A stretch of 64,000 nt of DNA from Chloroflexota bacterium (GTDB taxonomy: Bacteria > Chloroflexota > UBA11872 > VXOZ01). The stretch lies in the NCBI GenBank assembly GCA_965261635.1, contig OZ253463.1, positions 811,879 through 875,878 of the forward strand, read 5' to 3'. Both the position numbers and the translations under genes were made by a program. The notes under the pieces are model-generated. The model searched no databases. It worked only from the letters and a program-made list of their open reading frames with translations, and had not been told where the DNA came from. Of the stretch, positions 1 to 64,000 are shown piece by piece (positions within the stretch are counted from its first letter, which is position 1; every line of letters starts with the position of its first letter).

Positions 1-299
1 AGCTTCGTGTACCCATCCTGGGCATCGTGGAGAATATGAGCTACTTCCTCTGCCCCCGCTGCGACGAACGCACGGAAATCTTCAGCCACGGCGGTGCGCG
101 CCAAGCGGCCGAAGCGATGGGAATGCCCTTCCTCGGCGAGGTACCGCTGAACGTCGCCATCCGCGAGGGCGGCGATAGCGGCAAACCCATCACAGCCACC
201 CAACCCGACTCACCCCTGGCCGCTATCTATCGCGACGTCGCCGGCGCAGTAGCCCAACAAATCAGCATCGTCGGCCAAGAAGCGGTGGTGATCAACTAA
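1..299 (+). CDS. Mrp/ApbC/NBP35-family Fe-S cluster carrier ATPase, 3' part only (5' end lies upstream of the window)
   Basis: The reading frame is open from base 3 (LRVPILGIVENMSYFLCPRCDERTEIFSHGG...). This is the characteristic C-terminal CPxC region of Mrp/ApbC P-loop ATPases. Confidence 0.75.
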   Translation, partial: LRVPILGIVENMSYFLCPRCDERTEIFSHGGARQAAEAMGMPFLGEVPLNVAIREGGDSGKPITATQPDSPLAAIYRDVAGAVAQQISIVGQEAVVIN

Positions 300-334
300 G
301 CTGGCAGGGCCAGCGCTCTCAAGAGGGGGACAGT

Positions 335-1903
335 TTACTCCCCATCCGCGCGGTTGAGTTGTTGAATGCTTAACTCAATTGCAGCTTTGAGTTTGCAGTT
401 GCTTACGCTCTTAACCAGCCCTAGAGCAATCTCAAGATCCTGCCGAGCCTCCTCGGCGCTGCCCAAAGCGGCCCTTACCCCACCCCGAATATAATATGCT
501 TCCGCAAAGTCCGGCTTATGTTGGATCGCCTGCTCATAGTCAGCGAGGAATTCTTCGTACTGGCCGAGAACTGCTTTGGCATTGCCACGGGCGGCATAGG
601 CTTCGGCCAGGTCAGGCTGAAGGCAGATTGCCCGGTCGAAGTCAGGGACGGCGTTCTCATATTTGCCGAGGTTGCTCTTTGAGTAGCCCCGATTGTAGAA
701 AGCTGCCGCAAATTCCGGTCTTAGGAGAATCGCCTGATCGTAGTTGGGAATAGCTGCCTCATATTGGCTAAGTGCAACATAGGCGTTTCCTCGGTTGTAG
801 TAAGCTTCAGCATAGGCAGTCCCAAAGCAAATCGCCTGGTCGAAGTCGGCGATAGAGTCTTCATACTGTTGCAGATTCCCCTTCGCTATACCCCGATTGT
901 TAAACGATTCTGCATTCTCTGGATCCAATTTGATGGCCTGGTCGAAGTCAGAGACTGCATCCACGTAATTGCCGAGGGTGCTCTTCGTATTGCCTCTAGC
1001 TTGATAGGCTTTGGCGTAATCCCGGTCTTTGGAAATAGCTCGGTCGTAGTCGGCAATTGCACTCTCATGCTGACTGAGCCTGCTAAAGATTAGGCCCCGA
1101 TTAAAGTATGCCGAGGCAGATGGTTCAAGTCGTATTGCCTCTTCACAGTCAACGATAGCATCGTGATGGCAGCCTAGGCTGCTCTTTGCACCAGCCCGAT
1201 TGGTAAATGCTGAGGCATATTCTGAGTTTAGGCAGATCGCTCGATCATGATCGGCTATTGCTTCTCTATGCTGGCCCTGGTTATTCTTTGCTACCCCTCT
1301 GTTGTTGTAAGCCTCAGCATAGTTTGGTTTTAGGCAGACTGCTTTGCCATAGTCTGCAATGGCGTCTTCGTATAGGCCCAGTCTGTCCTTTGCTACCCCT
1401 CTGTTGTTGTAGGCTTCGGCATAGTCCGGGTATTGGCAAATGGCACTGTCATAGTCTTTGATCGCATCTCTGTGTCTACCCAAATTGTCCTTTGCGACCC
1501 CTCGGTTATTGTATGCTTCAGGATAGTCTGGCTCATGGAGAATTGATTGGTCGCAATCTGCAATGGCTTTCCGATAATGACCAAGCTTGTTCAGAGCCAA
1601 AGCTCGATCATGGTAGGCCACTGCTGAATTTGGATCTAGCCGTATCGCCTGATCGTGGTCCGCAATAGCAGACTCAAGCTGTCCAAGCTCATAGTATGCG
1701 TTGCCCCTATTCGTGAATGCTTCGGCGAGATTCGGGTCTAGGCGGATTGCCTCATTGAAGTCATCAAGAGCTTCTCTGTAGCGACCAAGTTTTTGCTTTT
1801 CGACACCTCGGTTGTTGTAGCTTGGTGCGTAGTTTGGATTTAGGTGGATGGCTCGGTCATAGGCATTAGTCACGTCCTGGGCCGAAATTCTAGCTTTTCC
1901 CAT
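335..1903 (-). CDS. Tetratricopeptide (TPR) repeat protein, about 14 tandem TPR units
   Basis: The 539-aa ORF consists of 34-aa repeats (A-x-A/F-x-N-R-G-x-A-K-x-x-L-G-x-x-x-x-A-I-x-D-x-x-x-A-I). The DNA has a 102-bp periodicity and lower GC than its surroundings. Start is probably the internal MGKAR at 1903; the ORF could extend to 1954. Confidence 0.8.
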   Translation of the reverse strand: MGKARISAQDVTNAYDRAIHLNPNYAPSYNNRGVEKQKLGRYREALDDFNEAIRLDPNLAEAFTNRGNAYYELGQLESAIADHDQAIRLDPNSAVAYHDRALALNKLGHYRKAIADCDQSILHEPDYPEAYNNRGVAKDNLGRHRDAIKDYDSAICQYPDYAEAYNNRGVAKDRLGLYEDAIADYGKAVCLKPNYAEAYNNRGVAKNNQGQHREAIADHDRAICLNSEYASAFTNRAGAKSSLGCHHDAIVDCEEAIRLEPSASAYFNRGLIFSRLSQHESAIADYDRAISKDRDYAKAYQARGNTKSTLGNYVDAVSDFDQAIKLDPENAESFNNRGIAKGNLQQYEDSIADFDQAICFGTAYAEAYYNRGNAYVALSQYEAAIPNYDQAILLRPEFAAAFYNRGYSKSNLGKYENAVPDFDRAICLQPDLAEAYAARGNAKAVLGQYEEFLADYEQAIQHKPDFAEAYYIRGGVRAALGSAEEARQDLEIALGLVKSVSNCKLKAAIELSIQQLNRADGE

Positions 1904-2657
1904 TTTCTCCTCCCTGAAGCAGATAGCCCAATAAAGACCATACGTAGCTTGCATGGCTACTATCGACGTCCTCCAGTCGATCTACGAAGGAACGTAGCTT
2001 CTTTGTTGCGTCTTCGAGCTTGCCACTCTCAATGAGCAAGATTGCTTCAGCAATAGCATGGTCTATTGGCCGTGATTCACCAGACTTATGTGGTTGCGTG
2101 GTGTCGCGCTTTAGTCTTTCCTTTGGCGCTAGTGGCGTTGTCGTTGCCGTTGGGCGGTCTATCACGGGTGCTGAGAGATCCGGTTGGGCCTCCTGCTCTA
2201 TTCTCCCATACTCTTGGTACTTATCCAGTTCATCCTCAACATCATTTACGCGAAACAAGAGCGAGAATACCCAGATCGCAGCACTTCGAGCTACTTCGAT
2301 GACTTTCGTTTCAGGGACCCCCAATGTACTGCCGTGGTATTGCTTATTCCTATAGCTATGCACCCAAGTAATCTCGGTTCTCGACACCTTCCATTCAGAG
2401 TTCTTTTTCTCAATAGCAAACTGCAGGAAGTCAAGCTTCGAATGGTAGTTTTCTTGCCACTTTTCAACATCTCTCTTGGAGTACTTACGTTCTTGGCGCT
2501 GTGACGGGTGAAGTGTCAGGTAAGTTGAGATTGAAACCTCGATAGAGTTATCGAAGCTAATGAGAGCCATACGTCTATCAAAGTCACCGCCCTTCCGCAT
2601 GTGACCGTCCGCATGGGCTAGCAATTCAAAAGGGCCGTAGGCCCACAACGGAATCAC
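1890..2657 (-). CDS. Hypothetical protein. N-terminal globular domain, Pro/Thr-rich linker, C-terminal helical domain
   Basis: 255-aa ORF, low GC like the adjacent TPR gene. Its stop overlaps the probable TPR start. No family recognised by eye. Confidence 0.5.
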   Translation of the reverse strand: MIPLWAYGPFELLAHADGHMRKGGDFDRRMALISFDNSIEVSISTYLTLHPSQRQERKYSKRDVEKWQENYHSKLDFLQFAIEKKNSEWKVSRTEITWVHSYRNKQYHGSTLGVPETKVIEVARSAAIWVFSLLFRVNDVEDELDKYQEYGRIEQEAQPDLSAPVIDRPTATTTPLAPKERLKRDTTQPHKSGESRPIDHAIAEAILLIESGKLEDATKKLRSFVDRLEDVDSSHASYVWSLLGYLLQGGENGKS

Positions 2658-2946
2658 ATTTAGATACCAATCTTATAAATTGGGTTGAACCGCTCAAGTT
2701 GATTGAATTGAAGCCCTCCGAGATCAGGACTTGTCCGTACAAATTGGGTCGCCAGCCTCGGAACCTTATCTGGGAGTGCTTCGGCTCGGGGCTCATTTGC
2801 CGAAGATAGCGTCTACTCAGCAAGTCTTGCCCACGCCACGCACCAAACTCAATCCGCTGAACGACGACTCTTGTACCTGTCACCTTTCCTGCGGTTGTGA
2901 TATGCCCGCCGTAGGTGGCTGCCTCTCAAACTTCCCACGGCTGAGT

Positions 2947-3255
2947 CTACAGACTCTGAGATGTTCGCCAGTCCCACTTAGCTGAGGAGTCTTGGGTGGC
3001 CTTTGTATTGCTATAAGCAATCGGGAGCAATTTGCCCAGGGCCACGCCTCTTTGGTCTAAGTAGTACTCGATAGCTGCAATAGGGCTAGGTGGATCAATC
3101 GGGTAGTGCTCCGCTGCATAGACTTCGACTAGGTCAACGAGCATCTCAAGCTCGTCGCCCTCAGGCGTGCCTTCCTCTGCATGGAATATCTCACGAATCC
3201 TAGTAAGCGCAGCCTGATATTCCTGCTCTGTGCGTATAGGATCGGAGTTTGCCAT
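2947..3255 (-). CDS. higA: HigA-family antitoxin-like protein (cassette 1)
   Basis: The N-terminal region (EQEYQAALTRIREIF...GTPEGDELEMLVDLVEVYAAEHYPIDPPSPIAAIEYYLDQRG) matches the conserved N-terminus of HigA antitoxins. The C-terminal HTH looks atypical or degenerate. Sits immediately downstream of higB with a 2-nt gap. Confidence 0.65.
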   Translation of the reverse strand: MANSDPIRTEQEYQAALTRIREIFHAEEGTPEGDELEMLVDLVEVYAAEHYPIDPPSPIAAIEYYLDQRGVALGKLLPIAYSNTKATQDSSAKWDWRTSQSL

Positions 3256-3257
3256 CC

Positions 3258-3548
3258 CTAGATCTCCTTGACGTCTATGCGGTCGTACTCCGCGTGCGTA
3301 CCGATGAATCGGATGTCAACTAACCTGCGTTTGTAGTTGATTACCGCTACCAGTCGATATGAATTGCCCTTGACATTGAAGACCACACGATTAGGCGGAA
3401 TTATCCTTGCTGGGTGGAGTTGGGTTACCCTTTCCGGCGTCTCCCAATCTTCACTACACACCCGATCGTACCAGAACTCAAGCTGCTGCTTTGCATTCGT
3501 GTGTCGCTTCAAAAACCTGTAAAGTCGATCGGGGTTAGTAATTCGCAC
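3258..3548 (-). CDS. higB: HigB-family type II toxin (RelE/ParE superfamily mRNA interferase), cassette 1
   Basis: 96 aa with the typical HigB C-terminus (RLVAVINYKRRLVDIRFIGTHAEYDRIDV). Precedes higA in the classic toxin-first order. Confidence 0.8.
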   Translation of the reverse strand: MRITNPDRLYRFLKRHTNAKQQLEFWYDRVCSEDWETPERVTQLHPARIIPPNRVVFNVKGNSYRLVAVINYKRRLVDIRFIGTHAEYDRIDVKEI

Positions 3549-3781
3549 AACTAGAACGCGATACTCCCATTTATGACGATTATATACCTTCCCGATGACA
3601 GAAAACCAATGTTTTCAATGCAGCGCACAACCTTGTGAGGAGGCAAAGTCAGAAATGGATGTTCGGAGAAACAGAAACAACTCTATGGAGAAGCATGTTA
3701 ATGAGTACCCATTTAACTGAACTCAGATGAGATGGAGCCTTCTCACCATTTCTTCCTTCCGTGGCGCTAGAACTCGCTGAG

Positions 3782-4002
3782 CTAACTTGCGCCGGATTTG
3801 CCGAGGAATACCTGAGTGAGGATGTCGGTTTCGCGGATGGAGTGGGGGGAGCCGGTGAAGACGACGCGGCCCTTATCAAGCACGTAGGCGCGGTCTACTA
3901 TGTCCAGCACGCCTTTGATGTTGTGTTCCAAGATCATGATCGTGGTCTTGAGCCGCTCGCTGATCTCGGAGACTCGCTCAAGAACCTCTTTGGCAACGTT
4001 GC
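3782..4002 (-). pseudogene. Degenerate duplicated 3' fragment of livF (ABC ATPase C-terminus), non-functional remnant
   Basis: About 220 bp (3783-4002) is roughly 85% identical to 4733-4953, the 3' end of intact livF. The translated C-terminal 70 aa (VLERVSEISERLKTTIMILEHNIKGVLDIVDRAYVLDKGRVVFTGSPHSIRETDILTQVFLGKSGAS) parallels the livF C-terminus and uses the same stop. There is no ATPase N-terminus. Confidence 0.75.
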
Positions 4003-4059
4003 CACAGCCCTTTGCGCTCGTCACGTTTCGGTATGTGGTAGCCGCTTGCTTGATGAAGC

Positions 4060-4350
4060 TTAGGAAACCTTTTCGTGTTTCTCGGTTAGGGGAGTCAGGT
4101 CAGACGGCGTAGTGCCGGTTTGGTCGATTTGGAATTCGATAGCCGGACTGGGGCTGGGAGGGTCAATTGGGTAGTGCTTGTCCTCATAGCATTCGACTTG
4201 GCTGACAAGCGTTTCCAGTTCGACTCTGTCGGGGTGAATCTCTTCCGTAATCTGTCCTTGCGGTCCTGAAAGGGCGTCCATGAGATCGGATATCCGGGCC
4301 AAAGCTGTTTCGTATTCAGCCTCGTTACGGATTGTCTCAATCTTCTCCAT
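4060..4350 (-). CDS. higA: HigA-family antitoxin-like protein (cassette 2)
   Basis: 96 aa (RNEAEYETALARISDLMDA...ELETLVSQVECYEDKHYPIDPPSPSPAIEFQIDQ), the same family as 2947-3255. Sits 2 nt downstream of higB copy 2. Confidence 0.65.
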   Translation of the reverse strand: MEKIETIRNEAEYETALARISDLMDALSGPQGQITEEIHPDRVELETLVSQVECYEDKHYPIDPPSPSPAIEFQIDQTGTTPSDLTPLTEKHEKVS

Positions 4351-4352
4351 GG

Positions 4353-4646
4353 TTAAACCTCCTCCGCGTTGATGCGGTCGTATTCGGCATGGGTGCCTGC
4401 GAATCGTATGTAGACTATTCGTCCAGGGTAGAAAACTCTCACTACCAGCCGATACTCGTTGCCCTTGATCCTGAAGACGACGCGGTTGTCGGGAAGGATG
4501 CTACCCAGAGGATAGAGATCCGTCACTTGCGCCGGTGTTTCCCAATTCTCCTGCTTGGCTCTGTCGTGCCATGCACGCAAGGGACCCTCGGCATTAGAGT
4601 GGCGTTCCCAGAATTCCCTGAGCGTCCTCTTAGCAATTATTCGCAC
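4353..4646 (-). CDS. higB: HigB-family type II toxin, cassette 2
   Basis: 97 aa (…NRVVFRIKGNEYRLVVRVFYPGRIVYIRFAGTHAEYDRINAEEV). Roughly 55% identical to the copy at 3258-3548. Confidence 0.8.
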   Translation of the reverse strand: MRIIAKRTLREFWERHSNAEGPLRAWHDRAKQENWETPAQVTDLYPLGSILPDNRVVFRIKGNEYRLVVRVFYPGRIVYIRFAGTHAEYDRINAEEV

Positions 4647-4729
4647 AACGGGCGTACAGTGCTCCCCTTTTACGACAAATTATACACTCTATCTAGAGCG
4701 ATACATCCTGTGGATGTCCGGCTTCTCGC

Positions 4730-5536
4730 CTAGCTTGCGCCGGATTTGCCTAGGAAGACTTGGGTGAGGATGTCGGTTTCGCGGATGGAGTGGGGGGTGC
4801 CGGTGAAGACGATGCGGCCTTTGTCGAGGACATAGGCGCGGTCTACTATGTCGAGGACGCCCTTGATGTTGTGCTCGACGATCACGATGGTCGTCTTGAG
4901 CCGTTCGCTGATTTCAGACACGCGCTCAAAGACCTCTTTGACGACGATGGGCGCGAGGCCCAGGGTCGGTTCATCCAGCAGGAGCACATCGGGAGCCGCC
5001 ATGAGGCCGCGGCCAAGGGCGAGCATCTGCTGCTGCCCGCCGGACATTTGGCTGGCCAGGTCGCGGCGCTTGCTCTGCAGGATGGGGAAGATCCGCATCA
5101 CTTCGTCGAGACGGCGGTTCTTTTCCGCCTTATCTTTCAAGGAGAGGCAGCCCATCTCCAAGTTTTCCTCTATGGAGAGGTGCGTGAAAACGCGCCTACC
5201 CTGTGGGACGAAGGCAATGCCCTCTTTCACGATCTCATGGGTCTTTGCCGCCAGTCGCTTCCGCCGCCACAGGACCTTACCGGCCACGACGGGCGCAAGA
5301 CCCATGACGGCCTTGAGCACCGTGGACTTGCCGGCGCCGTTAGGGCCCATCACGGCCACGACCTCACCCTTGCTTACGCCCAGCGAGACCTCATCGAGAG
5401 CGACCACGGCCCCGTAGTGCACGGATATGCCGGAGAGCTCGAGGATCGGCTCGTTGTTTTCGGGTGCACCGTCCGAGTCGGCGACAGCGGGTGGATTGGG
5501 GATCTGCTCTTCGGTTGTTTCTTCGGGTGTGTTCAT
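4730..5536 (-). CDS. livF: Branched-chain/HAAT-family ABC transporter ATP-binding protein LivF-like
   Basis: Walker A GPNGAGKST, signature SGGQQQML, Walker B LLLDEP. Last gene of the minus-strand liv operon. The N-terminal roughly 30-aa extension is uncertain. Confidence 0.85.
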   Translation of the reverse strand: MNTPEETTEEQIPNPPAVADSDGAPENNEPILELSGISVHYGAVVALDEVSLGVSKGEVVAVMGPNGAGKSTVLKAVMGLAPVVAGKVLWRRKRLAAKTHEIVKEGIAFVPQGRRVFTHLSIEENLEMGCLSLKDKAEKNRRLDEVMRIFPILQSKRRDLASQMSGGQQQMLALGRGLMAAPDVLLLDEPTLGLAPIVVKEVFERVSEISERLKTTIVIVEHNIKGVLDIVDRAYVLDKGRIVFTGTPHSIRETDILTQVFLGKSGAS

Positions 5537-5844
5537 TGGATTGCTTTGTGTTAATTTGCGCTCGCGGCTGGGAGCGTGGTCATTACCCGCTTTTCCTGAC
5601 TGTGCTTTGCCGTATCCCCCTCACCCCCGTATCAAGTACGGGGCAGGCTCTAGCCCTCTCCCGCATGGAGAGGGGACCGGACTAGAGTTTGGGTGTCTGC
5701 ACACTTCACCCCATTTACCTATGCCAGCCCTCTACTTGCGTTAGTCCTCTGCATGAGTGAGCTCAATTACCTACGCCAACTCTCTACCTGCATCAAGAGT
5801 TCTCCCAAACCGCGTATATTCTGAAATTTACAGTGTTTCGCGTG

Positions 5845-6606
5845 CTACACGCCCAAGTACGCGTCGATTACCTTCGGTCGGCTCAAAACCTCGTCGACGG
5901 AGCCTTCCGCGAGGAGGCTGCCGCTATCCAGGATGATAAGGTGGTCGGAAAGCTCGCGCACGATATCCATGTTGTGGGAGATGAAGACAATTGTGTCGCC
6001 TTGTTCCCGCATGCGGTTCATGATTTCCTTCACCTTCTCCACCATCTCGGGAAAGAGGCCGGCAAAGGGTTCATCGAATAGGTAGATATCAGCCTCCATG
6101 GCCATGGCGCGGCCGATTTCCAGTAGTTTACGCTGACCGTAGGACAGGTTCATGGCGAGGGCATCCCGCTTTTCCCACAGGCCGACAATCTCCAAAATGC
6201 CCCGCACCTTATCCCGTTGCACCGGCTTTACCCGCTCAAGCAGAGCGGGAAAGAGCCGACGCTCGGTCAAAACCACCATTAGGTTATCCCACACGGTGAC
6301 CTGGTCGAAGAGCCGTACCTCTTGAAACGTGCGGGTCAGGCCGTGGGCCGGGTTTTCGTGGGCTTTCACCACTTTCAGGCTGATACCGTCTACGACTACA
6401 ATGCCTCCGTCCAGGGGCAGCACGCCGCTGAGGAGGTTCACCAGCGTGGACTTTCCCGATCCGTTCGGCCCGGCGATGCTGGTTAATCCCTTCTTGGGAA
6501 TGGAAATGGAGAGTTTCCGCACCGCTCGCACGGCGCCAAAGTGTTTCGAGATACCATCCGTCTGTATGACGTAGTGGTCGTCGATTTTCTCTGAACCGGG
6601 TCTCAA
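5845..6606 (-). CDS. livG: HAAT-family ABC transporter ATP-binding protein LivG-like
   Basis: GPNGSGKST, LSYGQRKLLEIGRA, IYLFDEP. The start is most likely a TTG overlapping the livM stop (cTTGA), preceded by GGAGGT. The longer listed ORF (to 6867) overlaps livM with Arg-rich junk. Confidence 0.8.
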   Translation of the reverse strand: MRPGSEKIDDHYVIQTDGISKHFGAVRAVRKLSISIPKKGLTSIAGPNGSGKSTLVNLLSGVLPLDGGIVVVDGISLKVVKAHENPAHGLTRTFQEVRLFDQVTVWDNLMVVLTERRLFPALLERVKPVQRDKVRGILEIVGLWEKRDALAMNLSYGQRKLLEIGRAMAMEADIYLFDEPFAGLFPEMVEKVKEIMNRMREQGDTIVFISHNMDIVRELSDHLIILDSGSLLAEGSVDEVLSRPKVIDAYLGV

Positions 6607-7664
6607 AGCTTGTACCTCCCAACCAGGCCCTGGGGCCGGAAGAGCATCAGCAGCACCAGCAGAATGCCCAGCACGACGAGCCGAGCCTGACCGACGTGCA
6701 CGGTAGGCAGAAACGGTAGGAAGCGCATACCCTCTTCCAGCAGCACGAAGGCCATGGCGCCTAGCAGCGAGCCCCAGATGGTGGCCAGCCCGCCGAGGAT
6801 TACGATGGCGACGAGCAGCATGGATTCCAGGAGAATGAAAGAGTTCGGGTCTACGAAGGTCGTCCAACTCGCGAAGAGCCCGCCGGCCAGACCCGCCATC
6901 ATAGCTGAAATGGTCCAGACCGCCAGCTTGTAGTGGGTGGTCTGGTAACCAAAGACCGCAATTGCTTCCTCGTCCTCACGGATGGTGGTTAGAACCCGCC
7001 CAAATGACGATGTCACGATGAGCCAGGAAAGCAGCACGATGAATGCGAGAAACGCGAGGACGAACAGGAGGAACTCTAGCTCTCCATCGAACGTGAACCC
7101 GCCTACCGCAGGCCGGGCTACCTCATGAATGCCGAATGCGCCGCGGGTGAGGCCGCGCCAATTCAAGAATACGTTGAAGCTGATGATGGCGAAGCCGAAC
7201 GAAACAAGGACGTAGATATCGTCCCGAAACCGGTTGAACACCACGCCTACGGCAATGGCAATGACCCCGGCGAGCAGTACGCCCACAGGCAGCGCCGCAA
7301 AGAAGGGCCAACCAAAGGTAGGGATGGCCTCGGTGCGCAGTTGGTCGTACTCAGCTTTCGACGTGAGGATCGCGACCGTGTAGGCGCCGATGCCAAAGAA
7401 GCCGATGTGCCCCACTGAGAGTAGGCCGGTAAACCCCACAACGAGGTTCAGGCTGACTGCCAGAATCGCCCAGATCGCAAAGACGGTGCCAACCGTGATG
7501 GCGAATCCGACTCCCTGCCACAGCATGAAACCAAGCGCCCACGCGATGATCACCAGATTAGCCCACAGTTCCACATTGCTTTTGACGGCTGCCAGGAGTT
7601 CCTGTGGATTGCCAAGAAGCCGCGTGGACTTTCCGTTGCTATTTGCGTTCGTTTGCATGCGCAT
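6603..7664 (-). CDS. livM: HAAT-family ABC transporter permease LivM-like
   Basis: 353-aa polytopic membrane protein with the LivM-type topology and conserved hydrophobic core. Adjacent to the livH stop. Confidence 0.8.
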   Translation of the reverse strand: MRMQTNANSNGKSTRLLGNPQELLAAVKSNVELWANLVIIAWALGFMLWQGVGFAITVGTVFAIWAILAVSLNLVVGFTGLLSVGHIGFFGIGAYTVAILTSKAEYDQLRTEAIPTFGWPFFAALPVGVLLAGVIAIAVGVVFNRFRDDIYVLVSFGFAIISFNVFLNWRGLTRGAFGIHEVARPAVGGFTFDGELEFLLFVLAFLAFIVLLSWLIVTSSFGRVLTTIREDEEAIAVFGYQTTHYKLAVWTISAMMAGLAGGLFASWTTFVDPNSFILLESMLLVAIVILGGLATIWGSLLGAMAFVLLEEGMRFLPFLPTVHVGQARLVVLGILLVLLMLFRPQGLVGRYKL

Positions 7665-9014
7665 TTACTTCCTCGGCAAGAGGCCTTTGGGCCAGAACGA
7701 TAGAAACAGAATCAAGAGTACGAAAGAGATAACGTCTCGCCACTCGCCCGCCAAGTCCCAGATGCCGAATTGTTCGATCATTCCCAGCACGAATCCGCCA
7801 ACAATGGCGCCTTGCAGGTTGCCAATACCGCCTACCACTGAGGCGATCCAGCCTTTCAGCAAGAGCAGCAGTCCCATCCGGGGTTGAATAGCCGTATCGT
7901 GGCCGCTCAAGATGCCTGCCAGGGCCGCGTAGACCGCGCCGATGAAGAATACTACGGCGATCACTGTGGTGGTGTTTATGCCCACCACCTTCGAGACCTC
8001 TTCATCATCGCCGATGGCACGCACCGCCTTGCCGAACGCGGTCTGCTTGAGCAAAAACTGCAAGAACAAGAAGCCCAAAAGCGCTACGCCGACGGTGAAC
8101 ATGTTAAAGCCTTTGATGCTCGCCCCGGCGATGATCCAGGGATCGCTGCCGAGGGCTTCAGGCAGGGGACGCGGCGTGCTCTCGAAAACTATGCTGGTAA
8201 AGGCGGTGATTGCCAGCAGGATGCCAAGCGTTGCAACCAACATGATCAGGGGCGACCGCGACCGTTCCCGCATGTACACGTATAAACCTCGGTAGAGGGC
8301 AAGACCGACGACTCCCGCCAGGAAGCAGGAAACTCCCCAACTAAGATACAGCTTCGAGTCGGGAGCATTGGCGATAAGGAAACCGCAGTACGCTCCCAAG
8401 GCCGCCGCTGCGGCGCCGGTGATGCTGACAGCCGCCAGCAAGAGACGGCCGGCAACGATGCCTTGATAGGCTTGGTACAGTGCCCAGGTCAGAGCCGCAG
8501 CCACGCCGATTCCGATCACGGGGCTGAGGGTGAGGTGCAGATCTTTAGGATACGAAAGCACGACGCCCGTGTAGACTCCTGCGGCTGCCGCCAGCACTCC
8601 GCCGACGCCAAACAGGATGGATCGATTAACACGCGACCGAAAGCGGGGATACATGCTTTCGTAGAGTGCCCAGGCGACGACGCCGGCGGTTACCGCGGCG
8701 TAGAGGACGTTCACGAATACGTTGTTGACTGCATACAATCCGCCGAGGGTCTCTTGCGACCGTAGGTAGAATACGCCGTATGCGCCCAGCGCAGCCGCCG
8801 CTCCATAGTACAGATCGAAGAACCAGACGGTGCTATAGACCAGAGTAAACCCCAACGCCAGCAGGGCGTATACGGCCCCGACGGACAAGCCGTTGAAGGC
8901 AAACTGCAGGGCTTGGTCGGGAGACTCGCTGATCTTCCAACCGACGTATGCCGCAGCGGCCGCTGTGAGTACTATTGCCAGGAGGTTATTCAGGCTAGGG
9001 CGTTGGGCAATCAA
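7665..9014 (-). CDS. livH: HAAT-family ABC transporter permease LivH-like with an N-terminal extension
   Basis: 449 aa. The C-terminal region (LLKGWIASVVGGIGNLQGAIVGGFVLGMIEQF) is typical of LivH. Extra N-terminal transmembrane segments. Confidence 0.8.
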   Translation of the reverse strand: MIAQRPSLNNLLAIVLTAAAAAYVGWKISESPDQALQFAFNGLSVGAVYALLALGFTLVYSTVWFFDLYYGAAAALGAYGVFYLRSQETLGGLYAVNNVFVNVLYAAVTAGVVAWALYESMYPRFRSRVNRSILFGVGGVLAAAAGVYTGVVLSYPKDLHLTLSPVIGIGVAAALTWALYQAYQGIVAGRLLLAAVSITGAAAAALGAYCGFLIANAPDSKLYLSWGVSCFLAGVVGLALYRGLYVYMRERSRSPLIMLVATLGILLAITAFTSIVFESTPRPLPEALGSDPWIIAGASIKGFNMFTVGVALLGFLFLQFLLKQTAFGKAVRAIGDDEEVSKVVGINTTTVIAVVFFIGAVYAALAGILSGHDTAIQPRMGLLLLLKGWIASVVGGIGNLQGAIVGGFVLGMIEQFGIWDLAGEWRDVISFVLLILFLSFWPKGLLPRK

Positions 9015-9371
9015 GTGCGTTCTCTCTAAGCGGATTTTACGTAGGTGTAGTGGTCACACGGATATTGACGTGCCGGTCTCTGCCAAAGGCTCCCTGACTA
9101 GCCGATTCGATACTATGCGTGCAGTGGCGATGTCGAGCCCGATGGTCAGTTCGTCCGGAGCGCTAGCCAACCCAATAGTACAGGGAGCAAGCAGCCGCTT
9201 GCCCGGAGACTTGCGTTTTCCGGCCAAAAGCCTTCCAAAGGACGGTTGGCGTTGTGGCCGCTCATCCTGCGCTTGCCGAAGTATGAAGGTGTGAAGGGTC
9301 CGGCAAGAGTTGGGCGCGGGCGGCTTTCCTGCAAGCATGCTACGCATCCACACTGAGGCTAGGCGCTCCTC

Positions 9372-10574
9372 CTATTCGGTCGGCGCGCTCCCCAACACCT
9401 TGTAGCCGTGATTCTCCACCGTTCTCTCGGCAACGGGCAGGACCTCCACGACCAGTCTGGAGAGGCCCACCACCTCACCGTCGGCGTCGAATCTGTAGTC
9501 GTTGCCGATCGCGCCGCTCCAGGTAATCTCGTACATGCAGTCGCGGAAGCCGTCGGCGTCCTGGTCATCGCCGGTTTGTTTGAGGCATTCGGCGGCGATG
9601 TACACGTTATCATAGGCGGAACCGAGGTGCCACGGCAGCGTGACATAGTCGTAGCGTTCCCGGAAGTTGGCCAGGACCTCTTGGGCTTTCGAATTGTCAG
9701 GGCGCAGGTCCGCCGTGATCGCTTTCATCCCGGTGGCGTCGTCGCCGGCGATCTCCAACGATGTAGTGCCCACAGACACCGTCTCGGCGTAGATGGGGCC
9801 TTGATAGCCTAACTCTCGCGCCTGCTTTATGATCACTCCGGCCGCAAACTCGGACTGCGGCGCCAGGTGAAGCGCATCCGGTTGATCGTCGAGCAGTTTG
9901 CTCAGTTGGGTCCGGAAGTCGGTAACGTCGGACGCGTACGTCTCCTGGGACACCACCTGTCCGCCCAGTTTAGTGAACTGAGCTACCGTGGTGCGGCGTA
10001 CGCCTTCGGCGTAGTCGGTGGCCTCGGTGATGGTGGCCAACCTGCGGACGCCGTCAGCCCACATCAGGTTACCGGTGGCGACACCGACCTCAACATCGCT
10101 GATCTGAGTGCGAAAGATGTAGTCGCCCGCGTTGGCGATGTCCGGGCTGCTCGCCAGCCCTGAAAACAGAATAACCCCGTCGGCCTCCGCCAGCGGGGCA
10201 ACCCCAAGCATGGCGCCGCTGCAGGAGGTTCCCAGGATGATCTTCACGCCATCTACGTCTGTCAGCTTTCGGTAAGCGGTGACCGCTTCCTTGGCGCTGC
10301 ACTGGGAGTCCTCCACAATGAGTTCAAGCATCCTACCACCGATGCCGCCTGCGGCGTTGATTTCGTCCACGGCCATCTGCTTGGCGCGCACGGCCACATT
10401 GCCGTAGGTCTCGCCAGGGCCTGTGAGCGACTCCATCACGCCTATCCTAAAGGGCCCTTTTTCACCGCCTCGCGCGTCTTGCTCCGTGTCCGCGGCGGCG
10501 CAGCCAATGACAAGCAAAGCGAGCAGCCATAGCGCCCAGAGCCAAATAAACCGTTTCCACGATACGGGCCGCAT
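9372..10574 (-). CDS. ABC transporter periplasmic substrate-binding lipoprotein (LivK/HAAT, Peripla_BP_6 type), paralog 1
   Basis: Lipoprotein signal (LLALLVIGCAA) followed by a type I periplasmic binding fold (FRIGVMESLTGPGETYG...). Roughly 75% identical to the paralog at 10955-12166. Confidence 0.85.
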   Translation of the reverse strand: MRPVSWKRFIWLWALWLLALLVIGCAAADTEQDARGGEKGPFRIGVMESLTGPGETYGNVAVRAKQMAVDEINAAGGIGGRMLELIVEDSQCSAKEAVTAYRKLTDVDGVKIILGTSCSGAMLGVAPLAEADGVILFSGLASSPDIANAGDYIFRTQISDVEVGVATGNLMWADGVRRLATITEATDYAEGVRRTTVAQFTKLGGQVVSQETYASDVTDFRTQLSKLLDDQPDALHLAPQSEFAAGVIIKQARELGYQGPIYAETVSVGTTSLEIAGDDATGMKAITADLRPDNSKAQEVLANFRERYDYVTLPWHLGSAYDNVYIAAECLKQTGDDQDADGFRDCMYEITWSGAIGNDYRFDADGEVVGLSRLVVEVLPVAERTVENHGYKVLGSAPTE

Positions 10575-10954
10575 TGCGCTCTTTTCTGTGAGGATACTCT
10601 AGGGTATCTAATCGGGTAGTTGCTCTAACACCATTAGCGTCAATCCGGCAAGTGTTCGGTAGAACATACTAACCTGGAATACGAGCGGTCAACAATGATT
10701 CTCAGGGAAGCAAGGTCGCTGTAAAAACCTTTAGCGGTGATTGCGGAGCGCAGAGCGTCCACATGTTCTGCGCGCAGTGGTGTGCGCTGATACGGAGAGC
10801 GCCAAACCGTTCGTGCTGAGTGGTCTTCGCGAAGCCCTTGTCGAAGCATGAACGGTCTGGCAAGCACTTCATCGTGAGCTGTCTTGTGGTAAGTTCAAAC
10901 CGCGCAATCCACGGGTGATCCGTAAGCACACCGCAAACACAATATGCAGTGGCC

Positions 10955-12166
10955 CTACTCCGTCGGCGCGCTGCCGAGAACCTTGTAGCCTTGGTTCTCC
11001 TCAGTCCGCTCAGCTACGGGCAAGACTTCCACCACCACGTTGGCTAGGCCTACGACCTCGCCGTTCTCATCAAAGGTGTAATTCTCGCCGATAGCGCCGG
11101 TCCAGGTGATTGCGTATAGGCAGTCTCGCATGCCATCGGCGTCTTGGTCGTCGTTGGTCTGCTTGAGGCACTCGGCGGTGATGAATACGTCATCATAGAC
11201 CGAGCCGATGTACCAGGCCAGCGTCACGTAATCGTAGCGCGCCCGGAATTTGGACAGCACTTCCTGGCCTTTGGCGTTGCTAGGTGAGATATCCGCCAAG
11301 ATGGCCTTGGTACCCGCGGCAGCATCACCGGCGATCTCAAGCGCCGTGGCCCCAACCGGCACGATGTCTGCATAGATTTGGCCCTCGTAGCCCAGCTCGC
11401 GCACCTGCTTGATGATGGTGCCGCCGTTGAACTCAGACTGGGCGGCGATGAGGAGAGCATCGGGATTTTCGCTAAGCAACTTCGTGAGTTGGGTCCTAAA
11501 GTCAGTGGTATCGGAACTGTAGCGTTCTACCGCAGCCACGGTGCCGCCGCGCTTTTCAAACTGCGCAACGGAGGCTTGGCGCACACCCTCGGCATAGTCG
11601 GTGGTTTCCGATAGGGTCACCAGTTTGCGGATGCCGTCCGCCCACATGACATTGCCGGCGTCAATACCCAACTGGGCATCGCTCATGGCCGTGCGGAAGA
11701 TGTAGTCTCCCGCGTTGGCGATGTCCGGATTGGTTGCCAAACCGGAGAAGAGGACCACGCCGTCGGCTTCAGCCAGTGGCGCGGCGCCCAGCATGGCCCC
11801 GCTGCAGGAAGTGCCGAGAATGATCTTGACACCGTCCACGTCGGTTAGCTTGTTGTACGCGGTGATGGCGTCTTGGGCGGAGCACTTGGAGTCTTCCACA
11901 ATAAGCTCCAGCATGCGGCCGTTGATGCCGCCCGCGGCGTTTATCTCGTCCACGGCCATCTGCTTGGCCTGCAGGGCCACGCTGCCGTAGGTCTCGCCCG
12001 GGCCCGTGAGCGACTCCATCACGCCAATTCTAAAGGGCGCTTGCTCACCCTCTTGCATATCTTTGTCTTCGTCCGTGGCGCTATCGCCGCCACATGCAAT
12101 CACCAGCGAGGCCAGCAGCGCCAGTGCTGCCAGCAAAACAGCTTTCTTCAAGATTAGAATTCGCAT
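10955..12166 (-). CDS. ABC transporter periplasmic substrate-binding lipoprotein (LivK/HAAT type), paralog 2
   Basis: Starts at MRILILKKAVLLAALALLASLVIACGG with AGAGGAG 7 nt upstream (plus-strand 12173-12179). The ORF track extends to 12202, but the extension lacks a ribosome-binding site. Confidence 0.85.
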   Translation of the reverse strand: MRILILKKAVLLAALALLASLVIACGGDSATDEDKDMQEGEQAPFRIGVMESLTGPGETYGSVALQAKQMAVDEINAAGGINGRMLELIVEDSKCSAQDAITAYNKLTDVDGVKIILGTSCSGAMLGAAPLAEADGVVLFSGLATNPDIANAGDYIFRTAMSDAQLGIDAGNVMWADGIRKLVTLSETTDYAEGVRQASVAQFEKRGGTVAAVERYSSDTTDFRTQLTKLLSENPDALLIAAQSEFNGGTIIKQVRELGYEGQIYADIVPVGATALEIAGDAAAGTKAILADISPSNAKGQEVLSKFRARYDYVTLAWYIGSVYDDVFITAECLKQTNDDQDADGMRDCLYAITWTGAIGENYTFDENGEVVGLANVVVEVLPVAERTEENQGYKVLGSAPTE

Positions 12167-12370
12167 GGCACACTCCTCTATGAGAATGCGTACGATACCC
12201 ATATTGCAAGATACAGTAGCATGTTCCCGTCAATCCCGCAAATATGGGGGTACATGGTCAACTATCATTTGCTGAGTCTTCGCCTTCGAGTTTGCTAGGA
12301 AGCCCGTTAGGTGTTAGTGTCCGTGTTGGAAGGACCTTGCCTTTGAAGCTTTCTAGTTGAGAGACTCGAG

Positions 12371-13732
12371 ATGTTGACAAACTTGCGGTTGGAGAACTTT
12401 AAGCCCTGGGAGAACACTGGAGACATAGCCCTTAAGCCCATAACCGGTTTTTTTGGCTCTAACAGTTCTGGAAAGACGAGCCTCCTCCAAGCTTTGCTAC
12501 TTATGAAGCAAACAGTTGATTCTCCAGACCAAGGTATAGTATTTCACTTTGGCGATGAAAACACACTTGTGAACCTCGGCGACTTTGATAGCGTCATACA
12601 TAAACACGACACGATGAGAACCCTAAAGATTTCTCTCAATTGGAACTCTAGGGAAAGAGTTAGGATACCGAAGGTTTACAAAGGTGGGTTTGTAAGTGAG
12701 GGAGAAGAGATTGGATTTAGTGTTGAAGTAAGAGAGAGTACGAACGACTCCAAGCGATCGCTGATGTTGGAGAAAATGGAATATCAGTTAGCCGACAGTC
12801 GGTCGTTCGGTATGGAGAAACGAGTTGGTGAGCTAGCTTATGGAGTGTACGCGAGGGGCGGGAATCTCGATCTGCCAGAATCAACTTGGACTCCTGATCG
12901 TTTTTCCCGTCAGTCGAAGTTTTGTGAATTCCCATATCAAGCTGAAGACTTGTTCAATGACCGCAGTTTCATTTTTGGCCTCAGGTATGAGCTAGTAAGG
13001 CAACTCCAGGATTTGCGCTACGTCGGCCCTCTAAGAATATATCCAAGGCGCATCTATCAATGGTCTGGTGTCCAACCCTCTGGAGTGGGCTCTGGTGGCG
13101 AATTTGCAATTGAGTCTATGTTGTCAACTCGGGACGGGAATTTCGAAAGATTGGGCTCGGCACATCTCACCGTAGAGGAGTATGTCGCACAGTGGCTCAA
13201 GCGCCTTGGAGTTGTTCATGACTTTCGTGTTGAGTCGCTAGGTGAGGGCAGGCGGCTCTTTGAGGTAAAAGTTCGTAAGACCTCTGAATCGCCAGATGTC
13301 TTTCTCACCGACATTGGCTTTGGTGTGTCCCAGTTACTACCGGTGTTGGTGCAGTGTTTCTACGTACGCGAAGGGTCAACGGTAATCCTAGAACAGCCAG
13401 ACATTCACTTACACCCATCAGTTCAGGCTGAGCTTGCCGACGTATTCATAGACTCTTGGAAGGAACGAAGGGCGCAAATCTTGTTCGAGAGTCACAGTGA
13501 GCACTTGCTCCGCAGACTTCAGCGTCGAATTGCTGAAGGAGAGATTCAGCAAGAAAGTGTACGCTTGTACTTTTGCTCGACAGACGACGATGGGGCCTCG
13601 AATCTAAGTGAGCTCGAATTGGACAAATTCGGGAATATTTCCAATTGGCCCAAGGACTTCTTTGGTGACCAATTTGGTGAAATGGCTGCAATGAGCAGTG
13701 CTGCTCTAAATAGACAAGGAGAGGCTAAGTGA
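12371..13732 (+). CDS. ABC-like AAA ATPase (AAA_21/AAA_15 with C-terminal DUF3696-like region), putative defence-system motor/sensor
   Basis: N-terminal RecF/SbcC-like motif (LRLENFKPW...GFFGSNSSGKTSLLQAL), Walker-B/D-loop-like VILEQPDIHLHP, and ILFESHSEHLLRRLQRR. Low GC versus the flanks. Overlaps the downstream PIN gene start (GTGA). Confidence 0.8.
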   Translation: MLTNLRLENFKPWENTGDIALKPITGFFGSNSSGKTSLLQALLLMKQTVDSPDQGIVFHFGDENTLVNLGDFDSVIHKHDTMRTLKISLNWNSRERVRIPKVYKGGFVSEGEEIGFSVEVRESTNDSKRSLMLEKMEYQLADSRSFGMEKRVGELAYGVYARGGNLDLPESTWTPDRFSRQSKFCEFPYQAEDLFNDRSFIFGLRYELVRQLQDLRYVGPLRIYPRRIYQWSGVQPSGVGSGGEFAIESMLSTRDGNFERLGSAHLTVEEYVAQWLKRLGVVHDFRVESLGEGRRLFEVKVRKTSESPDVFLTDIGFGVSQLLPVLVQCFYVREGSTVILEQPDIHLHPSVQAELADVFIDSWKERRAQILFESHSEHLLRRLQRRIAEGEIQQESVRLYFCSTDDDGASNLSELELDKFGNISNWPKDFFGDQFGEMAAMSSAALNRQGEAK

Positions 13733-14226
13733 GGGCGCAGAAGGCGGACTTGGTGATGGATACAAATGTCGCCGTCGTTGCTAACGGAAAAGCCGAGCAA
13801 GCAAACAAAGAGTGCGTCGGTGAGTGCATAGCCAGGTTAAGTAAACTGCGGAATGAGTGTCTTCTCTTGCTCGATTTCAAGAACCTAATCTTGGACGAAT
13901 ACCGCAAGAACCTTCACCCCTCAGGCCAACCTGGGCTTGGAGATTCCTTCTTTAAGTGGCTTTTTGAAAATCAGGCAAATCCAGAGTACTTCCGGAGAGT
14001 CTACATAGAGTGTCACCCCGATCGTGGCTTTGTGGAATTCCCAACCGATCCAAGACTTTCTTCTTTCGATCAGGATGATCGCAAGTTCGTTGCCGTAGCA
14101 CTGGCGAGCGGGACCAATCCGAAGATTCTAAACGCGTCGGATACGGACTGGTGGCTCCATCGAAATGCACTGCAAGAGCACGGCATTGAGGTGGAGTTTA
14201 TTTGCCTTGAACTAATGAGGGCATGA
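13729..14226 (+). CDS. PIN-domain nuclease-like protein, putative effector coupled to the upstream ATPase
   Basis: Acidic PIN quartet in the canonical order: VMDTNVAVV (D), ILDEYRK (E), SFDQDDRKFVAVA (D), ILNASDTDWW (D-x-D). GTG start overlaps the ATPase stop; an alternative ATG lies at 13756. Low GC. Confidence 0.55.
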   Translation: MRAQKADLVMDTNVAVVANGKAEQANKECVGECIARLSKLRNECLLLLDFKNLILDEYRKNLHPSGQPGLGDSFFKWLFENQANPEYFRRVYIECHPDRGFVEFPTDPRLSSFDQDDRKFVAVALASGTNPKILNASDTDWWLHRNALQEHGIEVEFICLELMRA

Positions 14227-14275
14227 CTCCAAAAAGCACTTTCCCTCCAGCGCGCCGGTTATGAGCCGCGGGGCT

Positions 14276-15076
14276 CTAGACCCTGTGCCCTGCCAGCAGC
14301 TTTTCCACGTGTTTCCGCACGCTGCTGCGGTCTGCGCTGCAGACTAGGCAGGTGAACGGGAATTCGCCGGTGGCGCGGAAGCGTTTGGCGTTGGGATAGT
14401 GGAAGTCGCCGGTGTGGGTCATGAACTGTCCCCACCAGCCGTAGGTGTAGGCGGGGCCGGAGACTCGGCAATCCTCGTGCCACTCCGGGGGGAAGAGCGA
14501 CCGAAACGGTTCAAACGAGTTGATCCAACTGCCGCACTGCACAATCTGGATGTCCGGCCGGTCTTGCTCAAGGTCGTCCAGGAGTTTCAGCAGCGATCGC
14601 GTCAGCGCGGGCATATCCCGGAAGGGCGACCGGGGCTGCAGCACGTTCGTGAAGTGGATGTGGACGACATCTTCCGCATAGTCGCGGCTGAAGCAGCCGT
14701 AGGGCGTGGGCGGAATGACCTGCCCCGCACCCTCCCAGAGGTTGCCCTTGCGTTCCCCGGCGAGGCGTTCCTCCATAGTCGGGAAGAGCAGCGCGTAGGC
14801 GGCTTCTTCCAGCGCTTCGGTGGTCGCGTCGGCACGGTGTTTAGCGAAGAATTCCTTCAGTTGGTCCACTAGCGCATTCCACTCAGGATCGTTGTGGCCC
14901 TGTGCAGGATGGTGTTTGCCGTCCCAGAGGTGCGTACGCCGGTAAATATCGACGCGGGTGGTAATCAATTCCTCGAACGGGCGCTGCTCGGTCTGCAGCA
15001 GCCGGTGCACGTACCAGACCTTGAGTTTCACGCACTCGCGATCATAGTTGCGCCTGATTTCTTCTCGCGTGGGCAT
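14276..15076 (-). CDS. Hypothetical protein (high GC, probably core genome)
   Basis: 266-aa ORF with good coding bias and no recognisable motifs. Confidence 0.5.
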   Translation of the reverse strand: MPTREEIRRNYDRECVKLKVWYVHRLLQTEQRPFEELITTRVDIYRRTHLWDGKHHPAQGHNDPEWNALVDQLKEFFAKHRADATTEALEEAAYALLFPTMEERLAGERKGNLWEGAGQVIPPTPYGCFSRDYAEDVVHIHFTNVLQPRSPFRDMPALTRSLLKLLDDLEQDRPDIQIVQCGSWINSFEPFRSLFPPEWHEDCRVSGPAYTYGWWGQFMTHTGDFHYPNAKRFRATGEFPFTCLVCSADRSSVRKHVEKLLAGHRV

Positions 15077-15214
15077 GGTTTATTCCCTTGGCGGACGGGC
15101 CTTTGTTTGCTTGGCGCTCGCCGGTCGGTTTCGCTGTCTTTCCCTGCGGCTAACAGGTCAATGCGTTCACAGTGTCCGGCATCCGTTCCCAGCAGAGGTC
15201 GGCAGATTCCGTAT

Positions 15215-16192
15215 CTAGGCTTCCGTCCCTACTGAAACCGGCAGACCCGTCTCGATGGACTGCCGGGCCGCTCCGATGAGGCGCATCGCCTCAACGCCGT
15301 CTTCACCCGTTACGATGGGCGAGGCTGCGCCTGCCACGCAGTCGAGGAAGTGGCTGACTTCCATATAGAAGCGGTCGTGGCCGCCGATGTCGGTTTCCAC
15401 CCGCTCGGTGACGTGGTCCAGACTAAAGCGGCTGCGGCCGGTTCCGAAATCGATAACGATAGCGCCGCGTTCCCCGTAGACTTCGACGCACTTCTCCGTA
15501 TGGGGCGACGACCAGCTACCCTCCATGGTGCCCACCACGCCGTCCACACTCTCCGCCATGAATACGACGGTATCGGTACCGGGTATATCCTGGGCGAGGG
15601 TCCCGCCCTTGGCAAAGATTTCCTTCATTTCCCCAACCAAGTACCGGAAGAGATCTACATAATGCTGACCTGATTCCCAAAGGATGCCGCCCCCTTGGGC
15701 CGGGTCCGCCAACCAAGTGCCGGCCATGAGTTCAACTCCCGCGAACCGGAGGCGGAAGTGGTGCAGCGGGCCCAGCTTGCCGGCATCTATCCACTCCTTG
15801 GCTTTCGCAATCGGCGTATAAAAGCGGTTGCAGAAAGCGGTCATGAGAATGACGTTGGCGCTGCTGGCGGCGGCGACCATGGCCTGGCCCTCGCTCACGC
15901 TCATGGCCAGAGGCTTCTCGCAGAGCACGTGCAGACCATGCGCCGCTGCGTGCTCGGTAATCTCGCGATGGGAGGGTGGCGGCGTACAAATGCTGACCGC
16001 ATGCAGTTCCTCCGAGCGCAGCATGGCCGCGTAGTCGGTGTATGCCTTGGTATCGTATTGCTGGGCACGCGCCTCAGCCACGGCCTGAATTGGATCGGCC
16101 ACGGCCACGATTTGCGCCCCCTCGTTTGCGGCATAGCTGCGCAGGTGGGAGTGCGAGATGGCGCCACACCCGATGACGGCTACACGTACCAT
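15215..16192 (-). CDS. Gfo/Idh/MocA-family NAD(P)-dependent oxidoreductase
   Basis: N-terminal Rossmann motif VRVAVIGCGAISHSH and an EKP motif (VLCEKPLA). Confidence 0.8.
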   Translation of the reverse strand: MVRVAVIGCGAISHSHLRSYAANEGAQIVAVADPIQAVAEARAQQYDTKAYTDYAAMLRSEELHAVSICTPPPSHREITEHAAAHGLHVLCEKPLAMSVSEGQAMVAAASSANVILMTAFCNRFYTPIAKAKEWIDAGKLGPLHHFRLRFAGVELMAGTWLADPAQGGGILWESGQHYVDLFRYLVGEMKEIFAKGGTLAQDIPGTDTVVFMAESVDGVVGTMEGSWSSPHTEKCVEVYGERGAIVIDFGTGRSRFSLDHVTERVETDIGGHDRFYMEVSHFLDCVAGAASPIVTGEDGVEAMRLIGAARQSIETGLPVSVGTEA

Positions 16193-16282
16193 GGTTTTGT
16201 CTTTCTCCGTAGTGTTGCGCCGGCTCGTCTCTTGCGCGCTTGGAGTAAACTTCGTGTGCGTACTATTACAAGGTAGCAGCGT

Positions 16283-17032
16283 CTATTGCTTCCCACCCAC
16301 CATCAGACGGGTGAGCAAGCCGAAGCTTGCCGGTTCGAGGGCAAACGTCTCGCGAATCAGCGGCGGTGCGGCGGCGAATAGCGCTCTCAGTTCGCTCACT
16401 TGAGCGGGCGGCGTCTGCTGCCGGGCTACCCAATCGTCGAACTCCAGCATCTTCAACCAGGTGTGTGTCACGGCAAAACTGAGGCCCGCCTCCTGGAAGA
16501 ATTGTCGCCACTCACTTTGGCTCCACTCGCGCACGTGGGAAGGATCGCGCAGCACTTCCACTTTGTTGATCCAGCGGTCGGCGGCGGGATCATCCGGCGA
16601 GGTGTTGTCGACGACCAGCAGGCGACCGTCCGCGGTCAGGACGCGGGCGATTTCTTGCACGACGCGCGCCGGATTGTGGAAGTGGTGTGCAGTGTAACGG
16701 CAGACGACCAAGGAAAAGCTCTCATCGGCAAACGGCAGGCGCTCGGCGTTGCCCACGCTTGCCTGGAAGTGCTCGATGCCGCGCTCGCGCGCGTTGCGGC
16801 AGGCCGCCTCGACCATCTGCGGCGTAATGTCGAGGCCGATGATGTGTGCCGCGCAGCGGGCCAGCGCGAAAGCAGCATGTCCCGCACCGGTGCCTAGGTC
16901 AAGGGCGCGGGCGTGCCGGTCGGGTCCGGCCTGCTCCACCAGCCAGGCTAAGTCCTCGCCCTCCGCAAACACCGTGCTTTGGCTATAGGCTTCAGCCGCG
17001 CGGCCGAATTGTTTCTGAGTCTGCTGGTACAT
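16283..17032 (-). CDS. Class I SAM-dependent methyltransferase (Methyltransf_11-like)
   Basis: Motif I ALDLGTGAGHAAFALA; motif post I IIGLDITPQM. Confidence 0.75.
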   Translation of the reverse strand: MYQQTQKQFGRAAEAYSQSTVFAEGEDLAWLVEQAGPDRHARALDLGTGAGHAAFALARCAAHIIGLDITPQMVEAACRNARERGIEHFQASVGNAERLPFADESFSLVVCRYTAHHFHNPARVVQEIARVLTADGRLLVVDNTSPDDPAADRWINKVEVLRDPSHVREWSQSEWRQFFQEAGLSFAVTHTWLKMLEFDDWVARQQTPPAQVSELRALFAAAPPLIRETFALEPASFGLLTRLMVGGKQ

Positions 17033-17363
17033 AGTCTTGGACTTAATTTACCTTCATCTTTAGGTCGGGTCTTTCCGCCGCCGCTCTATCGCGCGCTCCA
17101 CGCCGGTGCTAATCGACGACGCCAATTGCGCTCGCGGCAGTTGTAATGGGGCTCCCATAGGGGGTCAAGATGTCTGGTTGTAAAACTCTTTGAATCTGCT
17201 AATCGCATAGTAAATGATGCGCCGTGCGCTGGGCAATGGGAACATGACACTGGTAAGGTGCTATGCTAGAATCGTGGCTTGGGTGAGGCGAAAAACACAC
17301 CCTACGCCGGGCCGAAGCGGTGGTTACGAATATCAGCAACCTGTCAATAAGGAGTGGTTCTTG

Positions 17364-17861
17364 ATGCGATGGCGTTTACGTGTTCCTTTGGCGCTCGTCG
17401 CGATTCTTTTCTCGATGGCATTGATAATTGGTTGTGGTGGTGAGGAAGAAGAAGCATGGAGTTGGGACGAAGGGCCACCAACGCCAACGCCTGATACAAG
17501 TGTTACCGAGGCAGTTCCTACTCCATCCGGTCCGGTCGACCCGGAATCTATTGAAGTGATTGTGGATCTTAGCACGGGCGACGCCGAGCGCGGAGAAGAG
17601 CTCTTTGAGGAAAAGGGCTGCGTAGCCTGCCATAAGATTGCGGAAGACGGCCCCGGCGGCGAGGTTGGTCCTGTGCTCGCCGGCATTGGCGACATAGCGA
17701 ACCGACCGATGTTGGCTGCAGACATTGCGAACACGCCGGAGAACATCTGGCGCTGGGTGCAATTCCCGCAGAAGATCAAGCCCGGCACGGAGATGGCGCC
17801 CCTGGGGATGGATGGCCAAGAGGCTGCCGACCTCGTGGCATATCTCCAAACATTGAAATAG
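17364..17861 (+). CDS. Mono-haem c-type cytochrome lipoprotein, paralog 1
   Basis: Signal/lipobox LIIGCGG. One haem-binding CVACH motif and a distal Met (GTEMAP). AAGGAG 8 nt upstream of the ATG at 17364. The longer listed ORF (17214) is unlikely. Confidence 0.8.
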   Translation: MRWRLRVPLALVAILFSMALIIGCGGEEEEAWSWDEGPPTPTPDTSVTEAVPTPSGPVDPESIEVIVDLSTGDAERGEELFEEKGCVACHKIAEDGPGGEVGPVLAGIGDIANRPMLAADIANTPENIWRWVQFPQKIKPGTEMAPLGMDGQEAADLVAYLQTLK

Positions 17862-17909
17862 GGAAGAAGGCAGGCTTTTGGCTGTGTCGCATACGTCGGG
17901 GCGCAAAGG

Positions 17910-18407
17910 GTGCAAGGCTTGATGCATAAGTATGTGCGTCTATCCTTGGCGATCTTCGCAATGTTTCTCATGATGGCACTGGCCGCAGCCTGCTTTCCGT
18001 GGGACAGATCGGATTCGTTGCCAGCGCCCACAGCGGAACCAGCGAGAGTTGCACCGGATGTTACTCCCACCCCTACGCCTCCCGATGATATTCCGCCGCC
18101 GCCAGAAGGTTATTTGGAACGAGCGGATGTACGGAAGGGAGAAGAGCTCTTTGAGGAAAAGGGCTGTGTCGCCTGTCATAAGATCGCGGAAGACGGCCCC
18201 GGCGGCGAGATTGGTCCTGTGCTTGCCGGCATTGGCGATGCGACGAACCGACCGATGCTGGCTGCAGACATTGCGAACACGCCGGAGAATATCTGGCGCT
18301 GGATTCAGTTCCCGCAACTGATAAAGCCAGGTACGGAGATGGCGCCCCTAGGGATGGATGGGGAAGAAGCCGCTCACCTTGTGAAATACCTCTTGACGTT
18401 GAAGTAG
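17910..18407 (+). CDS. Mono-haem c-type cytochrome, paralog 2
   Basis: The CVACHKIAEDGPGGEIGPVLAGIGD...GTEMAPLGMDGEEAAHLVKYL region is roughly 85% identical to paralog 1 over the C-terminal 100 aa. Confidence 0.8.
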   Translation: MQGLMHKYVRLSLAIFAMFLMMALAAACFPWDRSDSLPAPTAEPARVAPDVTPTPTPPDDIPPPPEGYLERADVRKGEELFEEKGCVACHKIAEDGPGGEIGPVLAGIGDATNRPMLAADIANTPENIWRWIQFPQLIKPGTEMAPLGMDGEEAAHLVKYLLTLK

Positions 18408-18446
18408 GGAGTAACGCACGCTGTTGGCTCACTCTCGCGTGTCGCA

Positions 18447-19031
18447 ATGCATAGGGAACGAGGAATGATGCGCGGACGGGTGCGCCTTGTCAGAGGGCTA
18501 GCGGGAGCGTTGCTTGCGGCGGCACTTTTCGTGAGCTGCTTTCCGTGGGATAGATCGGAGCCAACGCCAGTGCTTCCAACGGCTCCGCCCGTGGCGACGA
18601 GCCCGGCGTCGGCGCCGACACCGACTGCCGAGCAAAGTGCAGCCAGTGAAACGGCCACGCCGGAGCAGACACCGACCCCTCGGCCTACCGCAATCATAGT
18701 TACGCGCACTCCCAGGCCGCTGCCCACCGTGCCGCCGGACTTGCTGAGCCAGGGTGATGCAAGGCTGGGTCAAGAGCTCTTCGAGAGCAAAGGGTGCATC
18801 GCTTGCCATCAAATTCGGGGTGAAGGCGGCGACACCGGCCCGGCCCTCGACGGCATCGGCGACCGATCGCGGCGGCCGATGCTGGCGGGGAGCCTGGAGA
18901 ATACGTCGGAGAATAAGTGGCGCTGGATTATAAATCCGCAACTCGTCAAGCCCGGTACGGCCATGTCTCCGCAGCCGCTCAATCCCGAAGAGGCTGCCCA
19001 CCTGGTGGCATACTTGGAAACCTTGAGATAG
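18447..19031 (+). CDS. Mono-haem c-type cytochrome, paralog 3
   Basis: CIACHQI haem motif and GTAMSP. Pro/Thr-rich linker after the signal peptide. A start at the MMRGR Met (18465) is also possible. Confidence 0.75.
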   Translation: MHRERGMMRGRVRLVRGLAGALLAAALFVSCFPWDRSEPTPVLPTAPPVATSPASAPTPTAEQSAASETATPEQTPTPRPTAIIVTRTPRPLPTVPPDLLSQGDARLGQELFESKGCIACHQIRGEGGDTGPALDGIGDRSRRPMLAGSLENTSENKWRWIINPQLVKPGTAMSPQPLNPEEAAHLVAYLETLR

Positions 19032-19157
19032 GCGGCAGGCCGCGTGGCCTTTTGCTCTCTAAGACGAGATGAGCATTGCAAACAGGGATGGCCGGTACAC
19101 AGCCGTCCCTGTGGTGATTAAGGTATTCAAGCAAACTCTCATGAGTTAGAGGCGCCC

Positions 19158-20024
19158 GTGGTTATCCTTTGCTATGCCAAGATCAACCTGACCCTGGAAA
19201 TCCTCGGCAAACGCGCCGACGGCTACCACGAGGTCCGCACGGTCATGCAAACCGTCGGTCTGGCGGACCGGCTGGAAGTAGCAGCGGCGGCGGATCTCTC
19301 GTTCACGTGTTCCGACCCCGCGCTGGCAACGCCGGACAATCTCGTGTACCGCGCCGCACGACTGCTGCAAGCGGAGTACGCCGTGCGCACCGGTGCCGCG
19401 CTCAGGCTGGAAAAGCGCATTCCGTCAGCCGCCGGTTTGGGGGGCGGCAGTAGCGACGCGGCAGCAACTATTGTCGCGCTCAACCGGCTGTGGAATCTTC
19501 AACTATCCCTAGCGGAGCAACAGCAACTGGTGGCGAGGCTGGGTTCGGACGTGCCCTTCTTTCTTACCGGCGGCACGGCGCTGGCCACTGGTCGAGGCGA
19601 GCGCATTACGCCGCTGCCGCCGTTGCCGCCGCACTGGGTCGTGCTCGTGCTGCTGCCCCGCGTGCTAAGCACGGCGGCTGTCTACCAAGCCGTGACCCCA
19701 GCGGACTACACCGCAGGCGTCGCCACCGCAGACGTTGTGGCAGCGGCGCAGCACGGCACACTGTCACCGCAGACCCGCTGGCACAACGCCCTTACACGCC
19801 CCGCCCGCGCGCTAGCGCCGGAGATCACGGCAGCACAAAACGCCTTGATCCAGGCCGGCGCTCAACACGCCCACGTATCCGGCAGCGGGCCAACGGTCTT
19901 CACCGTATGTGGAGACAAGGACACCGCCCACACGTTTGACGCCTGCCTCCAGGAGCAGGGCCGCACCACCGAGATCGTCCCATTCGTTCAGTCCGGTTGG
20001 GCTCGGGGCGAAGCGGGCGCGTAG
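19158..20024 (+). CDS. ispE: 4-diphosphocytidyl-2-C-methyl-D-erythritol kinase
   Basis: GHMP kinase motif PSAAGLGGGSSDAAA. N-terminus AKINLTLEILGKRADGYHEV is typical of IspE. Putative GTG start. Confidence 0.8.
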   Translation: MVILCYAKINLTLEILGKRADGYHEVRTVMQTVGLADRLEVAAAADLSFTCSDPALATPDNLVYRAARLLQAEYAVRTGAALRLEKRIPSAAGLGGGSSDAAATIVALNRLWNLQLSLAEQQQLVARLGSDVPFFLTGGTALATGRGERITPLPPLPPHWVVLVLLPRVLSTAAVYQAVTPADYTAGVATADVVAAAQHGTLSPQTRWHNALTRPARALAPEITAAQNALIQAGAQHAHVSGSGPTVFTVCGDKDTAHTFDACLQEQGRTTEIVPFVQSGWARGEAGA

Positions 20025-20459
20025 AACCGGGAGCCAGCGGGGCTAATGGGTACGCATGGTGGTACGGATGCTGCAGGGATAAGGATTCACCGGCCAGGGT
20101 CTTTCTATTGCCGCATTAAACGGTGTGATGGGTCTGCACGATCAACTACCTAACATCGTGCTGGGCTTGGCGACCGGTCGTGCTGAGGTGGCTATGCCCG
20201 GGTCCTGTCGAAGCATGAACGGCCATGTGCGCATATGCCGGAATTCACCCGTGCCGCGATTCCCCCTTCGACACCCTCAGGGCGAGCGGGTTGGCGCTCA
20301 GGGTGAACAAGCATTTGCGTCTAGGGCGGACTGATGATAGTGCGCAACGGAGCCTCCCAAGAGCAAGAGCGCATGACCCCTACCACTATGCGTCGGCGAC
20401 TGCCGGTTTCTCGTGGCTTGTGGTACATTTGTCGGGAGCAAGTCAAAGGAGCGGCCAAG

Positions 20460-21854
20460 ATGAATGTCATCTGGATAGTTGCCGACACTTTCCGCAGGGA
20501 CCACGTAGGCGCCTACGGCAATCCTACGATTCGAACGCCTTCTCTCGATGCGCTGGCGGCCAGGTCGGTCAGGTTCGACGGCCACTATGCTGCCGGCTTC
20601 CCGACCATGCCCACGCGAGCAGACCATCATACGGGGCGCTGGACGATGTCCTTCATGGGTTGGGAGCCCCTGCCTGCGGGAGTGAACACTATAGCGGAAG
20701 TGCTGGCGGATCACGGCTATCATACAGCGGCATCGGTGGATACCCCCTACTATCTAAGGGACGGAATGAACTATGACCGGGGGTTTCAGTCCTTCTTCAT
20801 GAACAGGGGCCAGGATACAATGTGGTCCCTCATCCCTCAGCCCGGCTATCATAATGAATCCCTCGACGTCCGCGAGGCTTGGCGCAACGAATCGGACCGG
20901 AATGCCCCGCGGACGTTCATGACCGCCATGCAGTGGTTGGAACGACACTACAAAGAGGACTTCTTTCTCTACATTGACACCTGGGATCCGCATGAACCTT
21001 GGGATGCGCCAGCTTACTATACAGAGCTCTACTGGCCCGGATACGACGGCGAGGTGGTGCTCCCACTGTACGGAAACTGGCATGACGCGCCGGGGTATGA
21101 CGAAGAGAGGGTCCGGAAGGGTCACGCCACCTATTGTGGTGAAATCACCATGGTCGACACGTGGTTGGGTTTCTTGCTGAAGGCCGTCGAGAACATGGGC
21201 TTGATGGACACGACTGCCATCATCTTCACCACAGACCACGGCTTCTGTTTTGGGGAGCATGGCGGCCTTTTCGGCAAGATGAACGCGGATACGTACCCGG
21301 ACGGGAGCCTGCGGCCCTACGGCGAGCCGGGATCAACGTGGGCCCACTCTCCCCTTTACGAGGAGCTTGTCCACTTGCCGCTTCTGGTTTACGTGCCTGG
21401 CATATGTCCGGGAGTATACAAAGGCCTCAGTTCGGCGGTCGATGTCATGCCGACCGTACTCAATCTGATGGGCATAGAGATTCCGGCCTACGTCCAAGGC
21501 AGGTCCCTAGTGTCTGGGATGCAAGATACTGCACTGCCGGGACGGGAGTACGTAGTCAGCAGCATTCCCTTTGCCAACCCTGGCGATCCGGTACATTCTG
21601 TTGACAGCTTGCTCCGTACCCTTTCAGATTATCCGGTGACCACCATCACGGCGGGAGAATGGAGCTTGCTCTATAGCCCGCAAGCCGGTCTATCGGAACT
21701 ATACAATCTGGATTCCGATCCGAATCAGCTTGAGAACGTCATCGGAACGCACCGAAACGATGCCAAAGATATTCATCGATTCCTGGTTGATTTCATGCAT
21801 GAAACCAACGTGCCGGAACGTCTACTGCAGCCGCGCTTGGAACTGCGTGTATAG
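20460..21854 (+). CDS. Sulfatase-family hydrolase (arylsulfatase-like)
   Basis: N-terminal NVIWIVADTFRRDHVGAYG and HTGRW metal-binding/active-site region. AAAGGAG ribosome-binding site upstream of the ATG at 20460. Confidence 0.75.
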   Translation: MNVIWIVADTFRRDHVGAYGNPTIRTPSLDALAARSVRFDGHYAAGFPTMPTRADHHTGRWTMSFMGWEPLPAGVNTIAEVLADHGYHTAASVDTPYYLRDGMNYDRGFQSFFMNRGQDTMWSLIPQPGYHNESLDVREAWRNESDRNAPRTFMTAMQWLERHYKEDFFLYIDTWDPHEPWDAPAYYTELYWPGYDGEVVLPLYGNWHDAPGYDEERVRKGHATYCGEITMVDTWLGFLLKAVENMGLMDTTAIIFTTDHGFCFGEHGGLFGKMNADTYPDGSLRPYGEPGSTWAHSPLYEELVHLPLLVYVPGICPGVYKGLSSAVDVMPTVLNLMGIEIPAYVQGRSLVSGMQDTALPGREYVVSSIPFANPGDPVHSVDSLLRTLSDYPVTTITAGEWSLLYSPQAGLSELYNLDSDPNQLENVIGTHRNDAKDIHRFLVDFMHETNVPERLLQPRLELRV

Positions 21855-22028
21855 ATGCGTTGAAAATCAAACCCCATGGAATCCCGGTTCTGGCTGGGAA
21901 AGTCCGAAGGCAAGAGAAGTCTTCCCCAGTAGGACTCCAGAATCCCGGCGAGCGTCCGCCGATACCTTACTCGCTCGCGAAGGCCATCCAACCGGACAGG
22001 AACGCTCGCACGCGACCGTCATTACAGT

Positions 22029-23579
22029 ATGAGGAAGCAATACGATCACATTGTCGTCGGGGCGGGCTCGGCAGGTGCGGTCTTGGCGGCCCGATTGACC
22101 GAAGATCGTCACCGGTCGGTTCTGCTTCTCGAGGCCGGGGAGGACTATCCCGCGTTGGATCGGATGCCGGACGCGGTAAAGTACGCCTACGGGATCGACA
22201 CCTCGCTCTGGGCTAGCGGCCACTTGTGGGATTTTCGCGCCAGGGCCACGGATGCAGCCCAGATAGACGTCCCGCGTGGCAAGGTCACCGGCGGTTCCAG
22301 CGCTATCAACGATGCACAGTTTCTTAGAGGAATGCCGGAGGACTTCGAGCGTTGGGCAGCGTGGGGGAACCCCGAATGGGAGTTCGAGAAGGTCTTGCCC
22401 TACCTGAGAAAGTTAGAGGCGGATCAAGATTTTCAAAATGAATTCCATGGCTCGGATGGTCCTATCAGTTGCCGTCGGTATCGGCCTGACGAATGGGGGC
22501 CGCAACAGCACGCCTTCTATCAGGCATGCCGGGACGCCGGTTTCCCCGACTGCCCGGACCACAATCACCCCGACGCCACCGGCGTTGGGCCTCTGGCTTT
22601 CAACATTGACGGCCGCGTGCGGGTGAGTACGGCAATCGGCTACCTTAACCCCGTGCGCACGCGACCGGGGCTGACCGTCAGGCCCCACTGCCTCGTCCAC
22701 CGGATCATTTTCGAGGGCAATCGAGCGGTAGGACTGCACGTGATCAGCGGCCATGAAGAGTTTACCGTCTATGGCGAGGAAGTCATCCTCTGTGCCGGCG
22801 CTATCGGATCGCCACATATCCTTGCGCTGTCGGGTATTGGACCGGCGGCGCAGTTGCGGCGGTTTGGGATACCCATAGTACAAGACCTTCCTGGAGTTGG
22901 GCGCAATCTCCGGGACCACCCGGACGTGCCAATGGCCTGGCGCACGCGTGCAGGATTCCCCTTGAACACCGACCAGGTCGCAACGGGCACTGTCACCCTG
23001 CGGTTTACGGCCTCGGGTTCGTCTTTCAAGAACGACTTGGTCATTTACATGGGCAACTACGCGGCGGCAAGGCCCATGCGGGGGGTGGATCAGCAAAATC
23101 CGGTAGGCATAGGGGTCAGCCTGTGCCTCTACTTGGCCTTGAGCCAGGGCGAACTCCGCATCCAATCTGACGACCCTAGGCACTCGCCTTACCTCGACTT
23201 CAACCTGCTGGACGACCCCTACGATCGTTCACGGCTCCGTGAAAGCCTCAGTACCTGCGCCGACCTGTTCAAGCATGCGGCCTTCGGTGAGATAGTCGAC
23301 GAGCGGTTCGCGCCCTCAGACGAAGCTCTGCAATCCGACGATGCCCTGGACTCCTGGATGCAGCGAGAGGTGGTAACTGCCCACCACGTATCGAGCACGT
23401 GCAAAATGGGGCCCGCAAACGACCCGTTGGCTGTGGTGGATCAGTACGGCAAGGTACACGGCGTTGAGGGACTCCGCATCTGCGACGCATCGATTATGCC
23501 CGATACGGTACGGGCGAACCTCAATCTTACGGTGCTTGCTATGGCGGAGAAGGTCGCTGACTTCATCAAAGCAAGTTAA
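22029..23579 (+). CDS. GMC-family FAD-dependent oxidoreductase (choline dehydrogenase-like)
   Basis: N-terminal FAD motif YDHIVVGAGSAGAVLAARL and the C-terminal GMC signature region (HHVSSTCKMG). Confidence 0.8.
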   Translation: MRKQYDHIVVGAGSAGAVLAARLTEDRHRSVLLLEAGEDYPALDRMPDAVKYAYGIDTSLWASGHLWDFRARATDAAQIDVPRGKVTGGSSAINDAQFLRGMPEDFERWAAWGNPEWEFEKVLPYLRKLEADQDFQNEFHGSDGPISCRRYRPDEWGPQQHAFYQACRDAGFPDCPDHNHPDATGVGPLAFNIDGRVRVSTAIGYLNPVRTRPGLTVRPHCLVHRIIFEGNRAVGLHVISGHEEFTVYGEEVILCAGAIGSPHILALSGIGPAAQLRRFGIPIVQDLPGVGRNLRDHPDVPMAWRTRAGFPLNTDQVATGTVTLRFTASGSSFKNDLVIYMGNYAAARPMRGVDQQNPVGIGVSLCLYLALSQGELRIQSDDPRHSPYLDFNLLDDPYDRSRLRESLSTCADLFKHAAFGEIVDERFAPSDEALQSDDALDSWMQREVVTAHHVSSTCKMGPANDPLAVVDQYGKVHGVEGLRICDASIMPDTVRANLNLTVLAMAEKVADFIKAS

Positions 23580-23794
23580 CCGTGTGGCAGAGCTTGGCAT
23601 GCCGCCACATGCGATATCCCGAGAACCTGACCACACCGCTGGCGTCACCACTGCCGGCACCTTCGTGGTGGCCCCTAAAGTCAACAGATGAGACCGTTCG
23701 CTTGCAGACCCAAAACAGACCACGTAAATGGGCAACGGATAATTCTGATGCATTTCGCTATTCATTCAGAGCAAGTGATGTATAGAGAGATCTG

Positions 23795-25693
23795 TCAACC
23801 AAGAATGCCCTCCAGCTCCATACTATCTTCCCGCACAAGTTCGTAATCGACCGGCGTTTCATCGTACTCCTCAACCATTTCGGATGAGATAGGCTTTCCC
23901 ATCGCCTTCCTGATTGCATTGAGAAGAGCCGACTCTCTAGCGCGGAAGTGTCGATCAAAATCGCTTGACCACAAGTGCTCGGGGTCAATGAGATGCGAGT
24001 CTAGGTAGGTGCTCAACGAGTCTTGCGAAACACCTTCCGATGTGATGCGATTTAGGTATGCCGCAGGCGCCTGGCCGCCGATGCTACGATTTGTTCGTGC
24101 TGTGAGGGGCGTCTTATTGACTATCGAGTCGCAGCGCGCTGCCTCTATCCCCTGCTCGCGGCACCATCTCTGGGGAAAGATGTGATGAATGTCAATCCTC
24201 TCGTCGAAGTAGCCCTGTATCGACGACTCCTCGCCAGTGATCCAATCACAAGCGCCTTCGCGCAAAAGCAGTGCGTAAATACCCTTATATGCCGCGCTAT
24301 TTCGGGTGCGCAGTGTAAGCAGTCGGGTCGGAGCGAACTCAGCGTCATAGATCGTCCCTGGCTCTGGCCCTTCGTCTCGAATCCACTTCACGACCTCTGG
24401 AAGGTCACGGGCAAACCGCGTCTCAACTGAACCACCATACAATTCTCCAAGGACGCCGCACCAATACCAGCGCGCGAGCTTTACCCTAGCAGGCTGCGGC
24501 TCCCAATCACTGTCCAGTACTGTGAGAATCGCGGCCATCGGGATCAACTGGCTGCCATAGGGCAGAAACTTCGCGTCGTAAAGGCGCTGCCCGTGGAGGA
24601 AGCGCGCCGTCCTCTCGAAGCCTTTCATCAGTGGATCCGCCCACCCCTGGTACTCGTCAAGACTAAGCCGCAAAATGTCTGCGCGCTTACACCCCACTCC
24701 CGGCACCCGGTCCGCGCCCGTGCCATCTCGGATGGCAACCCGCCGCCGCTCCAGGGTCGCGAGCAGCGTTATAGCCTGAAGAAAGTCCGTATTGGACACG
24801 CCAGCGAGTATCGACTGGGAGTGGATCGTGCGCTCCCGTTCCTCCCAGTCTGGCCGCAGTTGGAAGTCGTCAGCTGCAAAGATTGCGGTTAGCAGCTCGA
24901 AAACGGTTAGTGTCACGCCTCCAGTGTTCACCTTCTCAAATACTTGGCACACAGCCTGTTTCGGCGTGTCCTTTCCAAGCTCAATTACTGGCACCTGGTA
25001 CAGCTGAATGCGCTTGACGATCTTCTTTTCAAACTCGTTCCACAGTTCTATCTTCTCTCTGTCGTAATCCCAGTATTTTTCGAAGCCCACGCGCCAGTCG
25101 CTCGAGTCGAATGCCTGGGACAGCGGAAAAAGCATCGCCTTATACTCTAGATCGGGAGTCGAGTAGTCCTCTTCGACCTTGCGCCCAAAGCGTTTGATCT
25201 GACGGTCCGCGGGCAGCGAGACCACCGCGTCCTCACGATCAGCAATCGGGTCAAGAGCCAGCGCCATCCTTATGTAGTACCAGCGCTCGATTTTTCGTCC
25301 GTGCTGGTCGCGGGTGTGAACTGGCTGGTCAGGACGGAGAGACTGGAACAGCGAGGTTATCCGCTGCTGGCCGTCTAGGATCAGCCGCTCGGCCTCCTGC
25401 TTTGGCCCCGGCGCACCCTCAAGCGGGCGTTGCTTGAAGCGAACGCTATCGCTGCCGACCTCAAGCATCATGACCGCACCGATAGGGTATCCGAGGGTGA
25501 TGCTTGAGAGAAGGCTCCGCACGTGTTCGTCGTCCCACACCCAGCCTCGCTGAAAATCGGGAAGTTGTGTACTCCCGTCCGATGAACTATCTAGCACCCC
25601 TTGGAGGAATTCATTTTCGATACCGTAGCCCATGTAATCCATCGTGTGCCCCCTTGGGTTGTCGTTGCCAGTCGAACTGCTCGTAACATCCAA
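23795..25693 (-). CDS. GmrSD-family type IV restriction enzyme-like protein (DUF262 N-terminal plus DUF1524 C-terminal His-Me finger)
   Basis: DUF262/ParB-like motifs FQRGWVW and DGQQRITSL. C-terminal DUF1524-like DIHHIFPQRW...NKTPLTARTN (HNH/His-Me finger). Confidence 0.75.
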   Translation of the reverse strand: MDVTSSSTGNDNPRGHTMDYMGYGIENEFLQGVLDSSSDGSTQLPDFQRGWVWDDEHVRSLLSSITLGYPIGAVMMLEVGSDSVRFKQRPLEGAPGPKQEAERLILDGQQRITSLFQSLRPDQPVHTRDQHGRKIERWYYIRMALALDPIADREDAVVSLPADRQIKRFGRKVEEDYSTPDLEYKAMLFPLSQAFDSSDWRVGFEKYWDYDREKIELWNEFEKKIVKRIQLYQVPVIELGKDTPKQAVCQVFEKVNTGGVTLTVFELLTAIFAADDFQLRPDWEERERTIHSQSILAGVSNTDFLQAITLLATLERRRVAIRDGTGADRVPGVGCKRADILRLSLDEYQGWADPLMKGFERTARFLHGQRLYDAKFLPYGSQLIPMAAILTVLDSDWEPQPARVKLARWYWCGVLGELYGGSVETRFARDLPEVVKWIRDEGPEPGTIYDAEFAPTRLLTLRTRNSAAYKGIYALLLREGACDWITGEESSIQGYFDERIDIHHIFPQRWCREQGIEAARCDSIVNKTPLTARTNRSIGGQAPAAYLNRITSEGVSQDSLSTYLDSHLIDPEHLWSSDFDRHFRARESALLNAIRKAMGKPISSEMVEEYDETPVDYELVREDSMELEGILG

Positions 25694-26125
25694 TGTATTA
25701 GGTGCGGGTAACGTCGCGCAACCTGCGTGTTTACTTTTGACGACTTTACACTATGTCGGTTTTGAATTTGCAGCGGCAGTATCCCACAGGATGAGGTGGC
25801 TAAATATGGAGTTCTGCGACCGGTAACTCTGTCACCAGCTAGGCGAGAAACCTATCCAGACCGTCTACCCGAAGCTGCGTTACAACTATCGCGGTCGGTA
25901 GTAGTGGGCAAAGTCTCACATGCCGTTGTCGTCGACACACTGAGGTAGCTGGGCTACCATTCTTAACGCACGACACAATGAACCATAAAGTCGATGGCAT
26001 TGCGCTCTTACGACTTAGTGGCTCACCGGTATACCGAACTCTTTTCACCGAGAAAGCACAGCCAGAGACTGAGCACGCTGGAATTCGGCAAGTGCCACCG
26101 CTGTGCATCAAGAAAACCTAGCGAA

Positions 26126-26776
26126 ATGATGAAAACAACCATTCACGCATTGCGAGCTTCTGCAACGGTGCTCTTGGCCGGTCTTTGCTTCTTCTTGGTC
26201 GTGAGTGAAGTTCGTGCTTGCTCGTGCGGGGATACGCCCTCCCCATCTGTGGCATTGGCGCAATCGTCAAAAGTGTTCTCCGGTAAAGTCGTGCACATAA
26301 GCGATGGCGGCGGCACGCAGAGAGAGCCCGCTCTGCTCAGCGGTTACATATTGGTTGAGTTTGAAGTCTACGCAGTCTGGAAAGGCCCGGCCTATGCCAC
26401 CATGTTCGTCGAGACGGCATGGTGGAGCGGCAGTTGCGGGGTGGAGTTCTATCTTGGACAGGAATGGCTGGTCTACTCCTATGACGGTGAAACCACGCAC
26501 CCTTGCAGCCGCACACGGCCCTTGGAGCTGGCGCAGGCAGACATTGACGAACTTGGCGAGGGCCAAGTGCCTGCCCTGGGAAGTATCGAGCCCTATCAAC
26601 AATCCGGTGACCGGATCGAGCGGACACGCACGCAGGCCGCCGTGGCCGACGCACCCACACCCGCGGCAAGCTCTTTGTGGGATTTCATTCCCGCGTGGCT
26701 GAACTTCGTACTCCTCATAGTTGTGGTGGTAGCAGTGCTGGGCTGGGTGCTGCGTGGGACCAGCCAGAAGGGCTAG
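26126..26776 (+). CDS. Membrane-anchored TIMP/NTR-like domain protein (putative metalloprotease inhibitor)
   Basis: Signal peptide ending VRA|CSCG, giving an N-terminal Cys-x-Cys as in TIMPs. Four Cys are spaced like the TIMP N-domain disulfides (CSC ... SGSCGVEF ... HPCS). VWKGP and GQEWLVYS motifs parallel TIMP FKGPE and EYLIAG. C-terminal transmembrane helix. The listed ORF starts earlier (25994). Confidence 0.5.
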   Translation: MMKTTIHALRASATVLLAGLCFFLVVSEVRACSCGDTPSPSVALAQSSKVFSGKVVHISDGGGTQREPALLSGYILVEFEVYAVWKGPAYATMFVETAWWSGSCGVEFYLGQEWLVYSYDGETTHPCSRTRPLELAQADIDELGEGQVPALGSIEPYQQSGDRIERTRTQAAVADAPTPAASSLWDFIPAWLNFVLLIVVVVAVLGWVLRGTSQKG

Positions 26777-26935
26777 GGCAGTCTCTGCGCTAGGCAGACC
26801 CTTGCGGTCCGAGCGGCGGCCGCGGCATCAGCACGGCGATCGGCCTAGGCGCTAGTCCGCAGTACTCGCTAGCAGATGTCTAGAGTGACTATTGCAGACG
26901 AAGAGGCGTCTTGTCGCTATTGAAAAACCGCTCGT

Positions 26936-27904
26936 CTATGCCCGAAACGGCTTGCCGGTACGGCGGAGCTCCTTGGTGACGGCTATCTGGCAGGTGACGT
27001 AGGCGCTTTCGGTCGGTCTGCCGCGGTGGTTCATGTCGCCGGCGGAGTAGCCGGGGCGGGCGTCGCCGATGGTGCCGACGATCAAGTTTGCGTGTTCCGT
27101 GGTCGTATCGTAGCGATCGGCGATGAGGCCCACCATATCCGCCCACGCCGCGCGCACGGCATCCGTCCATGTCCGGCCCTGACCGCTGGTGAGGTATTCC
27201 TCGGCGCACTCGGCCACGTTGGTGGTCTCAACCACAGGGCTGGAGGTCGAGAAGCCCGGCGAGCGGTCGACGCGGATAGTTACGGCCGTGTCGATCTCCA
27301 CGCCGGTGCCGGTGAGTTCGCCGTCCGACATGCGCGCGTGGGCGTCGGCCAGAGTCAGCAGGCCGCCGGGCTTCTGCGCGCGAATGTGCACGGTGCTGCC
27401 GGGGCGCACGGAATTGAAGTCCATATTGCCGCCGTGGTCGATCTCATAGGGATCAACGGATTCCAGCATCACCACGCCCACCATGGGGCGTTCCGGCACC
27501 ACGAAGTCCGGAGGAAAGTGCACAAGTCCGTCGCGGACGGGGGCGATGAGGCGCACGCTGCCCCAGATGGGGCCGCCGTTGCGATAGAAGCCGTAGGGGC
27601 CGACCTCCATATCCAGGATTTCGATTGCCACCCAGTCTCCCGGCTCGATGCCCTCGATGAAGAACGGCCCGCCCGGCCGTGAGTAGCGCGGCGTGCCGAC
27701 TTCCATGACTGCGCCGGGCTTGAGTTCGCCTTTTATCTTCAGGTCCTGGTCGTGGCCGCCGACCGTCTCGATGACGACCGTCTCGCCGAGCCGCAAAGTG
27801 CCTCTAAGTTCATTGCGCTCAGGATCGTTGGGCCCGCTGTAGTAGGGTGTACGGGTGAAGCGTCGCATGCGAATCCTCCCGCTTGCGGTATTGTTCGGCC
27901 GCAT
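26936..27904 (-). CDS. Acetamidase/formamidase (FmdA_AmdA) family protein, paralog A
   Basis: 322 aa with conserved FmdA/AmdA blocks (GPIWGSV..., HGGNMDFNSVRPGSTVHIRAQKPGGLLTLADAHARMSDGE). Confidence 0.75.
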   Translation of the reverse strand: MRPNNTASGRIRMRRFTRTPYYSGPNDPERNELRGTLRLGETVVIETVGGHDQDLKIKGELKPGAVMEVGTPRYSRPGGPFFIEGIEPGDWVAIEILDMEVGPYGFYRNGGPIWGSVRLIAPVRDGLVHFPPDFVVPERPMVGVVMLESVDPYEIDHGGNMDFNSVRPGSTVHIRAQKPGGLLTLADAHARMSDGELTGTGVEIDTAVTIRVDRSPGFSTSSPVVETTNVAECAEEYLTSGQGRTWTDAVRAAWADMVGLIADRYDTTTEHANLIVGTIGDARPGYSAGDMNHRGRPTESAYVTCQIAVTKELRRTGKPFRA

Positions 27905-28192
27905 TATGTGGTGCTCGCTATGAGCGAAGCCGGCCGGAACTTCCTTATCCTACCTTAAAGTTTATGCCGAACTAGGGTCTAGGGCTAGCCCTTTTGCGCC
28001 GATTCATAGGTACATTTAAGCAATCTCCTAAGTTACACGACTGGCAGACCGACATGGTCGTCTGTTAGCGCTAGTTCGCTTGACAGAAGCGGATTCTCCG
28101 CCCTATACTTACGGAAATCTGTCAATGGCGCCAGAGGGGACCGACGAGTGATTCGATCATTTGGGAAGCCTGCGGGGCTTCTTTACCGTTAA

Positions 28193-28269
<77 letters not shown>

Positions 28270-28703
28270 AACTGGACAAAATCAAGGACCTTCAATTTAA
28301 GGTTCGTTCTGGACCTGTGATGGGTGTGCTGGCGAGGGCCGGTCCAGTCTCAAAATCCCATGCCAGCTATGTGAAGACCAGGGAATCGGACGGATGCACA
28401 GTCATGATGAGGCATCGGCAGAGAAGCGGTGAAGGAGGCGAAAAGTTGCGGCTGGTATTGGCTGGCGTTGTCTTCGTACTGATATGCGATTAACCAGAAG
28501 CTAGGTGCTCGCAAATTTGTGGGGAAGACCCGTCGCCTGTGCCACCCCTGGACTACCTCAAGAGCAGGCTCCGAAACTCACACAAGGTGGGCTTGCCCGC
28601 TCTCCATGCGCCATCACCCCACTCGCTCAAGTGGTTCGACAGGCTCACCACGAGCGGTAAGGGCAGGGGTTTGCCATGAGCGGTAAGGAGGATAGGCTCA
28701 CCA

Positions 28704-29183
28704 TTGATGAACGTGGTCAGACACTTCACCGCCACCGGGTTTGTTGTGCATGACGAGAGCGTCCTGCTGCACTGGCACCCAAAGGTCAAAGAGTGGCTGC
28801 CCCCAGGCGGCCACATCGAAGACAACGAGGACCCTGTCCAGGCCGTCCTGCGGGAGATACGGGAGGAGACGGGTCTGACTGCCGAGGTCGTGCCCACCGG
28901 GATCGTCCTGGACCTGGAGCATCCGGTACCGGTCTATCCTCCGTTCACCATAATGGTGGAGAATATCCATGACCCGGTGGATGGGTATCACCAGCACATC
29001 GACATGATCTACTTCTGCCGGCTCCCAGGTGTACCCGGCCCGTTGAACGACGGTTGGATATGGGTGAGCAGATCGGACGTTGAAGCGAAACTGCCCCTGG
29101 ACGTCGCCGGCGCTCCAGTCAAATCGCCTCCCGAAGATGTTCGCCTGCTGGCAATAAGGGCCTTAGACCTGGCCCCAATGTGA
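28704..29183 (+). CDS. NUDIX hydrolase
   Basis: NUDIX box GGHIEDNEDPVQAVLREIREETGL. Confidence 0.8.
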   Translation: MMNVVRHFTATGFVVHDESVLLHWHPKVKEWLPPGGHIEDNEDPVQAVLREIREETGLTAEVVPTGIVLDLEHPVPVYPPFTIMVENIHDPVDGYHQHIDMIYFCRLPGVPGPLNDGWIWVSRSDVEAKLPLDVAGAPVKSPPEDVRLLAIRALDLAPM

Positions 29184-29414
29184 CGTAGGCGCACCCGCTC
29201 ATTTGGTTCGACATCCCGGTAGCGATAGGAACTTGCGTTCCTCCCCCTGTCACGCCACAATGCTTAGGTCAAGGGCCTAGGTAGGCTCACAGAGCCCCCT
29301 AGCCACATCTCGAAGATGGTTCTGTCTACTGTCAAAACAGGCCCACCTGGAGATGGCTTTCAGATTTTGTTCCGACCAATTCAGCCGCGCAGAGCGGGGA
29401 TTGAAGTGAACGCA

Positions 29415-29900
29415 ATGGACGAAAAGGCGTCTGAGAGTTCAACGGAGGTCGCAAAGAAGGCCGTTGCCAAGGGGTCCGACGCGAAGCCGGTCCTTCTCTC
29501 AGGCGGCAATCCTCAGATCGCGAAGGCCGACGGCGACGCTCCCGTGCAGGCCTACATCGCGGCCATGCCAGGCTGGAAAAGCGATCTAGGGGGCCGCCTC
29601 GACGCGGTCATTGCGCGCGAGGTGCCCAACGTGCGCAAGGCCGTGCGATGGAACTCGCCATTCTATGGCATCAAGGGCCAAGGTTGGTTCGTGAGTTACC
29701 ACGTATTTGTTCAATACGTAAAGGTGACCTTCTTCCGAGGTGCTTCGTTGGAACCCGTGCCACCCGGCTCAGGCAAAGACAAGGACGCGCGCTGGATCAA
29801 CATCTACGAGGGCGAACTCGACGAAGAGCAGATGGCCGAGTGGGTCAGGCAGGCAGCGGGCCTGCCCGGTTGGGATGGGTTCAGAAATTCTGCAAGCTGA
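29415..29900 (+). CDS. DUF1801 (YdhG-like) domain protein
   Basis: The C-terminal region (VRWNSPFYGIKGQGWFVSYHVFVQYVKVTFFRGASL) is typical of DUF1801. Start taken at MDEKASE; the ORF track begins at 29316. Confidence 0.6.
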   Translation: MDEKASESSTEVAKKAVAKGSDAKPVLLSGGNPQIAKADGDAPVQAYIAAMPGWKSDLGGRLDAVIAREVPNVRKAVRWNSPFYGIKGQGWFVSYHVFVQYVKVTFFRGASLEPVPPGSGKDKDARWINIYEGELDEEQMAEWVRQAAGLPGWDGFRNSAS

Positions 29901-30352
29901 ATTCCGAATCGTCCAGGAGACCTATTGAAGGCTCTTTTGGGTTCTTCATCGGCGAGGAGGTGCGCGAACGTGCGTGAATGTGCGCGGCAGTACGCGGCTA
30001 AGTGTCCCCGCAATCCGGGCCGGTTTCACCGATTTTGCACACTTACGTATAGGTCTTAGAGGTAGAAAGGACAGGATAAGCAGGAATCCCCTCACCCCGG
30101 CCGTCTCCCCATGGAAATGGAGTAATTCTTGCGCCGCTGGCTGAAGTTACGCAAAGGTCTCTAGTTGGGAGAGATTTGGAGGATACGATCTTGGCGAGCC
30201 GGTCTTCCGAATTCGAGAGTTCCTTTGAGGGCCCATATGGATCGCTTGACCGGCTCACCATATAGACGCCTCCCAGTGAGAAGTTCGCGGAATATAACTC
30301 TTAGGCCCATCGCAGCAGTGGGCGTTGGGCAATGTGGAGCGAGGTGTAACTC

Positions 30353-32089
30353 ATGGCTGCAGCAAACGTCAACGACAACGTCCGCTACGAACCCGATGAG
30401 AATCCTCCCCGCTTAGTTACCATTGGCTCCGGCGTTCAAGCTGCCATCCTAATCCTGGCCCCGGTGGTCTTGACCGTAGTTATCGTGTCTCGCATTGCCG
30501 GGCAGTCTGAAGGCTTCATAGCCTGGGCTGTGTTTGCGGCGTTGCTGGTTAGCGGGTCCACGACAATACTCCAGGCCGTTAGGGTCGGAAGGTTTGGCTC
30601 GGGGCACGTGCTCATGATGGGCACATCGGGCGCCTTCATCGCCGTCTGCGTCGCGGCCCTCAAGCTCGCGGGCCCGGCCACAATGGCGAGCCTGATCGTA
30701 ATTTCATCGCTATTCCAGTTCTTGCTGGCGTCGCGACTCTCGCTGCTGCGCCGCATTTTCACGCCGATCGTCACCGGTACGGTGATCATGCTGATCGCGG
30801 CCACGGTGATGCCCATCATCTTCGATTCGCTCAATGACGTGCCTGAAGGGTCACCGCAGGCGGCCGCTCCGGTGGCGGCTCTGGTTACGCTGGTTATCGT
30901 AGCGGCGATGGTGGTGCGCGCGCCGCCGACCTGGCGGCTGTGGTCGCCAATCATCGCCATTGCCGCGGGTTGTCTTGTTTCCATACCCTTCGGCATCTAC
31001 GAACTTCAGCAAGTTCTGGACGCGCCATGGATCGGCGTGCCTTTCGACTCGTGGCCGGGCTTTGACGTTACCCCCGGCGTTGAGTTTTGGGCGCTCCTGC
31101 CCGCATTCATAGTCGTCACCTTGGTGGGGGCTATCGAGACCATTGGAGACGGCGTGGCGATCCAGCGCGTCTCTCGCCGCAACCCTCGCGCTACGGACTT
31201 TCGCGTGGTGCAGGGAGCGTTGAATGCTGACGGCGTGGGTAATCTATTGTCCGGCATACTGGCCACCGTACCGAATACAACCTACTCTTCCAGCATCTCT
31301 CTTGCCGAGGTCACCGGGGTCGCCGCGCGGCGCGTGGGTGTGGTTATCGGTGTCATCTTTGTTGTTCTTGCGTTCTTCCCCAAAGTTGCCGCCCTGCTGA
31401 TTGCTATTCCCGCTCCCGTGGCGGCTGCTTACATTACCGTGCTTGTCGTATTGCTCTTTGTGCAGGGCATGAGAATTGTCATCCAGGACGGCATGGACTA
31501 CCGCAAGGCTGTAGTTGTCGGTCTGTCATTTTGGGCCGGCGCGGGTTTCCAGAGCGGATGGATCTTTCCCGAATTGCTGGGTGATGGGTTCTTGGGCGTG
31601 CTGCTGAGCAACGGCATGACCGCCGGCGCTATCGTGGCGATTATTGTGATGGTGTTCATCGAGCTAACGCGCCCGCGGCGCAGGCGATTGCAGGTGGCGC
31701 TAGAGAGTGCTGCCCTGCCGAAGCTCGAAGAATTCTTGCTGTCGTTCGCTTCCAAATGCAAATGGAACGACGCTTCAGCGGAACGGCTGACCTCTGCGGG
31801 CGAAGAGACGCTGGCAATTCTTTTGCAGGAGAGCGGCGGCGCTAGGGGCGGTGGGCGGCGGTTGACGGTCAACGCCCGATTGGAAGGCGGCATTGCAGAG
31901 CTGGAATTCGTGACGTCGCTGGAAGGCGAGAATGTGGAAGACCACCTGACGTACTTGAACGAACTGCCGCCTGTACCGGACGAACGCGAGGTGTCGTTCC
32001 GTTTGCTGTGGCACTATGCGTCTTCCGTGCGCCACCAGAAGTATCACGGGTTGGACATCATCACGGTGAACGTCGAGGGTTTGCGCTAG
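30353..32089 (+). CDS. NCS2 (nucleobase:cation symporter-2, xanthine/uracil permease) family transporter with an approximately 130-aa C-terminal cytoplasmic extension
   Basis: Polytopic protein with NCS2-like motifs (VGAIETIGDGVAIQ and the GSTTILQA region). Confidence 0.6.
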   Translation: MAAANVNDNVRYEPDENPPRLVTIGSGVQAAILILAPVVLTVVIVSRIAGQSEGFIAWAVFAALLVSGSTTILQAVRVGRFGSGHVLMMGTSGAFIAVCVAALKLAGPATMASLIVISSLFQFLLASRLSLLRRIFTPIVTGTVIMLIAATVMPIIFDSLNDVPEGSPQAAAPVAALVTLVIVAAMVVRAPPTWRLWSPIIAIAAGCLVSIPFGIYELQQVLDAPWIGVPFDSWPGFDVTPGVEFWALLPAFIVVTLVGAIETIGDGVAIQRVSRRNPRATDFRVVQGALNADGVGNLLSGILATVPNTTYSSSISLAEVTGVAARRVGVVIGVIFVVLAFFPKVAALLIAIPAPVAAAYITVLVVLLFVQGMRIVIQDGMDYRKAVVVGLSFWAGAGFQSGWIFPELLGDGFLGVLLSNGMTAGAIVAIIVMVFIELTRPRRRRLQVALESAALPKLEEFLLSFASKCKWNDASAERLTSAGEETLAILLQESGGARGGGRRLTVNARLEGGIAELEFVTSLEGENVEDHLTYLNELPPVPDEREVSFRLLWHYASSVRHQKYHGLDIITVNVEGLR

Positions 32090-32192
32090 AGGCTCGCGCT
32101 AGATACGCGCATCTTGTCCGCTCCGGGCATTTGGCAACATCATCCCGGTGAGTCTCACCTAATTCTTAGAGCGGACCAATTGTCAATAAGCC

Positions 32193-32765
32193 ATGCCCAT
32201 TGAGATTGTCGAACAGTCCCCCGCTCTGCTGGGCAGCTACGGCGACATTCCCATCTCGTTTACCGTCGATTCGCATTATCAAGTCGAGGCCCTTGACCGA
32301 GGACGAGGCGGCTGGCGGCTAACGGTGGAGCGAGTAAGGCCGCCGTACGTTAAAGACTACGATGAAGGCGGCGAACGCCCCCTCCGGTGGCTGAAACGCT
32401 GGGATCTTGCGAATTGGGCGGTTCTGGCAGCTATGAGGAATGGGTTGCGGCTTGGCGGCGCCGTCGTCGCCTGGAATACGCCCGGCGTAGATATGCTGGA
32501 GGGACGCGACGACCTGGCGTTGCTCTGGGACTTGCGCGTTCACCCGGGCCACCGCCGAGAGGGTGTAGGCTCTCGTTTGTTCCAACATGCCGCCGCATGG
32601 GCGCGGGCCAAAGGGTGTCGGCAACTCAAGATCGAGACGCAGAACATCAATGTGCGGGCGTGCAAGTTCTATGCGAAGCAGGGCTGCTATCTCGGGGCGG
32701 TACACCCCGGCGCATATCCAGAGCTACCCGAGGAAGTCCAGCTACTCTGGTATCTAGACCTCTAA
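32193..32765 (+). CDS. GNAT-family N-acetyltransferase
   Basis: Acetyl-CoA binding motif A RVHPGHRREGVGSRLFQHAAAWA. Confidence 0.7.
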   Translation: MPIEIVEQSPALLGSYGDIPISFTVDSHYQVEALDRGRGGWRLTVERVRPPYVKDYDEGGERPLRWLKRWDLANWAVLAAMRNGLRLGGAVVAWNTPGVDMLEGRDDLALLWDLRVHPGHRREGVGSRLFQHAAAWARAKGCRQLKIETQNINVRACKFYAKQGCYLGAVHPGAYPELPEEVQLLWYLDL

Positions 32766-33104
32766 GAGGGTGTTTCCAAAGGTGTTGTTTGCACGAGTAA
32801 CGTCCGCCCCCGTATCGTTTCGATACGCTGTATCGAGGTACGGGGCAGGCTCTGAGCTTGTCGAAGGGCAGTTCATACTTCGACGGGCTCAGCACGAACG
32901 GTTTTTATGGGCTTTGCAAACACCCTCTAAGTGATTCCGCGCAGACGCACTTTTCCGCTGCCTAGAATCGGCAGCAGGGCTGACCCCATTGCCGGACGCG
33001 CTCCGAATCTCTTGCCAAAAACTTGGCGGATTCACGCTGGCCTGGGGACAGACGCAACTTCTCAGTGTCACTCCAAGGTCTAGCGAGCTACATGGCACTT
33101 CACC

Positions 33105-33650
33105 TCATTCAATGGCGCTCTCGGTGATGTCTTTCCAGCCGTAGGCCACCTCTATAAGGTCCGTGCCGCCAATTGTGATGGTTTTTTCCTTGACGTACTC
33201 TCCTCCCATCAATTCGTAGAACTGGCGGGCCGGATGGTTGTCCTCGAGAACCCACAGCAGCATTGAGTTTATACCGTGTTTCAGAAAGTGCCGGGCCGCA
33301 GCCGAGAAAAGAAGACGCCCGATGCCCTGGCGCTGACATTCATCGAGAACGTAAATGGCGAAGATCTCTCCCCGGTAGGCGCGGTTGCCCTCTCGCTCAG
33401 GGGCGACATATGCAAAACCGACAATCTCGCCCTCAGCGGTCTCGGCTACAAGCATGCTGGTGGCAGGCCGGTCTGCTGTGAGGTCCTGCTTCCACATCCG
33501 CTCTCTATCCGCATACGAGAGGCCGGCCAAGAATTCGGCTGGCAGGATGCCGGCATATGCGGTGCGCCACGTGTCCACGTGGACTCGTGCGATGGCGCCG
33601 GCATCTATCGGATCTGCTTCTCGAATTCGTATCTCCAAACTCTCGTCCAT
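33105..33650 (-). CDS. GNAT-family N-acetyltransferase
   Basis: LDECQRQGIGRLLFSAAARHFLKHGINSMLLWVLEDNHPARQFYELMGGEY. Confidence 0.75.
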   Translation of the reverse strand: MDESLEIRIREADPIDAGAIARVHVDTWRTAYAGILPAEFLAGLSYADRERMWKQDLTADRPATSMLVAETAEGEIVGFAYVAPEREGNRAYRGEIFAIYVLDECQRQGIGRLLFSAAARHFLKHGINSMLLWVLEDNHPARQFYELMGGEYVKEKTITIGGTDLIEVAYGWKDITESAIE

Positions 33651-33731
33651 TTGCTAGAAGTAGGACCCCCAAGCGAAGAGTTCGCGGGCCGGTCCTCCTC
33701 CTCCGATGGTCTCCATGGAGGATATATTGCG

Positions 33732-35175
33732 TCATGCCGGGAGCGTGACTTTCATTTCCATGTACTCGCCTTGCACAGACTCGGGTGTAATGGATCCCCC
33801 GTGCTCCCGCACAATATCGCTTGAAATGCTCAGTCCCAGGCCCGTCCCTTCTTCTGATGGTTTTGTAGTGAAGAACGGGTTGAACATCTTCTCGAGTGTC
33901 TCGGGCGACACGCCGACGCCGTTGTCCCGAATTCGTATCTCTATCTCATCCTCTTTGCGTTCGGTCTTGAGCCAAATGGAGGGGAGATACTGCGTGTCTC
34001 CTTCGCCCTGCACCATGCGGTGTTTTTCAGCGGCCGCGTAGCATGCATTGCCGACAATATTCAAGAACACGCGGCCGAGACTATCGGGGTCGGCCAGAAT
34101 TGTGCCCGCGTTTGGATCGAACTCCTCCCGCAGATCCAAGTGAAAGTCCGGGTCGAGCGCACGGGCGCTGTGGACGGCGAGTTGGGCGCGGTCGCTCAGT
34201 AGCTTGTTTATGTCGACGGCCTGGGTACTGCCGCCGCCGCGTCCAAGCATCAGCATGTCGCGGACGATGCGATCTGCGCGGTCGCCGTGGGAGCGAATGC
34301 GTTCCAGGTTGCTCGCAAGGTCATCGGAAATGTCGTCTATGAGCGTGCGCGTATCTGCATTCAGTTCGACCGCAGTTCCGTCGAGCGTCTCCTTCAGGTC
34401 GGCGAGCATTTCCTCCGACGCTTCGGAAGTTCTTCATGAAGTTCAATGGGTTTCTGATTTGGTGCGCGACGCCAGCGGTTAACTCGCCCAGCTCTGCTAG
34501 CTTCTGTCGCATGAGGATTTGATCTTGCGCCTGCTGCAGTTCTCCTAGCACTCTCTCGAGTTCCTCATTCTTTGCCTGAAGATCATCGGCGAGTTTTGTG
34601 ACAAGGTCCAACTGCATGGCCTTAACAGAGCGTTTTCTAAGTTCTTCGAGCGCGATTGTCAATTCCGTGATTTCATCGCGGCCCGTTGGCTCGACTCTGT
34701 AGTCCAGATCGCCTGCGCCCATGCGACGTATCCAGACTTCCAATGCCACCGAGCGTATCCCAATGCGTATCAAGATGAACGTGGTGAATAGCAACAGCGC
34801 TGCCGAGAAGGCACCAACTATTAGCAGCCGCGTTCGTCCTGTTGAGACCGCCTGGGCGGCTTCATCCATCGCGCCAGCGGCTGAGGCGCTCACGTCTGTG
34901 CCCGGCGCGTTGACGTCGGCAGTCGGCGCCTGTGCTCTTTCCTCATTGGCCTCCAACAGGATTCTCTGACTCTCGGCAACGCTATTGAAAGAGTGGATGG
35001 TCAAAACTATGCCCAGAATTGCCAGCAAGATAAGTAGCAGCATGCATAGGTTTATCTGGGTAGTATTGCGGTTAAGACTGAATTTAGACAGAGTGAACGG
35101 CTCTTGCTGGGTAGGCATGCAAACCTCTAGCAGATGACATAAATGCGCCTGTCGCTCCTTGTACCACAGGCTCAA
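33732..35175 (-). pseudogene. Sensor histidine kinase (TM, HAMP, HisKA, HATPase_c) interrupted by a frameshift near 34419-34431
   Basis: The upstream ORF (34321-35175) carries TM, HAMP and the H-box LTAGVAHQIRNPLNFMKNF, then runs out of frame. The downstream ORF (33732-34409) carries the N/G1/G2 boxes (NIVGNACYAA, DNGVGV, GTGLGLSIS). A 1-2-nt indel at aacttc|cgaagcg is needed to fuse them. It could be a sequencing error. Confidence 0.65.
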
Positions 35176-35572
35176 TCAGGTTCGCGCGACCGGGGCGACT
35201 CGCTTGGTCTCTTCTGCTCTGCTGTATACAGGGAGAATATCGCATAAATCGCTGGTCGAAAGTGCGACGCGACGCTATCCATGGTGAGGGAGGGTAACGG
35301 TCCTTAGGGTGCGGCGTGGCGTGCGTACCCCAGGAAGAGTCAGGCCACCATGCCCAAGCCGCGTCGCTACGGATTTAGTATACCAGCGGACGCTTTCTGG
35401 CTCATGCTAATGCGTCTGGTGGGCGAGCTCCGCATCGCAGCAGTCCGTGCTAGGGCTGAACTGCTGATTCGTAGCCCCACTTTTCCACTAGGTTGTGTTG
35501 ACACGTATCCGACAATTCCCGCGCACGCGGGAATCAAACTTCACACGGCGCCCAGGGCAGCGAAACGAGGTG

Positions 35573-37267
35573 CTACCGATTCAAAAGCCGTTGCGCGATA
35601 TTCTTAGCCTCGTCGAGGCTCTTGACAAAGTGCGCGGCGGGGACGCGGTGCAGAACATTGAGCGCCCGCAGAGTCGCGGCAGGCGGGCCTGTGAGGCCCA
35701 TGATGATGCACTCGGTGTCCTCGGCGATAGCGCTATCGATCATTTGCTCGACCACCAGCGCGGCGCTGTCGTCCACGTAGACCGTATCGGAGAAATCGAG
35801 AATCACGACCTCGTGGTCCCGGATGTCCACGCTAATGGTATTGATCAGCTTATTCGAAGAGGCGACGGAGAAGCTGCCCCTGAGCGCCACCAGGCCCACG
35901 CGCGCGGAGAAGGCATCTGTCTCTTCCTCGCTTTCATCGCTCGCAAGGAAACTCTGGTCCAGCAACGGCACGGAGATCACCCTATCGAGCTCCAAGCGCT
36001 CGAATTGACGCGCGCCGGCCATGCCGGCGGCGATCAGGCCGATGGCGACGGCGGTAACCAGGTCTACGAAGACGGTGAGCGCCAGGGTGATCAGCATGAC
36101 CAGCAGGTGTTCGCGCTGCACGCGGTGAACCCGCAAGATGAATCGCCAATCGATGATGTCCCAGCCGACCTTCATTAGGATGCCGGCGAGTACCGCGTGG
36201 GGAATTGCTTCGACATATTTGCCGAGACCCAACACGAGCGCCAGCAAGATTGCCGCCCGCAAGGCTCCCGACACTTGCGTCTGTCCGCCGGCGCGGATGT
36301 TCACCACCGTCCCCAGGGTGGCTCCCGCGCCCGGCAGTCCTCCAATCAATCCGGCTACCACGTTGCCGATACCTTGGCCTATCAATTCGCGGTTTGGGTT
36401 GTGACGAGTGCGGGTCATGGCATCGGCGATCAGGGAGGTGAGCAGACTGTCGATGGAGCCGAGCAGCGCGAGGATCAATGCGGGTTCTATGGCTCTGACC
36501 AATAAGGAGAGGGAGAACACCGGCAGTTCAATTTGCGGCAAACCGGTGGGAACCTCGCCAATGACCGGTGTGTTCGTCAACCACAGCACGCCGAGCAGCG
36601 TACCGGCAACGAGGGCCGCCAACGTAGGGGGAAAATATCTCCGCAATTGCCGGGGCCACAGCACGCCTACCACGAGCGTTACGGCGGCAATGGCGAGCGC
36701 ACTGAAGTTGACGTTGCTCATTGCGTTCGGCAAGGCCCGAACGACCCCAACCGGCCCGCCCGTGGCGCCGGTCGCGCCCAGGAACGGCAGAGTCTGCAAG
36801 AGCATGATGATGATGCCGATGCCGGACATGAACCCGGATATCACCGAATAGGGCGTGAAGGCGACGAAGCGGCCGATGCGCATCACGCCCAGCAGGATCT
36901 GTATGAGGCCGGCCATGATGACGATGGTGAAAGCTTCGGCCAGGGTGTCGGCGTGAGTGGTGACGATAACCGCCATGGCCACGGCCATGGGGCCCGTGGG
37001 ACCCGAGATTTGAGACTTCGTTCCGCCGAAAACCGTCGCGAAGAAGCCGACAGCAATTGCCCCGTAAATGCCGGCAAGCGCTCCCAGACCGGACGCCACA
37101 CCGAAGGCCAGCGCTACCGGCAGGCCCACCACGGCAGCGGTAATGCCGCCGAATAGGTCGCCCCGAAGTGTTTGCAGGTTGTAGGTCACTAGGGCTCTTC
37201 CAAAGGAATTGAGCGGAGTGCGATTACTGCAAATCCTTGGTAACCGGTCTTGCCGCAAGACACCCAA
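35573..37267 (-). CDS. SulP-family inorganic anion transporter with a C-terminal STAS domain
   Basis: N-terminal sulfate-transporter signature (LRGDLFGGITAAVVGLPVALAFGVASG) and a C-terminal STAS-like region. Confidence 0.8.
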   Translation of the reverse strand: MGVLRQDRLPRICSNRTPLNSFGRALVTYNLQTLRGDLFGGITAAVVGLPVALAFGVASGLGALAGIYGAIAVGFFATVFGGTKSQISGPTGPMAVAMAVIVTTHADTLAEAFTIVIMAGLIQILLGVMRIGRFVAFTPYSVISGFMSGIGIIIMLLQTLPFLGATGATGGPVGVVRALPNAMSNVNFSALAIAAVTLVVGVLWPRQLRRYFPPTLAALVAGTLLGVLWLTNTPVIGEVPTGLPQIELPVFSLSLLVRAIEPALILALLGSIDSLLTSLIADAMTRTRHNPNRELIGQGIGNVVAGLIGGLPGAGATLGTVVNIRAGGQTQVSGALRAAILLALVLGLGKYVEAIPHAVLAGILMKVGWDIIDWRFILRVHRVQREHLLVMLITLALTVFVDLVTAVAIGLIAAGMAGARQFERLELDRVISVPLLDQSFLASDESEEETDAFSARVGLVALRGSFSVASSNKLINTISVDIRDHEVVILDFSDTVYVDDSAALVVEQMIDSAIAEDTECIIMGLTGPPAATLRALNVLHRVPAAHFVKSLDEAKNIAQRLLNR

Positions 37268-37678
37268 TGGGAAGGCGCGGCTGCTCGGATGTCTGCCAGG
37301 AGGCAGCAGGGCCGCTCGCTACCGGGCCTTGTTGGCGGGCTCTCACGACTCTGCCAACGGCAGCCTCTCTAATGGTTGGATAATGTACATTTAAAGGCCA
37401 CCAGTAAAGGCCGCCAGACATTCCATAGCGAGTAGAATGCTACCACAACAGAACGGGCGCGTCAGGGCTAATCCAGCGACACAAGTTGGTCAGAATGAGA
37501 CCCGGTTAATGGGGACGGCAAGAGGATTGTCCCCACAGATCCACTGAGCAAGATGCAAGGTGGGTTAGCATCGTTCCGCGCTTGAGATTCAAGCGCCTCG
37601 TGCGCGCAGAGAAGCAAGAAATCAACGGACTAGCGGCACCACGAGCGCGAGATGAGAATGACCGCGTCTATCACCGCG

Positions 37679-38705
37679 TCAGGCTTCGCTTTCCAAGCGT
37701 CGGAGTTGCTCGTCGTGCCCCACCAGCACAACCCTATCGCCCGGTTCCATGATCGTTTCCTCATCCGGTGTGAGCAGCAACCTGCCGTCTTGCTTGCTTA
37801 CCGCGAGCACTCGAACTTGATGCCCTGTATCTAGTCCGGCAATGGTTGTTCCCACGAGCATCGAACCGGACGAGACGGCAATCTCGGCGATCCGAGGGCT
37901 GACGCGGGCGCGATCCACGACACTATCGAAGTAGTCTGCCGCGAGCGGCTTGACGGCAGATAGCGCCATGCGCCGCCCACCGATGCTGTACGGCGTGACG
38001 ACCCGGTCAGCGCCCGCCAGCTTGAGCTTCTCTCCGGTTTCAACGGCATCAGCGCGCGCGACTATGGTGAGATTGGGGGTTGATGGCCTTTGCGGTGAGC
38101 GTAATCAGAACATTATCGCTATCGTTGCCGGTTGCGATGATGAGGCCCCGGGCACGTTCGATCCCCGCTTCGAGGAGAGTCGCATTGTGGGTGGCATTTC
38201 TGCAGATGGCGAGGAGACCGTCCTCCTCCGCGGCGGCTATGGCGGCTTCAGTGCTGTCAACGACGACTAAGTCCACGTCCTCACCGTGAATCGCGGCGGC
38301 GGCTTCACGGCCCACTCTGCCGAAACCACAGAGTATGAAATGCGCTTCAACCGCATCGATCTTCTTTTTCATTCGTCGCCTCCGCATGAATACTCTGAAT
38401 ACCTCGTCCTCTACCACGGTCTGCACGGTCACGGTGAGAATGTAGAGCATCAGCCCGACACCGCCCAACATGATGAAGAGGTTGAAAACGCGACCGAGCG
38501 GTGAAAGGGGCTGCACCTCTTCATACCCTACCGTGGTCATAGTAAACACCGTCATGTAGACGGCGTCGAAAAGGCTCCAGCCTTCGATCACCACAAAGCC
38601 CGTAGAACCCACCAGAAAGATGATAGCAAGCGCCAGCCCGCCCCGCGTGAGCCGGCTCGCGGCGATGGTAACCAGCAGTTCGTGTAGATGGTGTCTGATA
38701 GCCAC
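37679..38705 (-). pseudogene. Two-TM K+ channel with RCK/TrkA-N and TrkA-C domains, split by a frameshift in a G5 homopolymer (38075-38079)
   Basis: Pore motif TTVGYEE and the Rossmann motif ILCGFGRVGR in 38049-38705. The TrkA-C domain is in 37679-37969. Removing one C from the coding-strand C5 run restores a continuous ...AKAINPNLTIVARADAVETGEKLKLAGADRVVTPYSIGGRRMALSAVKP... sequence. Confidence 0.7.
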
Positions 38706-39059
38706 GTTTGATCTCTGGGGCCCTTAGCTGAGAATGGGAAACTGCCGGTACAGAAAGGTGAGCCCTGCGCTTGGCTCTCAGCCGGAGATCTTGGATCAAG
38801 TGCGGCCTCCGCCCTTGCCGCGCACAATCGGCCCAAGCGAACGGAGTTTCTTATTCACTCCAGCAATTCTAGCACACGCATGTGCGAGTGAAGTTTCTCC
38901 CGATTGGGTGGCTCAAAGGAGCTAAGCTCACTTGAAATCGAGCTAACTTGGAGAGAGCTCGTTCGCGTGGTATGTTCTTGATAATGGACTTTGAGACGCA
39001 AATCTAATCGGTCTGCCTGGTGTCCATGGTGTAGTGGGTAGCGGTTTACTATCGACAGG

Positions 39060-39395
39060 TTGGAGTTAGAACCGGCAATGATGCTCAAACAAGAAATCTT
39101 GGAAGACATCATCAACAGAATTGTCGAGACTGTCCACCCAGAGAAGATAATTCTGTTCGGCTCGGCCGCTCGCGGCGAGATGGGACCTCACAGCGACGTC
39201 GATTTGCTCATAATCCGAAAGGGTGGACACTCGCGCAAATTGGTAGGACAGATTTACCGTAAATTGCATGGTGTTGGAGCAGCAGTAGACGCCGTTATGG
39301 TCTCTCCCACGGACGTGGAGCGCTATAGAGACAGCCACGCGCTGATTATCAAACCGGCACTGGCGGAAGGAAGAGTCGTGTATGACGCCTCCTGA
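39060..39395 (+). CDS. Nucleotidyltransferase (MNT/Pol-beta superfamily) antitoxin-like protein
   Basis: GSAARGEMGPHSDVDLLI motif (GS-x9-DxD). Confidence 0.75.
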   Translation: MELEPAMMLKQEILEDIINRIVETVHPEKIILFGSAARGEMGPHSDVDLLIIRKGGHSRKLVGQIYRKLHGVGAAVDAVMVSPTDVERYRDSHALIIKPALAEGRVVYDAS

Positions 39396-39504
39396 ACGCT
39401 TCCCACCGGATGACCCCAGGGAATGGTTGAACCGCGCCAAGAGCAATCTGGCAATGGCAATCAACCATACTTCCGAGGATTACCGATTGGTGACCAACCT
39501 CTGA
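39382..39504 (+). pseudogene. Truncated HEPN-domain remnant (40 codons) overlapping the 3' end of the MNT gene
   Basis: ATG overlaps the MNT stop. The translation MTPPERFPPDDPREWLNRAKSNLAMAINHTSEDYRLVTNL resembles the first helix of HEPN partners of MNT. It terminates 14 nt before the convergent fic gene. Confidence 0.4.
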
Positions 39505-39517
39505 CTCCCACCATGAA

Positions 39518-40840
39518 CTAGGATCGCGTCTGCTCAAGGCCCTTCATCAGTTCCCGCAACAATTGGTTGAATTGCCTCTTGAGCACGTTCAATTCTCGTC
39601 CTTCATGTTCCCAGCGAACGCTTGGGGAGCCAATCGAGAAAACCCACCGACTCTGATGGGCGTGGACTTCACCCTTAACCACCAAGAGACTGTGTACATC
39701 CTGTTTTCCCTGGAACGTCGTCAAGTAGGATGTGAACTTAACAGAGAGGGAGAGCAATTGGTTTGGTGCGTTCAGTTGATCAAGGATGGGTTCTAGGTTG
39801 GCTGAGTCTTCGCAAAGACGAAGTACTTTGCCTTCCGCAGTAGTTGCGAAGACACTAGCGTGTGTCCTCACTGTTCCGAACACATCTGAGAGCTGACGTG
39901 TCTTATCCACGCAGTAGTTGTAGAAGGGATACAAAACAGCTTCGACATACTCCTTCGCAGAGAATGCGTGATCCGTCGCACTTGTAAGCGATTGCTTGAA
40001 GAGTGCGATCTCTTTGTCGATGTCATCGATGTCGTCGGTCAGTTCGCCACGGGCGGCCTTTAGATGAAGTTTGAGGGCATACTCACAGCACTGCGCAATG
40101 TAGTCTATAAACGCTGTTAGGTCCTCGGTTTTGTCAGCCTGTTCGAGTTTATCGAGGTACTCGTCTCGGTTGTCCTGTCGAATCATCGCCACCGTGTAGC
40201 CGTGCTTGATGAGGATCATATTCATCAAGAGCCGGGCCATGCGGCCGTTGCCATCGTCGAAGGGATGGATACGTACGAAGCGATAGTGGAAGGTGGCGGC
40301 CATGACAATAGGGTGTTCGCCCCCACGCTCTCTGGCTCGGTACCAGTCGATGAGGTCGCTCATCGCTTGCTTCACTTGATCTGGAGGAGTGAAGAAATAG
40401 ATTTCGCCAGTCGACGTTTCTACATTGTTAGGCTTGGTCTTGTAGTCACCGATTGAAATTGTTCGCCGTACCAATTGCCCGTCCGGGGTCTTTGCCTCGG
40501 TCTCATAGGGATCTTTCAACAACACGCGGTGGAGATTCCGGATGAAGACCTCGTTGAGTTCTTGGTTATCCTTGACCGCAGCCTCAATAGCCTGTAGGGC
40601 ACTGTCGTGCCCTTCGATGTCCAGGTGGTCGCGCATCGGCTTGCCATGAGCAGTAAGTCCGTGAAGAATGAGGCTGCGGGTCTCTCCGAGGGTGAGGGTG
40701 TTGCCTTCAATGGCATTGGAGTTGTAGTTCGCCTCGAGCCGCAGCTTCTGCTCAACCTGAGCAAGGACAGTTGGCGGCAGCGGACGCAGACTGTCCAGCT
40801 CTTCCTTCAGCCTCGTGATGGTCTCAAGTACATTGACCAT
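39518..40840 (-). CDS. Fic/Doc (Fido) family protein (putative AMPylator/toxin)
   Basis: Canonical Fic motif HPFDDGNGRMARLL. Confidence 0.85.
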   Translation of the reverse strand: MVNVLETITRLKEELDSLRPLPPTVLAQVEQKLRLEANYNSNAIEGNTLTLGETRSLILHGLTAHGKPMRDHLDIEGHDSALQAIEAAVKDNQELNEVFIRNLHRVLLKDPYETEAKTPDGQLVRRTISIGDYKTKPNNVETSTGEIYFFTPPDQVKQAMSDLIDWYRARERGGEHPIVMAATFHYRFVRIHPFDDGNGRMARLLMNMILIKHGYTVAMIRQDNRDEYLDKLEQADKTEDLTAFIDYIAQCCEYALKLHLKAARGELTDDIDDIDKEIALFKQSLTSATDHAFSAKEYVEAVLYPFYNYCVDKTRQLSDVFGTVRTHASVFATTAEGKVLRLCEDSANLEPILDQLNAPNQLLSLSVKFTSYLTTFQGKQDVHSLLVVKGEVHAHQSRWVFSIGSPSVRWEHEGRELNVLKRQFNQLLRELMKGLEQTRS

Positions 40841-41138
40841 TTGACGTCTTAGTTCCTCAATCCAAGGATCGCGCCTACAACGCTTGATTACGGGCTAATG
40901 AGAACCGTTGCGTCAACGGATGTAAAAAGGAACTCATTGCCTCCCAAGCCCAGAGTTTCCATATCATTATAAGGCTTGATGAACAGGGTTCGCCCATTGA
41001 GACAACGTACAGCGGCTGCCAGGGGCGGGGAGAGTTTGGGTTAAGCCCTGTTGTTTGCCGCCGAATCAAGGAGCCAATTGAAGCCGTATTAACCCCAAGG
41101 TTAAGTGACTAAGTACCACAAACTCTGTTTTTATCCTT

Positions 41139-41186
41139 GCGCGTGCCAAAAGACAGCGGGCGCAGGTTGCAAACCTGCGCTACCGG
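41139..41186. repeat. Approximately 48-bp direct repeat copy 1, containing a perfect 9-bp-stem palindrome (41160-41180)
   Basis: ccaaaagacagcgggcgcaggttgcaaacctgcgctaccgg recurs at 41305-41352. The palindrome is gcgcaggtt-gca-aacctgcgc. On the minus strand the hairpin is followed by tcttttgg, which is terminator-like for the convergent ABC-2 operon. Confidence 0.7.
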
Positions 41187-41304
41187 AGACAAGACACATG
41201 AATCGGCTAACTCTCAGGTGATGACCGGTCGCGGAGGCCTAACGGCCCTTGGCGACAGTAGTGGGCCGGCGTCAAGAGTCTTGGATCGACATTGCTTCCG
41301 GCAT

Positions 41305-41352
41305 GCGCGGGCCAAAAGACAGCGGGCGCAGGTTGCAAACCTGCGCTACCGG
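41305..41352. repeat. Approximately 48-bp direct repeat copy 2 with the same palindrome (41326-41346)
   Basis: Identical core to copy 1, 166 bp apart, immediately downstream of the ABC-2 permease stop (41406, minus strand). Confidence 0.7.
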
Positions 41353-41405
41353 TGCGGAACCGGCTGGACCCGCTGTCTTCACGGCGATGATGTTTTGCGG
41401 GTTGC

Positions 41406-42455
41406 TTAACTGCCCTTTGCGCCTGTGATGTCGCGGCGTTGGAACAGTGTAAACGTCAACGCACCGAAAACGAGCGTGTAGGCCGCAAGGACGAGAACGG
41501 CGTGGAGGATGTCCGGCTGGGCCGCGTCGCTGCTGCCGTTGATCGAAATGGAGACCTCACCGTAGCTGGCTTGGAGCACGGTCGTAATATTGGGGCTCAG
41601 CAAGTATTCGGAGATGCGCTGGAACCAGTCGAAGTTGCTGAGGATAGGCGAGGCCGTGGTCTCGATCAAGTAGTAGACCACGAAGGCGGTGATGCCTAGG
41701 GCCGTAGACGAGGTCAACGCCGTGGCGAGCAGCGCCAGCATCACATAGGGGAGAAAGCTGTAGAGCAGCGTGCCCATCTTGATTGGGACGTCAAGCCATT
41801 CTGCCGAGCCCTGCAGAGAGTCACCTTCCAGGCCGAACAACCCTATGGAGAGGCTGCTTAGCGCGACCGTAGCTGCGGCAACGACCAAGCCGGCAAGCGC
41901 TGTCACCATAAGCGCCAAAACCTTTGCCAGCATGAACTGCCACCGACCCGTGCCCTTGGTCAGTACGGTCCGCAGCGTTCCCCAGCCGTACTCGCCCCCC
42001 AGCGCCGCCGCGGCCAGGATGCTGACGAGAATGAACATGATTCCCTGAAGCAGCGTGAAGCCCAAGAGGATGCTATTAGGAAAAAGGACTGCGTGACGGG
42101 TAAAGTCGCGTACTTCCTCATAGCCTTCGCAACTTTCGCGAAACTGCTCGACACTCGCGAGCGCATCCTCTCGATGCTCTTCAGCAAGTTCCTCGACCTC
42201 CGGCGGGATGCGGTCTCCTCGCACGTCCTTGCACTTCCATTCCGCTTCGAAGACTGCTTCCTTGTTTTCGCCTTCGGTATCGCTCAATTGGATGCCATGT
42301 GTAGGTGAGAAAGGTTCGCTGCGATGCACCACGTAGGCGCCCCATACTGCCGCCTGCATTAGGATTACGACAATTGCCAAGAGTACCCACGGCAGTATAC
42401 GGCGGCGGAGCTTGTGCCATTCCCAAACGGAGAGACGGAAGATGTGGGCGATCAT
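41406..42455 (-). CDS. ABC-2 type exporter permease
   Basis: 349 aa with an N-terminal TM, a large extracytoplasmic loop and C-terminal TM helices. Overlaps the ATPase gene by 4 nt. Confidence 0.7.
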   Translation of the reverse strand: MIAHIFRLSVWEWHKLRRRILPWVLLAIVVILMQAAVWGAYVVHRSEPFSPTHGIQLSDTEGENKEAVFEAEWKCKDVRGDRIPPEVEELAEEHREDALASVEQFRESCEGYEEVRDFTRHAVLFPNSILLGFTLLQGIMFILVSILAAAALGGEYGWGTLRTVLTKGTGRWQFMLAKVLALMVTALAGLVVAAATVALSSLSIGLFGLEGDSLQGSAEWLDVPIKMGTLLYSFLPYVMLALLATALTSSTALGITAFVVYYLIETTASPILSNFDWFQRISEYLLSPNITTVLQASYGEVSISINGSSDAAQPDILHAVLVLAAYTLVFGALTFTLFQRRDITGAKGS

Positions 42456-43375
42456 CGCGCTTCTCCCTCCTCTGCGGTAATCTCAAGGAAGTAGCTCTCC
42501 AGGGATTCCTTACCGGAGGTCATTTCTGTGACATAGATTTCGGCTTTACTGAGGGCGGCGCTCAGCTCCGATGCGCGCTCAGGCGGCGCGGTGACAACCA
42601 CAAACCCATCTTCAATTCTTGCATCCTCGACCCAATCCAATGCCGTGAGGACTTTGAGCGCCTGGTCGTTGTCGGTGGTGCGTAGGCGGATCTGCCCGCG
42701 CCCTTTGAGTAGATCGGCGACCGAGCCCTGCGCGATGAGCTTGCCTTTGGAGAGAATCACCACGCTATCGCACACTTGTTCGACCTCATTGAGCAGGTGG
42801 CTGGATAGGAAGACCGTGCGGTCTTCCGTGCCGAGGCTGCGGATCAATTCGCGAATCTCGGCCATGCCGGCCGGGTCCATGCCGTTGGTGGGTTCGTCCA
42901 GAAAGAGCAATTCAGGATCGCCCAGTAGCGCATAGGCCAGTCCCAGGCGCTGCTTCATGCCGAGGGAGTAGGTGTGAAAGCGATCGTTACCCCGCTCAGC
43001 CAAACCCACCCGTTCGAGCAGGTCGTCGAGTTCCTGCGGGGTACCTCGTCCCAATATGCCTTGGAAGTAGGCGAGGTTTTGGCGTCCGGAGAGGTACGGA
43101 TAGAATGTCGGAGTTTCAACGATAGCGCCCACACGGCGCAGGGCTGCTTGATGGTTGGCATGGGAATCGAATAAGCGAAAGCTGCCGGCAGTCGGCCGCG
43201 TGAGACCCAGCAGCATACCCATGGTCGTGGTCTTGCCGGAGCCGTTGGGGCCCAGCAGACCGAAAACATGGCCACGCGGCACCGTCAGCGAAAGATTGTC
43301 CACGGCAACGATCTTGCCGAACCTCTTGGTCAGCCCTTCCGTTTGGATTACCGGACTAGCGTCCATCATGCGCAC
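42452..43375 (-). CDS. ABC transporter ATP-binding protein (partner of the ABC-2 permease)
   Basis: GPNGSGKTT, signature LSGMKQRLGLA, Walker B LLFLDEP. Confidence 0.85.
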   Translation of the reverse strand: MRMMDASPVIQTEGLTKRFGKIVAVDNLSLTVPRGHVFGLLGPNGSGKTTTMGMLLGLTRPTAGSFRLFDSHANHQAALRRVGAIVETPTFYPYLSGRQNLAYFQGILGRGTPQELDDLLERVGLAERGNDRFHTYSLGMKQRLGLAYALLGDPELLFLDEPTNGMDPAGMAEIRELIRSLGTEDRTVFLSSHLLNEVEQVCDSVVILSKGKLIAQGSVADLLKGRGQIRLRTTDNDQALKVLTALDWVEDARIEDGFVVVTAPPERASELSAALSKAEIYVTEMTSGKESLESYFLEITAEEGEAR

Positions 43376-43821
43376 CCTCCCCCAGTCCTAACGTGGAAGT
43401 GATTGCGCGCTTGGCGGCGTATACAACCTGAACGCCCGGATACCTTCACGTTTGCCTCCTAACCTCTTGTTTAGAATTACGACCCTCTCGACCAGTATAG
43501 AGCATGTTTTCAAAAGATGTAACTCAAATATTAGTAATATACGGTTATTTTCGGCAATAAATGGCTATTAATGTATTTCAGTATTTTATAAGCTTGAACA
43601 TAAGACTTAAGTCGCGCGCACTTAAATGGTAACGCAAGCCGGGGAAGAGTGCACGTGAGCGCCCTTGGCTCACTAACGTCATGCGTCCGAGCACAGGCGC
43701 GGATACGAGAGGCGGGTAGTGGGGGACCCAGTAGCCGCTTGCATTGCGCCATACGAGGGGGCTTTTGGCTACGCAGCGGTGCCCAGACGCCTATCCAAGA
43801 ACACGTCGGCGCGAATGTCCG

Positions 43822-45393
43822 CTACCCCCGTTTTAGTGCCCGGCCGGGACGCGCGCCGGTGGGGGCGCCGTCTGCGATGACGGGCGTGCCGTTCACGAGC
43901 ACGTGCTCGATGCCCACGGGAAACTGGCGTGGGTCATCGAAGGTAGAACGGTCGATGACGGTAGCCGGATCGAAGACCACGATATCGGCGGCCATGCCGT
44001 TGCGGATGATGCCGCGGTCGTGCAAGCCGAAGCGCTGCGCCGGAAAGCCGGTGAAACGCCGAATCGCGTCTTCGAGTGTAAACAGACCAAGCTCGCGGGT
44101 GTAGTGGCCGAGATAGCGCGGGTAGGTGCCGTAGGCGCGCGGGTGGGGTGAGCTTCCCATCATGATGGCATCGGTGGAGCCCATGTGCGCCGGGTGTTTG
44201 ATCACCGCCTGCACGTCAGCCTCATTGCCAAAGTGGAACGTGAAGCCGATATCCAGCGCGGTCTCATCGAGGAGTCTGAGCAGGAGCACGTCAGGCGCTT
44301 CGCCGCACTCGTCGGCGACGTCCGCCAAGCGGCGGCCCTCCCACTGCCTGTACTGCTCCAGGCCGATATGGGTGATCTGCATGCGGGCGTAGAAATCTCG
44401 TTCCCGGCCCTGGATTTCGTCGAGGACTTGCGCCATTACGTTGGGTGAGCGCACGCGCGCCAGCATGGCTTTTGGCCCATCAGCGCCCATCCAGAGCGGC
44501 AGCACGAACATGCCGGTGGTGGAACCGGCCGGATAGCAATACGCGTCGTAGGTCACGTCCAATCCTTCGGCGCGGGCCGAGTCCACCAGCGCCAGCCGTT
44601 GGCTACTGAGTCCCCAGGTGTGGATGCCGGAAATCAGATAGTGGGCGATGTGTACCGGAATATCGGCCTGGCGTGCCACGTCCAGCGTCTCGTGCACCGG
44701 ATCGAGAAACTGGTCCCCGAGATGGTAACGCATGTGGGTGTTGTAGACCCCACCGTATGCCGCTACGGCTTTGCTGATGGCGACAAGTTCCTCCAACGTG
44801 CTAAAGACGTGCGGGTGGTACGAGAGGCCTGTAGCAAAACCCACGCAACCCTGTTCCATCGCTTCCGCAGCCAGACGCGCCATCTGCCTGAGGTCATCCT
44901 CCGTGGCGGCGCGATTTTCCCAGCCGATGACCGCAAGCCGCAGCGCGTTGTGAGGAACCTGGTAGGCGACGTTTACGGCTACCTTCCGGTCGAAGCGGTC
45001 CATGTATTCGGGAATGGTCTCCCAAGGCTCCACGTCCCGCGGCAGACCGCCGTTGATGGCGCGGTAAAGTTGCGTGGTCTCGCGCAAGTGTTTTGGCGAC
45101 ATCGGCGCGTAGCCAAGACCGTCGGAGCCGAGGATCTCGGTGGTGATGCCCTGCGCGACCTTGGGAGTATGGTCCGGTTCGCGCAGCAGGATCAGGTCCG
45201 AGTGATTGTGGACGTCAATAAAGCCGGGACAGACGATCTTGTCTTGGGCGTCGATAACGGTCTCCGCTTGGCTGGAGGCCAACCGGCCCACCGCGGTAAT
45301 GCGGCCTTGAGTAATCCCCACATCGGCCCGAAACCACGGGTTGCCCAAACCGTCTATGACACGGCCGTTGCGAATGATTAGGTCGAAGGTCAT
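43822..45393 (-). CDS. N-acyl-D-amino-acid deacylase (D-aminoacylase) family amidohydrolase
   Basis: N-terminus DLIIRNGRVIDGLGNPWFRADVGI...GFIDVHNHSD is typical of D-aminoacylases. 523 aa. Confidence 0.75.
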   Translation of the reverse strand: MTFDLIIRNGRVIDGLGNPWFRADVGITQGRITAVGRLASSQAETVIDAQDKIVCPGFIDVHNHSDLILLREPDHTPKVAQGITTEILGSDGLGYAPMSPKHLRETTQLYRAINGGLPRDVEPWETIPEYMDRFDRKVAVNVAYQVPHNALRLAVIGWENRAATEDDLRQMARLAAEAMEQGCVGFATGLSYHPHVFSTLEELVAISKAVAAYGGVYNTHMRYHLGDQFLDPVHETLDVARQADIPVHIAHYLISGIHTWGLSSQRLALVDSARAEGLDVTYDAYCYPAGSTTGMFVLPLWMGADGPKAMLARVRSPNVMAQVLDEIQGRERDFYARMQITHIGLEQYRQWEGRRLADVADECGEAPDVLLLRLLDETALDIGFTFHFGNEADVQAVIKHPAHMGSTDAIMMGSSPHPRAYGTYPRYLGHYTRELGLFTLEDAIRRFTGFPAQRFGLHDRGIIRNGMAADIVVFDPATVIDRSTFDDPRQFPVGIEHVLVNGTPVIADGAPTGARPGRALKRG

Positions 45394-45474
45394 GTTCTAC
45401 TAGTGCCCTGCGATTGAAGAATGTGACACTGCTGCCTGGTGAGACTCAGGCGGCCCAAATGAAAGATGACCGGA

Positions 45475-45822
45475 CTATGCACGTGAGAGTGATTTCCCCG
45501 CCTCCGGCTCTGCCTCGTGCAGGCTCTCCAAGAAAACCGCATCCCGCATCACCAAGTCGCGGGAGAAGGGCTTCAGCCCACTCACCGTTATCACGTCTAC
45601 CTTGCGCTGGAAGTGGTCATTCAGAAAGTCTTGGAGCCCAAAGAGATTGGCGGCGGTAATCTGTCCACGTGGAAAATCGGCGAGGATGTCAATATCGCTA
45701 TCTTCGCGGGCGTCATTTCGGGAAACCGAACCAAACACTCCAATGCGCCGCACGCCGAATGTGCGCAGCTTCGCACGGACCTTGAAGAGTTCCATCAGCA
45801 CGAATTCTCGCGTAGGGATCAT
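45475..45822 (-). CDS. mntA: MntA-like nucleotidyltransferase antitoxin
   Basis: GSVSRNDAREDSDIDIL motif. Its start overlaps the hepT stop (ATGA arrangement). Confidence 0.75.
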   Translation of the reverse strand: MIPTREFVLMELFKVRAKLRTFGVRRIGVFGSVSRNDAREDSDIDILADFPRGQITAANLFGLQDFLNDHFQRKVDVITVSGLKPFSRDLVMRDAVFLESLHEAEPEAGKSLSRA

Positions 45823-46170
45823 GATACGGTTCCCAGGATGTGCTCCAATTGTTTGAGAAGAAGCGGCGCGTCTTCCACTGCTGTTTTCCAAACGACCTCG
45901 TTGTCTGTAGTCATGTACCCGTGGATCAGGTGGTTGCGCATGCCGGCAATCTGCTGCCAAGGGACATCCGGGTGCTGCGCCTTTAGTTCGTTTGAGACAT
46001 GGTGGGCCGCCCTCGCCAACGATCTCCATGAACCGCTCCGTAGCGGCGCGTAATACAAAGTTCTCCGCAGCAGTGTACTGCGTCAGGGAAATCCCTGAGA
46101 CCAGGGCCGTCGCTTTCTTCGAGGCGTCGAGCATGTGGTGCAAACGCACCCGATCCTCGTCGGTCATCAT
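45819..46170 (-). pseudogene. hepT: HepT (DUF86/HEPN) toxin, frameshifted by +1 in a short G/C run (46010-46012)
   Basis: N-terminal DRVRLHHMLDASKKA...RFMEIVGE is in one frame. The C-terminal part ELKAQHPDVPWQQIAGMRNHLIHGY (Rx4HxY HEPN motif) is in another. Deleting one G from gagGgcggcc fuses them. Confidence 0.7.
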
Positions 46171-46270
46171 CCAGACTCCGTTCTACATAATCAATACCGG
46201 AGACTTGTGCAAGTCCCTTATAACTAGCATACCATCAGGTACTGCAATGCAGTGCTAGCAGGCCGCACCA

Positions 46271-47248
46271 CTATGGGAGATAGCGCTTCGGAAACTTGGC
46301 GACGACGGTATAGTTCGGATCGACCACGTTGCCAACGCGGGTGCGTCCCACCTGGGAGACTACCTGGAATGCTTCCCAGAGATCGAAGCCGTAGTCGCTG
46401 GCGAGCCAGCGGATAAGTTCGACGTGGGCGATGCGGTAGGCATCCATGAGGGGACGGGCGTTGGCCGCGACCATGATCCACTCGTCGTCTTCAAAGCGCG
46501 GCCAATTGATTGGCTCGCCACCCTTGCAAACTTCGACCTCCACTTCCACTTCCGCCGTCGTTTCCAGCGCCACGCCACAGAGCTCGCCGTCGCCCTGGGC
46601 AGCGTGCACGTCGGCGAATTGCAGATAGGCGCCCTTTACGAAGACAGGCAGGTAGACCGTCGTACCGGGCTGCGTCTCGACGCAGTCCATATTGCCGCCG
46701 TGGTTGGCGGATGAGAGTGTGCTGATGTGCTCGCCGAAGCGCGGAGCCACGCCGATGCAGCCGAGGAAAGGTTGACAAGGAATGGTGATGCTGCCGAGTT
46801 TGCTTTCGGGCAATTCTAGCGTTGCCGTGTGACTTGCGTGGTCGAGTTCCCAGTGATAGTACTTCTGCGGCAGCGGTTCATTGAGACCGGTCGGCCCGCC
46901 GGGGTAGTCCTCCACGCCCAAGTTGCCAAAACCGGGATTGAAGCGCGAGAAGGCCCAACTGCGGTTCAGGTCTACGCGCCGGATGTGGACGCACAAGATG
47001 TCGCCCACTTCGGCCTCTTCCACGTAGTAGGGGCCGACCTGCGGGTTGGATTGGCGAAACTCGGTATCGGCACGGGCCTGACGCAATTCCTGCGGCAACT
47101 GCTCGCCGTTGCTGTCCCAATGACCGGCGTCAACTGTCTGCACGATCACCCGATCGCCCGAATGTATACGCAGCGCCGGTTCGTGCGGGGCGAACGTATA
47201 GTAATAGATGCTCGGTTCGTGTCGGTGTACGGTAGCCATGCAACGCAC
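46271..47248 (-). CDS. Acetamidase/formamidase (FmdA_AmdA) family protein, paralog B
   Basis: The same family as 26936-27904 (…SANHGGNMDCVETQPGTTVYLPVFVKGAYLQFADVHAAQGDGE). Confidence 0.75.
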   Translation of the reverse strand: MRCMATVHRHEPSIYYYTFAPHEPALRIHSGDRVIVQTVDAGHWDSNGEQLPQELRQARADTEFRQSNPQVGPYYVEEAEVGDILCVHIRRVDLNRSWAFSRFNPGFGNLGVEDYPGGPTGLNEPLPQKYYHWELDHASHTATLELPESKLGSITIPCQPFLGCIGVAPRFGEHISTLSSANHGGNMDCVETQPGTTVYLPVFVKGAYLQFADVHAAQGDGELCGVALETTAEVEVEVEVCKGGEPINWPRFEDDEWIMVAANARPLMDAYRIAHVELIRWLASDYGFDLWEAFQVVSQVGRTRVGNVVDPNYTVVAKFPKRYLP

Positions 47249-47267
47249 CTTTCTCTGAAAATACGGG

Positions 47268-49001
47268 TCAGCCGCCCATGTGACGATACTCGTCTACGTC
47301 GATCTCAACCGCTACGAGCGCCGGTTGGTTTAGCGCCAAGGCTTCCTGGAGCTTAGGCGCGCATTCGTCTTTACGCTGAATGTGTACGGCTGGCAGGTCG
47401 AATGCGGCTGCGAGCTTCAGGTAGTCAGTGTGCCCGAAGTCGTTCTCCCGTCCTTCATATCTGCGCTCCTCCGATTTCATGCGGATTAGGGCCAGTGTGG
47501 AATCAACCAAGACAATTATCAGGAATGGCGCATCGCTCTGCGGCGCAAGACGCTTGACGGTTTCCAATTCACCGGCGTACATCAGCAGGCCGCCATCACC
47601 GGTGACGCAGACCACTGGGCGATCCGGATAGCAGAGCTTGGCAGCGAGGGCCGCCGGCACGCCGAAGCCCATGGTCGAAAGGCCGTTGGAGACCAGAAAC
47701 GTTTGCGGTTGTGTGCTCTGCCACCATTGGCATGAGAGCAGCTTGTGCGACCCCACGTCGCAAGTAAAAACGGTTTCCGGCGATGTTAGTTCACGGAGCG
47801 CGGAAAGCAGAAGTTGAGGGGCAACGGTTGACTTCGTCAAAGACGCGGTGTCGCTGCCCGTGTGCTTCGGTGCGAGCCAGTGCCGAATCTTCTGGCGGCA
47901 GGCCGCTGCCGCGCGTGGCCCCCACTCTCCTTGGTGGGAGAGTTCCGGGGTGAGCATACGCACCGTTGCATCTAGGTTGCCAACCAGCACGTAGTCTGCG
48001 CTGAAAGCGGAATCGACTTCGGTGTGCGCATGGACCGCAATCGTGGTCGCTTCCGTCTGCCAGGGATGGATGAAATCGGAGCCGTCAAGTCCGACCGCCA
48101 GGATGCAGTCAGCCTGATTGAGAAACTCATCAACGATTGTGTAGCCGTACACACTGTGGATACCGGCAAAGAGCGGGTGGTCTTCGGGAAAGACCCCCTT
48201 ACTCATGGGCATATTGATCACCGGCGCGCCCCACTGTTCCGCCAGTGCGACAATAGACTCTTGTTCTAGTTGGTGGTTGGTCTCCAGGCCCAATACGATC
48301 ACCGGCGTATCGCAGGTTGTCAAGCGCGCGAGCGCCGTGCGCGGCAGGGGCGCCGCGTTCAGTATGCCGATGGGACGGGCCGGGATATGTAACGGCGTGT
48401 CGTCCATCGTCCGGCGCGCCACGGCTGCAGGCAGCGCGAGGTGCACCGGGCCGGGACGTCCCTGGGCCGCTACCGCCCAGGCGTAAGCAAGCGCGTCTGC
48501 CACGTTGGCAGGTGTCAGGCGTACGTTCCACTTGGTGATGGGACGCAAGAGCTCCAGCAGAGGAACATTTTGGTGGGTAGCAAATTCGACAGTGGGGTCT
48601 TCGAAGTCGGCGGTGATTACAATGACCGGGACCCGTGCGAGATACGCATCGGAAACGGCATTGATCATGTTCGTGGCGCCGGGACCCAAGGTCGTCAGGA
48701 AGACCGCCGGAGCGCCGGTAAGGAGGGCTGTATTCTGCGCTAAGAACGCGGCGGTGTTCTCGTGATGGACGAGTTGGAAATCAATCTCCTCCGCGTAACA
48801 GGCATTGATGAGATCCACGTTCTCGCCGCCGGTTATGCCCCAAAAGCGTTGAGTGCCCTGCTGGCGGAGGAATCTGGCAATAAACGCGGCGACAGTTTGG
48901 CTGGGAGGCTGTGGAGTCGCAGTCATGAGAGCAGGCAAGATGATGTATAAATAGTGAAGGAGACCTGCATTTAGCTTGCGCGTCGCCATGTACATTGTCA
49001 A
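47268..49001 (-). CDS. Thiamine pyrophosphate-dependent enzyme (acetolactate synthase large subunit-like)
   Basis: TPP N-terminal domain (GITGGENVDLINA), central domain, and a C-terminal TPP-binding GDGG motif (VTGDGGLLM). Start may be the internal MTATPQ (about 48925). Confidence 0.75.
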   Translation of the reverse strand: MTMYMATRKLNAGLLHYLYIILPALMTATPQPPSQTVAAFIARFLRQQGTQRFWGITGGENVDLINACYAEEIDFQLVHHENTAAFLAQNTALLTGAPAVFLTTLGPGATNMINAVSDAYLARVPVIVITADFEDPTVEFATHQNVPLLELLRPITKWNVRLTPANVADALAYAWAVAAQGRPGPVHLALPAAVARRTMDDTPLHIPARPIGILNAAPLPRTALARLTTCDTPVIVLGLETNHQLEQESIVALAEQWGAPVINMPMSKGVFPEDHPLFAGIHSVYGYTIVDEFLNQADCILAVGLDGSDFIHPWQTEATTIAVHAHTEVDSAFSADYVLVGNLDATVRMLTPELSHQGEWGPRAAAACRQKIRHWLAPKHTGSDTASLTKSTVAPQLLLSALRELTSPETVFTCDVGSHKLLSCQWWQSTQPQTFLVSNGLSTMGFGVPAALAAKLCYPDRPVVCVTGDGGLLMYAGELETVKRLAPQSDAPFLIIVLVDSTLALIRMKSEERRYEGRENDFGHTDYLKLAAAFDLPAVHIQRKDECAPKLQEALALNQPALVAVEIDVDEYRHMGG

Positions 49002-49059
49002 CTTGAGGCAAGCTGCGGGAGGCGGTAGTATAGCTCTACAGCGTTTAATGAACTAAGGA

Positions 49060-49521
49060 GTGCAGTCTATGCGTGTCGTCTTGCTCAAGGATGTGTCCGA
49101 ATTGGGTCAGGCAGGCGAGGTAAAGGATGTTGCCGACGGCCATGCGCGCAACTACCTCATCCCTCGCGGCTTTGCCCAGATGGCGACCAAGGGCGCGGAG
49201 CGCTTGTGGGATGAACAGAAGTCGGCTACAGTACGGCGCGCGGCGACCGAGCGGCAGGAGGCCGCGGAAACCGCCGCCAAACTGAGCGGCGCGACCGTTG
49301 TGGTCACAGCGCGCGTCGGCGAACAGGACCGCCTCTATGGATCTGTTACCGGTCAACATATTGCCGAGGCCATCAAAGAACAGACTGATTTCGAGATCGA
49401 CCGGCATGCTCTTGAAATAGAGCAGCCGATTCGCGACCTGGGTACCTATACCGTTTCGATCAAGCTCGGATATGCCGTGGAAGCGGCGATTTCGGTGGAA
49501 GTGCAAAAAGAGGAAGCGTAA
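49060..49521 (+). CDS. rplI: 50S ribosomal protein L9
   Basis: MRVVLLKDVSELGQAGEVKDVADGHARNYLIPRGFA. Confidence 0.9.
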   Translation: MQSMRVVLLKDVSELGQAGEVKDVADGHARNYLIPRGFAQMATKGAERLWDEQKSATVRRAATERQEAAETAAKLSGATVVVTARVGEQDRLYGSVTGQHIAEAIKEQTDFEIDRHALEIEQPIRDLGTYTVSIKLGYAVEAAISVEVQKEEA

Positions 49522-50895
49522 GTGGCGGCCGACTTCGTCGCAAACACCAATACTGAGCGCCTGCCCCCGCAGAACATCGAGGCGGAGCAAGCGGTATTGG
49601 GCAGCATGCTCATCGATTCTGAGGCCGTGGAGCGTGTCGCGCAGTTTCTTCAGCCTGAAGATTTCTACCGGCAAGCGCACCAACACATCTTCCGTGCAGG
49701 GATCGCGCTGTACGAGCGCCGTGAGCCGAGGGACTTCGTGACCGTCTGCGATGAGCTGCAACGGATGCAGCAGCTTGATGAGGTCGGCGGCGAGAGTTAC
49801 ATTGCTTCTCTCGTCAATGTTACGCCAACGTCGGTGCATGCGGAACACTACGGGCACATCGTCGAACGCTGCGCGGTGATGCGGCGCATCATCAGTGCCG
49901 CTAGCGAAATCGCAGCGATTGGCTACGATACGCAGCTCGACGTTGAAGATGCTTTGGATCGGGCGGAGCAAGTGCTCTTCGGTCTCGCCCGTCACGCCGC
50001 AGACCAAGACTTCGTGCACATTCGCCCCATAGTGGACGAATACTGGGAAAAGCTGACAGGTGCCCGGCACGGCGAGCAGGCAGCGCCCGGCATTCGTTCG
50101 GGGTTCAAGGGCCTCGACCGTCTCACGGCCGGATTGCAACGATCGGATCTGATCATCATTGCCGGTCGGCCCTCCACCGGCAAGACCACTTTGGCACTTA
50201 ACATTGCAAGTAAGCTCGCTATCATGGAGCCTAAAGTGCCGGTGGGCATCTTCAGCCTGGAGATGTCCGCCGAACAGCTCGCGCAAAGGTTTCTCTGCAT
50301 GCTCGCCCGAGTTGACTCTCACCGTCTCCGTTTGGGCGAACTGACTGACAGAGAATGGGAGAACCTGACCGGCACGGTTGGAGCTTTGACTGAGGCGCCG
50401 ATCTACGTGGATGACAGCGGCTTTCTCAATTCCATGGACTTGCGCACGAAAGCGCGACGACTCCAAGCGAGAGCAAACATCGGCCTGCTCGTCGTGGATT
50501 ACCTGCAACTCATCCAAGGCCGCCGCGGCGGCGAAAACCGCGTGCAGGAAATCTCAGAGATTTCCCGCTCGCTCAAGGCACTGGCACGCGAACTCAATAT
50601 TCCCGTGATCGCGCTCTCGCAGCTCTCACGCGCCGTGGAACAACGGGAGAATCACCGACCGATGCTCTCTGACCTGCGCGAATCGGGCGCCTTGGAACAA
50701 GACTCCGACTTGGTGATGTTCGTTTACCGCGACGAGATGTATGACGAGGACTCGCCGCGCAAGGGGGAGGCGGACATCATCCTGGCCAAACACCGTAACG
50801 GGCCTACGGGAACGGTGACTCTAAAGTTCCTAAACCAGTATTTCGCGTTTGAAGATAAGCCGGAGCCGCAACAGACGAACGGCGCGCCATTCTAA
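49522..50895 (+). CDS. dnaB: Replicative DNA helicase DnaB
   Basis: N-terminal PPQNIEAEQAVLGSML, Walker A GRPSTGKTT, the C-terminal RecA-like domain, and canonical rplI-dnaB synteny. GTG start abuts the rplI stop. Confidence 0.9.
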   Translation: MAADFVANTNTERLPPQNIEAEQAVLGSMLIDSEAVERVAQFLQPEDFYRQAHQHIFRAGIALYERREPRDFVTVCDELQRMQQLDEVGGESYIASLVNVTPTSVHAEHYGHIVERCAVMRRIISAASEIAAIGYDTQLDVEDALDRAEQVLFGLARHAADQDFVHIRPIVDEYWEKLTGARHGEQAAPGIRSGFKGLDRLTAGLQRSDLIIIAGRPSTGKTTLALNIASKLAIMEPKVPVGIFSLEMSAEQLAQRFLCMLARVDSHRLRLGELTDREWENLTGTVGALTEAPIYVDDSGFLNSMDLRTKARRLQARANIGLLVVDYLQLIQGRRGGENRVQEISEISRSLKALARELNIPVIALSQLSRAVEQRENHRPMLSDLRESGALEQDSDLVMFVYRDEMYDEDSPRKGEADIILAKHRNGPTGTVTLKFLNQYFAFEDKPEPQQTNGAPF

Positions 50896-51057
50896 CGGGG
50901 CCCGCGGCTGCGGTTTGCCGGCGCCGTCAATTGCGAGCGGCCTACAGCCAGGGCGAGTCGCGTGGCGGTGGAACGAAGAGAGTGCCCGGCAAATTTTGCG
51001 TACGGTTGGCTGATCCCAGCTATCCAGGCCGCGTAGGACGACGGTAGGTTCCATTCC

Positions 51058-51852
51058 ATGAATACGATTCGCATTGGGCTCGCGCCACTGAAACAGCCGG
51101 ATTCCGTGCTGCACGGCGTCGAGAAGATTGACGCAGTGCTCGCCGCGTGCGCGGACGAACAGGTTGGCATCGTTTGCTTTCCGGAAGCCTATCTGCCCGG
51201 TCTGCGCGGGGCGAGCTTCGACCTGCCGGCTGTAGATCAACCGGTTATGGAGGAAGCGCTCAAGCGCCTGCGCGCTGCCTGCCGCGCCCACCACGTAGCG
51301 GCAATAGTTGGGCTGGAGTGGGAGAGCGAACTGGGACTAGAGAATCGCGCCGTGGTGATCTCCGCTGCCGGCCGCGTGCTGGGTTACCAGACGAAGAATC
51401 AAATCACACCGGGCGGCGAATCGAGAAACTACGTGCCGGACGGCAAGCGGCGTATCTTTCGTGCTGCGGGCGTGGTGTTCGGCATCACTATCTGCCATGA
51501 AGGGTGGCGGTACCCGGAGACTGTGCGCTGGCCGGCCGTACGCGGCGCGCGCATCGTCTTCCAACCGCAGGTCACCGGCAGCGGCAAGCAAGGCAAGGCG
51601 CTCACCACGTGGGGCGAGTGCTTTTACGAAAAAGCCATGCAATGCCGCGCTGCAGAGAATGCCATCTACTTTGCCAGTGTCAACCAAGCCATGCGTTATC
51701 AAAACTCCGCGACAAGCCTCATCGACCCCCAGGGCAACTTGATCGCGTCCGTTCCCTACGGCAAAGAAGACCTCCTCATCGCCGACCTGGACTTGACCAA
51801 GGCGACGCGGTTCTACGCCCGCCGCTACAATCCGGCGTGGTATCCGGAATAG
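51058..51852 (+). CDS. Carbon-nitrogen hydrolase (nitrilase superfamily) protein
   Basis: Catalytic E-K-C triad context (CFPE..., ICHEGW, RARENAIYF). Confidence 0.75.
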   Translation: MNTIRIGLAPLKQPDSVLHGVEKIDAVLAACADEQVGIVCFPEAYLPGLRGASFDLPAVDQPVMEEALKRLRAACRAHHVAAIVGLEWESELGLENRAVVISAAGRVLGYQTKNQITPGGESRNYVPDGKRRIFRAAGVVFGITICHEGWRYPETVRWPAVRGARIVFQPQVTGSGKQGKALTTWGECFYEKAMQCRAAENAIYFASVNQAMRYQNSATSLIDPQGNLIASVPYGKEDLLIADLDLTKATRFYARRYNPAWYPE

Positions 51853-51915
51853 GTGTTGGCAATACTGTCTTGGCGAAATACCTGCGGTTGATTGTCACAG
51901 TACAGGGGCAAGAGG

Positions 51916-52188
51916 ATGTCGACGCCAGTCAATCAATACAGGCCGGACTATGCGGTCGCTCCGGGCTCGGTGTTGGAAGACTATCTTGAGACACGGGGCA
52001 TTTCACAGGCTGAATGTTCCCGACTGTGCGGCTGCTCGCCCAAGCTCATCAGCGACATAGTCGCCGGTGTGGCTCCTGTAAGCCTAGAGACTGCGCTGCA
52101 ATTTGAGAGAGTTTTAGGTCTCAATGCATCCGTGTGGTTAGGGATAGAAGCCGAATATCGGCTTCACCAAGAGCGAATGGTCGGGTAG
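51916..52188 (+). CDS. HigA-family HTH (XRE) antitoxin-like protein, orphan
   Basis: HTH region ISQAECSRLCGCSPKLISDIVAGVAPVSLETALQFERVLG is typical of HigA. There is no adjacent toxin. Confidence 0.6.
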   Translation: MSTPVNQYRPDYAVAPGSVLEDYLETRGISQAECSRLCGCSPKLISDIVAGVAPVSLETALQFERVLGLNASVWLGIEAEYRLHQERMVG

Positions 52189-52231
52189 CTTGCTTTCGCC
52201 GACGGCAGGGGCGTGGTTTGGAAGCACTTGT

Positions 52232-52717
52232 TTACGTTCTGCCTGTTAATCGCGGCAGGCCGGCTGCGGTGAGAATGGCTTCTTCTTGCGCGCGCATCTT
52301 CATGTGGTCGGTTTCTTCGGAATGAACGTGCCCAATGAGGTGCAGGAAGCCGTGGACGAACAGGTAGGCGAGTTCGCGCTCCTCCTTATGGTCGTAGGCT
52401 GCGGCCTGCGCTTGGACGCGAGGCATGGAAATCGCAATGTCTCCCAGGCATTCTCCGCCGTCCGCCGGTAGCGCCGGTTTGAAACCTGCGTTCTCTAGCA
52501 ATGTATCGCGTTGGGGGAATGAGAGCACGTCCGTGGGGGCATTCTGGTGGCGGTAAGTGCGATTCAGCACCTTTAGGCGTGCATCGTCGGTAAGCAATAC
52601 CGTGACCTCGACAAACGCGGGCGTGTTAGTAGTCCTGCAGGCTACCTTGAAAACGCGCTCGAGCAGCGCGCGCTGGGCCGGACATTCAGCTACGTCTTCC
52701 CACAGGATCGTCAGCAT
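52232..52717 (-). CDS. ybeY: rRNA maturation endoribonuclease YbeY
   Basis: Zinc-binding motif HGFLHLIGHVH. Start is probably MLTILWEDV; the ORF track extends to 52798. Confidence 0.8.
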   Translation of the reverse strand: MLTILWEDVAECPAQRALLERVFKVACRTTNTPAFVEVTVLLTDDARLKVLNRTYRHQNAPTDVLSFPQRDTLLENAGFKPALPADGGECLGDIAISMPRVQAQAAAYDHKEERELAYLFVHGFLHLIGHVHSEETDHMKMRAQEEAILTAAGLPRLTGRT

Positions 52718-53937
52718 GCCGCGTCTGATTGCGCGCCGCCCCGTCGGCGCCACGCCTGATGATAGACTGCCAAGAGCTTTGACGTGGCGCCGGACCAAGA
52801 ACGCTCCTGCTCCGCCTTAGCGCGCAGCACGTGCCCCAACCGGCGACGGTGATCGATGTCATCCAGGAGCCCGCGCAACTTTTCAGCCAGGGATTCTGGA
52901 TCGCCCACAGCCGCGTAGACGCCGTGTTCACCGAGTATCTCCTGTGCCACCGGTGTCGCAAACGTCACCGTGGGCAGCCCGCAGGCCATGTAGTTGAGCA
53001 GCTTGCCGTTCCCTTCGGTCTCCGAGAGTTTCGGTGAAACGGCCACGTCGCCGATTGCCAGGTAATAGGGCGCCTCGGCGTAGGGGATGCGGCCGGGAAA
53101 GGTCGTATGCTCGGCGATGCCCATGCGCTGGGCGACACTTTGGTAGTAGTGGTGTCCCGGGTATCCCATGATCAGAAAGTGGGTCTGCGGACGTACGGCG
53201 ACGAGGGACTTGGCAGCCTGCAGCAGGTGTGAAATCCCTTGATATTCCGCTAGAAGGCCCAGGAAAACAACCACGTCGCGCTCCGGCGGAATCTCGAATT
53301 TGCGACGGAGCGTAGCGGCTCTATCTGCCACGGCGGCATCCGTCCAACCCGGCTTGAACTTTGTGGGATCGACGCAATCCGCCACCGTCGTCACACGTTC
53401 CGGTGAGATGGCAAAGTCGTCTACGAGCAGGTCCGCGGCGTTCGCTGAACTGGTGATGATATGGTCCGCAAAGCGATTGATGGTCCGTTCGGCACGGTCG
53501 AGCAGAGGCAGCAGCGGACTGTTCTTCCTAAGGAAGTTGTGGTCGATCATCTCGCGGGTCAGGCTGCCTTGAAAATCGAAGACGAGGGGGGATCGGGTGG
53601 CTTTGCTGACGATACTGCCGACGAGCGCGCCTTCGTGCAGATGCCCGTGCACGATGTCCACGGGACGCTTTCGGGCCCATGCCAGCGCGCGGGCAGCCAA
53701 CAGGGCGTCGAAATAGAGCTTGTGCCAGTGCGAGCCGACGCGCACATCGCCGTGCCAGGGAATGCGCGGGATCCGGATCACCGACAGGCCGGGAGGCGTT
53801 GTACCCGTGTGGTAGGTAGCAACGGTGAGATGGTGCCCCCGGGCCTGCAGGCCGCGCGCCTCCTCCAGAATGCGCACATGGCAGCCGTAGTCGGCGAAGA
53901 ACGAAGTGGGGGCAATCTTCAGGATGTGGTAGCCCAC
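52711..53937 (-). CDS. Glycosyltransferase family 4 (GT-B, GT1/GT4-type)
   Basis: N-terminal glycosyltransferase_4 domain and a C-terminal EX7E-like region (ETEGNGKLLNYMACGLPTV). Confidence 0.75.
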   Translation of the reverse strand: MGYHILKIAPTSFFADYGCHVRILEEARGLQARGHHLTVATYHTGTTPPGLSVIRIPRIPWHGDVRVGSHWHKLYFDALLAARALAWARKRPVDIVHGHLHEGALVGSIVSKATRSPLVFDFQGSLTREMIDHNFLRKNSPLLPLLDRAERTINRFADHIITSSANAADLLVDDFAISPERVTTVADCVDPTKFKPGWTDAAVADRAATLRRKFEIPPERDVVVFLGLLAEYQGISHLLQAAKSLVAVRPQTHFLIMGYPGHHYYQSVAQRMGIAEHTTFPGRIPYAEAPYYLAIGDVAVSPKLSETEGNGKLLNYMACGLPTVTFATPVAQEILGEHGVYAAVGDPESLAEKLRGLLDDIDHRRRLGHVLRAKAEQERSWSGATSKLLAVYHQAWRRRGGAQSDAAC

Positions 53938-53940
53938 GGG

Positions 53941-54675
53941 TCAGCTCCGGGTCGGACGCGGTTCGCGCAAGAGGCGCCACCGCAGCCGCAACACCTCCCG
54001 GATTGCGCGCAGAATCACGCGTAGGCTGCCGCCGGTATTCTCGCCGGCGTGACGGGGCAGATGGCTGATGGAAACTTCCCCGACACGGAAACCGGCGCGC
54101 TTGGCTTGGACGAGAATTTCAATGTTGAAGACCGCGCCTGCCGCCTTTACGTCGAGTGTGTCCACCACCTCGCGCCGAAAGATCTTGCAGCCGCAGTCCA
54201 TGTCGTGCACTACGAACCCAAAGAGGGTGCGGTTGAGGAGGTTCCAAAGCAGCGCAAAGAACAAACGATGTGAGGGGTCTTTGCGCTGAACGCGATGGCC
54301 GACCACGACATCGTAGGAGTCCAGTGCCTTGAGCATCGGCACAATATCGGCCGTGCGGTACTGTGAGTCGGAGTCGCGCCAGCCGACGATCTCCATCTTG
54401 GCAGCCTTCAGTCCTGTCCAAATAGCAGAACCGTAGCCGCGAATCGGCTGATGTATGAGCAGGATGCGCGCATTCTCTGACTGGAGCTGACGGACGATAT
54501 CCGCCGTATTATCCGTGCTGTCATTGTCAACGACAATGACCTCGTAGTCCTGCGCGACCCGTCGCAGGGTTTGTACACAGTCATCCACCGTAGATGCAAT
54601 GTTGTCCGCCTCATTAAGCGCAGGCAGCACGAGGGAGACGGTCAATGCGGGCATCGCGGGTGCTTTTGTAGACAT
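53941..54675 (-). CDS. Glycosyltransferase family 2 (polyprenyl-phosphate sugar synthase, DPM1-like)
   Basis: LVLPALNEADNI and VIVVDNDSTDNT motifs. DxD as WRDSD. Confidence 0.8.
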   Translation of the reverse strand: MSTKAPAMPALTVSLVLPALNEADNIASTVDDCVQTLRRVAQDYEVIVVDNDSTDNTADIVRQLQSENARILLIHQPIRGYGSAIWTGLKAAKMEIVGWRDSDSQYRTADIVPMLKALDSYDVVVGHRVQRKDPSHRLFFALLWNLLNRTLFGFVVHDMDCGCKIFRREVVDTLDVKAAGAVFNIEILVQAKRAGFRVGEVSISHLPRHAGENTGGSLRVILRAIREVLRLRWRLLREPRPTRS

Positions 54676-54872
54676 AAGTGAATTATACTACGCTTCCATA
54701 ACGAGGCAAATCACAAGAGAATTCTGTCGAACCGGTTCTTCTGTTCGTCTTGGAGCTCATGGAGCGCATGTAACCCCATTGATATCGCGTAGGTTATCGC
54801 AAGCCAAGGCCTTGGTCAAACAGTTGGTTCCTCCGTGCGAGTGATACTCCACTAGAAGATGTGCCCATACGC

Positions 54873-56297
54873 CTAATACGCTCCCTTGCCGCGCAGCACG
54901 ATCCAAATCGTCTTCCAAAGTATGATTAGATCGAGGAGCGGCGAATAGTTCTGGATATAGTATAGGTCGTACTGCACGTTGTGATGCAGAGGCAGATCGC
55001 TCCTGCCGTTGATCTGCCACCAGCCCGTCATGCCCGGCGCCACGGCGAGGCGCTGGCGCTGCCACGGCTCATAGCGTTCAACCATCCACGGCAACTCCGG
55101 ACGCGGCCCTACCAGGCTCATCTCTCCCTTGAGCACGTTGAAGAGGTTGGGGAGTTCGTCCAAGCTCGTCCTACGCAGCAAGCGGCCCGTACGCGTTACC
55201 CGCGAATCATGTCGCGGCTTGTATATTTCCTCCAGTTGCGCCCCCTGGGCGATTTTTTCCTCGATCTGGCGTTCGGCGTCGGCGACCATCGTACGGAATT
55301 TGTACATCATGAAGTGTCTGCCGTTTTCGCCGACGCGGCGCTGCCTGAAGATTACCGGGCCCGGAGAATCGAGCTTTGTAGCAAGCGCAATGACAATCAT
55401 GAGCGGCGTCAACACGACAACCGCCAGGGTGGCAAGCACAAGATCGAACACACGTTTCACCACCCTGTCCAAGCCCGCAATGGCCGGATCGCGAATGCCG
55501 ATGAGGGGGATGCCGTTCAGGTCTTCGACTTGGGCTCGTGCTGTTGCCAATTCAAGCAGATCGGGCACGATGCGCACCCGCACGGGGAGTGCAGCCAGCA
55601 TTTCCACGGCCGCAACCATCTGCTCGTGTTCTCTTGCAGAGAGAGCTATGATCACTTCTTCGACACGCAGGTCTGCCACGAGCCGCGGCAGCTCAGCCAT
55701 CGTACCCAGAAGACGAATACTGTCGTCATCCGGCTTGTCTGCTGCATCGAGGCCGACGACACCGAGGGGCTGAAGGAACATCCAATGCCGCTCACGGAGT
55801 AATACAATGATCTCTCTTGCGATTTCACCGGTGCCGATTATGAGCACCGGCCGTTGTGCTTCCCAGTCTGCCAGCACCGTACGGAGCACTAACCGCACTA
55901 TCCACCGCAGGTTTACGAGCAACGCAAGGTTTATGGCGTAGAAGTAAACGGTTATCAAGCGGGAGAAGAACTCATCGTAGAAGAAGAGAAAGGCACTAAA
56001 GACCACGGTGGCGACGGTTACGGCGATGAGCAGCGATTGCACTTCCAGGAAGAAGCTATGGGCTCGTCGCTCATCGTAGACGCCGAAGTACCAGAGGAAG
56101 AATGCCCAGATGAACAGCGTCCCCACAAAGACGCCGGGAGCGAGGAAAACTTGGCTGGCGGCAAACCCTGGATTGCCAAAGGGAACAGCCGGCAAGGTGC
56201 GCCGCAGCCAATCTGCCAGCAAGAGCGCGCCCATTGTTAGGAGCAGGTCGAGAATGAAAATCGCTGCGACGAACTGAAATCGCGACTGCTTAAGCAC
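54873..56297 (-). CDS. Undecaprenyl-phosphate sugar phosphotransferase (bacterial sugar transferase, WbaP/EpsB-like initiating enzyme)
   Basis: N-terminal TM helices, a CoA-binding-like middle region, and the C-terminal Bac_transf domain (PGMTGWWQINGRSDL, conserved KFRTM). Confidence 0.8.
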   Translation of the reverse strand: MLKQSRFQFVAAIFILDLLLTMGALLLADWLRRTLPAVPFGNPGFAASQVFLAPGVFVGTLFIWAFFLWYFGVYDERRAHSFFLEVQSLLIAVTVATVVFSAFLFFYDEFFSRLITVYFYAINLALLVNLRWIVRLVLRTVLADWEAQRPVLIIGTGEIAREIIVLLRERHWMFLQPLGVVGLDAADKPDDDSIRLLGTMAELPRLVADLRVEEVIIALSAREHEQMVAAVEMLAALPVRVRIVPDLLELATARAQVEDLNGIPLIGIRDPAIAGLDRVVKRVFDLVLATLAVVVLTPLMIVIALATKLDSPGPVIFRQRRVGENGRHFMMYKFRTMVADAERQIEEKIAQGAQLEEIYKPRHDSRVTRTGRLLRRTSLDELPNLFNVLKGEMSLVGPRPELPWMVERYEPWQRQRLAVAPGMTGWWQINGRSDLPLHHNVQYDLYYIQNYSPLLDLIILWKTIWIVLRGKGAY

Positions 56298-56318
56298 AGA
56301 TTACGCTACTCCTCTGCA

Positions 56319-57509
56319 TCAACATGGTCGCCCTTCGCCCGCCGGCGTGTTGTGAAGAACGCTCAAGTAGAGTTCTCCGGTTAGGTCCAGCATACGCTGC
56401 CGGGAAAAACGAGTTTCCACAGCGTGCAATGCGCTCTCTCCAAGCTCTTGTGCACGCGCGCTATTGCGCAGAAGCTCGTGGACGTGGGTTGCCAGTGACT
56501 CTACATCTCCAACGGGCGCAAGCATACCAGTTCTATTATGCTCCAGAATATCACAGGTGCCTACTGCGGCCGTTGCAACTATTGGCTTTGCCAATGCCAT
56601 CGCTTCCAGGATACTGAACGGCATGCCTTCCCAGCGAGAGGTGAGCAGGAACACGTCAAGCAATCGTACCAAGCCGAGGGCGTCGGCGCGATAGCCGAGG
56701 AAGTGCACCTGTTCCGACAGGCCGAGCGCTGCTGCTTGGGCACGAATGGCGCTCTCCTGCGGGCCGCCGTGACCGATCCAAAGGAAGTGCGCGTCCGGCA
56801 GGCGTGCATGGAGGCGCTGAATGACCGCCAACGTGTCTTCCGGCGCTTTCTGAGGAATGAAGCGCGCGAGTGTGCCGACAAGCGGCGCGTTTTGCGGAAT
56901 GCCGAATGCTGCGCGGTCGGGCGAGTCTTGTGCGCGTTGCTGAATCTCGCGTGCATCGACGCCGTTCTCGATGAGCGCTACACGATCTTCGGAGGCAACA
57001 CCGTACCGGATCGCCACGTCGCGTTCGGAGGCCGAGAGCGCCACGAGCCGGTCGGTAAGGCGCCCGGCGAATCGCTCCAGACCCAAGTAGAATTGCCGCC
57101 CCAAACCGGTACTGCCGAGGAAATAGAAGCCCTGGGGGGAATGGATAATCTTCGCGCCGGTTGCCATGCGGCCCACGACTCTGCCCAAAATCCCGGCTTT
57201 CGAGCTATGGGTATGGATGATGTCGAATTGCCCGAGGCGGACGAGTCGGTAAAGGATGCCCGCGGCACGCGCATCCTGCCACGGCCGCACGGCGCGTATC
57301 ATCGGCACCGGCAAGACCGGGATGCCGGCCTCGCGCAAGTCCGATACGAATGAGGTATCTCCTTGCGCCTCCGAGCGTACGAGAGGACAAGCCACTGCTA
57401 CGTCGAACGTTGAACTGTCCAGACCGGTGGCGAGGGTGTAACCGTGGCGCTTGGTGCCCCCTATGGTGGCCTCAAGTACGTGAAGCACACGCACGCGCTG
57501 CTGATTCAT
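56319..57509 (-). CDS. Glycosyltransferase family 4
   Basis: GT-B fold with the C-terminal EGMPFSILEAMALAKPIVAT motif. Confidence 0.75.
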   Translation of the reverse strand: MNQQRVRVLHVLEATIGGTKRHGYTLATGLDSSTFDVAVACPLVRSEAQGDTSFVSDLREAGIPVLPVPMIRAVRPWQDARAAGILYRLVRLGQFDIIHTHSSKAGILGRVVGRMATGAKIIHSPQGFYFLGSTGLGRQFYLGLERFAGRLTDRLVALSASERDVAIRYGVASEDRVALIENGVDAREIQQRAQDSPDRAAFGIPQNAPLVGTLARFIPQKAPEDTLAVIQRLHARLPDAHFLWIGHGGPQESAIRAQAAALGLSEQVHFLGYRADALGLVRLLDVFLLTSRWEGMPFSILEAMALAKPIVATAAVGTCDILEHNRTGMLAPVGDVESLATHVHELLRNSARAQELGESALHAVETRFSRQRMLDLTGELYLSVLHNTPAGEGRPC

Positions 57510-57725
57510 GAATGACTAGTCTGCGGTAGCGGTTTTCGTAGTTGCTGCAAGGGGCAAATCACGTCTGAGGCTATGTGGGACACGCCCTGTGAAACACTAT
57601 ATTAGCATACCATACGGTGGGTCGCTTCACGCCGCAAGCAGGTTGAGATAGCAACAACTGCATGCCGTTCTCACTTCGGGTGGCGCTAACAACCAGCCAG
57701 TACGGTATTGCATACCTCGGCCGGG

Positions 57726-58958
57726 CTAGCCCGGCACGTCCGACGTACTGGTCCCCTTACTGCAGGCGGCGTAGACTGCTACGGTCTTTGCTACCATAGC
57801 GGCCGCACTGAAGTGCGCGTGTACACGAGCATGCCCGGCTTTACCCATCTGCCGAGCCCGCGCGGGGTCTCGGATAAGCTCCAGCAACGCGCCCGCCAAG
57901 GCGGCGGGATCGTCGGGCGGGACGAGTAGCCCGGTTACGTTGTCTTCCACCACCTCGGGAATCGCGCTCACCCGTGTTGCCACGACCGGCTTTGCCGCAG
58001 CCATGGCTTCCAAGAATACCAGGCCGAATCCCTCCCAACGCGAGGCGAGCACAAAGCCGTCGGCTTGGGCGAGAAGGCGGTCGACATCGTGGCGGACGCC
58101 AAGAAACTTGACGTTTTCCGTGACTCCAAGCTCCGCGCTTAGGCTATGCAGCGACGAGAGATAGTCTTCTCCACCGTGTTGGGTATCGCCTGCGATCCAT
58201 AGTGTGAACTCGGGTTCCTCCTGCAGTACGCGGGCCGCGGCGTGAAGCAGAGTTTCATGACCCTTTTGGGGATCGAGTCGTCCGATGCTGATGAAGTGTG
58301 GCTTGGACTTTGCCTGGATAGTGTCTTGGAGGTCCGGCGGTGCATTCTGGGGCAAGACAATGCCGTAAGGGATATGCACGATGCTCGTTGCGGGCACGCG
58401 GCCGTGAGCGCGCATGAATTTTCCAACGTGCTCCGAAATGACGACAATGCGGGAGTTCAGACGTGAGATCAGGCCGTGGATAGTGCCAATCGTCGGATTC
58501 AGGAGCACGCGTTCGTCATTGTGCTTGGTACTGACAACAGGCACAGAAGCGAGCATGCCCGCCACTGCTCCCATGGCATCAGCCTTGAGGAGGTGAGTGT
58601 GGATGATCGAAAAGTTGCCCTCTTTGATGATGCGCAGCAGTTGCCAGAGCGCACGCGGAAGAGACGCTTTACCTAGCGGCACCTGGCGCACAGTCCCCAC
58701 GTGCGGCGCGAGTTCCGGCCGCATCGCAGGGTCTTTGAAGAAGACGACGTCGCTTTCCCAGCCGTGCGCCGCGAGGCCCGTCACCAGGGCTTTCAGGTGA
58801 TTTTGTGCGCCTCCAACCGCAAGCGAGGTGACAATGTGAAGAACCTTAGGCATAGGCTGTATTGTAGCGTTAAGCGGCAGAGATGGGCCGTTGGCATTGC
58901 CACACGTCGCCGCCTGCAAGGACTCGAGAGTGTTCCACCTTCCGCCGGCAGGTCCCAA
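57726..58958 (-). CDS. Glycosyltransferase family 4
   Basis: The HIVTSLAVGGAQNH N-terminus is typical of GT4. EGFGLVFLEAMAAAKPVVAT. The real start may be MPKVLHI at 58853. Confidence 0.75.
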   Translation of the reverse strand: MGPAGGRWNTLESLQAATCGNANGPSLPLNATIQPMPKVLHIVTSLAVGGAQNHLKALVTGLAAHGWESDVVFFKDPAMRPELAPHVGTVRQVPLGKASLPRALWQLLRIIKEGNFSIIHTHLLKADAMGAVAGMLASVPVVSTKHNDERVLLNPTIGTIHGLISRLNSRIVVISEHVGKFMRAHGRVPATSIVHIPYGIVLPQNAPPDLQDTIQAKSKPHFISIGRLDPQKGHETLLHAAARVLQEEPEFTLWIAGDTQHGGEDYLSSLHSLSAELGVTENVKFLGVRHDVDRLLAQADGFVLASRWEGFGLVFLEAMAAAKPVVATRVSAIPEVVEDNVTGLLVPPDDPAALAGALLELIRDPARARQMGKAGHARVHAHFSAAAMVAKTVAVYAACSKGTSTSDVPG

Positions 58959-59529
58959 CGCCCATGGGTGCTCGCCCTGAGAAGCGGCGACTAAGCGAGT
59001 CTTGGACTAAAACCGACACCGGCCCTTGGGGGAAAGGGCCGGTGTGGGTTGGTGCGAACAGGAGGAGTATTCAGGAAGAAAGCAGTATCAACAATCCGAG
59101 TTGCTGAGAATTAATGGGAATCCGTAGATGCCGCCATACGTGAGTTCGTAGGCAAACAGGCGGCGTGGTAGTGCCGCAATAAGACGGGAGGAAGTGGGAA
59201 TGTTGTCTACTAACAACAAAAGAGCTTCCTTGGCTTTGCCAGCCAAAAGCTCTCTCTATCGCCTACGAGGTTAGCTGTCGGGTTAGGGTGGAAAGAGTCA
59301 CCCTCCGCACGACGGCGGTTCACCCCAAAGTGCCGGGTCCCCCGCTCCGATATCGGACTTGGCGCGTTTCTTCAGTAAATACAGGATACCATGGTTTTCG
59401 CATGAATGCAAGGGCGAAATAGCGTAGATGAGCCCAAAAATTCAGATTTAAATCGCTTGGTAGCGGAAGCCAAGGCAAGAACTTGGGAATCTGCGTGCCG
59501 GTCGGGACACATCCGGTTCCGAAATGAGG

Positions 59530-61104
59530 CTAGCTGTCAAGATAGACCTGGCTTAGCCATGGTCGGGCGGTGGCTGAGAGTTGAACATCCCCCAGCCAAG
59601 GCTTGACTAGCAAGTAAGACTTGCTGTGCCACAAGGGGGTGACCGGTGCATCTGTTGCCACACGCTGCTCGATAGTAGAAATAGTTGCCAGTCGCCGGTC
59701 CCTGTTGCGCTCGCCACGTGCTTCCAGCAGGAGCGCGTCCACTTCCTGGCTGACGTAGCCGCTATAGTTCGACAAGCTGTTTGAACGAAAGAGCGGATCA
59801 AGCACAGCTATCGGGTCCGGAAAGTCGGCATGCCATGTGAAGAGAAAGAGCTGGTATGGATTATCTCGCTTGTCAAGATTGCTGACAAAGGTAGTCCAGG
59901 GCTCGCGCTGGATACGAATGGGCGCGCCGAGATGTTGTTGAAACATATTGATCAGCGCTAAGACCTGCGGCGGCGCGGGACCGCGCGTGCCCGGCACGGT
60001 AAACGTAATCTCCGGCAAATTGCCTACGTCGCCGTATCGAGAGTCAGCCAGGGCTTGTCGTGCCTTGGAGACATCGAAAGCTGCCGATGAACTCTCGCCG
60101 GATTGCGCCAGTGAAGGCAAGAGCAGCGAGTCGGCCTTGCCCACGGTTAGAGAGAATATCTGCTCGACGATGGCGGCACGATCGATAGCCATGGCGAAGG
60201 CTTGGCGCACCCTCTCGTCATCGAAAGGCGGGATGCGGTTGTTCATAGCAAGATACGTCATGTCGAGGCCGTCGTAGACATTCAAGTCTTTATTCAGCGG
60301 ATTGTTCCTATCGAGAACCAGCGGTATGTCATTTGCGCCTACATAGAGAATGTCAAGCGTGTCTTGCGCATACTGATCGAGCGAATCCGCATCGACGCCA
60401 CCAGTGATTTCTATGCGATCGAGCATCGGTTCGAAGCCATAGAAGTCTTCATTTCGGGCGAGAGTGAGCACTTTGCCGGGGACCCAGTCGACTACGGCAA
60501 ATGGGCCGCTGCCCACCGGCGGAGCTTCTCCCACGATCCCTCCAGGTGGCTGGACATAGGTAATGGGATGGGTCAGTCTTGCCGCAAACGCAAGATCGAT
60601 TTCAGAAAGCTCGACCTCAAGGCTACGTGTATCGGTGGCGCGGATGCCGCTGATTTCTTTCGTCAGTCCGTTGCGGTAGGGGGATACGCCTGTTATCTTG
60701 CCGAGAAACCGGAGCGCCGCCGGCGATTCGATTTGTGGGTCGAGCGAACGCTGCCACGTCTCCTTGAGGAGTTCTGCCGTGAGCTTCTCTCCGTTATGAA
60801 AGCGAACGTCCGACCGCAAGGGAAATTGGTAGGTACGACCGTCCGGAGAGATTGACCAACGCTGCGCTATGTCTGGGATTGGCTCGCCTTCAGCATTTAG
60901 CGTGACGAGGCCGCTGTACACGTTCACGGCCAACTGCGCGTCCAGGTCGTTCTGCAGTGCCGACGGGTCGAGATCGTCAGGCAGCGGCATTTGAATTCGC
61001 ACTGTCCCGCCGGACCGGTCGTCGCCGCAGGCCGCGAGCAACGGCATCAGCATTCCCGCGAGAATGCCTGAAAAGGCGCCTGCAAATAGGGTGCGGCGTT
61101 GCAC
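59530..61104 (-). CDS. ABC transporter substrate-binding lipoprotein, family 5 (peptide/nickel type)
   Basis: Lipobox LLAACGDD. SBP_bac_5 architecture, 524 aa. Confidence 0.75.
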   Translation of the reverse strand: MQRRTLFAGAFSGILAGMLMPLLAACGDDRSGGTVRIQMPLPDDLDPSALQNDLDAQLAVNVYSGLVTLNAEGEPIPDIAQRWSISPDGRTYQFPLRSDVRFHNGEKLTAELLKETWQRSLDPQIESPAALRFLGKITGVSPYRNGLTKEISGIRATDTRSLEVELSEIDLAFAARLTHPITYVQPPGGIVGEAPPVGSGPFAVVDWVPGKVLTLARNEDFYGFEPMLDRIEITGGVDADSLDQYAQDTLDILYVGANDIPLVLDRNNPLNKDLNVYDGLDMTYLAMNNRIPPFDDERVRQAFAMAIDRAAIVEQIFSLTVGKADSLLLPSLAQSGESSSAAFDVSKARQALADSRYGDVGNLPEITFTVPGTRGPAPPQVLALINMFQQHLGAPIRIQREPWTTFVSNLDKRDNPYQLFLFTWHADFPDPIAVLDPLFRSNSLSNYSGYVSQEVDALLLEARGERNRDRRLATISTIEQRVATDAPVTPLWHSKSYLLVKPWLGDVQLSATARPWLSQVYLDS

Positions 61105-61533
61105 TAGGCGCTACTCCCCGTGCGTGTGTGCGTGGCCCGCCAAAACTCAGCTTGGCAGAAAGGCGCCAAAGGCGGCTCTCTTTCAGGGAACATGCTTGTA
61201 TGCGGCCAACTGCGTTGCATGGTTCTTTTCCACTGAGAAGACTAGAATATTCGTGTCACTCTTCTGCAAGAATGCCGTACTACGCTTAAGACGAGATGAG
61301 ACGAGGCGAGACAGATGCCATTCCATGCCGGCTGGAACGACGCAAGCACAACGAACTGGTTCTGCACCGGATCCTGTCCGCATGCTGGCTCATTAGAGAA
61401 CGAGGCAAAGCCATAGTTAGAGGTCTGCCTTCTCGTAAGCGGAGAAATGCGTGGAGATTCTCCAAGCGCTTTTCACAAGAGCGCGGTCATTGTCCCTTTC
61501 GTATAATATGCGCTGAGAACCCATGCTGTCGAG

Positions 61534-61540
61534 AGGAGAA
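61534..61540 (+). promoter_or_regulatory. Shine-Dalgarno (AGGAGAA) for the aldo/keto reductase gene
   Basis: gagaggagaaatgcttgATG. A possible -10 TATAAT sits at 61503-61508, but no convincing -35 was found. Confidence 0.4.
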
Positions 61541-61547
61541 ATGCTTG

Positions 61548-62489
61548 ATGCTCTATCGAACGTTGGGACGTACGGGTCTGCGGGTATCGTTGCTTGGCAT
61601 TGGCACCGGCGGGCCGAGCAACTTCGGACAGAGTACAGGCGTGCCGGAGGCAGATATTCATCGTCTCGTAAAGCGGGCGCTCGACGTTGGGGTGAATATC
61701 TTCGATACCGCCGCTGGGTACCGCGATAGTGAAGCAATCCTGGGGCGGGCGCTTAAGGGTGTGCCCCGCGACCGCTACTACTTGGCTACGAAATTCACCC
61801 CCGAGCGTGAAGAGGAAGTCGTTAAGCCGGAGGACGTGGTGGCTTCGGTAGAGCGCAGCCTCACCCGCTTGCGTACGGAAGCTGTCGACGTACTGCAATT
61901 CCATGGCGTGCGTCCGCAGCGGTATCGAGCCGTGATGGAGCGCCTACTGCCCACGGTGTTGAAGTTGCGGGACCAAGGTAAGTGCCGTTGGATCGGCATC
62001 ACTGAGCAATACGGCGAAGACGGGGGACACGAAACGCTGCAGATGGCGCTGGAGGACGACTACTTCGCTACCGCAATGGTGGGCTACAACATGCTCAATC
62101 AAAGCGCCGACAGCTTGGTGTACCCGCAGTGTCTGGAACACAACGTTGGGGTGTTCATCATGTTCGCCGTGCGGCGCGTGCTCGCCTCGCCCGCGCGTCT
62201 CGAGCAGACTATCGCCGACTTAAAGCAGCGGGGTCTCGTTGCGCCGGATGCAGTGCCGGATCGGCAGTCTCTTGATTGGCTGATTCATGGCAATGTGGAT
62301 TCCATAGCGAGCGCTGCGTACAAATTCACCGCTATGCACCCGGCTGTTAGTACTGTGTTGAGCGGTACCGCCAATCCGGAGCACTTCGAGAGCAACCTGC
62401 GCGCGCTTGAAGATCCCGTGATGCCGGAAGCCGACTACGCGCGTTTGCAGGAGCTCTTCGGGCACATCACCGATCCTATTGGGAATTAG
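61548..62489 (+). CDS. Aldo/keto reductase
   Basis: N-terminal MLYRTLGRTGLRVSLLGIGT...DTAAGY motif. GAGAGGAG ribosome-binding site 9 nt upstream of the ATG at 61548. The ORF track begins at 61296 with an unlikely leader. Confidence 0.8.
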   Translation: MLYRTLGRTGLRVSLLGIGTGGPSNFGQSTGVPEADIHRLVKRALDVGVNIFDTAAGYRDSEAILGRALKGVPRDRYYLATKFTPEREEEVVKPEDVVASVERSLTRLRTEAVDVLQFHGVRPQRYRAVMERLLPTVLKLRDQGKCRWIGITEQYGEDGGHETLQMALEDDYFATAMVGYNMLNQSADSLVYPQCLEHNVGVFIMFAVRRVLASPARLEQTIADLKQRGLVAPDAVPDRQSLDWLIHGNVDSIASAAYKFTAMHPAVSTVLSGTANPEHFESNLRALEDPVMPEADYARLQELFGHITDPIGN

Positions 62490-62523
62490 CCTCGAGCCGG
62501 CGAAGATAGTTGGCTGTGGCGGT

Positions 62524-63417
62524 TTACTCCCAGCGACCGAAGTGAGGGAGCTGCCTCGTCAGGGCGAGCAGCGGGCGGGCCAATGCGGGTAGATGGGGCA
62601 CGGCCGGAGCATCCGTGCGGCCCGTGTCTTCTGCCCGATGCAGGTCTTTATAGAGCATGTAGGCGGCGGGCATGAGGAGCGGGCGAATGAGCTGAATGGC
62701 AGCCCACGTGAGGTCGGGCAAGGCGATCAGAAATAGTGCCTGTTGCGCAGACGGAAGCGCGAGGAGCAACCCGCCTGCCACGAGTCCCAGCGGGAGCGCG
62801 ATCGGTGCGCTTGCGAGCACGAGCGTGCCGAGACAGACCCAGAAGGAGCGGCCGCTCAGACGCCACGACTCGATGGTAGCAACTGTTCCCGGCAGATCGC
62901 CGTGCACGGCAAGGAAGGGCGCCAGCAAAGTGCGTGTGTGAATGGCAAGCGCAACACCGCCCGTGGCAACCCACCAGATACCGTCTGCAAACGGCTGGAT
63001 ACTTTCGCCAAGCGGGACCACGTCTTGCTGTCCGGCATGGAGCCAGACCAGGACGCTGAATGGTATCCAGAAGATGAGGCTTGTATGGGCATTGGTCCAA
63101 AGGTAGCGAAAAACCCATTGCAACGCCAGCCGGCTTGCTTGCACGACACCGATCTCGCGTCCCTGCGCGTGGTATGCCACCATCACCATGACTGTGAGCG
63201 CCCCAAGCACGACCGTAATGGAGCGCAGGACATAAAGCAACGCATGCTCCCACACATTGGGCTCGGGGATGAGCAGGGCCAACAGTGCGGCGAGCAACGA
63301 CGGCAAGACGTAGAGCGCAGTGAGCAGCGCGTACGTGTTTCGGTGGCGATTCGCCAGAAAAAAGCCGCGTGAGACGTAACGCCATGCAGGGCTCGAATAA
63401 GCGAGAAGTGTACTCAA
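62524..63417 (-). CDS. Hypothetical polytopic membrane protein
   Basis: 297 aa with about 7 hydrophobic helices. No recognised motifs. Confidence 0.5.
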   Translation of the reverse strand: MSTLLAYSSPAWRYVSRGFFLANRHRNTYALLTALYVLPSLLAALLALLIPEPNVWEHALLYVLRSITVVLGALTVMVMVAYHAQGREIGVVQASRLALQWVFRYLWTNAHTSLIFWIPFSVLVWLHAGQQDVVPLGESIQPFADGIWWVATGGVALAIHTRTLLAPFLAVHGDLPGTVATIESWRLSGRSFWVCLGTLVLASAPIALPLGLVAGGLLLALPSAQQALFLIALPDLTWAAIQLIRPLLMPAAYMLYKDLHRAEDTGRTDAPAVPHLPALARPLLALTRQLPHFGRWE

Positions 63418-63602
63418 CGCACCGTAATCCTCACGTGTCTTAGAAGTTCGATTCCCTGAAGAAAGAGTAGCATAGGGCTGATGGGGGCGGGCACATGTGC
63501 GTAGGGTCGTGGCGTTTATTGCGCGAGTTGCATTAGACGCCTAGGCAGGCCCTTGTAACCGTGATGAAGATCCCCTGCTTGCGAAGAGCAGAGGTGTAGA
63601 CC

Positions 63603-64000
63603 TTAGGTCGGTTCATCAATCTTGTTTATGCGATCTATGATCTCCGAAAGGCGTGACCAACTCTGAAGCGTCACGGGCAGGACTAAGGCGGATTCAACGA
63701 ACTCCCAAGAGTAGCTGATGATGGAAAAGATCCTGCCGACGGTGATCTCCAAGTTCGTCGTCGCGAACCAAAGATTGAAGACGATCAGGCCAAGCATCAG
63801 TGTGTAGATCGCGCCGTAGACAAAGGCTTCCGTGTCCGACAGTCTGATCCCAATTCGGCGTAGCTTATTCAGATGGGACAGAATGCCTGCGGGATGTGCT
63901 GACTCTAGAATGCGGACTTGCTGTTCCGTCTGCTGGTTATACTCGGCGTTCAGTCGATAGAAGCGTCGGTGGGAAACGGCATAGAATACGATCATCAGGA
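63603..64000 (-). CDS. ABC exporter transmembrane-domain protein, C-terminal end (N-terminus beyond the window). It stops where a nucleotide-binding domain would normally begin
   Basis: The translated tail resembles TM5-TM6 and the post-TM6 linker of MsbA-type ABC exporters (…LTVGRIFSII.Y…SRLSEIIDRINKIDEPT*). No NBD follows within the next 190 nt or in the adjacent gene. Confidence 0.4.
   Translation of the reverse strand, partial: LMIVFYAVSHRRFYRLNAEYNQQTEQQVRILESAHPAGILSHLNKLRRIGIRLSDTEAFVYGAIYTLMLGLIVFNLWFATTNLEITVGRIFSIISYSWEFVESALVLPVTLQSWSRLSEIIDRINKIDEPT

Follow-up and report, generated by a model that had tools for sequence, protein, structure and literature searches.

A displaced livF 3' end beside higBA cassettes marks an old scar bordering a variable island in uncultured Dehalococcoidia

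A 64-kb stretch of DNA from an uncultured Dehalococcoidia (Chloroflexota) genome, analysed here over its full length as the window, contains a spare 3' end of a livF-like gene, and this spare end is an old scar that is common to a clade of uncultured Dehalococcoidia and that lies at the edge of a fast-changing island. Comparison of the locus in the window with related loci (L001-L004 and L083-L093) makes it probable, in our judgement, that a single ancient scar was later reworked by homologous recombination at the livF repeats and by turnover of the island. Independent assemblies from ENA, NCBI, and Logan, chromosome-size contigs included, show the arrangement of the window again, and an assembly artefact is therefore ruled out.

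The livF-like gene, both higBA cassettes, and the displaced fragment (psi-livF) all lie on the minus strand, and every element named in the initial annotation is present there, within 1-4 nt of the position it had been given. The intact gene (4730..5536) encodes an ABC-transporter ATPase of 268 aa (PF00005, E 7.7e-33) and stands last in a liv-type operon. In relatives this operon comprises a Peripla_BP_6 binding protein, two BPD_transp_2 permeases, and a LivG-like ATPase (ABC_tran plus BCA_ABC_TP_C), followed by livF; the ORFs of the window are colinear with these gene calls, which is the operon context of a LivF. The best NCBIfam matches of the gene are UrtE (TIGR03410, 217 bits vs a cut-off of 286) and LivF (NF008626, 206 bits vs 441). 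Because both scores fall under the equivalog cut-offs, the gene is described by its sequence as LivF/UrtE-like, and 'livF' is kept as a label.

Downstream of the livF stop, a spacer of 83 nt (4647..4729) leads to higB2 (4353..4646), which encodes a 97-aa HigB toxin of the E. coli YgjN/HigB type (RelE superfamily), and then, 2 nt further on, to higA2 (4060..4350), which encodes a short HigA-type antitoxin of 96 aa. This cassette is joined to psi-livF (3782..4001) by a 58-nt junction spacer (4002..4059), native higA-downstream sequence whose fusion with livF, at codon ~197, lies at about 4000. Beyond psi-livF lie a non-conserved filler that forms the left edge of the variable island (3593..3781), the promoter-like region of cassette 1 (3549..3592), higB1 (3258..3548; a second HigB toxin, 96 aa) and, again after 2 nt, higA1 (2947..3255; a second short HigA-type antitoxin, 102 aa). 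The remainder of the island (300..2946) holds orf255 (1890-2657), which belongs to no family, and a gene for a TPR protein (335-1954), both on the minus strand; a convergent mrp/apbC-like gene (27-299, plus strand) bounds the island with its stop codon.

Psi-livF (3782-4001) aligns with the functional livF 3' end (4730..4949, codons about 197-268 plus TAG) without gaps over 220 nt, at 85.9% identity (E 7e-72), and this is the sole such repeat within the window. The TAG stop is at the same aligned position in the two copies. Thus the similarity to livF proposed initially is real, and the fragment derives from the 3' end of livF, now displaced; the accompanying description of it as degenerate is refuted in the window, where psi-livF is an uninterrupted frame within an 80-aa ORF (3782-4024) that begins with GTG, and where 23 of the 31 codons that differ from livF do so synonymously. 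Codon position 3 holds 24 of the 30 differences (p 2e-7 against 1/3), and the two ends are separated by a dS of 0.69 with a dN/dS of 0.06. This dS is comparable to that between the livF of the window and the livF of L003/L004 (about 0.53), and therefore the divergence built up at a time when both copies were functional. Among relatives, the real livF 3' end has a dN/dS of 0.03-0.17.

The junction behind psi-livF is shared. The order livF-higB-higA-psi is found in the window, L001, L002, L083-L089, and L091-L093, and related Dehalococcoidia carry the livF-higBA-psi unit in no fewer than 10 independent assemblies. The junction spacer is homologous in the window, L001, L002, and L083-L087, as well as in L004, and it meets livF sequence at the same nucleotide in each psi-bearing lineage. 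Because the spacer and the livF nucleotide are the same everywhere, the junction must have arisen once. L004 has livF-higBA with psi absent; its spacer runs instead into the start codon of a methyltransferase gene, and its homology to the window ends at 3999. No hig genes follow livF in L003 and 76 more distant loci. Thus both an empty site and a single-cassette state (L004, L001, L083-L093), for which the initial annotation had proposed to look, were found in relatives.

When psi-livF copies are compared with one another and with livF, psi is polyphyletic, its copies grouping with local livF alleles. The copies of the window, L001, and L002 form their own clade (90% bootstrap), and the copy of L085 pairs with the livF of L085 (86% bootstrap). 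The copies of L086 and L087 are 9 and 12 nt away from the real livF end in the empty-site locus L003, and every one of these differences is at codon position 3; in the liv genes that precede livF, L086 and L003 are only ~83% identical. The grouping with local alleles indicates homologous recombination rather than in-place decay, with breakpoints placed from segments of only 213 nt and with modest bootstrap support. Within the clade of the window, L001, and L002, dN/dS between psi copies is 0.21-0.40 and third-position differences are enriched (p 9e-4 to 0.02). (Selection on a psi product could also account for third-position enrichment and a dN/dS of 0.2-0.4 in this clade.) Start codons and leader peptides vary by lineage (MTSAxGCGN, MGVG, MGRG, MVNVD, or none), and some lineages have copies (P0068, P0084, P0097) with a frameshift, an internal deletion, or a lost stop. 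Psi copies also depart from real LivF at its invariant motifs (EHN to EHK, D to Y, G to C), and dN/dS reaches 0.6-0.74 in L084. The survey behind these figures is biased, as most copies were found by a protein search, which returns open frames only.

The cassettes themselves resemble the E. coli K-12 HigB-HigA system (YgjN-YgjM; PF09907; PDB 5IFG, 5YCL, 6KML) in having the toxin gene first and the antitoxin gene second. PF09907 is matched end to end by HigB1 (85.2 bits, profile 1-74/74, E 3.8e-24) and HigB2 (89.1 bits, 2-74/74, E 2.3e-25), with a cut-off of 27 bits, and HigB2 is homologous to E. coli HigB itself (5YCL_B, E 2.1e-6; 5IFG_A, E about 2e-6) over residues 1-94. The HigB proteins had been estimated to be about 55% identical; the measured value is 54%, the HigA proteins are 42% identical, the nucleotide sequences of the cassettes show only patchy identity of 67-71%, and synonymous sites are saturated. 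The modules are thus old and diverged rather than recent copies. All four genes are under purifying selection (dN/dS 0.14-0.43). For higB2, dN/dS is 0.15-0.20 (vs L001, L002, and L083) and for higA2 0.14-0.43; HigB1 is 68% identical to its L002 counterpart (dN/dS 0.30) and HigA1 is 83% identical to the L002 copy (dN/dS 0.24).

The antitoxins differ from E. coli HigA in their length (96 and 102 aa vs 138 aa) and in stopping inside helix 3 of the Xre-type helix-turn-helix. Neither matches a helix-turn-helix model in Pfam or NCBIfam, and the higA1 product has no match at all in either collection. Weak similarity and gene context suggest that both are HigA: the best PDB match of the HigA profile is E. 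coli HigA (5IFG_B), at a weak E of 0.067, and the sequences can be aligned to P0049 and P0051, both of which run on into ...SEVLSGKR...LGI... (P0051 gives E 0.0014 against HTH_3, below cut-off). In alignment, the C-terminus of HigA2 (...EKHEKVS) falls where the recognition helix begins, and the canonical helix-turn-helix is cut off there; the AF2 model of HigA2 has 3 helices and a disordered tail (residues 87-96). Homologues of HigA2 that are likewise 96 aa long and end in the same C-terminus make up at least 27 clusters (61-92% identity). A family search with HigA2 returned 1060 representatives at E<=1e-3, and the best 150 of the 1060 are mostly 120-150 aa long. HigA1 has a non-helix-turn-helix tail (...SSAKWDWRTSQSL) that resembles the 131-aa group P0020, P0033-37. 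Thus a complete helix-turn-helix is missing from both proteins, so that autorepression by HigA at its own operator is unlikely, and DNA binding by these antitoxins would be doubtful as well. Both cassettes probably encode working toxin-antitoxin pairs of type II, in which HigB would act as a ribosome-dependent mRNA endonuclease and the helical N-terminal region of HigA would neutralise it.

Each cassette has a putative promoter of its own. Upstream of higB2 is an extended -10 element, GTGTATAAT (ATTATACAC on the plus strand, 4679-4687), followed by GGGGAG and the GTG start; upstream of higB1 is TATAAT (ATTATA on the plus strand, 3579-3584), followed by GGGAG and a GTG start. Both cassettes thus have the same operon layout, with TATAAT/GGGAG/GTG ahead of the toxin gene and the 2-nt gap behind it. 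The proximal ~60 nt, including TATAAT, are kept in cassette 1 and in all livF-adjacent cassettes. A generic -35/-10 scan of the livF-higB2 spacer found no full promoter. Just upstream of the cassette-2 -10 element is a palindrome, CTCTAGATAGAG (4685-4700), which was called as a terminator-like hairpin and is not kept in relatives.

The sequence between the livF repeats has been swapped between close relatives. Identity between the window and L083 falls from 94-99% outside to 65-82% exactly between the repeats, and dS, which is 0.11 for livF, is 0.92-1.0 for higB/higA, marking an allelic replacement of the cassette. Cassette 1 is absent from L001, L083-L089, and L091-L093, and a second cassette is present in L002. 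Between the window and L002, dS in cassette 1 is 0.43-0.70 vs about 0.16-0.25 in its surroundings, which suggests that cassette 1 was itself exchanged. Its position is exactly that of the distal copy in a tandem duplication, and its type is that of the single L004 cassette.

Past the psi stop, homology to relatives is lost within 2-8 nt (at 3780 for L001 and at 3774 for L002, whose homology is back at 3592), and it returns exactly at the mrp 3' end (298..3). The filler (3593-3781) resembles neither the livF-higB2 spacer nor the equivalent L002 stretch, and it has no Rfam match. At least 8 gene contents are found between psi/livF and mrp in close relatives: depending on the lineage, the cargo is an MTase-HNH fusion with a Dsr1-like protein, a C5 MTase set, Dsr1-like proteins, a HEPN/Toprim protein, family-less proteins, or nothing (L091, 107 nt). 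Matches of defence type include type II/III MTase models, the MTase-HNH fusion, a HEPN/Toprim N-terminal domain, and Dsr1-like proteins (E 6e-28 to 3e-12); orf255, proteins of 274, 221, and 127 aa, and the TPR protein of the window have no clear defence assignment. The turnover hotspot is therefore the interval from the psi/livF stop codon to the mrp stop codon. The initial annotation had marked the livF 3' end as an insertion hotspot; genes do turn over downstream of livF, but it is this interval, and not the livF 3' end, that is hit repeatedly.

The anatomy of the locus, its one junction, the selection regimes, the replaced cassette, and the variable island are shown by the sequence comparisons, from which we infer recombination as the mechanism and any toxin-antitoxin activity. 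One ancient rearrangement would have created the fixed module of the locus, livF-higB2-higA2-psi: it would have put a promoter-bearing higBA operon behind a complete livF and left a direct repeat made of the last ~72 livF codons, now displaced. The anatomy is that of icd/icdC around the cryptic prophage e14 of E. coli, although the livF repeats enclose no recombinase. Together with the flanking core genes, the two repeats would then have served as homology arms for ordinary homologous recombination, through which diverged alleles could replace the higBA allele between the repeats. Psi-livF would have been overwritten repeatedly by functional livF 3' sequence, supplied by the resident gene or by incoming DNA; such overwriting would account for the coding-like look of psi and for its grouping with local livF alleles. 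Psi is decaying in some lineages. The interval from the psi stop to the convergent mrp stop would turn over as a small defence-type island, and in the window higB1-higA1, orf255, and the TPR protein would be its present cargo. Candidates for the original rearrangement are a tandem duplication, a homology-facilitated illegitimate recombination, a single-crossover insertion of a circle, and a decayed integrative element. As an ancient origin, recombination between two livF-associated higBA modules, which had also been proposed initially, is plausible, since HigA1 is closest (61-70% identity) to the 87-aa HigA adjoining livF in L004, L084, and L086.

The best-placed alternative, although an unlikely one, is the first option of the initial annotation, a tandem duplication of a ~950-bp unit (the last 220 bp of livF, higB, higA, and the spacer) by unequal or illegitimate exchange, with cassette 1 as the diverged distal copy. 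It predicts precisely the order livF, cassette, psi, cassette; the promoter-proximal ~60 nt are homologous in both cassettes, the two-cassette state also occurs in L002, HigA1 is of the 87-aa-like type found in the psi-less L004, and the spacer-livF junction resembles a head-to-tail duplication joint. The duplication could have been recent, in the genome of the window, or ancient, in the ancestor of the clade; in the ancient case most lineages would since have lost or replaced the distal copy. The recent version is excluded, as the livF-higBA2-psi unit is clade-wide and its junction is common to at least 10 diverged assemblies. Moreover, the saturated cassettes, set against a psi-livF dS of 0.69, mean that cassettes and psi were not copied together or that psi has since been overwritten, and a dN/dS of 0.06 is incompatible with in-place decay. 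The ancient version is weakened because cassette 1 is not tied to psi and is missing from most psi-bearing genomes, because the filler is not homologous to the livF-higB2 spacer or to the L002 stretch, and because the raised dS of cassette 1 suggests exchange.

Much less probable is the remnant of an element of the e14/phage 21 type, which would have brought its own livF 3' end and displaced the original as psi, with higBA as its addiction module and an integrase that has since been deleted. Toxin-antitoxin modules often stabilise mobile elements, and the 220-nt direct repeat that flanks higBA2 corresponds to the target-gene 3' duplication of such elements. The anatomy fits that of icd/icdC around e14 in E. 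coli K-12 (also phage 21), in which the intact gene owes its end to the insert and is followed by cargo and by a displaced C-terminal fragment with mostly synonymous differences. Recombination between icd and icdC on e14 excision leads to chimera formation (PMC13626634), and recombination between the repeats at livF would by analogy delete the cargo and leave a chimeric functional gene. However, no integrase or recombinase is found between the livF repeats in the window or in any related locus (~13 loci examined), and the cargo amounts to just 0.6 kb, a toxin-antitoxin operon of higB plus higA. The one shared junction, inherited across the clade, speaks against repeated integration or independent att-core insertions. 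The repeat boundary shows no identical core, the longest identical run being near the 3' end; in L004 the spacer continues into a chromosomal gene; and exchange at livF appears to proceed by general homologous, not site-specific, recombination.

Least probable, by a narrow step, is that psi is a maintained small gene, a LivF C-terminal subdomain of 71-80 aa that is co-transcribed with higBA as a third component and that could possibly titrate or modulate the Liv transporter or tie toxin-antitoxin activity to amino-acid uptake: its frame is open in most copies, in lineages up to ~30% apart in amino-acid sequence, dN/dS between copies (0.15-0.40) is below 1 with significant third-position enrichment, and it follows higA by 36-65 nt with no predicted terminator between, but its starts and leaders are not conserved, copies are disrupted, LivF motifs are altered, dN/dS is high in L084, the grouping with local alleles is what recombination with functional genes predicts, and the protein search favours open frames.

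A single scar reworked by recombination thus remains the preferred history, and the neighbourhood of that scar can be compared with defence islands and integration hotspots. It shares with these conserved flanks (livF/psi and mrp), sharp boundaries at the stop codons of those flanks, and varied contents in close relatives that include DNA methyltransferases, the HNH fusion, Dsr1-like and HEPN/Toprim proteins, and toxin-antitoxin genes. It differs in being very small (0.1-5 kb), in showing no integrase or transposase, and in carrying several proteins without a recognisable family; its role in defence is putative. For these Dehalococcoidia, the locus is an ordinary case of genome plasticity.

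Both cassettes, livF and psi (the displaced 220-bp copy of the livF 3' end) all lie on the minus strand, as seen in the ORF listing and by direct reading. On this strand the livF-like ABC ATPase gene (5536..4730, 268 aa) is followed by an 83-nt spacer (4729..4647), higB2 (4646..4353, 97 aa) and higA2 (4350..4060, 96 aa), which together make up cassette 2. A 58-nt junction spacer (4059..4002) leads into psi (4001..3782), which is carried in an open 80-aa ORF with a GTG at 4024, and a further 233 nt (3781..3549) separate psi from cassette 1, composed of higB1 (3548..3258, 96 aa) and higA1 (3255..2947, 102 aa). The ORF listing, BLASTN and matches to PF09907 bear out the coordinates and description of the two cassettes and the livF fragment in the initial annotation. 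The similarity of the fragment to livF, which had been proposed there, is significant by pairwise alignment: positions 3782-4001 and 4730-4949 align without gaps over 220 nt at 85.9% identity (BLASTN, E 7e-72), and this is the only livF 3' repeat of its kind detected by BLASTN within the 64-kb window. The fragment had also been called degenerate, but psi in the window contains neither a stop nor a frameshift, and 23 of the 31 codons that differ are synonymous. The nucleotide identity between cassettes 1 and 2 is patchy and only 67-71% (BLASTN).

A LivF scan of species-representative genomes yielded 80 loci, all from MAGs of uncultured Chloroflexota/Dehalococcoidia. Among these, hig genes follow livF only in L004, which has a single cassette and no psi, while none are present at that position in L003 or in 76 loci that are more distant; thus, both the empty site and the single cassette that had been expected in relatives exist. 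Look-ups with HigA2 homologues and psi-like ORFs added 13 further loci, and every one with enough flank has the same order: liv operon, livF, higB, higA, psi, variable genes and the convergent gene mrp, with a higA product of 87 or 96 aa and a psi ORF of 71-80 aa. (To judge by the sample names, several of the related assemblies may be sponge-derived.) The window and L001 are colinear at 95.5% identity to 2 nt beyond the psi stop, after which the match resumes only at the mrp 3' end; L002 has both cassettes as in the window, and the stretch between psi and cassette 1 (3774..3592) is non-homologous between the two. Alignment from the higA stop into psi shows a spacer of ~58 nt that is homologous in all lineages and meets livF at one and the same nucleotide (codon ~197). 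In L004 this spacer leads instead to the start codon of a methyltransferase-HNH gene. The shared spacer and joining nucleotide argue that the rearrangement that formed psi happened once, and this single origin speaks against repeated site-specific insertion. Independent insertions at one livF position, which the differing leader peptides of psi had suggested, are rejected given one homologous spacer and one breakpoint. In L004 the higB beside livF (locus 7897-8186) is split over two frames (tblastn 7897-8058 and 8064-8186), and is either a frameshifted toxin pseudogene next to an intact 87-aa higA or the product of a long-read indel error.

The cassettes themselves did not arise in the event behind the present psi/livF pair, since the comparison of cassette 1 with cassette 2 is saturated at synonymous sites. 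Cassette 1 carries a TATAAT / GGGAG / GTG region of its own, to which the livF-adjacent cassettes have a homologous counterpart, and HigA1 is nearest (61-70%) to the 87-aa HigA type found beside livF in L004, L084 and L086. This relationship is consistent with either of two origins for the junction: a tandem duplication of ancient date, or an exchange in which two livF-associated modules recombined. Of the earlier proposal of duplication or two-module recombination, these two readings are therefore retained as possible origins, and a recent duplication is not.

The cassette between the livF repeats is exchanged. The liv operons of the window and L083 are 96% identical, with a livF dS of 0.11, whereas identity drops to 65-82% exactly between the repeats, where higB and higA have a dS of 0.92-1.0. 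Two allelic types occupy the slot behind livF, one with a 96-aa HigA (cassette 2 of the window, L001, L002, L083 and L085) and the other with an 87-aa HigA (L004, L084 and L086). It seems rather improbable that the repeat pair is a recombinase-free mobility device or, in a related version, that psi is retained as a LivF C-terminal mini-protein together with a HigBA that has no helix-turn-helix (HTH). With such a device, higBA lying between a full livF and a 220-bp livF end would enter naive livF loci by a double homologous crossover that leaves the gene undamaged and would exit through recombination between the repeats, and psi would be reseeded each time from the functional allele. If true, this would be a 'homology-armed' selfish toxin-antitoxin cassette, whose psi is kept translatable by second-order selection.

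Rather than a recent duplication, the locus represents a scar passed down by inheritance, in which turnover, probably by recombination, continues. Relative to the intact livF end in the window, psi has a dS of 0.69 and a dN/dS of 0.06, with 24 of 30 differences at third codon positions (p 2e-7). Because this dS is as large as that of livF between the window and L003 or L004 (about 0.53) and the dN/dS is so low, the two copies must have diverged while both were constrained as a working gene; livF-end dS among the window, L001, L002 and L083 is 0.15-0.27, far under the psi/livF value. In a neighbour-joining tree of 198-nt segments psi is polyphyletic. The L085 psi groups with its own livF (86% bootstrap), and the psi of L086 and L087 group with the real livF end of L003, from which they are 9 and 12 nt apart, with every difference at a third codon position, although L086 and L003 are only ~83% identical in the liv genes that precede livF. 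A separate clade (90% bootstrap) unites the psi of the window, L001 and L002; in it, dN/dS is 0.21-0.40 versus 0.04-0.10 for the livF ends, so that psi here evolves faster, under relaxed constraint, but is still not neutral. Elsewhere psi has decayed, with a frameshift in P0068, a two-codon deletion and stop loss in P0084, stop loss in P0097 (each of the three a psi copy) and a dN/dS of 0.6-0.74 in L084, and its start codons vary between lineages. Concerted evolution as the sole cause fits L085, but was rejected because the window psi is no nearer its own livF than the livF of relatives. Psi is probably a relic that homologous recombination overwrites now and then with functional livF sequence, donated either by the resident livF or by incoming DNA that would use psi as a homology arm.

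An example of a stretch specific to the predicted psi product is MTSAKGCGNVAK. Many short ORFs in public assemblies (P0071-P0136) start at internal LivF methionines (MLALGRGLMA..., MELFPIL..., MGCLYL...); rather than displaced fragments, these are probably livF genes that indel errors or contig ends have broken up, and they make 'LivF C-terminal' mini-proteins look more numerous than they are. For annotators, 'ABC ATPase' ORFs of 71-80 aa in these genomes are displaced livF ends.

The product of livF is an ABC ATPase that closes a liv-type operon and scores under the LivF and UrtE equivalog cut-offs, so that the name livF serves purely as a label; an exact look-up of the window protein found nothing on record. 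Its N terminus is extended by an acidic, proline-rich stretch, MNTPEETTEEQIPNPPAVADSDGAPENNEPI (residues 1-30; 5440-5536, minus strand), which only the closest relatives share, and more distant LivF homologues match from about residues 20-31. The mechanical call of livG (5845-6867, minus strand) gives 340 aa, with an arginine-rich N-terminal extension of ~87 aa; since the relatives' livG calls are 253 aa, its real start is probably internal. The livG-livF gap (5537-5844) is unusually long for the inside of a liv operon, 308 nt, and within it lies a GC-rich element of 43 nt that could fold into a hairpin, CCCCTCACCCCCGTATCAAGTACGGGGCAGGCTCTAGCCCTCT (5617-5659). This element is single-copy in the window and may belong to the small REP- or MITE-like dispersed repeats; copies at 97.7% identity lie on the opposite strand in L001 (11398-11440) and L002 (10587-10629), beyond mrp and near an SNase gene.

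From the stop of psi (or livF) to that of mrp extends an island whose content differs in nearly every lineage. It holds higBA1, orf255 and a TPR protein in the window; higBA1 and the TPR protein in L002; a 127-aa and a Dsr1-like 970-aa protein in L001; MTase-HNH, a 221-aa protein and a Dsr1-like 968-aa protein in L004; a C5 MTase, Methyltransf_35 and a HATPase protein in L003; a HEPN/Toprim 451-aa protein in L083; a Dsr1-like 1184-aa protein in L084; 274-aa and 90/91-aa proteins in L085-L089; and 221-aa and 881-aa proteins in L092/L093. In L091 it is empty (107 nt). Cassette 1, for which dS between the window and L002 is 0.43-0.70, above its surroundings, is thus one piece of variable, apparently largely defence-type cargo, and in its behaviour the livF-mrp interval resembles a small, putative defence hotspot flanked by core genes. 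The TPR protein (335-1954, minus strand, 539 aa) has ~80% nucleotide identity with the L002 copy and only weak PADLOC TPR matches. The neighbouring orf255 (1890-2657, minus strand) is absent from L002, overlaps the listed TPR protein start by 65 nt and could be assigned to no Pfam, NCBIfam or PADLOC family. In PADLOC, the proteins of 968-1184 aa match the Dsr1 model over its C-terminal part (L001 7275-10187, E 6e-28; L004 10647-13553, E 8e-16; L084 1226-4780, E 3e-12); two of them have no Pfam match and that of L084 has just one, to pP_pnuc_1 and sub-threshold, and on these matches they may be diverged defence proteins. Restriction-modification and toxin-antitoxin genes are reported to be enriched in sponge-associated microbes (PMC5649159 and PMC5099237).

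PF09907 covers HigB1 (E 4e-24) and HigB2 (E 2e-25) end to end, and E. coli HigB (5YCL_B) is a homologue of HigB2 (E 2e-6). The toxins are 54% identical and the antitoxins 42%. NCBIfam matched none of the four proteins, Pfam matched neither antitoxin, and single-sequence queries of the PDB with the antitoxins gave nothing meaningful; with a HigA family profile, E. coli HigA (5IFG_B) comes out as the closest relative of solved structure, at only E 0.067. The pairs group with the E. coli YgjN/YgjM HigBA type, save for the HTH missing from the window antitoxins. An exhaustive search gave 1060 representatives of the HigA family, the best 150 of which are mostly 120-150 aa. HigA2 has many 96-aa homologues (61-92% identity) that share the C-terminal end ...EKHEKVS, which aligns to the start of the Xre-type HTH recognition helix of longer relatives (...VSEVLSGKR...LGI...), one of which, P0051, has a weak HTH_3 match. 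AF2 models HigA2 as three helices with a disordered tail (pLDDT 80.7), a model that is probably too small for Foldseek, which returned zero matches at E<=0.001; the HigA1 tail differs from that of HigA2 and is non-HTH. From these alignments and the predicted fold we conclude that HigA1 and HigA2 are likely HigA-type proteins without a complete DNA-binding domain; a literature search on HTH-less HigA found no directly relevant paper. Purifying selection acts on all four genes (dN/dS 0.15-0.20 for higB2, 0.14-0.43 for higA2, 0.30 for higB1 and 0.24 for higA1). Clipping of both higA genes by the rearrangement, in which homology-facilitated illegitimate recombination would have cut a donor higA, was considered and rejected for higA2, because the 96-aa form with the same C-terminus occurs in at least 27 protein clusters and is under purifying selection.

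A group of 131-aa HigA homologues (P0020, P0033-P0037) reads past the usual stop into a conserved non-HTH tail, ...SSGRWDWQTSLDPAVNSVMRRV..., the start of which, SSAKWDWRTSQSL, is common to the window HigA1; this tail may be an HTH that has degenerated or the remnant of a frameshift. Directly upstream of the cassette-2 TATAAT is a perfect, operator-like palindrome, CTCTAGATAGAG (4685-4700, minus strand), which is not kept in L001, L002, L083 or L086. It is the sole hairpin near cassette 2; a generic sigma-70 scan found no full promoter, and Rfam gave zero matches across 2600-5900.

Taken together, the initial annotation described a real arrangement and interpreted it correctly in part; the recent duplication falls, since one junction is inherited across lineages. 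Nothing at the locus is outside known kinds of system. The repeat anatomy at livF is the same as that of icd/icdC around prophage e14, whose excision yields a functional icd-icdC chimera (PMC13626634); unlike e14, the livF repeats have no recombinase between them and the junction is inherited. What is mildly unusual is the conserved clade of HTH-less HigA, together with the coding-like preservation of psi. This clade, annotated here as lacking a complete DNA-binding domain, would, if confirmed, raise the question of how its higBA operons are regulated. Within poorly studied, uncultured Dehalococcoidia, the locus naturally and cleanly illustrates three familiar processes: the duplication of a gene's 3' end on module insertion, the shuffling of toxin-antitoxin alleles between the livF repeats, and the turnover of a putative mini defence island between two convergent core genes. 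The livF-to-mrp interval is a well-bounded locus at which strain-level recombination and the turnover of defence genes can be followed in these populations.

Follow-up and report, generated by a model that had tools for sequence, protein, structure and literature searches.

What are two overlapping, low-GC genes doing between a transporter operon and a set of metabolic genes in a Chloroflexota genome? They lie in a window of 64,000 nt, by which we mean the whole stretch of DNA analyzed here. An initial annotation had read them as a DUF3696-type, ABC-like ATPase coupled to a PIN-domain nuclease and suggested an undescribed anti-phage system. Profile and fold comparisons bear out the structural reading. 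The pair, however, belongs to a defence system that already has a name, HEC-03, as well as HMMs for its detection and experimental validation, and is no new class.

The features of the locus are collected in Table 1. Open reading frames of 453 and 165 codons are present with all the motifs quoted for them, and these are conserved in the 68 homologues of the ATPase and the 69 homologues of the PIN protein. The ATPase stop codon (TGA, 13730-13732) overlaps the PIN start codon (GTG, 13729-13731), an overlap that had been noticed before and is seen as GTGA at 13729-13732. A strong Shine-Dalgarno sequence (AAGGAGAGG, 13716-13724) precedes the PIN start by ~7 nt, and the junction, read directly from the sequence, is ACAAGGAGAGGCTAAGTGAGG. 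This layout is the classic one predicted to give translational coupling. The identical 4-nt overlap occurs at three homologous loci (L010, L013, L019). A sigma-70-like promoter was not found for the pair; Chloroflexota promoters may differ from the sigma-70 consensus.

Table 1 Coordinates of the ATPase-PIN pair, its motifs and other features of the window (res, residues of the encoded protein).
Feature	Position	Strand	Details
Low-GC cassette, ~2.0 kb	12245..14275		Non-coding leader, ATPase gene, PIN gene, short 3' spacer
ATPase gene	12371..13732	+	ATG start, 453 aa (ORF listing)
Walker A / P-loop GSNSSGKTS	12455..12481	+	res 29-37
Insert 1, variable, beta-rich	12611..12970	+	res ~81-200
Walker B / D-loop VILEQPDIHLHP	13382..13417	+	res 338-349; Gln342 at the catalytic-Glu position
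C-terminal DUF3696 region	13544..13687	+	res 392-439; Pfam DUF3696 E 2.5e-11
Coupling junction	13716..13732	+	Shine-Dalgarno AAGGAGAGG, then GTG overlapping TGA as GTGA
PIN gene	13729..14226	+	GTG start, 165 aa (ORF listing)
GmrSD_N (DUF262) protein	23795-25693	-	632 aa; 9.6 kb from the pair
HigB toxin	3258-3548	-	Adjacent partner; ~9 kb upstream of the pair

The system was identified by scanning both proteins with the profiles of PADLOC-DB v2. The ATPase matched PDLC04148 ('HEC-03B') almost from end to end (E-value 2.5e-130, 434 bits, residues 1-449 on 1-452 of 458), and the PIN protein matched PDLC04147 ('HEC-03A'; E-value 5.7e-36, residues 8-161 on 3-153 of 159). The profiles ranked second for the ATPase, Menshen NsnB (E-value 5.7e-61, 205 bits against the 434 of HEC-03) and PDC-M55A (E-value 4.4e-58), reached less than half of the HEC-03 score, and those of AriA and GajA matched weakly, over the core. 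For the PIN protein, the HEC-03 profile was the only PADLOC match, with none to NsnC. The initial annotation had itself named a match of this kind as the end of its novelty claim, which therefore falls. The subunit names are swapped between the two sources: HEC-03A is the ATPase and HEC-03B the PIN protein in the original paper, whereas the PADLOC HMM names are reversed.

HEC-03 was described as an ABC ATPase together with a VapC-like PIN protein (Payne et al., bioRxiv 2024, doi 10.1101/2024.01.29.577857). The name stands for Hma-embedded candidate 03, after the discovery criterion that the genes lie inside Hma or a different multigene defence system. According to that paper, one representative was cloned together with its native promoter region and assayed in E. 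coli, where plaquing dropped by orders of magnitude for at least two phages. Both genes were needed for this defence, and the strains were left uninduced, given apparent toxicity with IPTG. The tested pair comes from Pseudomonas cichorii ATCC 10857 and consists of WP_025259138.1 ('DUF3696 domain-containing protein') and WP_025259137.1 ('hypothetical protein'; Table S2 of Payne et al.).

In P. cichorii, the ATPase gene is likewise followed by the PIN gene, with a 14-nt overlap. The PIN protein of the window is 40% identical to WP_025259137.1 from end to end (E-value 1e-33), and its ATPase is 38% identical to WP_025259138.1 over the 399 residues printed in Table S2 (E-value 1e-90). As in HEC-03, the two genes are adjacent and co-directional, with the ATPase first. 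They are not embedded in Hma or another multigene defence system, as the homologues at eight other loci are (L002, L007, L008, L010, L011, L013, L015, L019), but embedding served as a heuristic for discovery and does not define HEC-03. In sequence, architecture and predicted fold, the pair agrees with HEC-03 throughout. We consider it highly probable that the pair is HEC-03 and a defence module. The anti-phage role proposed in the initial annotation is thereby well supported through homology to an experimentally tested system, at 38-40% identity and from another phylum.

The ATPase has an ABC fold of the SMC/Rad50-like kind, not an AAA+ fold. Across 68 homologues, G29, N31, S32, S33 and K35 of Walker A are invariant, as are H346, H348 and E373-H375, the ESH of the H-loop. 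The motif ILEQPDIHLHP covers residues 339-349. A profile alignment to OLD (6p74) and Rad50, whose corresponding Walker B segments read TVIIEEPEMYLHP and IILDEPTVYL, places E341 at the acidic position of Walker B and Q342 at that of the catalytic Glu. Position 342 is Gln in 62 of the 68 homologues, His in the other six and acidic in none, and the tested P. cichorii ATPase likewise reads MEQPE. Replacing the catalytic Glu by Gln is a standard way of trapping ABC ATPases in the ATP-bound state. Because the catalytic Glu is absent, this family is likely to act as a switch that binds ATP and turns it over slowly or not at all, rather than as a motor, unless D/E344 substitutes; this residue could stand in for the catalytic Glu, in which case the ATPase might hydrolyze ATP. 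Further features, the invariant R222/R227 and G316-F-G318, match those of NsnB, for which a degeneration of DE to EN, of the Q motif to Arg and of SGG to GxG has been described (PMC12065111).

Two regions outside the catalytic core stand at opposite ends of the conservation scale. Insert 1 has the lowest conservation in the family (0.37-0.56, compared with 0.8-0.9 in the core), falls inside the stretch most diverged from the sister allele described below and, in an AF2 model, includes strands across residues 85-173. We propose it as a sensor or specificity region; Payne et al. suggested that inserts set trigger specificity. The DUF3696 block at residues 421-440 has the highest conservation of the protein (0.94), and the DUF3696 tail is our candidate for the PIN-binding region.

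The PIN protein carries DTNV, LDEY, DQDD and SDTDW in its translation. D11, E57, D114, D117 and D138 are invariant among 69 homologues; at the first acidic position, the Asp found here corresponds to a Glu in the protein tested from P. cichorii. Pfam PIN models stayed below threshold on the 165-aa protein. The check by profile and structure that the initial annotation had proposed nonetheless returned a PIN fold whose acidic site is intact and whose nearest structures are VapC toxins. The VapC-like fold and the conserved active-site residues of HEC-03 are thus both present.

The initial annotation had taken the low GC content of the pair as a sign of horizontal acquisition, and comparison with a sister genome strengthens this view. 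GC content runs at 0.44-0.51 across the pair and at 0.58-0.64 on both flanks in a sliding profile (0.48 for the pair, 0.58 for the whole window). One Chloroflexota MAG, OZ244145.1 (L001/L016), shares its gene order with the window throughout the region. Its flanking proteins are 87-99% identical to those of the window, whereas its ATPase and PIN protein reach 63% and 71%. At the nucleotide level, a sliding comparison gave 88-97% identity up to ~12244 and 87-98% from ~14300, but 43-84% inside the gene-bearing part, with an essentially unalignable leader. These sharp borders leave only the ATPase and PIN genes inside the cassette. We found no border repeats around it.

Substitution estimates (Nei-Gojobori) separate the cassette from its surroundings just as clearly. 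Ten flanking genes differ from the sister genome by a dS of 0.06-0.32, whereas in both cassette genes the synonymous sites are saturated (pS 0.75, with pN 0.18-0.22). Since faster protein evolution cannot saturate synonymous sites, the two alleles are much older than the split of the genomes. The slot was filled anew, either through recombination or in an independent acquisition. In keeping with this, the sister ATPase is nearer to several other metagenomic homologues (67-69%) than to that of the window (63%). Both alleles have a GC content of 0.48-0.49. A third syntenic contig (L017) carries the allele of the window, at 96% nucleotide identity over the entire cassette; where it seems to differ from this allele, the cause is assembly frameshifts. 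Taken together, GC dip, identity borders and saturated synonymous sites indicate that a ~2-kb cassette was acquired horizontally between a liv-type operon and a conserved 266-aa gene.

The surroundings of the cassette are mainly metabolic. To its left, on the minus strand, lies the liv-type ABC transporter operon (two ATPases, two permeases and two Peripla_BP_6 binding proteins), which is divergent from the pair as previously described; the gene directly upstream of the pair encodes a divergent Peripla_BP_6 solute-binding protein. To the right, the 266-aa gene, which has no family matches, is followed by genes for a GFO/IDH/MocA oxidoreductase, a methyltransferase, three cytochromes c, a GHMP kinase, a sulfatase and a GMC oxidoreductase. 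No integrase or transposase was found among the window ORFs scanned with Pfam or PADLOC, in agreement with the earlier remark on transposases.

A defence-rich neighborhood, as claimed in the initial annotation, is an overstatement for this locus. Of the GmrSD system placed 10 kb away, a GmrSD_N (DUF262) protein does exist at 9.6 kb, separated from the pair by seven housekeeping genes and the uncharacterized 266-aa gene. Its PADLOC matches (PDC-M55C, E-value 1.5e-24; NsnA, E-value 1.7e-14; HEC-05) cover the N-terminal half only, and no DUF1524/HNH half was detected. The several toxin-antitoxin modules reduce to HigB with its partner, the sole clear toxin of this type found, beside an orphan antitoxin-like ORF, an HTH_3 ORF and a Fic protein. 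With a distant GmrSD_N protein, one clear toxin and mostly metabolic neighbors, there is no compact defence island here.

The GmrSD_N protein raises the question of whether the pair is a degenerate or split Menshen system, with the ATPase as NsnB, the PIN protein as a truncated NsnC and the distant DUF262 protein as a displaced NsnA. The ATPase indeed matches NsnB with an E-value of 5.7e-61 and shares its DUF3696 tail and degenerate motifs, while the GmrSD_N protein matches both NsnA and PDC-M55C and the ATPase PDC-M55A. At one homologous locus (L015), a GmrSD_N homologue 46% identical to that of the window lies ~5 kb from the HEC-03 pair. The HEC-03 profile, however, scores 434 bits on the ATPase and the NsnB profile 205. 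The PIN protein has no NsnC match. Its catalytic acidic residues are complete and it lacks a C-terminal nuclease domain; in NsnC, by contrast, the major PIN families are all without catalytic residues, and such a domain is present (PMC12065111). Moreover, nsnA directly precedes nsnB in Menshen, while here a divergent solute-binding gene lies upstream, the DUF262 gene is set apart from the pair by eight unrelated genes, and the cassette border shuts out everything but the ATPase and PIN genes. The split-Menshen reading is already largely refuted and in our judgment very improbable.

The identification as HEC-03 is further supported by the homologues of the pair. Scanning one genome per species, we found nine loci encoding relatives of the PIN protein, in Chloroflexota, Latescibacterota, three Dehalococcoidia, Longimicrobiales, an Enterobacteriaceae MAG, Rhodocyclaceae and Poribacteria. 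In all nine (seven lineages), an ATPase homologue lies directly upstream on the same strand, and the same arrangement occurs at other metagenome loci with intact assemblies. Across the genome loci, the divergence of the ATPase and that of the PIN protein are closely correlated (Spearman rho = 0.98). As judged from these comparisons, ATPase and PIN protein are inherited as a unit. Eleven plasmid records carry the PIN gene, in ten of them with matches also over an annotated DUF3696 gene, and the plasmids with homologous pairs include conjugative and mobilizable ones. Phage genomes were searched as well and essentially lack the pair.

The neighborhood analysis called for in the initial annotation thus found the two genes consistently together, and contexts of restriction-modification (R-M) or Hma were frequent. 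At L010, L013/L014 and L019, the pair lies in a Type I R-M operon, where it has hsdM/hsdS on one side and hsdR on the other, and at L002 it likewise lies within such an operon. At L007 and L008, it is flanked by genes for a DUF1156 methylase-type protein and a DUF499 ATPase, at L008 with an SNF2 helicase upstream; this layout is the Hma arrangement from which HEC-03 was discovered. At L011 and L015, the pair adjoins DUF1156 genes. An AAA_15/21 and DUF3226 pair was seen close by at L004, L011 and L018. A defence-rich context therefore holds for homologues elsewhere but is a weak argument at the locus of the window.

Given the metabolic neighbors and the fact that no consensus promoter was detected, the pair might also be a relic that is silent or decaying, or consist of a RecF/SMC-like housekeeping ATPase and a PIN protein for RNA processing, without a current role in defence. 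Yet both reading frames are intact with all motif residues conserved, and pN (0.18-0.22) lies far below pS (0.75), a sign of purifying selection on the cassette genes. Near-identical copies (clusters of at least 90%) exist in several other assemblies. Low GC content, a patchy phyletic distribution and the embedding of homologues in R-M and Hma operons also speak against this reading, which we regard as extremely improbable.

Another reading takes the pair as mainly a toxin-antitoxin or addiction module that stabilizes mobile DNA, with the PIN protein as toxin and the ATPase as an unconventional antitoxin. The structural proximity to VapC, the presence of homologous pairs on conjugative and mobilizable plasmids and the assignment of AAA_21 to an ATPase family associated with AbiEii/type IV toxin-antitoxin systems point in this direction, as does the toxicity of the tested HEC-03 on induction (Payne et al.). 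Against it, phage defence by the tested system needs both genes (Payne et al.), and the pair is found repeatedly inside R-M and Hma operons, not in plasmid maintenance loci. We therefore consider a primarily addictive function improbable. The two roles are nevertheless compatible, because abortive-infection systems often resemble toxin-antitoxin systems.

For HEC-03 as a defence system, we propose the following mechanism. The SMC/Rad50-like ABC ATPase, as an oligomer, would keep the PIN nuclease inactive through the DUF3696 tail, and the hypervariable Insert 1 would recognize a phage-derived cue. The nucleotide-binding site, devoid of the catalytic Glu, would work as an ATP-binding switch and not as a motor, and a change of nucleotide state would release or activate the PIN domain. 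The freed PIN domain could then cut RNA, so that translation stops and the infection is aborted; tRNA, rRNA or mRNA may be the target, as the PIN protein is VapC-like. We suggest the switch because Gln or His at the catalytic-Glu position parallels the EN of NsnB, and the sensor because Insert 1 is the most variable region. The clamp is suggested because the DUF3696 block is the most conserved and because AlphaFold 3 predictions for Menshen show the PIN-like N-domain of NsnC gripped by an NsnB dimer through its DUF3696 tails (PMC12065111). The specific steps of clamp, switch and RNA cleavage are tentative. In general terms, the pair probably works like the ABC-ATPase-plus-nuclease systems of the PARIS, Septu and Gabija type.

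PARIS senses anti-restriction factors. As the pair is often found inside Type I R-M and Hma operons, HEC-03 may back up restriction, perhaps by sensing such factors in a similar way. Overall, the locus is very likely a stand-alone, horizontally acquired copy of HEC-03.

A wider reading can be put forward, although we rate it as less likely than not: HEC-03 might be a minimal sibling or precursor of Menshen with an active PIN domain, combining an ATP-gated clamp formed by an ATPase impaired in hydrolysis, a VapC-like RNase sequestered by the tail and a sensor in Insert 1 with allele turnover at a fixed chromosomal slot. Deeply diverged alleles would then be swapped by recombination through conserved flanks, amounting to a turnover of sensor specificity. 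In the passages searched, neither Payne et al. nor the Menshen paper (PMC12065111) proposes this kinship, and the latter does not mention HEC-03.

Beyond the identification, what the analysis adds is the allele replacement, the family-wide change of the catalytic Glu to Gln or His and the proposed kinship with Menshen. Two diverged alleles in near-isogenic backgrounds, with their differences concentrated in Insert 1, offer natural material for swapping specificity. The DUF3696 tail, which NsnB also has, and the loss of the catalytic Glu throughout the family lead to testable hypotheses on how ABC-ATPase sensors control PIN-fold partners. The range of HEC-03 is extended to Chloroflexota and related uncultured lineages, and the pair occurs free-standing as well as embedded.

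Among known systems, Menshen (NsnABC), reportedly introduced by Millman et al. in 2022, provides with NsnB the nearest other ATPase family (E-value 5.7e-61). Both systems combine an SMC-like ABC fold and a DUF3696 tail with a PIN-fold partner, and in both the catalytic Glu is changed to an amide (EN in NsnB, EQ here) and SGG is replaced by GxG. Unlike Menshen, the unit in the window has, beside its NsnB-type ATPase with a DUF3696 tail, neither an adjacent upstream gene for NsnA (ParB-DUF262 and ParBDB) nor an NsnC fusion. Its PIN protein keeps the catalytic residues and is the whole effector, whereas the PIN domain of NsnC is an inactive adaptor fused to another nuclease. We rejected identity with Menshen on the missing adjacent NsnA, the stand-alone PIN protein with its intact acidic site and the lack of an NsnC match.

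In PARIS (AriA/AriB), Septu (PtuA/PtuB), Gabija (GajA/B) and OLD, the effectors are Toprim/DUF4435, HNH or a fused Toprim, whereas here the effector is a PIN protein; the likeness is confined to the ATPase core, while inserts and C-terminal tail differ. PARIS, Septu and Gabija were rejected since the small protein, with its PIN fold and its sole PADLOC match to HEC-03, is not the effector of any of them (AriB DUF4435-Toprim, PtuB HNH, or GajA Toprim with the GajB helicase). VapBC shares the VapC-type PIN fold with its D-E-D-D acidic site. The partner here, however, is a 453-aa ABC ATPase encoded upstream and not a VapB-type antitoxin, and the PIN protein has extra elements (165 aa, compared with ~130). 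We rejected VapBC as no small DNA-binding VapB ORF is present in 12245-14275. With HEC-03, finally, the pair shares both families at full length, the ATPase-then-PIN order with an overlapping junction, and an ABC ATPase with DUF3696 tail and EQ Walker B beside a VapC-like PIN protein. It differs from the tested P. cichorii pair in sequence (38-40% identity) and in its Chloroflexota host, and it stands free of Hma, between a transporter operon and metabolic genes.

We delimited the HEC-03 cassette, which carries an ABC-type ATPase gene and a VapC-like PIN gene, by comparison with the sister genome (the syntenic Chloroflexota MAG OZ244145.1). Convergent with the PIN gene lies a gene for a 266-aa protein, for which neither Pfam nor PADLOC gave a match. 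The sister genome encodes a protein 93% identical to it, and the gene is missing at every non-syntenic HEC-03 locus, which places it outside the cassette. Just beyond the cassette, the sister genome carries an inserted IS481-family transposase gene, which separates the 266-aa gene from a GFO/IDH/MocA oxidoreductase gene; this insertion is not present in the window.

Tandem paralogues occur in two flanking regions. Two Peripla_BP_6 solute-binding proteins, ~73% identical, head a liv-type operon, and three cytochrome c genes, 40-60% identical, follow each other in succession. The binding-protein gene adjoining the cassette showed the highest dS among ten flanking genes tested (0.32 versus the sister genome), which may mark a recombination tract.

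Further genes possibly related to defence were found in the window and around HEC-03 homologues. The 632-aa DUF262 protein matched the PADLOC profiles PDC-M55C (E 1.5e-24), HEC-05/BrxU-like (E 4.7e-22) and NsnA (E 1.7e-14). Its C-terminal ~350 residues matched no Pfam family at E<=0.001, and DUF1524/HNH was therefore not detected. A homologue with 46% identity is encoded ~5 kb from the HEC-03 pair at another locus (L015). The protein may represent a separate single-gene defence of the type IV restriction-like kind. At three unrelated loci, a second two-gene module lies a few kb from the HEC-03 pair; it consists of an AAA_15/AAA_21 ATPase (~366-370 aa) and a DUF3226 protein (~211-214 aa) and is possibly another ABC-ATPase-based defence pair co-localising with HEC-03. 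At two other loci (L013 and L019), Type I R-M operons carry further inserted genes besides the HEC-03 pair, an example of how several candidate defence genes can be embedded next to one another.

Toxin-type genes are present elsewhere in the window. A HigB-family toxin gene adjoins a gene for a 102-aa partner, whose "HYPIDPPSP..AIE" motif recurs in a 96-aa ORF. Because no toxin gene lies beside this ORF, it may be an orphan paralogue of the putative antitoxin. The 440-aa Fic-domain protein may be a further defence or toxin gene; it is distant from the HEC-03 pair.

Features of the window and of related loci (coordinates refer to the window unless a locus is given)
Feature	Position	Strand	Remarks
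102-aa HigB partner	2947-3255	-	no Pfam match
HigB-family toxin	3258-3548	-	Pfam HigB_toxin, E 3.8e-24
96-aa ORF	4060-4350	-	
Two Peripla_BP_6 solute-binding protein genes	9372-12202	-	head of liv-type operon
HEC-03 ATPase Walker B / D-loop	13382-13417		residues 338-349
Weak terminator-like hairpin	14253-14236		for 266-aa gene
266-aa protein	14276-15076	-	
Cytochrome c genes	17214-19031	+	
DUF262 protein	23795-25693	-	GmrSD_N/DUF262, confined to N-terminal part
Fic-domain protein	39518-40840	-	PADLOC SoFic (E 1.4e-34) and PDC-S04
IS481-family transposase	L016 (sister MAG) 11475-12608	-	rve, HTH_Tnp
AAA_15/AAA_21 + DUF3226 module	L004 4712-6460; L011 16955-18716; L018 6720-8459		
R-M operons with extra inserts	L013 4152-8347; L019 4964-8390		TIR_2; DUF7380/EMARD_N; DUF4062/HATPase_c_4; FitA-like RHH + PIN

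The component names are swapped between sources, a pitfall when annotations are compared: in PADLOC-DB v2, HEC-03A (PDLC04147) is the small PIN protein and HEC-03B (PDLC04148) the ATPase, whereas the preprint (doi 10.1101/2024.01.29.577857) named the ATPase HEC-03A and the PIN protein HEC-03B.

In the ATPase, the ABC catalytic glutamate is replaced throughout the family, by Gln in 62 and by His in 6 of the 68 aligned homologues (alignment A2), and the experimentally tested Pseudomonas cichorii ATPase shares this replacement. The loss parallels the "EN" Walker B reported for NsnB, the ABC ATPase of the Menshen defence system (PMC12065111), and suggests that the HEC-03 ATPase could act as an ATP-binding switch.

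Follow-up and report, generated by a model that had tools for sequence, protein, structure and literature searches.

Tissue inhibitors of metalloproteinases (TIMPs) are known from textbooks as the proteins by which animals regulate matrix metalloproteases. A phylogenomic study placed their origin in the eumetazoan ancestor, with bacteria going unmentioned (PMC10755359). A gene on a contig of a Chloroflexota bacterium raises the question of whether bacteria encode TIMP homologues as well and, if so, whether such proteins could inhibit metalloproteases. The gene lies in the 64,000-nucleotide stretch of DNA analyzed here (hereafter the window), and an earlier note made from the letters of that DNA had described its product as a membrane-anchored TIMP/NTR-like protein.

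The gene starts with the ATG at 26126 and ends with the TAG at 26774–26776, as the earlier note had it (features are collected in Table 1). The start at 26126 is supported by the homologues, which begin either at the MMKTT position (as in P0001) or with non-conserved N-termini a few residues to either side, and by the synteny with relatives, which is lost at 26127–26215. The mechanical ORF reaches upstream to 25994, and a start at this position was rejected, as the extension lacks conservation and lies inside a variable region. A total of 64 close homologues of the window protein were found, and the gene evolves under purifying selection (overall dN/dS of 0.23–0.42 against orthologues). A promoter and terminator scan gave nothing exceeding shuffled expectation.

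Table 1. Position, strand, and supporting evidence of the features of the TIMP-like gene and its product (numbering of the window).
Feature	Coordinates	Strand	Evidence
Complete gene, TIMP-like membrane protein, 216 aa	26126..26776, stop codon included	+	ORF, homologues, selection
Predicted signal peptide, residues 1–31	26126..26218	+	−1/−2/−3 residue statistics in homologues
Cys32-Ser33-Cys34, predicted mature N-terminus (Cys1-x-Cys3)	26219..26227	+	Invariant Cys, TIMP-2 alignment
TIMP N-domain-like OB-fold domain, residues 32–147	26219..26566	+	Profile, hhalign, AF2, Foldseek, dN/dS
Ser103-Cys104-Gly105, counterpart of TIMP C-D connector (S/A-V-C-G)	26432..26440	+	Conservation, alignment
Cys127-Ser-Arg129-Thr130 (CSRT, family-specific motif)	26504..26515	+	Conservation, alignment
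Leu143-Gly144-Glu-Gly146 (LGEG), closes domain	26552..26563	+	Conservation
Linker, residues 148–186, poorly conserved, partly helical in model	26567..26683	+	AF2, dN/dS, gaps
C-terminal transmembrane helix, residues 187–209	26684..26752	+	Hydrophobicity, AF2
Short cytoplasmic tail RGTSQKG	26753..26773	+	Sequence

As known from TIMP-MMP complexes, it is the free N-terminal Cys that sets inhibitory TIMPs apart from other NTR modules. In the window protein, an n-region (MMKTTIHALR) is followed by an h-region (ASATVLLAGLCFFLVV) and a c-region (SEVRA, in which −3 is V and −1 is A), so that the junction reads VSEVRA/CSCGD, the slash marking the predicted cut. Ala occupies position −1, the residue preceding Cys1, in 207 of the 209 homologues, while −3 is small or aliphatic (A/V/T/S/G/I) and −2 bulky (Y/H/N/R/F). 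The −3/−2 pattern fits the signal peptidase I type and has no lipobox character, and together with the near-invariant Ala it points to a signal peptidase I site before the first Cys throughout the family. A free Cys1 after signal-peptide cleavage, one of the TIMP characters, is hence predicted from the V-R-A/C junction, the hydrophobic h-region, and the residue statistics, in line with the signal peptide and mature Cys-Ser-Cys proposed by the earlier note. The signal-peptide segment itself diverges fast (dS 0.6–1.0) and contains both the synteny breakpoint and the fifth Cys of the protein, C21.

A Cys directly after a hydrophobic signal sequence could also be lipid-modified at a signal peptidase II site, which would leave the N-terminus blocked. 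This is extremely improbable, as the lipobox [LVI][ASTVI][GAS]C is violated in 201 of the 209 homologues, which carry Y/H/N/R/F at −2, and the eight that comply may do so by chance; the window protein itself has Arg at −2 and is already anchored in the membrane by its C-terminus. The lipoprotein was consequently rejected on the −2/−3 residue statistics. None of the 66 aligned sequences departs from Cys at positions 32 and 34, the two Cys of the predicted mature N-terminus. The residue between them is Ser in 180 of the 209 homologues and K/L/T/M or others in the rest, and such variability between two invariant Cys matches what would be expected of a specificity position, residue 2 of TIMPs being the S1' determinant.

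The domain that follows is under strong purifying selection (dN/dS of 0.12–0.17 in six of seven comparisons and 0.33 in the remaining one). The only Cys of the mature part are C32, C34, C104 (SGSCG), and C127 (HPCS), corresponding in mature numbering to C1/C3/C73/C96, as compared with 1/3/70/99 in TIMP-1 and 1/3/72/101 in TIMP-2, and both the profile and hhalign align them in this order with the TIMP positions. Of the 155 distant homologues, 151 likewise have these four Cys and no others in the domain. Within the 66 sequences, C104 and G105 are nearly invariant and aligned with C72-G73 of TIMP-2, in the C-D connector that in TIMPs bears the disulfide partner of Cys1, and C127, R129, and T130 are nearly invariant too, with Cys127 predicted to pair with Cys34. 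In the LGEG motif, for which no TIMP counterpart was noted, L143 and G144 do not vary and G146 hardly does; downstream of the last Cys, 134 of the 155 distant homologues have an LGxG motif. The HMM alignment further places the KGP and EWLVY motifs on FKGPE and EYLIAG of TIMP-2. Two claims of the earlier note were thereby borne out at the level of the alignment, namely that the two further Cys (SGSCGVEF and HPCS) stand at TIMP partner spacing, here column for column with C70/72 and C99/101, and that KGP and GxEWLVYS parallel the two TIMP motifs.

When searched alone, the window protein had no match in Pfam (even at E ≤ 10), NCBIfam, or the PDB, and only family profiles succeeded. The profile of the 66 homologues against 177,635 PDB sequences matched TIMP-2 with an E value of 9e−8 (profile positions 32–128 aligned to TIMP-2 1–101), TIMP-2, -1, and -3 being the only meaningful matches. 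Similarly, hhalign against the N-domains of human TIMP-1 to -4 gave a probability of 96.9% (E 1.3e−10), and a pairwise BLASTP of the mature domain with N-TIMP-2 gave 28% identity (E 4e−6). The Pfam TIMP family PF00965 was matched by 23 of the 66 members at E ≤ 1, and the relatives P0214 (39.5 bits) and P0128 (32.6 bits) exceeded its gathering threshold of 23.1 bits, which the window protein does not reach; the matches of these relatives span only profile positions 1–115 of 183. The NTR profile PF01759 was not matched by the window protein and by only one of the 66 members (E 0.088).

The AF2 models of the mature domain (pLDDT 88.0, pTM 0.82) and of the full-length protein (pLDDT 84.8) gave the N-TIMP OB-fold, a five-stranded barrel with flanking helices. 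In the Foldseek search of the mature-domain model against the PDB, the top 17 matches were all TIMP-1/-2, with the best TM score (0.68/0.68 in both normalisations, E ~2e−5, probability 1.00) for N-TIMP-1 (3ma2_C), and other NTR domains ranked below; the full-length model gave the same ranking, with the top 17–18 matches again all TIMP-1/-2. The likeness to TIMP in sequence and fold far exceeds chance, and the domain is very likely homologous to the TIMP N-domain. The TIMP/NTR similarity suspected in the earlier note was thus recovered by profile as well as by fold, the AlphaFold check of the OB-fold included.

Between the domain and the membrane lies a linker that is Pro/Thr-rich, variable in length, and interrupted by alignment gaps in homologues (dN/dS 0.33–0.57), with a modelled helix at residues 158–174 (pLDDT 67–73). 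The C-terminal transmembrane helix that had been proposed was found at residues 187–209 (FIPAWLNFVLLIVVVVAVLGWVL, followed by RGTSQKG), with a 15-residue Kyte-Doolittle mean of 3.3 and an AF2 helix at 190–213, and ~122 of 155 homologues likewise have a hydrophobic helix near the C-terminus. Most homologues carry at least two R/K in their final 10 residues, and the positive charges of the tail fit a predicted N-out/C-in (type I) topology. Sorting signals of the MYXO-CTERM type consist of a Cys-containing Gly-rich motif, a transmembrane helix, and an Arg-rich tail. The window protein has the helix and RGTSQKG without the Cys motif and gave no NCBIfam match, while GxC precedes the helix in ~50 of the 155 distant relatives; a few weak MYXO-CTERM matches (E 0.015) were obtained, and JGI labels some relatives "MYXO-CTERM domain-containing".

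The family is large, with > 4,000 clusters at 50% identity, and occurs in Chloroflexota, Bacillota, Myxococcota, and one Gammaproteobacteria MAG. A genome-collection scan with an 11-sequence query and one narrow pattern returned 11 loci, a route by which the taxonomic range is under-sampled. Some Bacillota members are automatically named "Tissue inhibitor of metalloproteinase" in UniRef and "hypothetical protein" at NCBI, among them proteins of Ureibacillus galli (WP_191705728.1), Lederbergia citri (WP_213124885.1), and Paenibacillus odorifer. They share with the window protein the A/CSC start, the SCG, CSRT, and LGEG motifs, and the C-terminal transmembrane helix (36% identity and a pairwise E of 3e−24 for Ureibacillus galli), and they exceed the Pfam TIMP cut-off, whereas the Chloroflexota branch remains below it. 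Tandem paralogues occur, and in multi-module relatives (P0131 and P0173) the internal modules begin with CPRC or CPPC; as these internal modules cannot have a free N-terminus, the fold is evidently also used outside the TIMP chelation mechanism. No relative was present in the viral contigs scanned, which gives no sign of phage carriage. The literature search returned no experimental study of any family member and, among characterised bacterial TIMP homologues, only Tim of Listeria, which is similar in structure only. The statement of the earlier note that such proteins are rarely described therefore holds for the literature but not for sequence space, given the number of clusters and the UniRef names.

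Known bacterial inhibitors of self-proteases (aprI, potempins) adjoin their protease genes. The 64-kb window contains no HExxH ORF of ≥ 100 aa, the flanks of the related loci (L001–L018) contain only spurious alternative-frame HExxH ORFs, and in ~14 independent neighbourhoods (12 contigs plus related loci) no secreted metalloprotease adjoins the gene, the sole M-family match being a cytoplasmic-type M24. The gene is stand-alone in all contexts examined, without a protease partner, and as no metalloprotease gene lies nearby, inhibition by the window protein is something that we infer. The neighbours differ between lineages: in Lysinibacillus, a cluster for the recycling of peptidoglycan peptides (S66, S11, NlpC/P60) immediately precedes the gene, in one lineage it abuts the gene of a 915-aa Ser/Thr kinase, and in one Dehalococcoidia context the genes of a copper P-type ATPase, a YHS protein, and a cytochrome c are found ~5.5–6 kb downstream.

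With a probability of roughly one half, we propose that the window protein is a type I membrane protein whose extracytoplasmic, N-TIMP-homologous domain inhibits a zinc endopeptidase, the target being assigned by analogy. After Sec export, signal peptidase I would cut behind Ala31 and leave Cys32 as the free N-terminus, as suggested by the near-invariant Ala/Cys junction and the (−3,−1) pattern. Oxidative folding would yield the OB-fold barrel with the disulfides Cys32-Cys104 and Cys34-Cys127, predicted from the column-for-column homology with TIMP, and the flexible linker and the C-terminal helix would tether the domain to the outer face of the cytoplasmic membrane. By analogy with TIMP-MMP complexes, Cys32-Ser33-Cys34 and Ser103-Cys104 may form a ridge that fits into the active-site cleft of a zinc endopeptidase of the metzincin type; Cys32 would chelate the catalytic zinc through its alpha-amino and carbonyl groups, and Ser33 would point into S1'. 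Since the gene stands alone in the contexts examined, its product would most likely protect the cell surface from metalloproteases that are exogenous or diffusely secreted, comparable to ecotin and bacterial alpha-2-macroglobulin; the source lineage is probably sponge-associated, and the matrix metalloproteases of the host might be targeted there. Counted against inhibition were the neighbourhoods without a protease, the missing third N-TIMP disulfide and TIMP C-domain, the lack of a Pfam match for the window protein, the CPRC/CPPC modules of the two multi-module relatives, and the fact that most animal NTR modules are non-inhibitors.

Compared with animal TIMPs (TIMP-1/-2; PF00965, MEROPS I35), the window protein has the same order of a signal peptide directly before Cys1-x-Cys3, the same partner Cys columns and [FYW]-K-G, C-G, and E-[YW]-L motifs, and the same OB-fold (TM 0.68) at 23–28% identity. 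It is predicted to have two of the three N-TIMP disulfides, the column of TIMP C13 being Gln/Ser/Ala, without an equivalent of Cys13-Cys124/126. The C-terminal subdomain of TIMPs (~60 residues, three disulfides) is also lacking, residues 148–216 being a Cys-free linker and transmembrane helix. Unlike animal TIMPs, the family has invariant CSRT and LGEG motifs and one additional residue before the conserved Pro.

Other bacterial proteins are similar in principle. The serralysin inhibitors (Pseudomonas APRin, Serratia SmaPI; MEROPS I38) and potempin A of Tannerella are beta-barrel proteins that block metzincin active sites, and APRin inserts its N-terminal residues into the cleft, where the amino group of its N-terminus touches the zinc. 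The TIMP-like binding mode of APRin has been pointed out (PMC8235301), and potempins are surface-anchored (PMC9890683). These inhibitors differ from the window protein in having unrelated folds and sequences and in being encoded beside their cognate protease. Ecotin and bacterial alpha-2-macroglobulin are stand-alone inhibitors of the envelope, believed to protect the cell against proteases from outside, which is the functional logic proposed for the window protein; they differ by unrelated folds, by acting on other protease classes or by trapping, and by a periplasmic location as opposed to the C-terminal helix anchor.

The domain might instead be a non-inhibitory NTR-type binding module, i.e., a surface adhesin or ligand binder (for polysaccharide, cell wall, or protein) in which the N-terminal Cys is only structural. 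Netrin, agrin NtA, PCOLCE, and complement C345C modules act as binding domains, and Foldseek also matched the PCOLCE1 NTR domain (E 7e−4, TM 0.58), C5 C345C, meteorin, and agrin NtA. The three-module relatives with internal CPRC/CPPC starts, the surface-sorting-type tails of many members (GxC, transmembrane helix, Arg-rich end) together with the MYXO-CTERM names at JGI, the absence of a protease neighbour from all examined contexts, and the gene position in Lysinibacillus would likewise suit such a role. As a group, however, the NTR modules (PF01759) share the fold class at E 7e−4 to 8e−2 and TM 0.43–0.59, a weaker structural likeness than that of TIMPs, with negligible sequence similarity, and they are internal or C-terminal in their proteins, so that their Cys1 has no free N-terminus. 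Moreover, the best sequence and structure matches of the family are all inhibitory TIMPs, PF01759 found hardly any member, and a purely structural Cys needs no near-invariant Ala/Cys junction that places Cys1 at the mature N-terminus. We therefore regard the binding module as unlikely, albeit the most serious competitor to inhibition.

Listeria monocytogenes Tim (LMRG_00714), a TIMP-like lipoprotein by structure prediction that is paired with the metzincin Mtz, is cleaved by this metzincin, which releases a fragment that sensitises the cell wall (PMC8235301). Compared by description only, Tim resembles the window protein in being bacterial, membrane-tethered, and predicted to have a TIMP-like fold. 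A similar regulator or decoy, with a domain that is shed by a protease and then acts on the envelope or in signalling, would agree with the length and poor conservation of the linker that joins domain and anchor, with the invariant LGEG motif at the domain end, and with the adjoining kinase gene in one lineage. We consider it improbable, as Tim is always found beside its metzincin, an obligate mtz-tim pairing with no parallel here, and has the opposite orientation, being anchored by an N-terminal lipoprotein anchor, whereas the window family is homologous to TIMP in sequence, lacks a partner gene, and is anchored at the C-terminus, its N-terminus being predicted to be free. More improbable still is a thiol-based metal-binding or redox protein, in which the four Cys would serve as Cu/Zn ligands or in electron transfer and not as structural disulfides. 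The invariance of all four, two of them in an N-terminal CxC, and the copper-related genes of the Dehalococcoidia context could be read in this way, but the four Cys coincide exactly with two structural TIMP disulfides in the alignment, the invariant columns include no conserved His/Met/Asp ligand set, the copper genes are non-adjacent and near in a single lineage, and disulfides are expected in an extracytoplasmic domain.

What emerges is a bacterial family with statistically solid N-TIMP homology in sequence and fold that keeps the mechanistic hallmark, a Cys at the predicted mature N-terminus. If its members inhibit metzincins, they would represent a new and abundant class of bacterial metalloprotease inhibitors, provide small two-disulfide TIMP scaffolds for protein engineering, and offer a concrete test of TIMP ancestry. 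A sequenced sponge genome lacks a canonical TIMP (PMC10755359), and in the window lineage, which appears to be sponge-associated, the protein might offer the symbiont a way of interacting with the host matrix. It is conceivable, though rather doubtful, that the inhibitory TIMP N-domain stems from this ancient and large family of bacterial surface inhibitors, with animal TIMPs derived from it, possibly by horizontal transfer, and that sponge symbionts supply TIMP-like activity against host or foreign MMPs. Culturable hosts occur in the family (Paenibacillus odorifer, Lysinibacillus, and Ureibacillus), which makes the hypothesis directly testable.

The mechanically called open reading frame reaches upstream to an ATG at 25994, a start that we rejected for the TIMP-like gene, as the N-termini of close homologues fall at the MMKTT position, or a few residues off at non-conserved starts, and DNA synteny with related genomes sets in only at 26127–26215; both argue for a start at 26126. 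The frame can be taken for a real gene, since dN/dS against seven orthologues is 0.23–0.42 over its whole length and lower across the central domain (residues 32–147) in most comparisons (0.12–0.17 in six, 0.33 in the seventh). The elements described in the earlier note (signal peptide, Cys-x-Cys, two further Cys, C-terminal membrane helix) are all present in the protein, together with a fifth Cys (C21) inside the signal peptide.

Features of the window, of the TIMP-like protein and of related loci
Feature	Location	Strand	Details
Sulfatase gene	20334..21854		upstream of islet
GMC oxidoreductase gene	22029..23579		upstream of islet
Variable islet	23621..26183		directly upstream of TIMP-like gene
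GmrSD-type gene	23795..25693	-	flanks TIMP-like gene on one side
TIMP-like gene	26126..26776	+	216 codons, stop TAG
Signal-peptide codons	26126..26218		contain islet right-hand boundary, inside or at their start
Acetamidase/formamidase-family gene	26936..27904	-	flanks TIMP-like gene on other side
tRNA-Val (cac)	28193..28269		
Insert	28270..29337		~1.07 kb
NUDIX gene	28704..29183		in insert
c-di-AMP riboswitch (ydaO/yuaA type, RF00379)	59245..59374	-	98.8 bits, gathering score 38
Signal peptide of protein			n-region MMKTTIHALR, hydrophobic h-region, c-region SEVRA
Predicted mature start	directly after SEVRA		CSCGDTPSPS...
Two further Cys	Cys104, Cys127		SGSCG, HPCS
Linker	between domain and hydrophobic stretch		poorly conserved
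Hydrophobic stretch	residues 187-209		23 residues, then tail RGTSQKG
Tandem paralogue	L021 7203..7991 (L022 7191..7991)		10 bp upstream of the other TIMP-like copy, Dehalococcoidia contig
Kinase-linked loci	L024 4253..7609, L025 3..2765		metagenomic
Lysinibacillus sp. PLM2 locus	L032 1..7600		AP025689.1

Used as a single query with a cut-off as loose as E ≤ 10, the protein had no match among PDB sequences or in Pfam and NCBIfam. It has 64 close relatives and, in a library of 50 % identity representatives, 4,168 related clusters at E ≤ 1e−3 (821 at E ≤ 1e−10). In an alignment of 66 diverse members, A31, C32, C34, F51, G53, W85, K86, V116, L143 and G144 are invariant, and C104, G105, C127, R129, T130 and others nearly so. 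Searched against all PDB sequences, the profile of this alignment matched TIMP-2 at E = 9e−8, TIMP-1 and TIMP-3 weakly, and nothing else meaningfully; its positions 32–128 align with TIMP-2 residues 1–101, C32, C34, C104 and C127 fall on TIMP-2 C1, C3, C72 and C101, and WKGP, SCG and EYLVY pair with FKGP, VCG and EYLIAG. Compared profile to profile, the family and the four human TIMP N-domains gave a probability of 96.9 % (E 1.3e−10); of the human sequences used, that of TIMP-2 was set against the PDB alignment and matched it across residues 1–101, bar residue 22, a position that varies among PDB chains. Individually, 23 of the 66 members match Pfam TIMP (PF00965; gathering score 23.1 bits), and the two checked closely (P0214, 39.5 bits; P0128, 32.6 bits) span profile positions 1 to ~115 of 183, i.e., the N-domain only. 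Pairwise BLASTP of the mature domain with N-TIMP-2 gave 28 % identity across 90 residues (E 4e−6).

The full-length protein was modelled by AlphaFold2 with the 66-member alignment (mean pLDDT 84.8), and residues 32–150 in a second model with a 104-sequence alignment (pLDDT 88.0, pTM 0.82), which holds one disordered loop at mature residues 31–39. For both models, the top 17–18 Foldseek matches in the PDB were exclusively TIMP-1 or TIMP-2 (E 2e−5 to 9e−4, probability 1.00), the best being N-TIMP-1 in its MT1-MMP complex (3ma2_C; TM 0.68 in both normalisations, 23–25 % identity), and the non-inhibitory NTR domains of PCOLCE1, C5 (C345C), meteorin and agrin (NtA) ranked below. The TIMP relatedness and structural similarity put forward in the earlier note are thus borne out by profile searches and fold matches, and homology to the TIMP N-domain is close to certain; the fold itself is not new.

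Animal TIMPs carry a third N-domain disulfide (C13–C124/126) and a C-terminal subdomain, whereas the bacterial family has neither, the third disulfide being missing because the domain holds exactly four Cys in 151/155 distant homologues. As it lacks this disulfide and the C-domain and stays below the Pfam threshold, the window protein cannot be counted as a canonical TIMP; it is a bacterial variant of the TIMP N-domain, with a membrane anchor and two predicted disulfides, that is already in the databases and partly auto-labelled. Two conserved motifs, CSRT (following the last Cys) and LGEG, are specific to the bacterial family. An invariant-type L-G-x-G motif occurs in 134 of the 155 distant homologues, followed by a variable, often Pro/Thr-rich linker, and a C-terminal hydrophobic helix with a basic tail in ~122. 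A G-x-C precedes the helix in ~50 of the 155, which show weak MYXO-CTERM-type matches or bear the JGI name 'MYXO-CTERM domain-containing protein'; the window protein has no Cys motif there. In many distant homologues (e.g., P0058, P0061, P0215, and P0257 and P0266 from JGI) G-G-C-G or G-x-C, a hydrophobic helix and an RRxRR end follow one another, and such tails, including those from Chloroflexota, weakly match MYXO-CTERM, GPS-CTERM and JDVT-CTERM, which suggests a putative, uncharacterised C-terminal sorting signal in Chloroflexota.

The mature N-terminus was examined in 209 homologues with a CxC 15–60 residues from the start, a set rich in close orthologues, so that the counts are not independent events: 207 have Ala before the first Cys; at position −3, A/V/T/S/G/I account for every homologue except four (Leu in three, Cys in one), at position −2 Y/H/N/R/F predominate, and a strongly hydrophobic stretch lies upstream. 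From sequence, these residues conform to the classical (−3,−1) signature of signal peptidase I; a lipobox fits in only 8/209 and does not fit the V-R-A-C of the window protein, which makes a lipoprotein very improbable. The family would thus consistently place Cys1 at the predicted mature N-terminus, as the earlier note had proposed for the window protein. In TIMP-MMP complexes the alpha-amino and carbonyl groups of Cys1 chelate the catalytic zinc, and residue 2 of TIMPs goes into the S1' pocket; in the bacterial homologues this residue is Ser in 180/209 (otherwise K, L, T, M and others).

The gene looks monocistronic, as both flanking genes lie on the opposite strand, and scans for promoters and terminators yielded no signal beyond expectation. 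No HExxH occurs in ORFs of 100 aa or more within the 64-kb window, and in the flanks of 18 related loci the motif is found solely in spurious alternative-frame ORFs. Nor did any of ~14 independent contexts with Pfam-annotated neighbourhoods (Dehalococcoidia, other Chloroflexota, Nannocystis, a related myxobacterial contig, Paenibacillus, Lysinibacillus and metagenome contigs) contain an adjacent secreted metalloprotease. The tandem paralogue in L021/L022 keeps A|CSC, SCG, CSRT and LGEG, with a C-terminal tail apparently frameshifted or degenerate; P0057 and P0063 seem to have arisen by a similar frameshift. In one metagenomic lineage (L024/L025) the TIMP-like gene begins at the base that directly follows the stop codon for a 915-aa Ser/Thr protein kinase with faint Tricorn_N/PD40 matches, a layout that suggests translational coupling. 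In Lysinibacillus (L032) it comes shortly after, and in the same orientation as, genes for an Opp-like ABC transporter, an S66 LD-carboxypeptidase, an S11 carboxypeptidase, an NlpC/P60 hydrolase and a Usp protein, which look like a peptidoglycan-peptide recycling cluster, a context recalling the cell-wall phenotype reported for the TIMP-like Listeria lipoprotein Tim (PMC8235301).

The analysis shows the homology, the predicted fold, the conserved cleavage-site pattern and the anchor. A TIMP-like mechanism is the most likely: after export, signal peptidase I would expose Cys32, two disulfides would form in the domain, the C-terminal helix would tether it outside the membrane, and the Cys32-Ser33-Cys34/Ser103-Cys104 ridge would insert into the active site of a metzincin, its N-terminal amine lying on the zinc. 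We give this inhibitor reading a probability of about 0.5. Bacterial inhibitors of own-cell proteases are usually encoded beside those proteases; since the TIMP-like gene never is in the contexts examined, a role in shielding the cell from exogenous or broadly secreted metalloproteases is favoured, and host MMPs in a symbiont are possible targets.

The main rival, a non-inhibitory NTR-type surface binding module, is unlikely; the sorting-signal tails speak for it, as does the absence of linkage to any protease. It also draws on relatives with internal CPxC modules: P0131 (462 aa) and P0173 (1189 aa, Caldilineae/Chloroflexota) have three tandem TIMP-like modules each. A signal peptide precedes the A|CSC of the first module, while the other two start internally with C-P-R-C or C-P-P-C (CxxC, not CxC), so these two modules cannot offer a free N-terminal Cys unless processed. 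What sets inhibitory TIMPs apart from other NTR modules is Cys1 at the mature N-terminus. A cleaved regulator resembling Tim is improbable, and a thiol or metal protein slightly more so.

Orthologues of the window gene lie on Chloroflexota MAG chromosomes of ~3.5 Mb, and more distant members in Dehalococcoidia, Tepidiformaceae, Ardenticatenales, Caldilineae, Nannocystis and other Myxococcota, cultured Bacillota (Ureibacillus, Lysinibacillus, Lederbergia, Paenibacillus odorifer) and one Gammaproteobacteria MAG (sample SB0662); viral contigs yielded no relative. Since PMC7883664 lists further SB0662 bins with the sponge-associated Entoporibacteria, it is plausible that the window's lineage lives in association with sponges. 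NCBI labels every member 'hypothetical protein'; UniRef labels several Bacillota members 'Tissue inhibitor of metalloproteinase', presumably from the Pfam match, among them one from Ureibacillus galli with 36 % identity to the window protein (E 3e−24). We found no study of the bacterial family proteins in the searchable literature: Listeria Tim was described as TIMP-like in fold 'but not in sequence' by authors who say they could find bacterial TIMP-like proteins nowhere on record (PMC8235301), and a 2023 phylogenomic study placed the TIMP origin in the eumetazoan ancestor, with TIMPs absent from the sponge Amphimedon queenslandica and bacteria never mentioned (PMC10755359). The family is huge, at odds with this metazoan-only picture, and testable in culturable hosts.

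The islet upstream, which lies between the genes for the GMC oxidoreductase and the TIMP-like protein, resembles a hot spot for defence genes. In the window and in related loci L013 and L011 it holds a GmrSD_N (PF03235) gene with PADLOC matches PDC-M55C and HEC-05, and in L002–L005 a different, 798-aa AAA/ORC-CDC6-like gene; L008, L009, L010 and L012 have no counterpart of the window's islet, the slot being ~200–300 bp in L008 and L010. Homology resumes, depending on the relative, within the signal-peptide codons, and dS of codons 1–31 is therefore higher (0.6–1.0) than that of the domain (0.05–0.24 in closer relatives); the 5' end of the gene seems to have been exchanged together with the islet. 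Fused or split sulfatase/GMC genes in some relatives (a 1039-aa fusion in L005, GMC in two pieces in L002 and L004) probably reflect frameshifts or differences in assembly between contigs that are near-identical. Downstream, synteny with L013, L009 and L010 ends exactly at the 3' end of tRNA-Val and resumes at 29338; the intervening insert, also present in L002, is a small insertion or deletion next to the tRNA gene.
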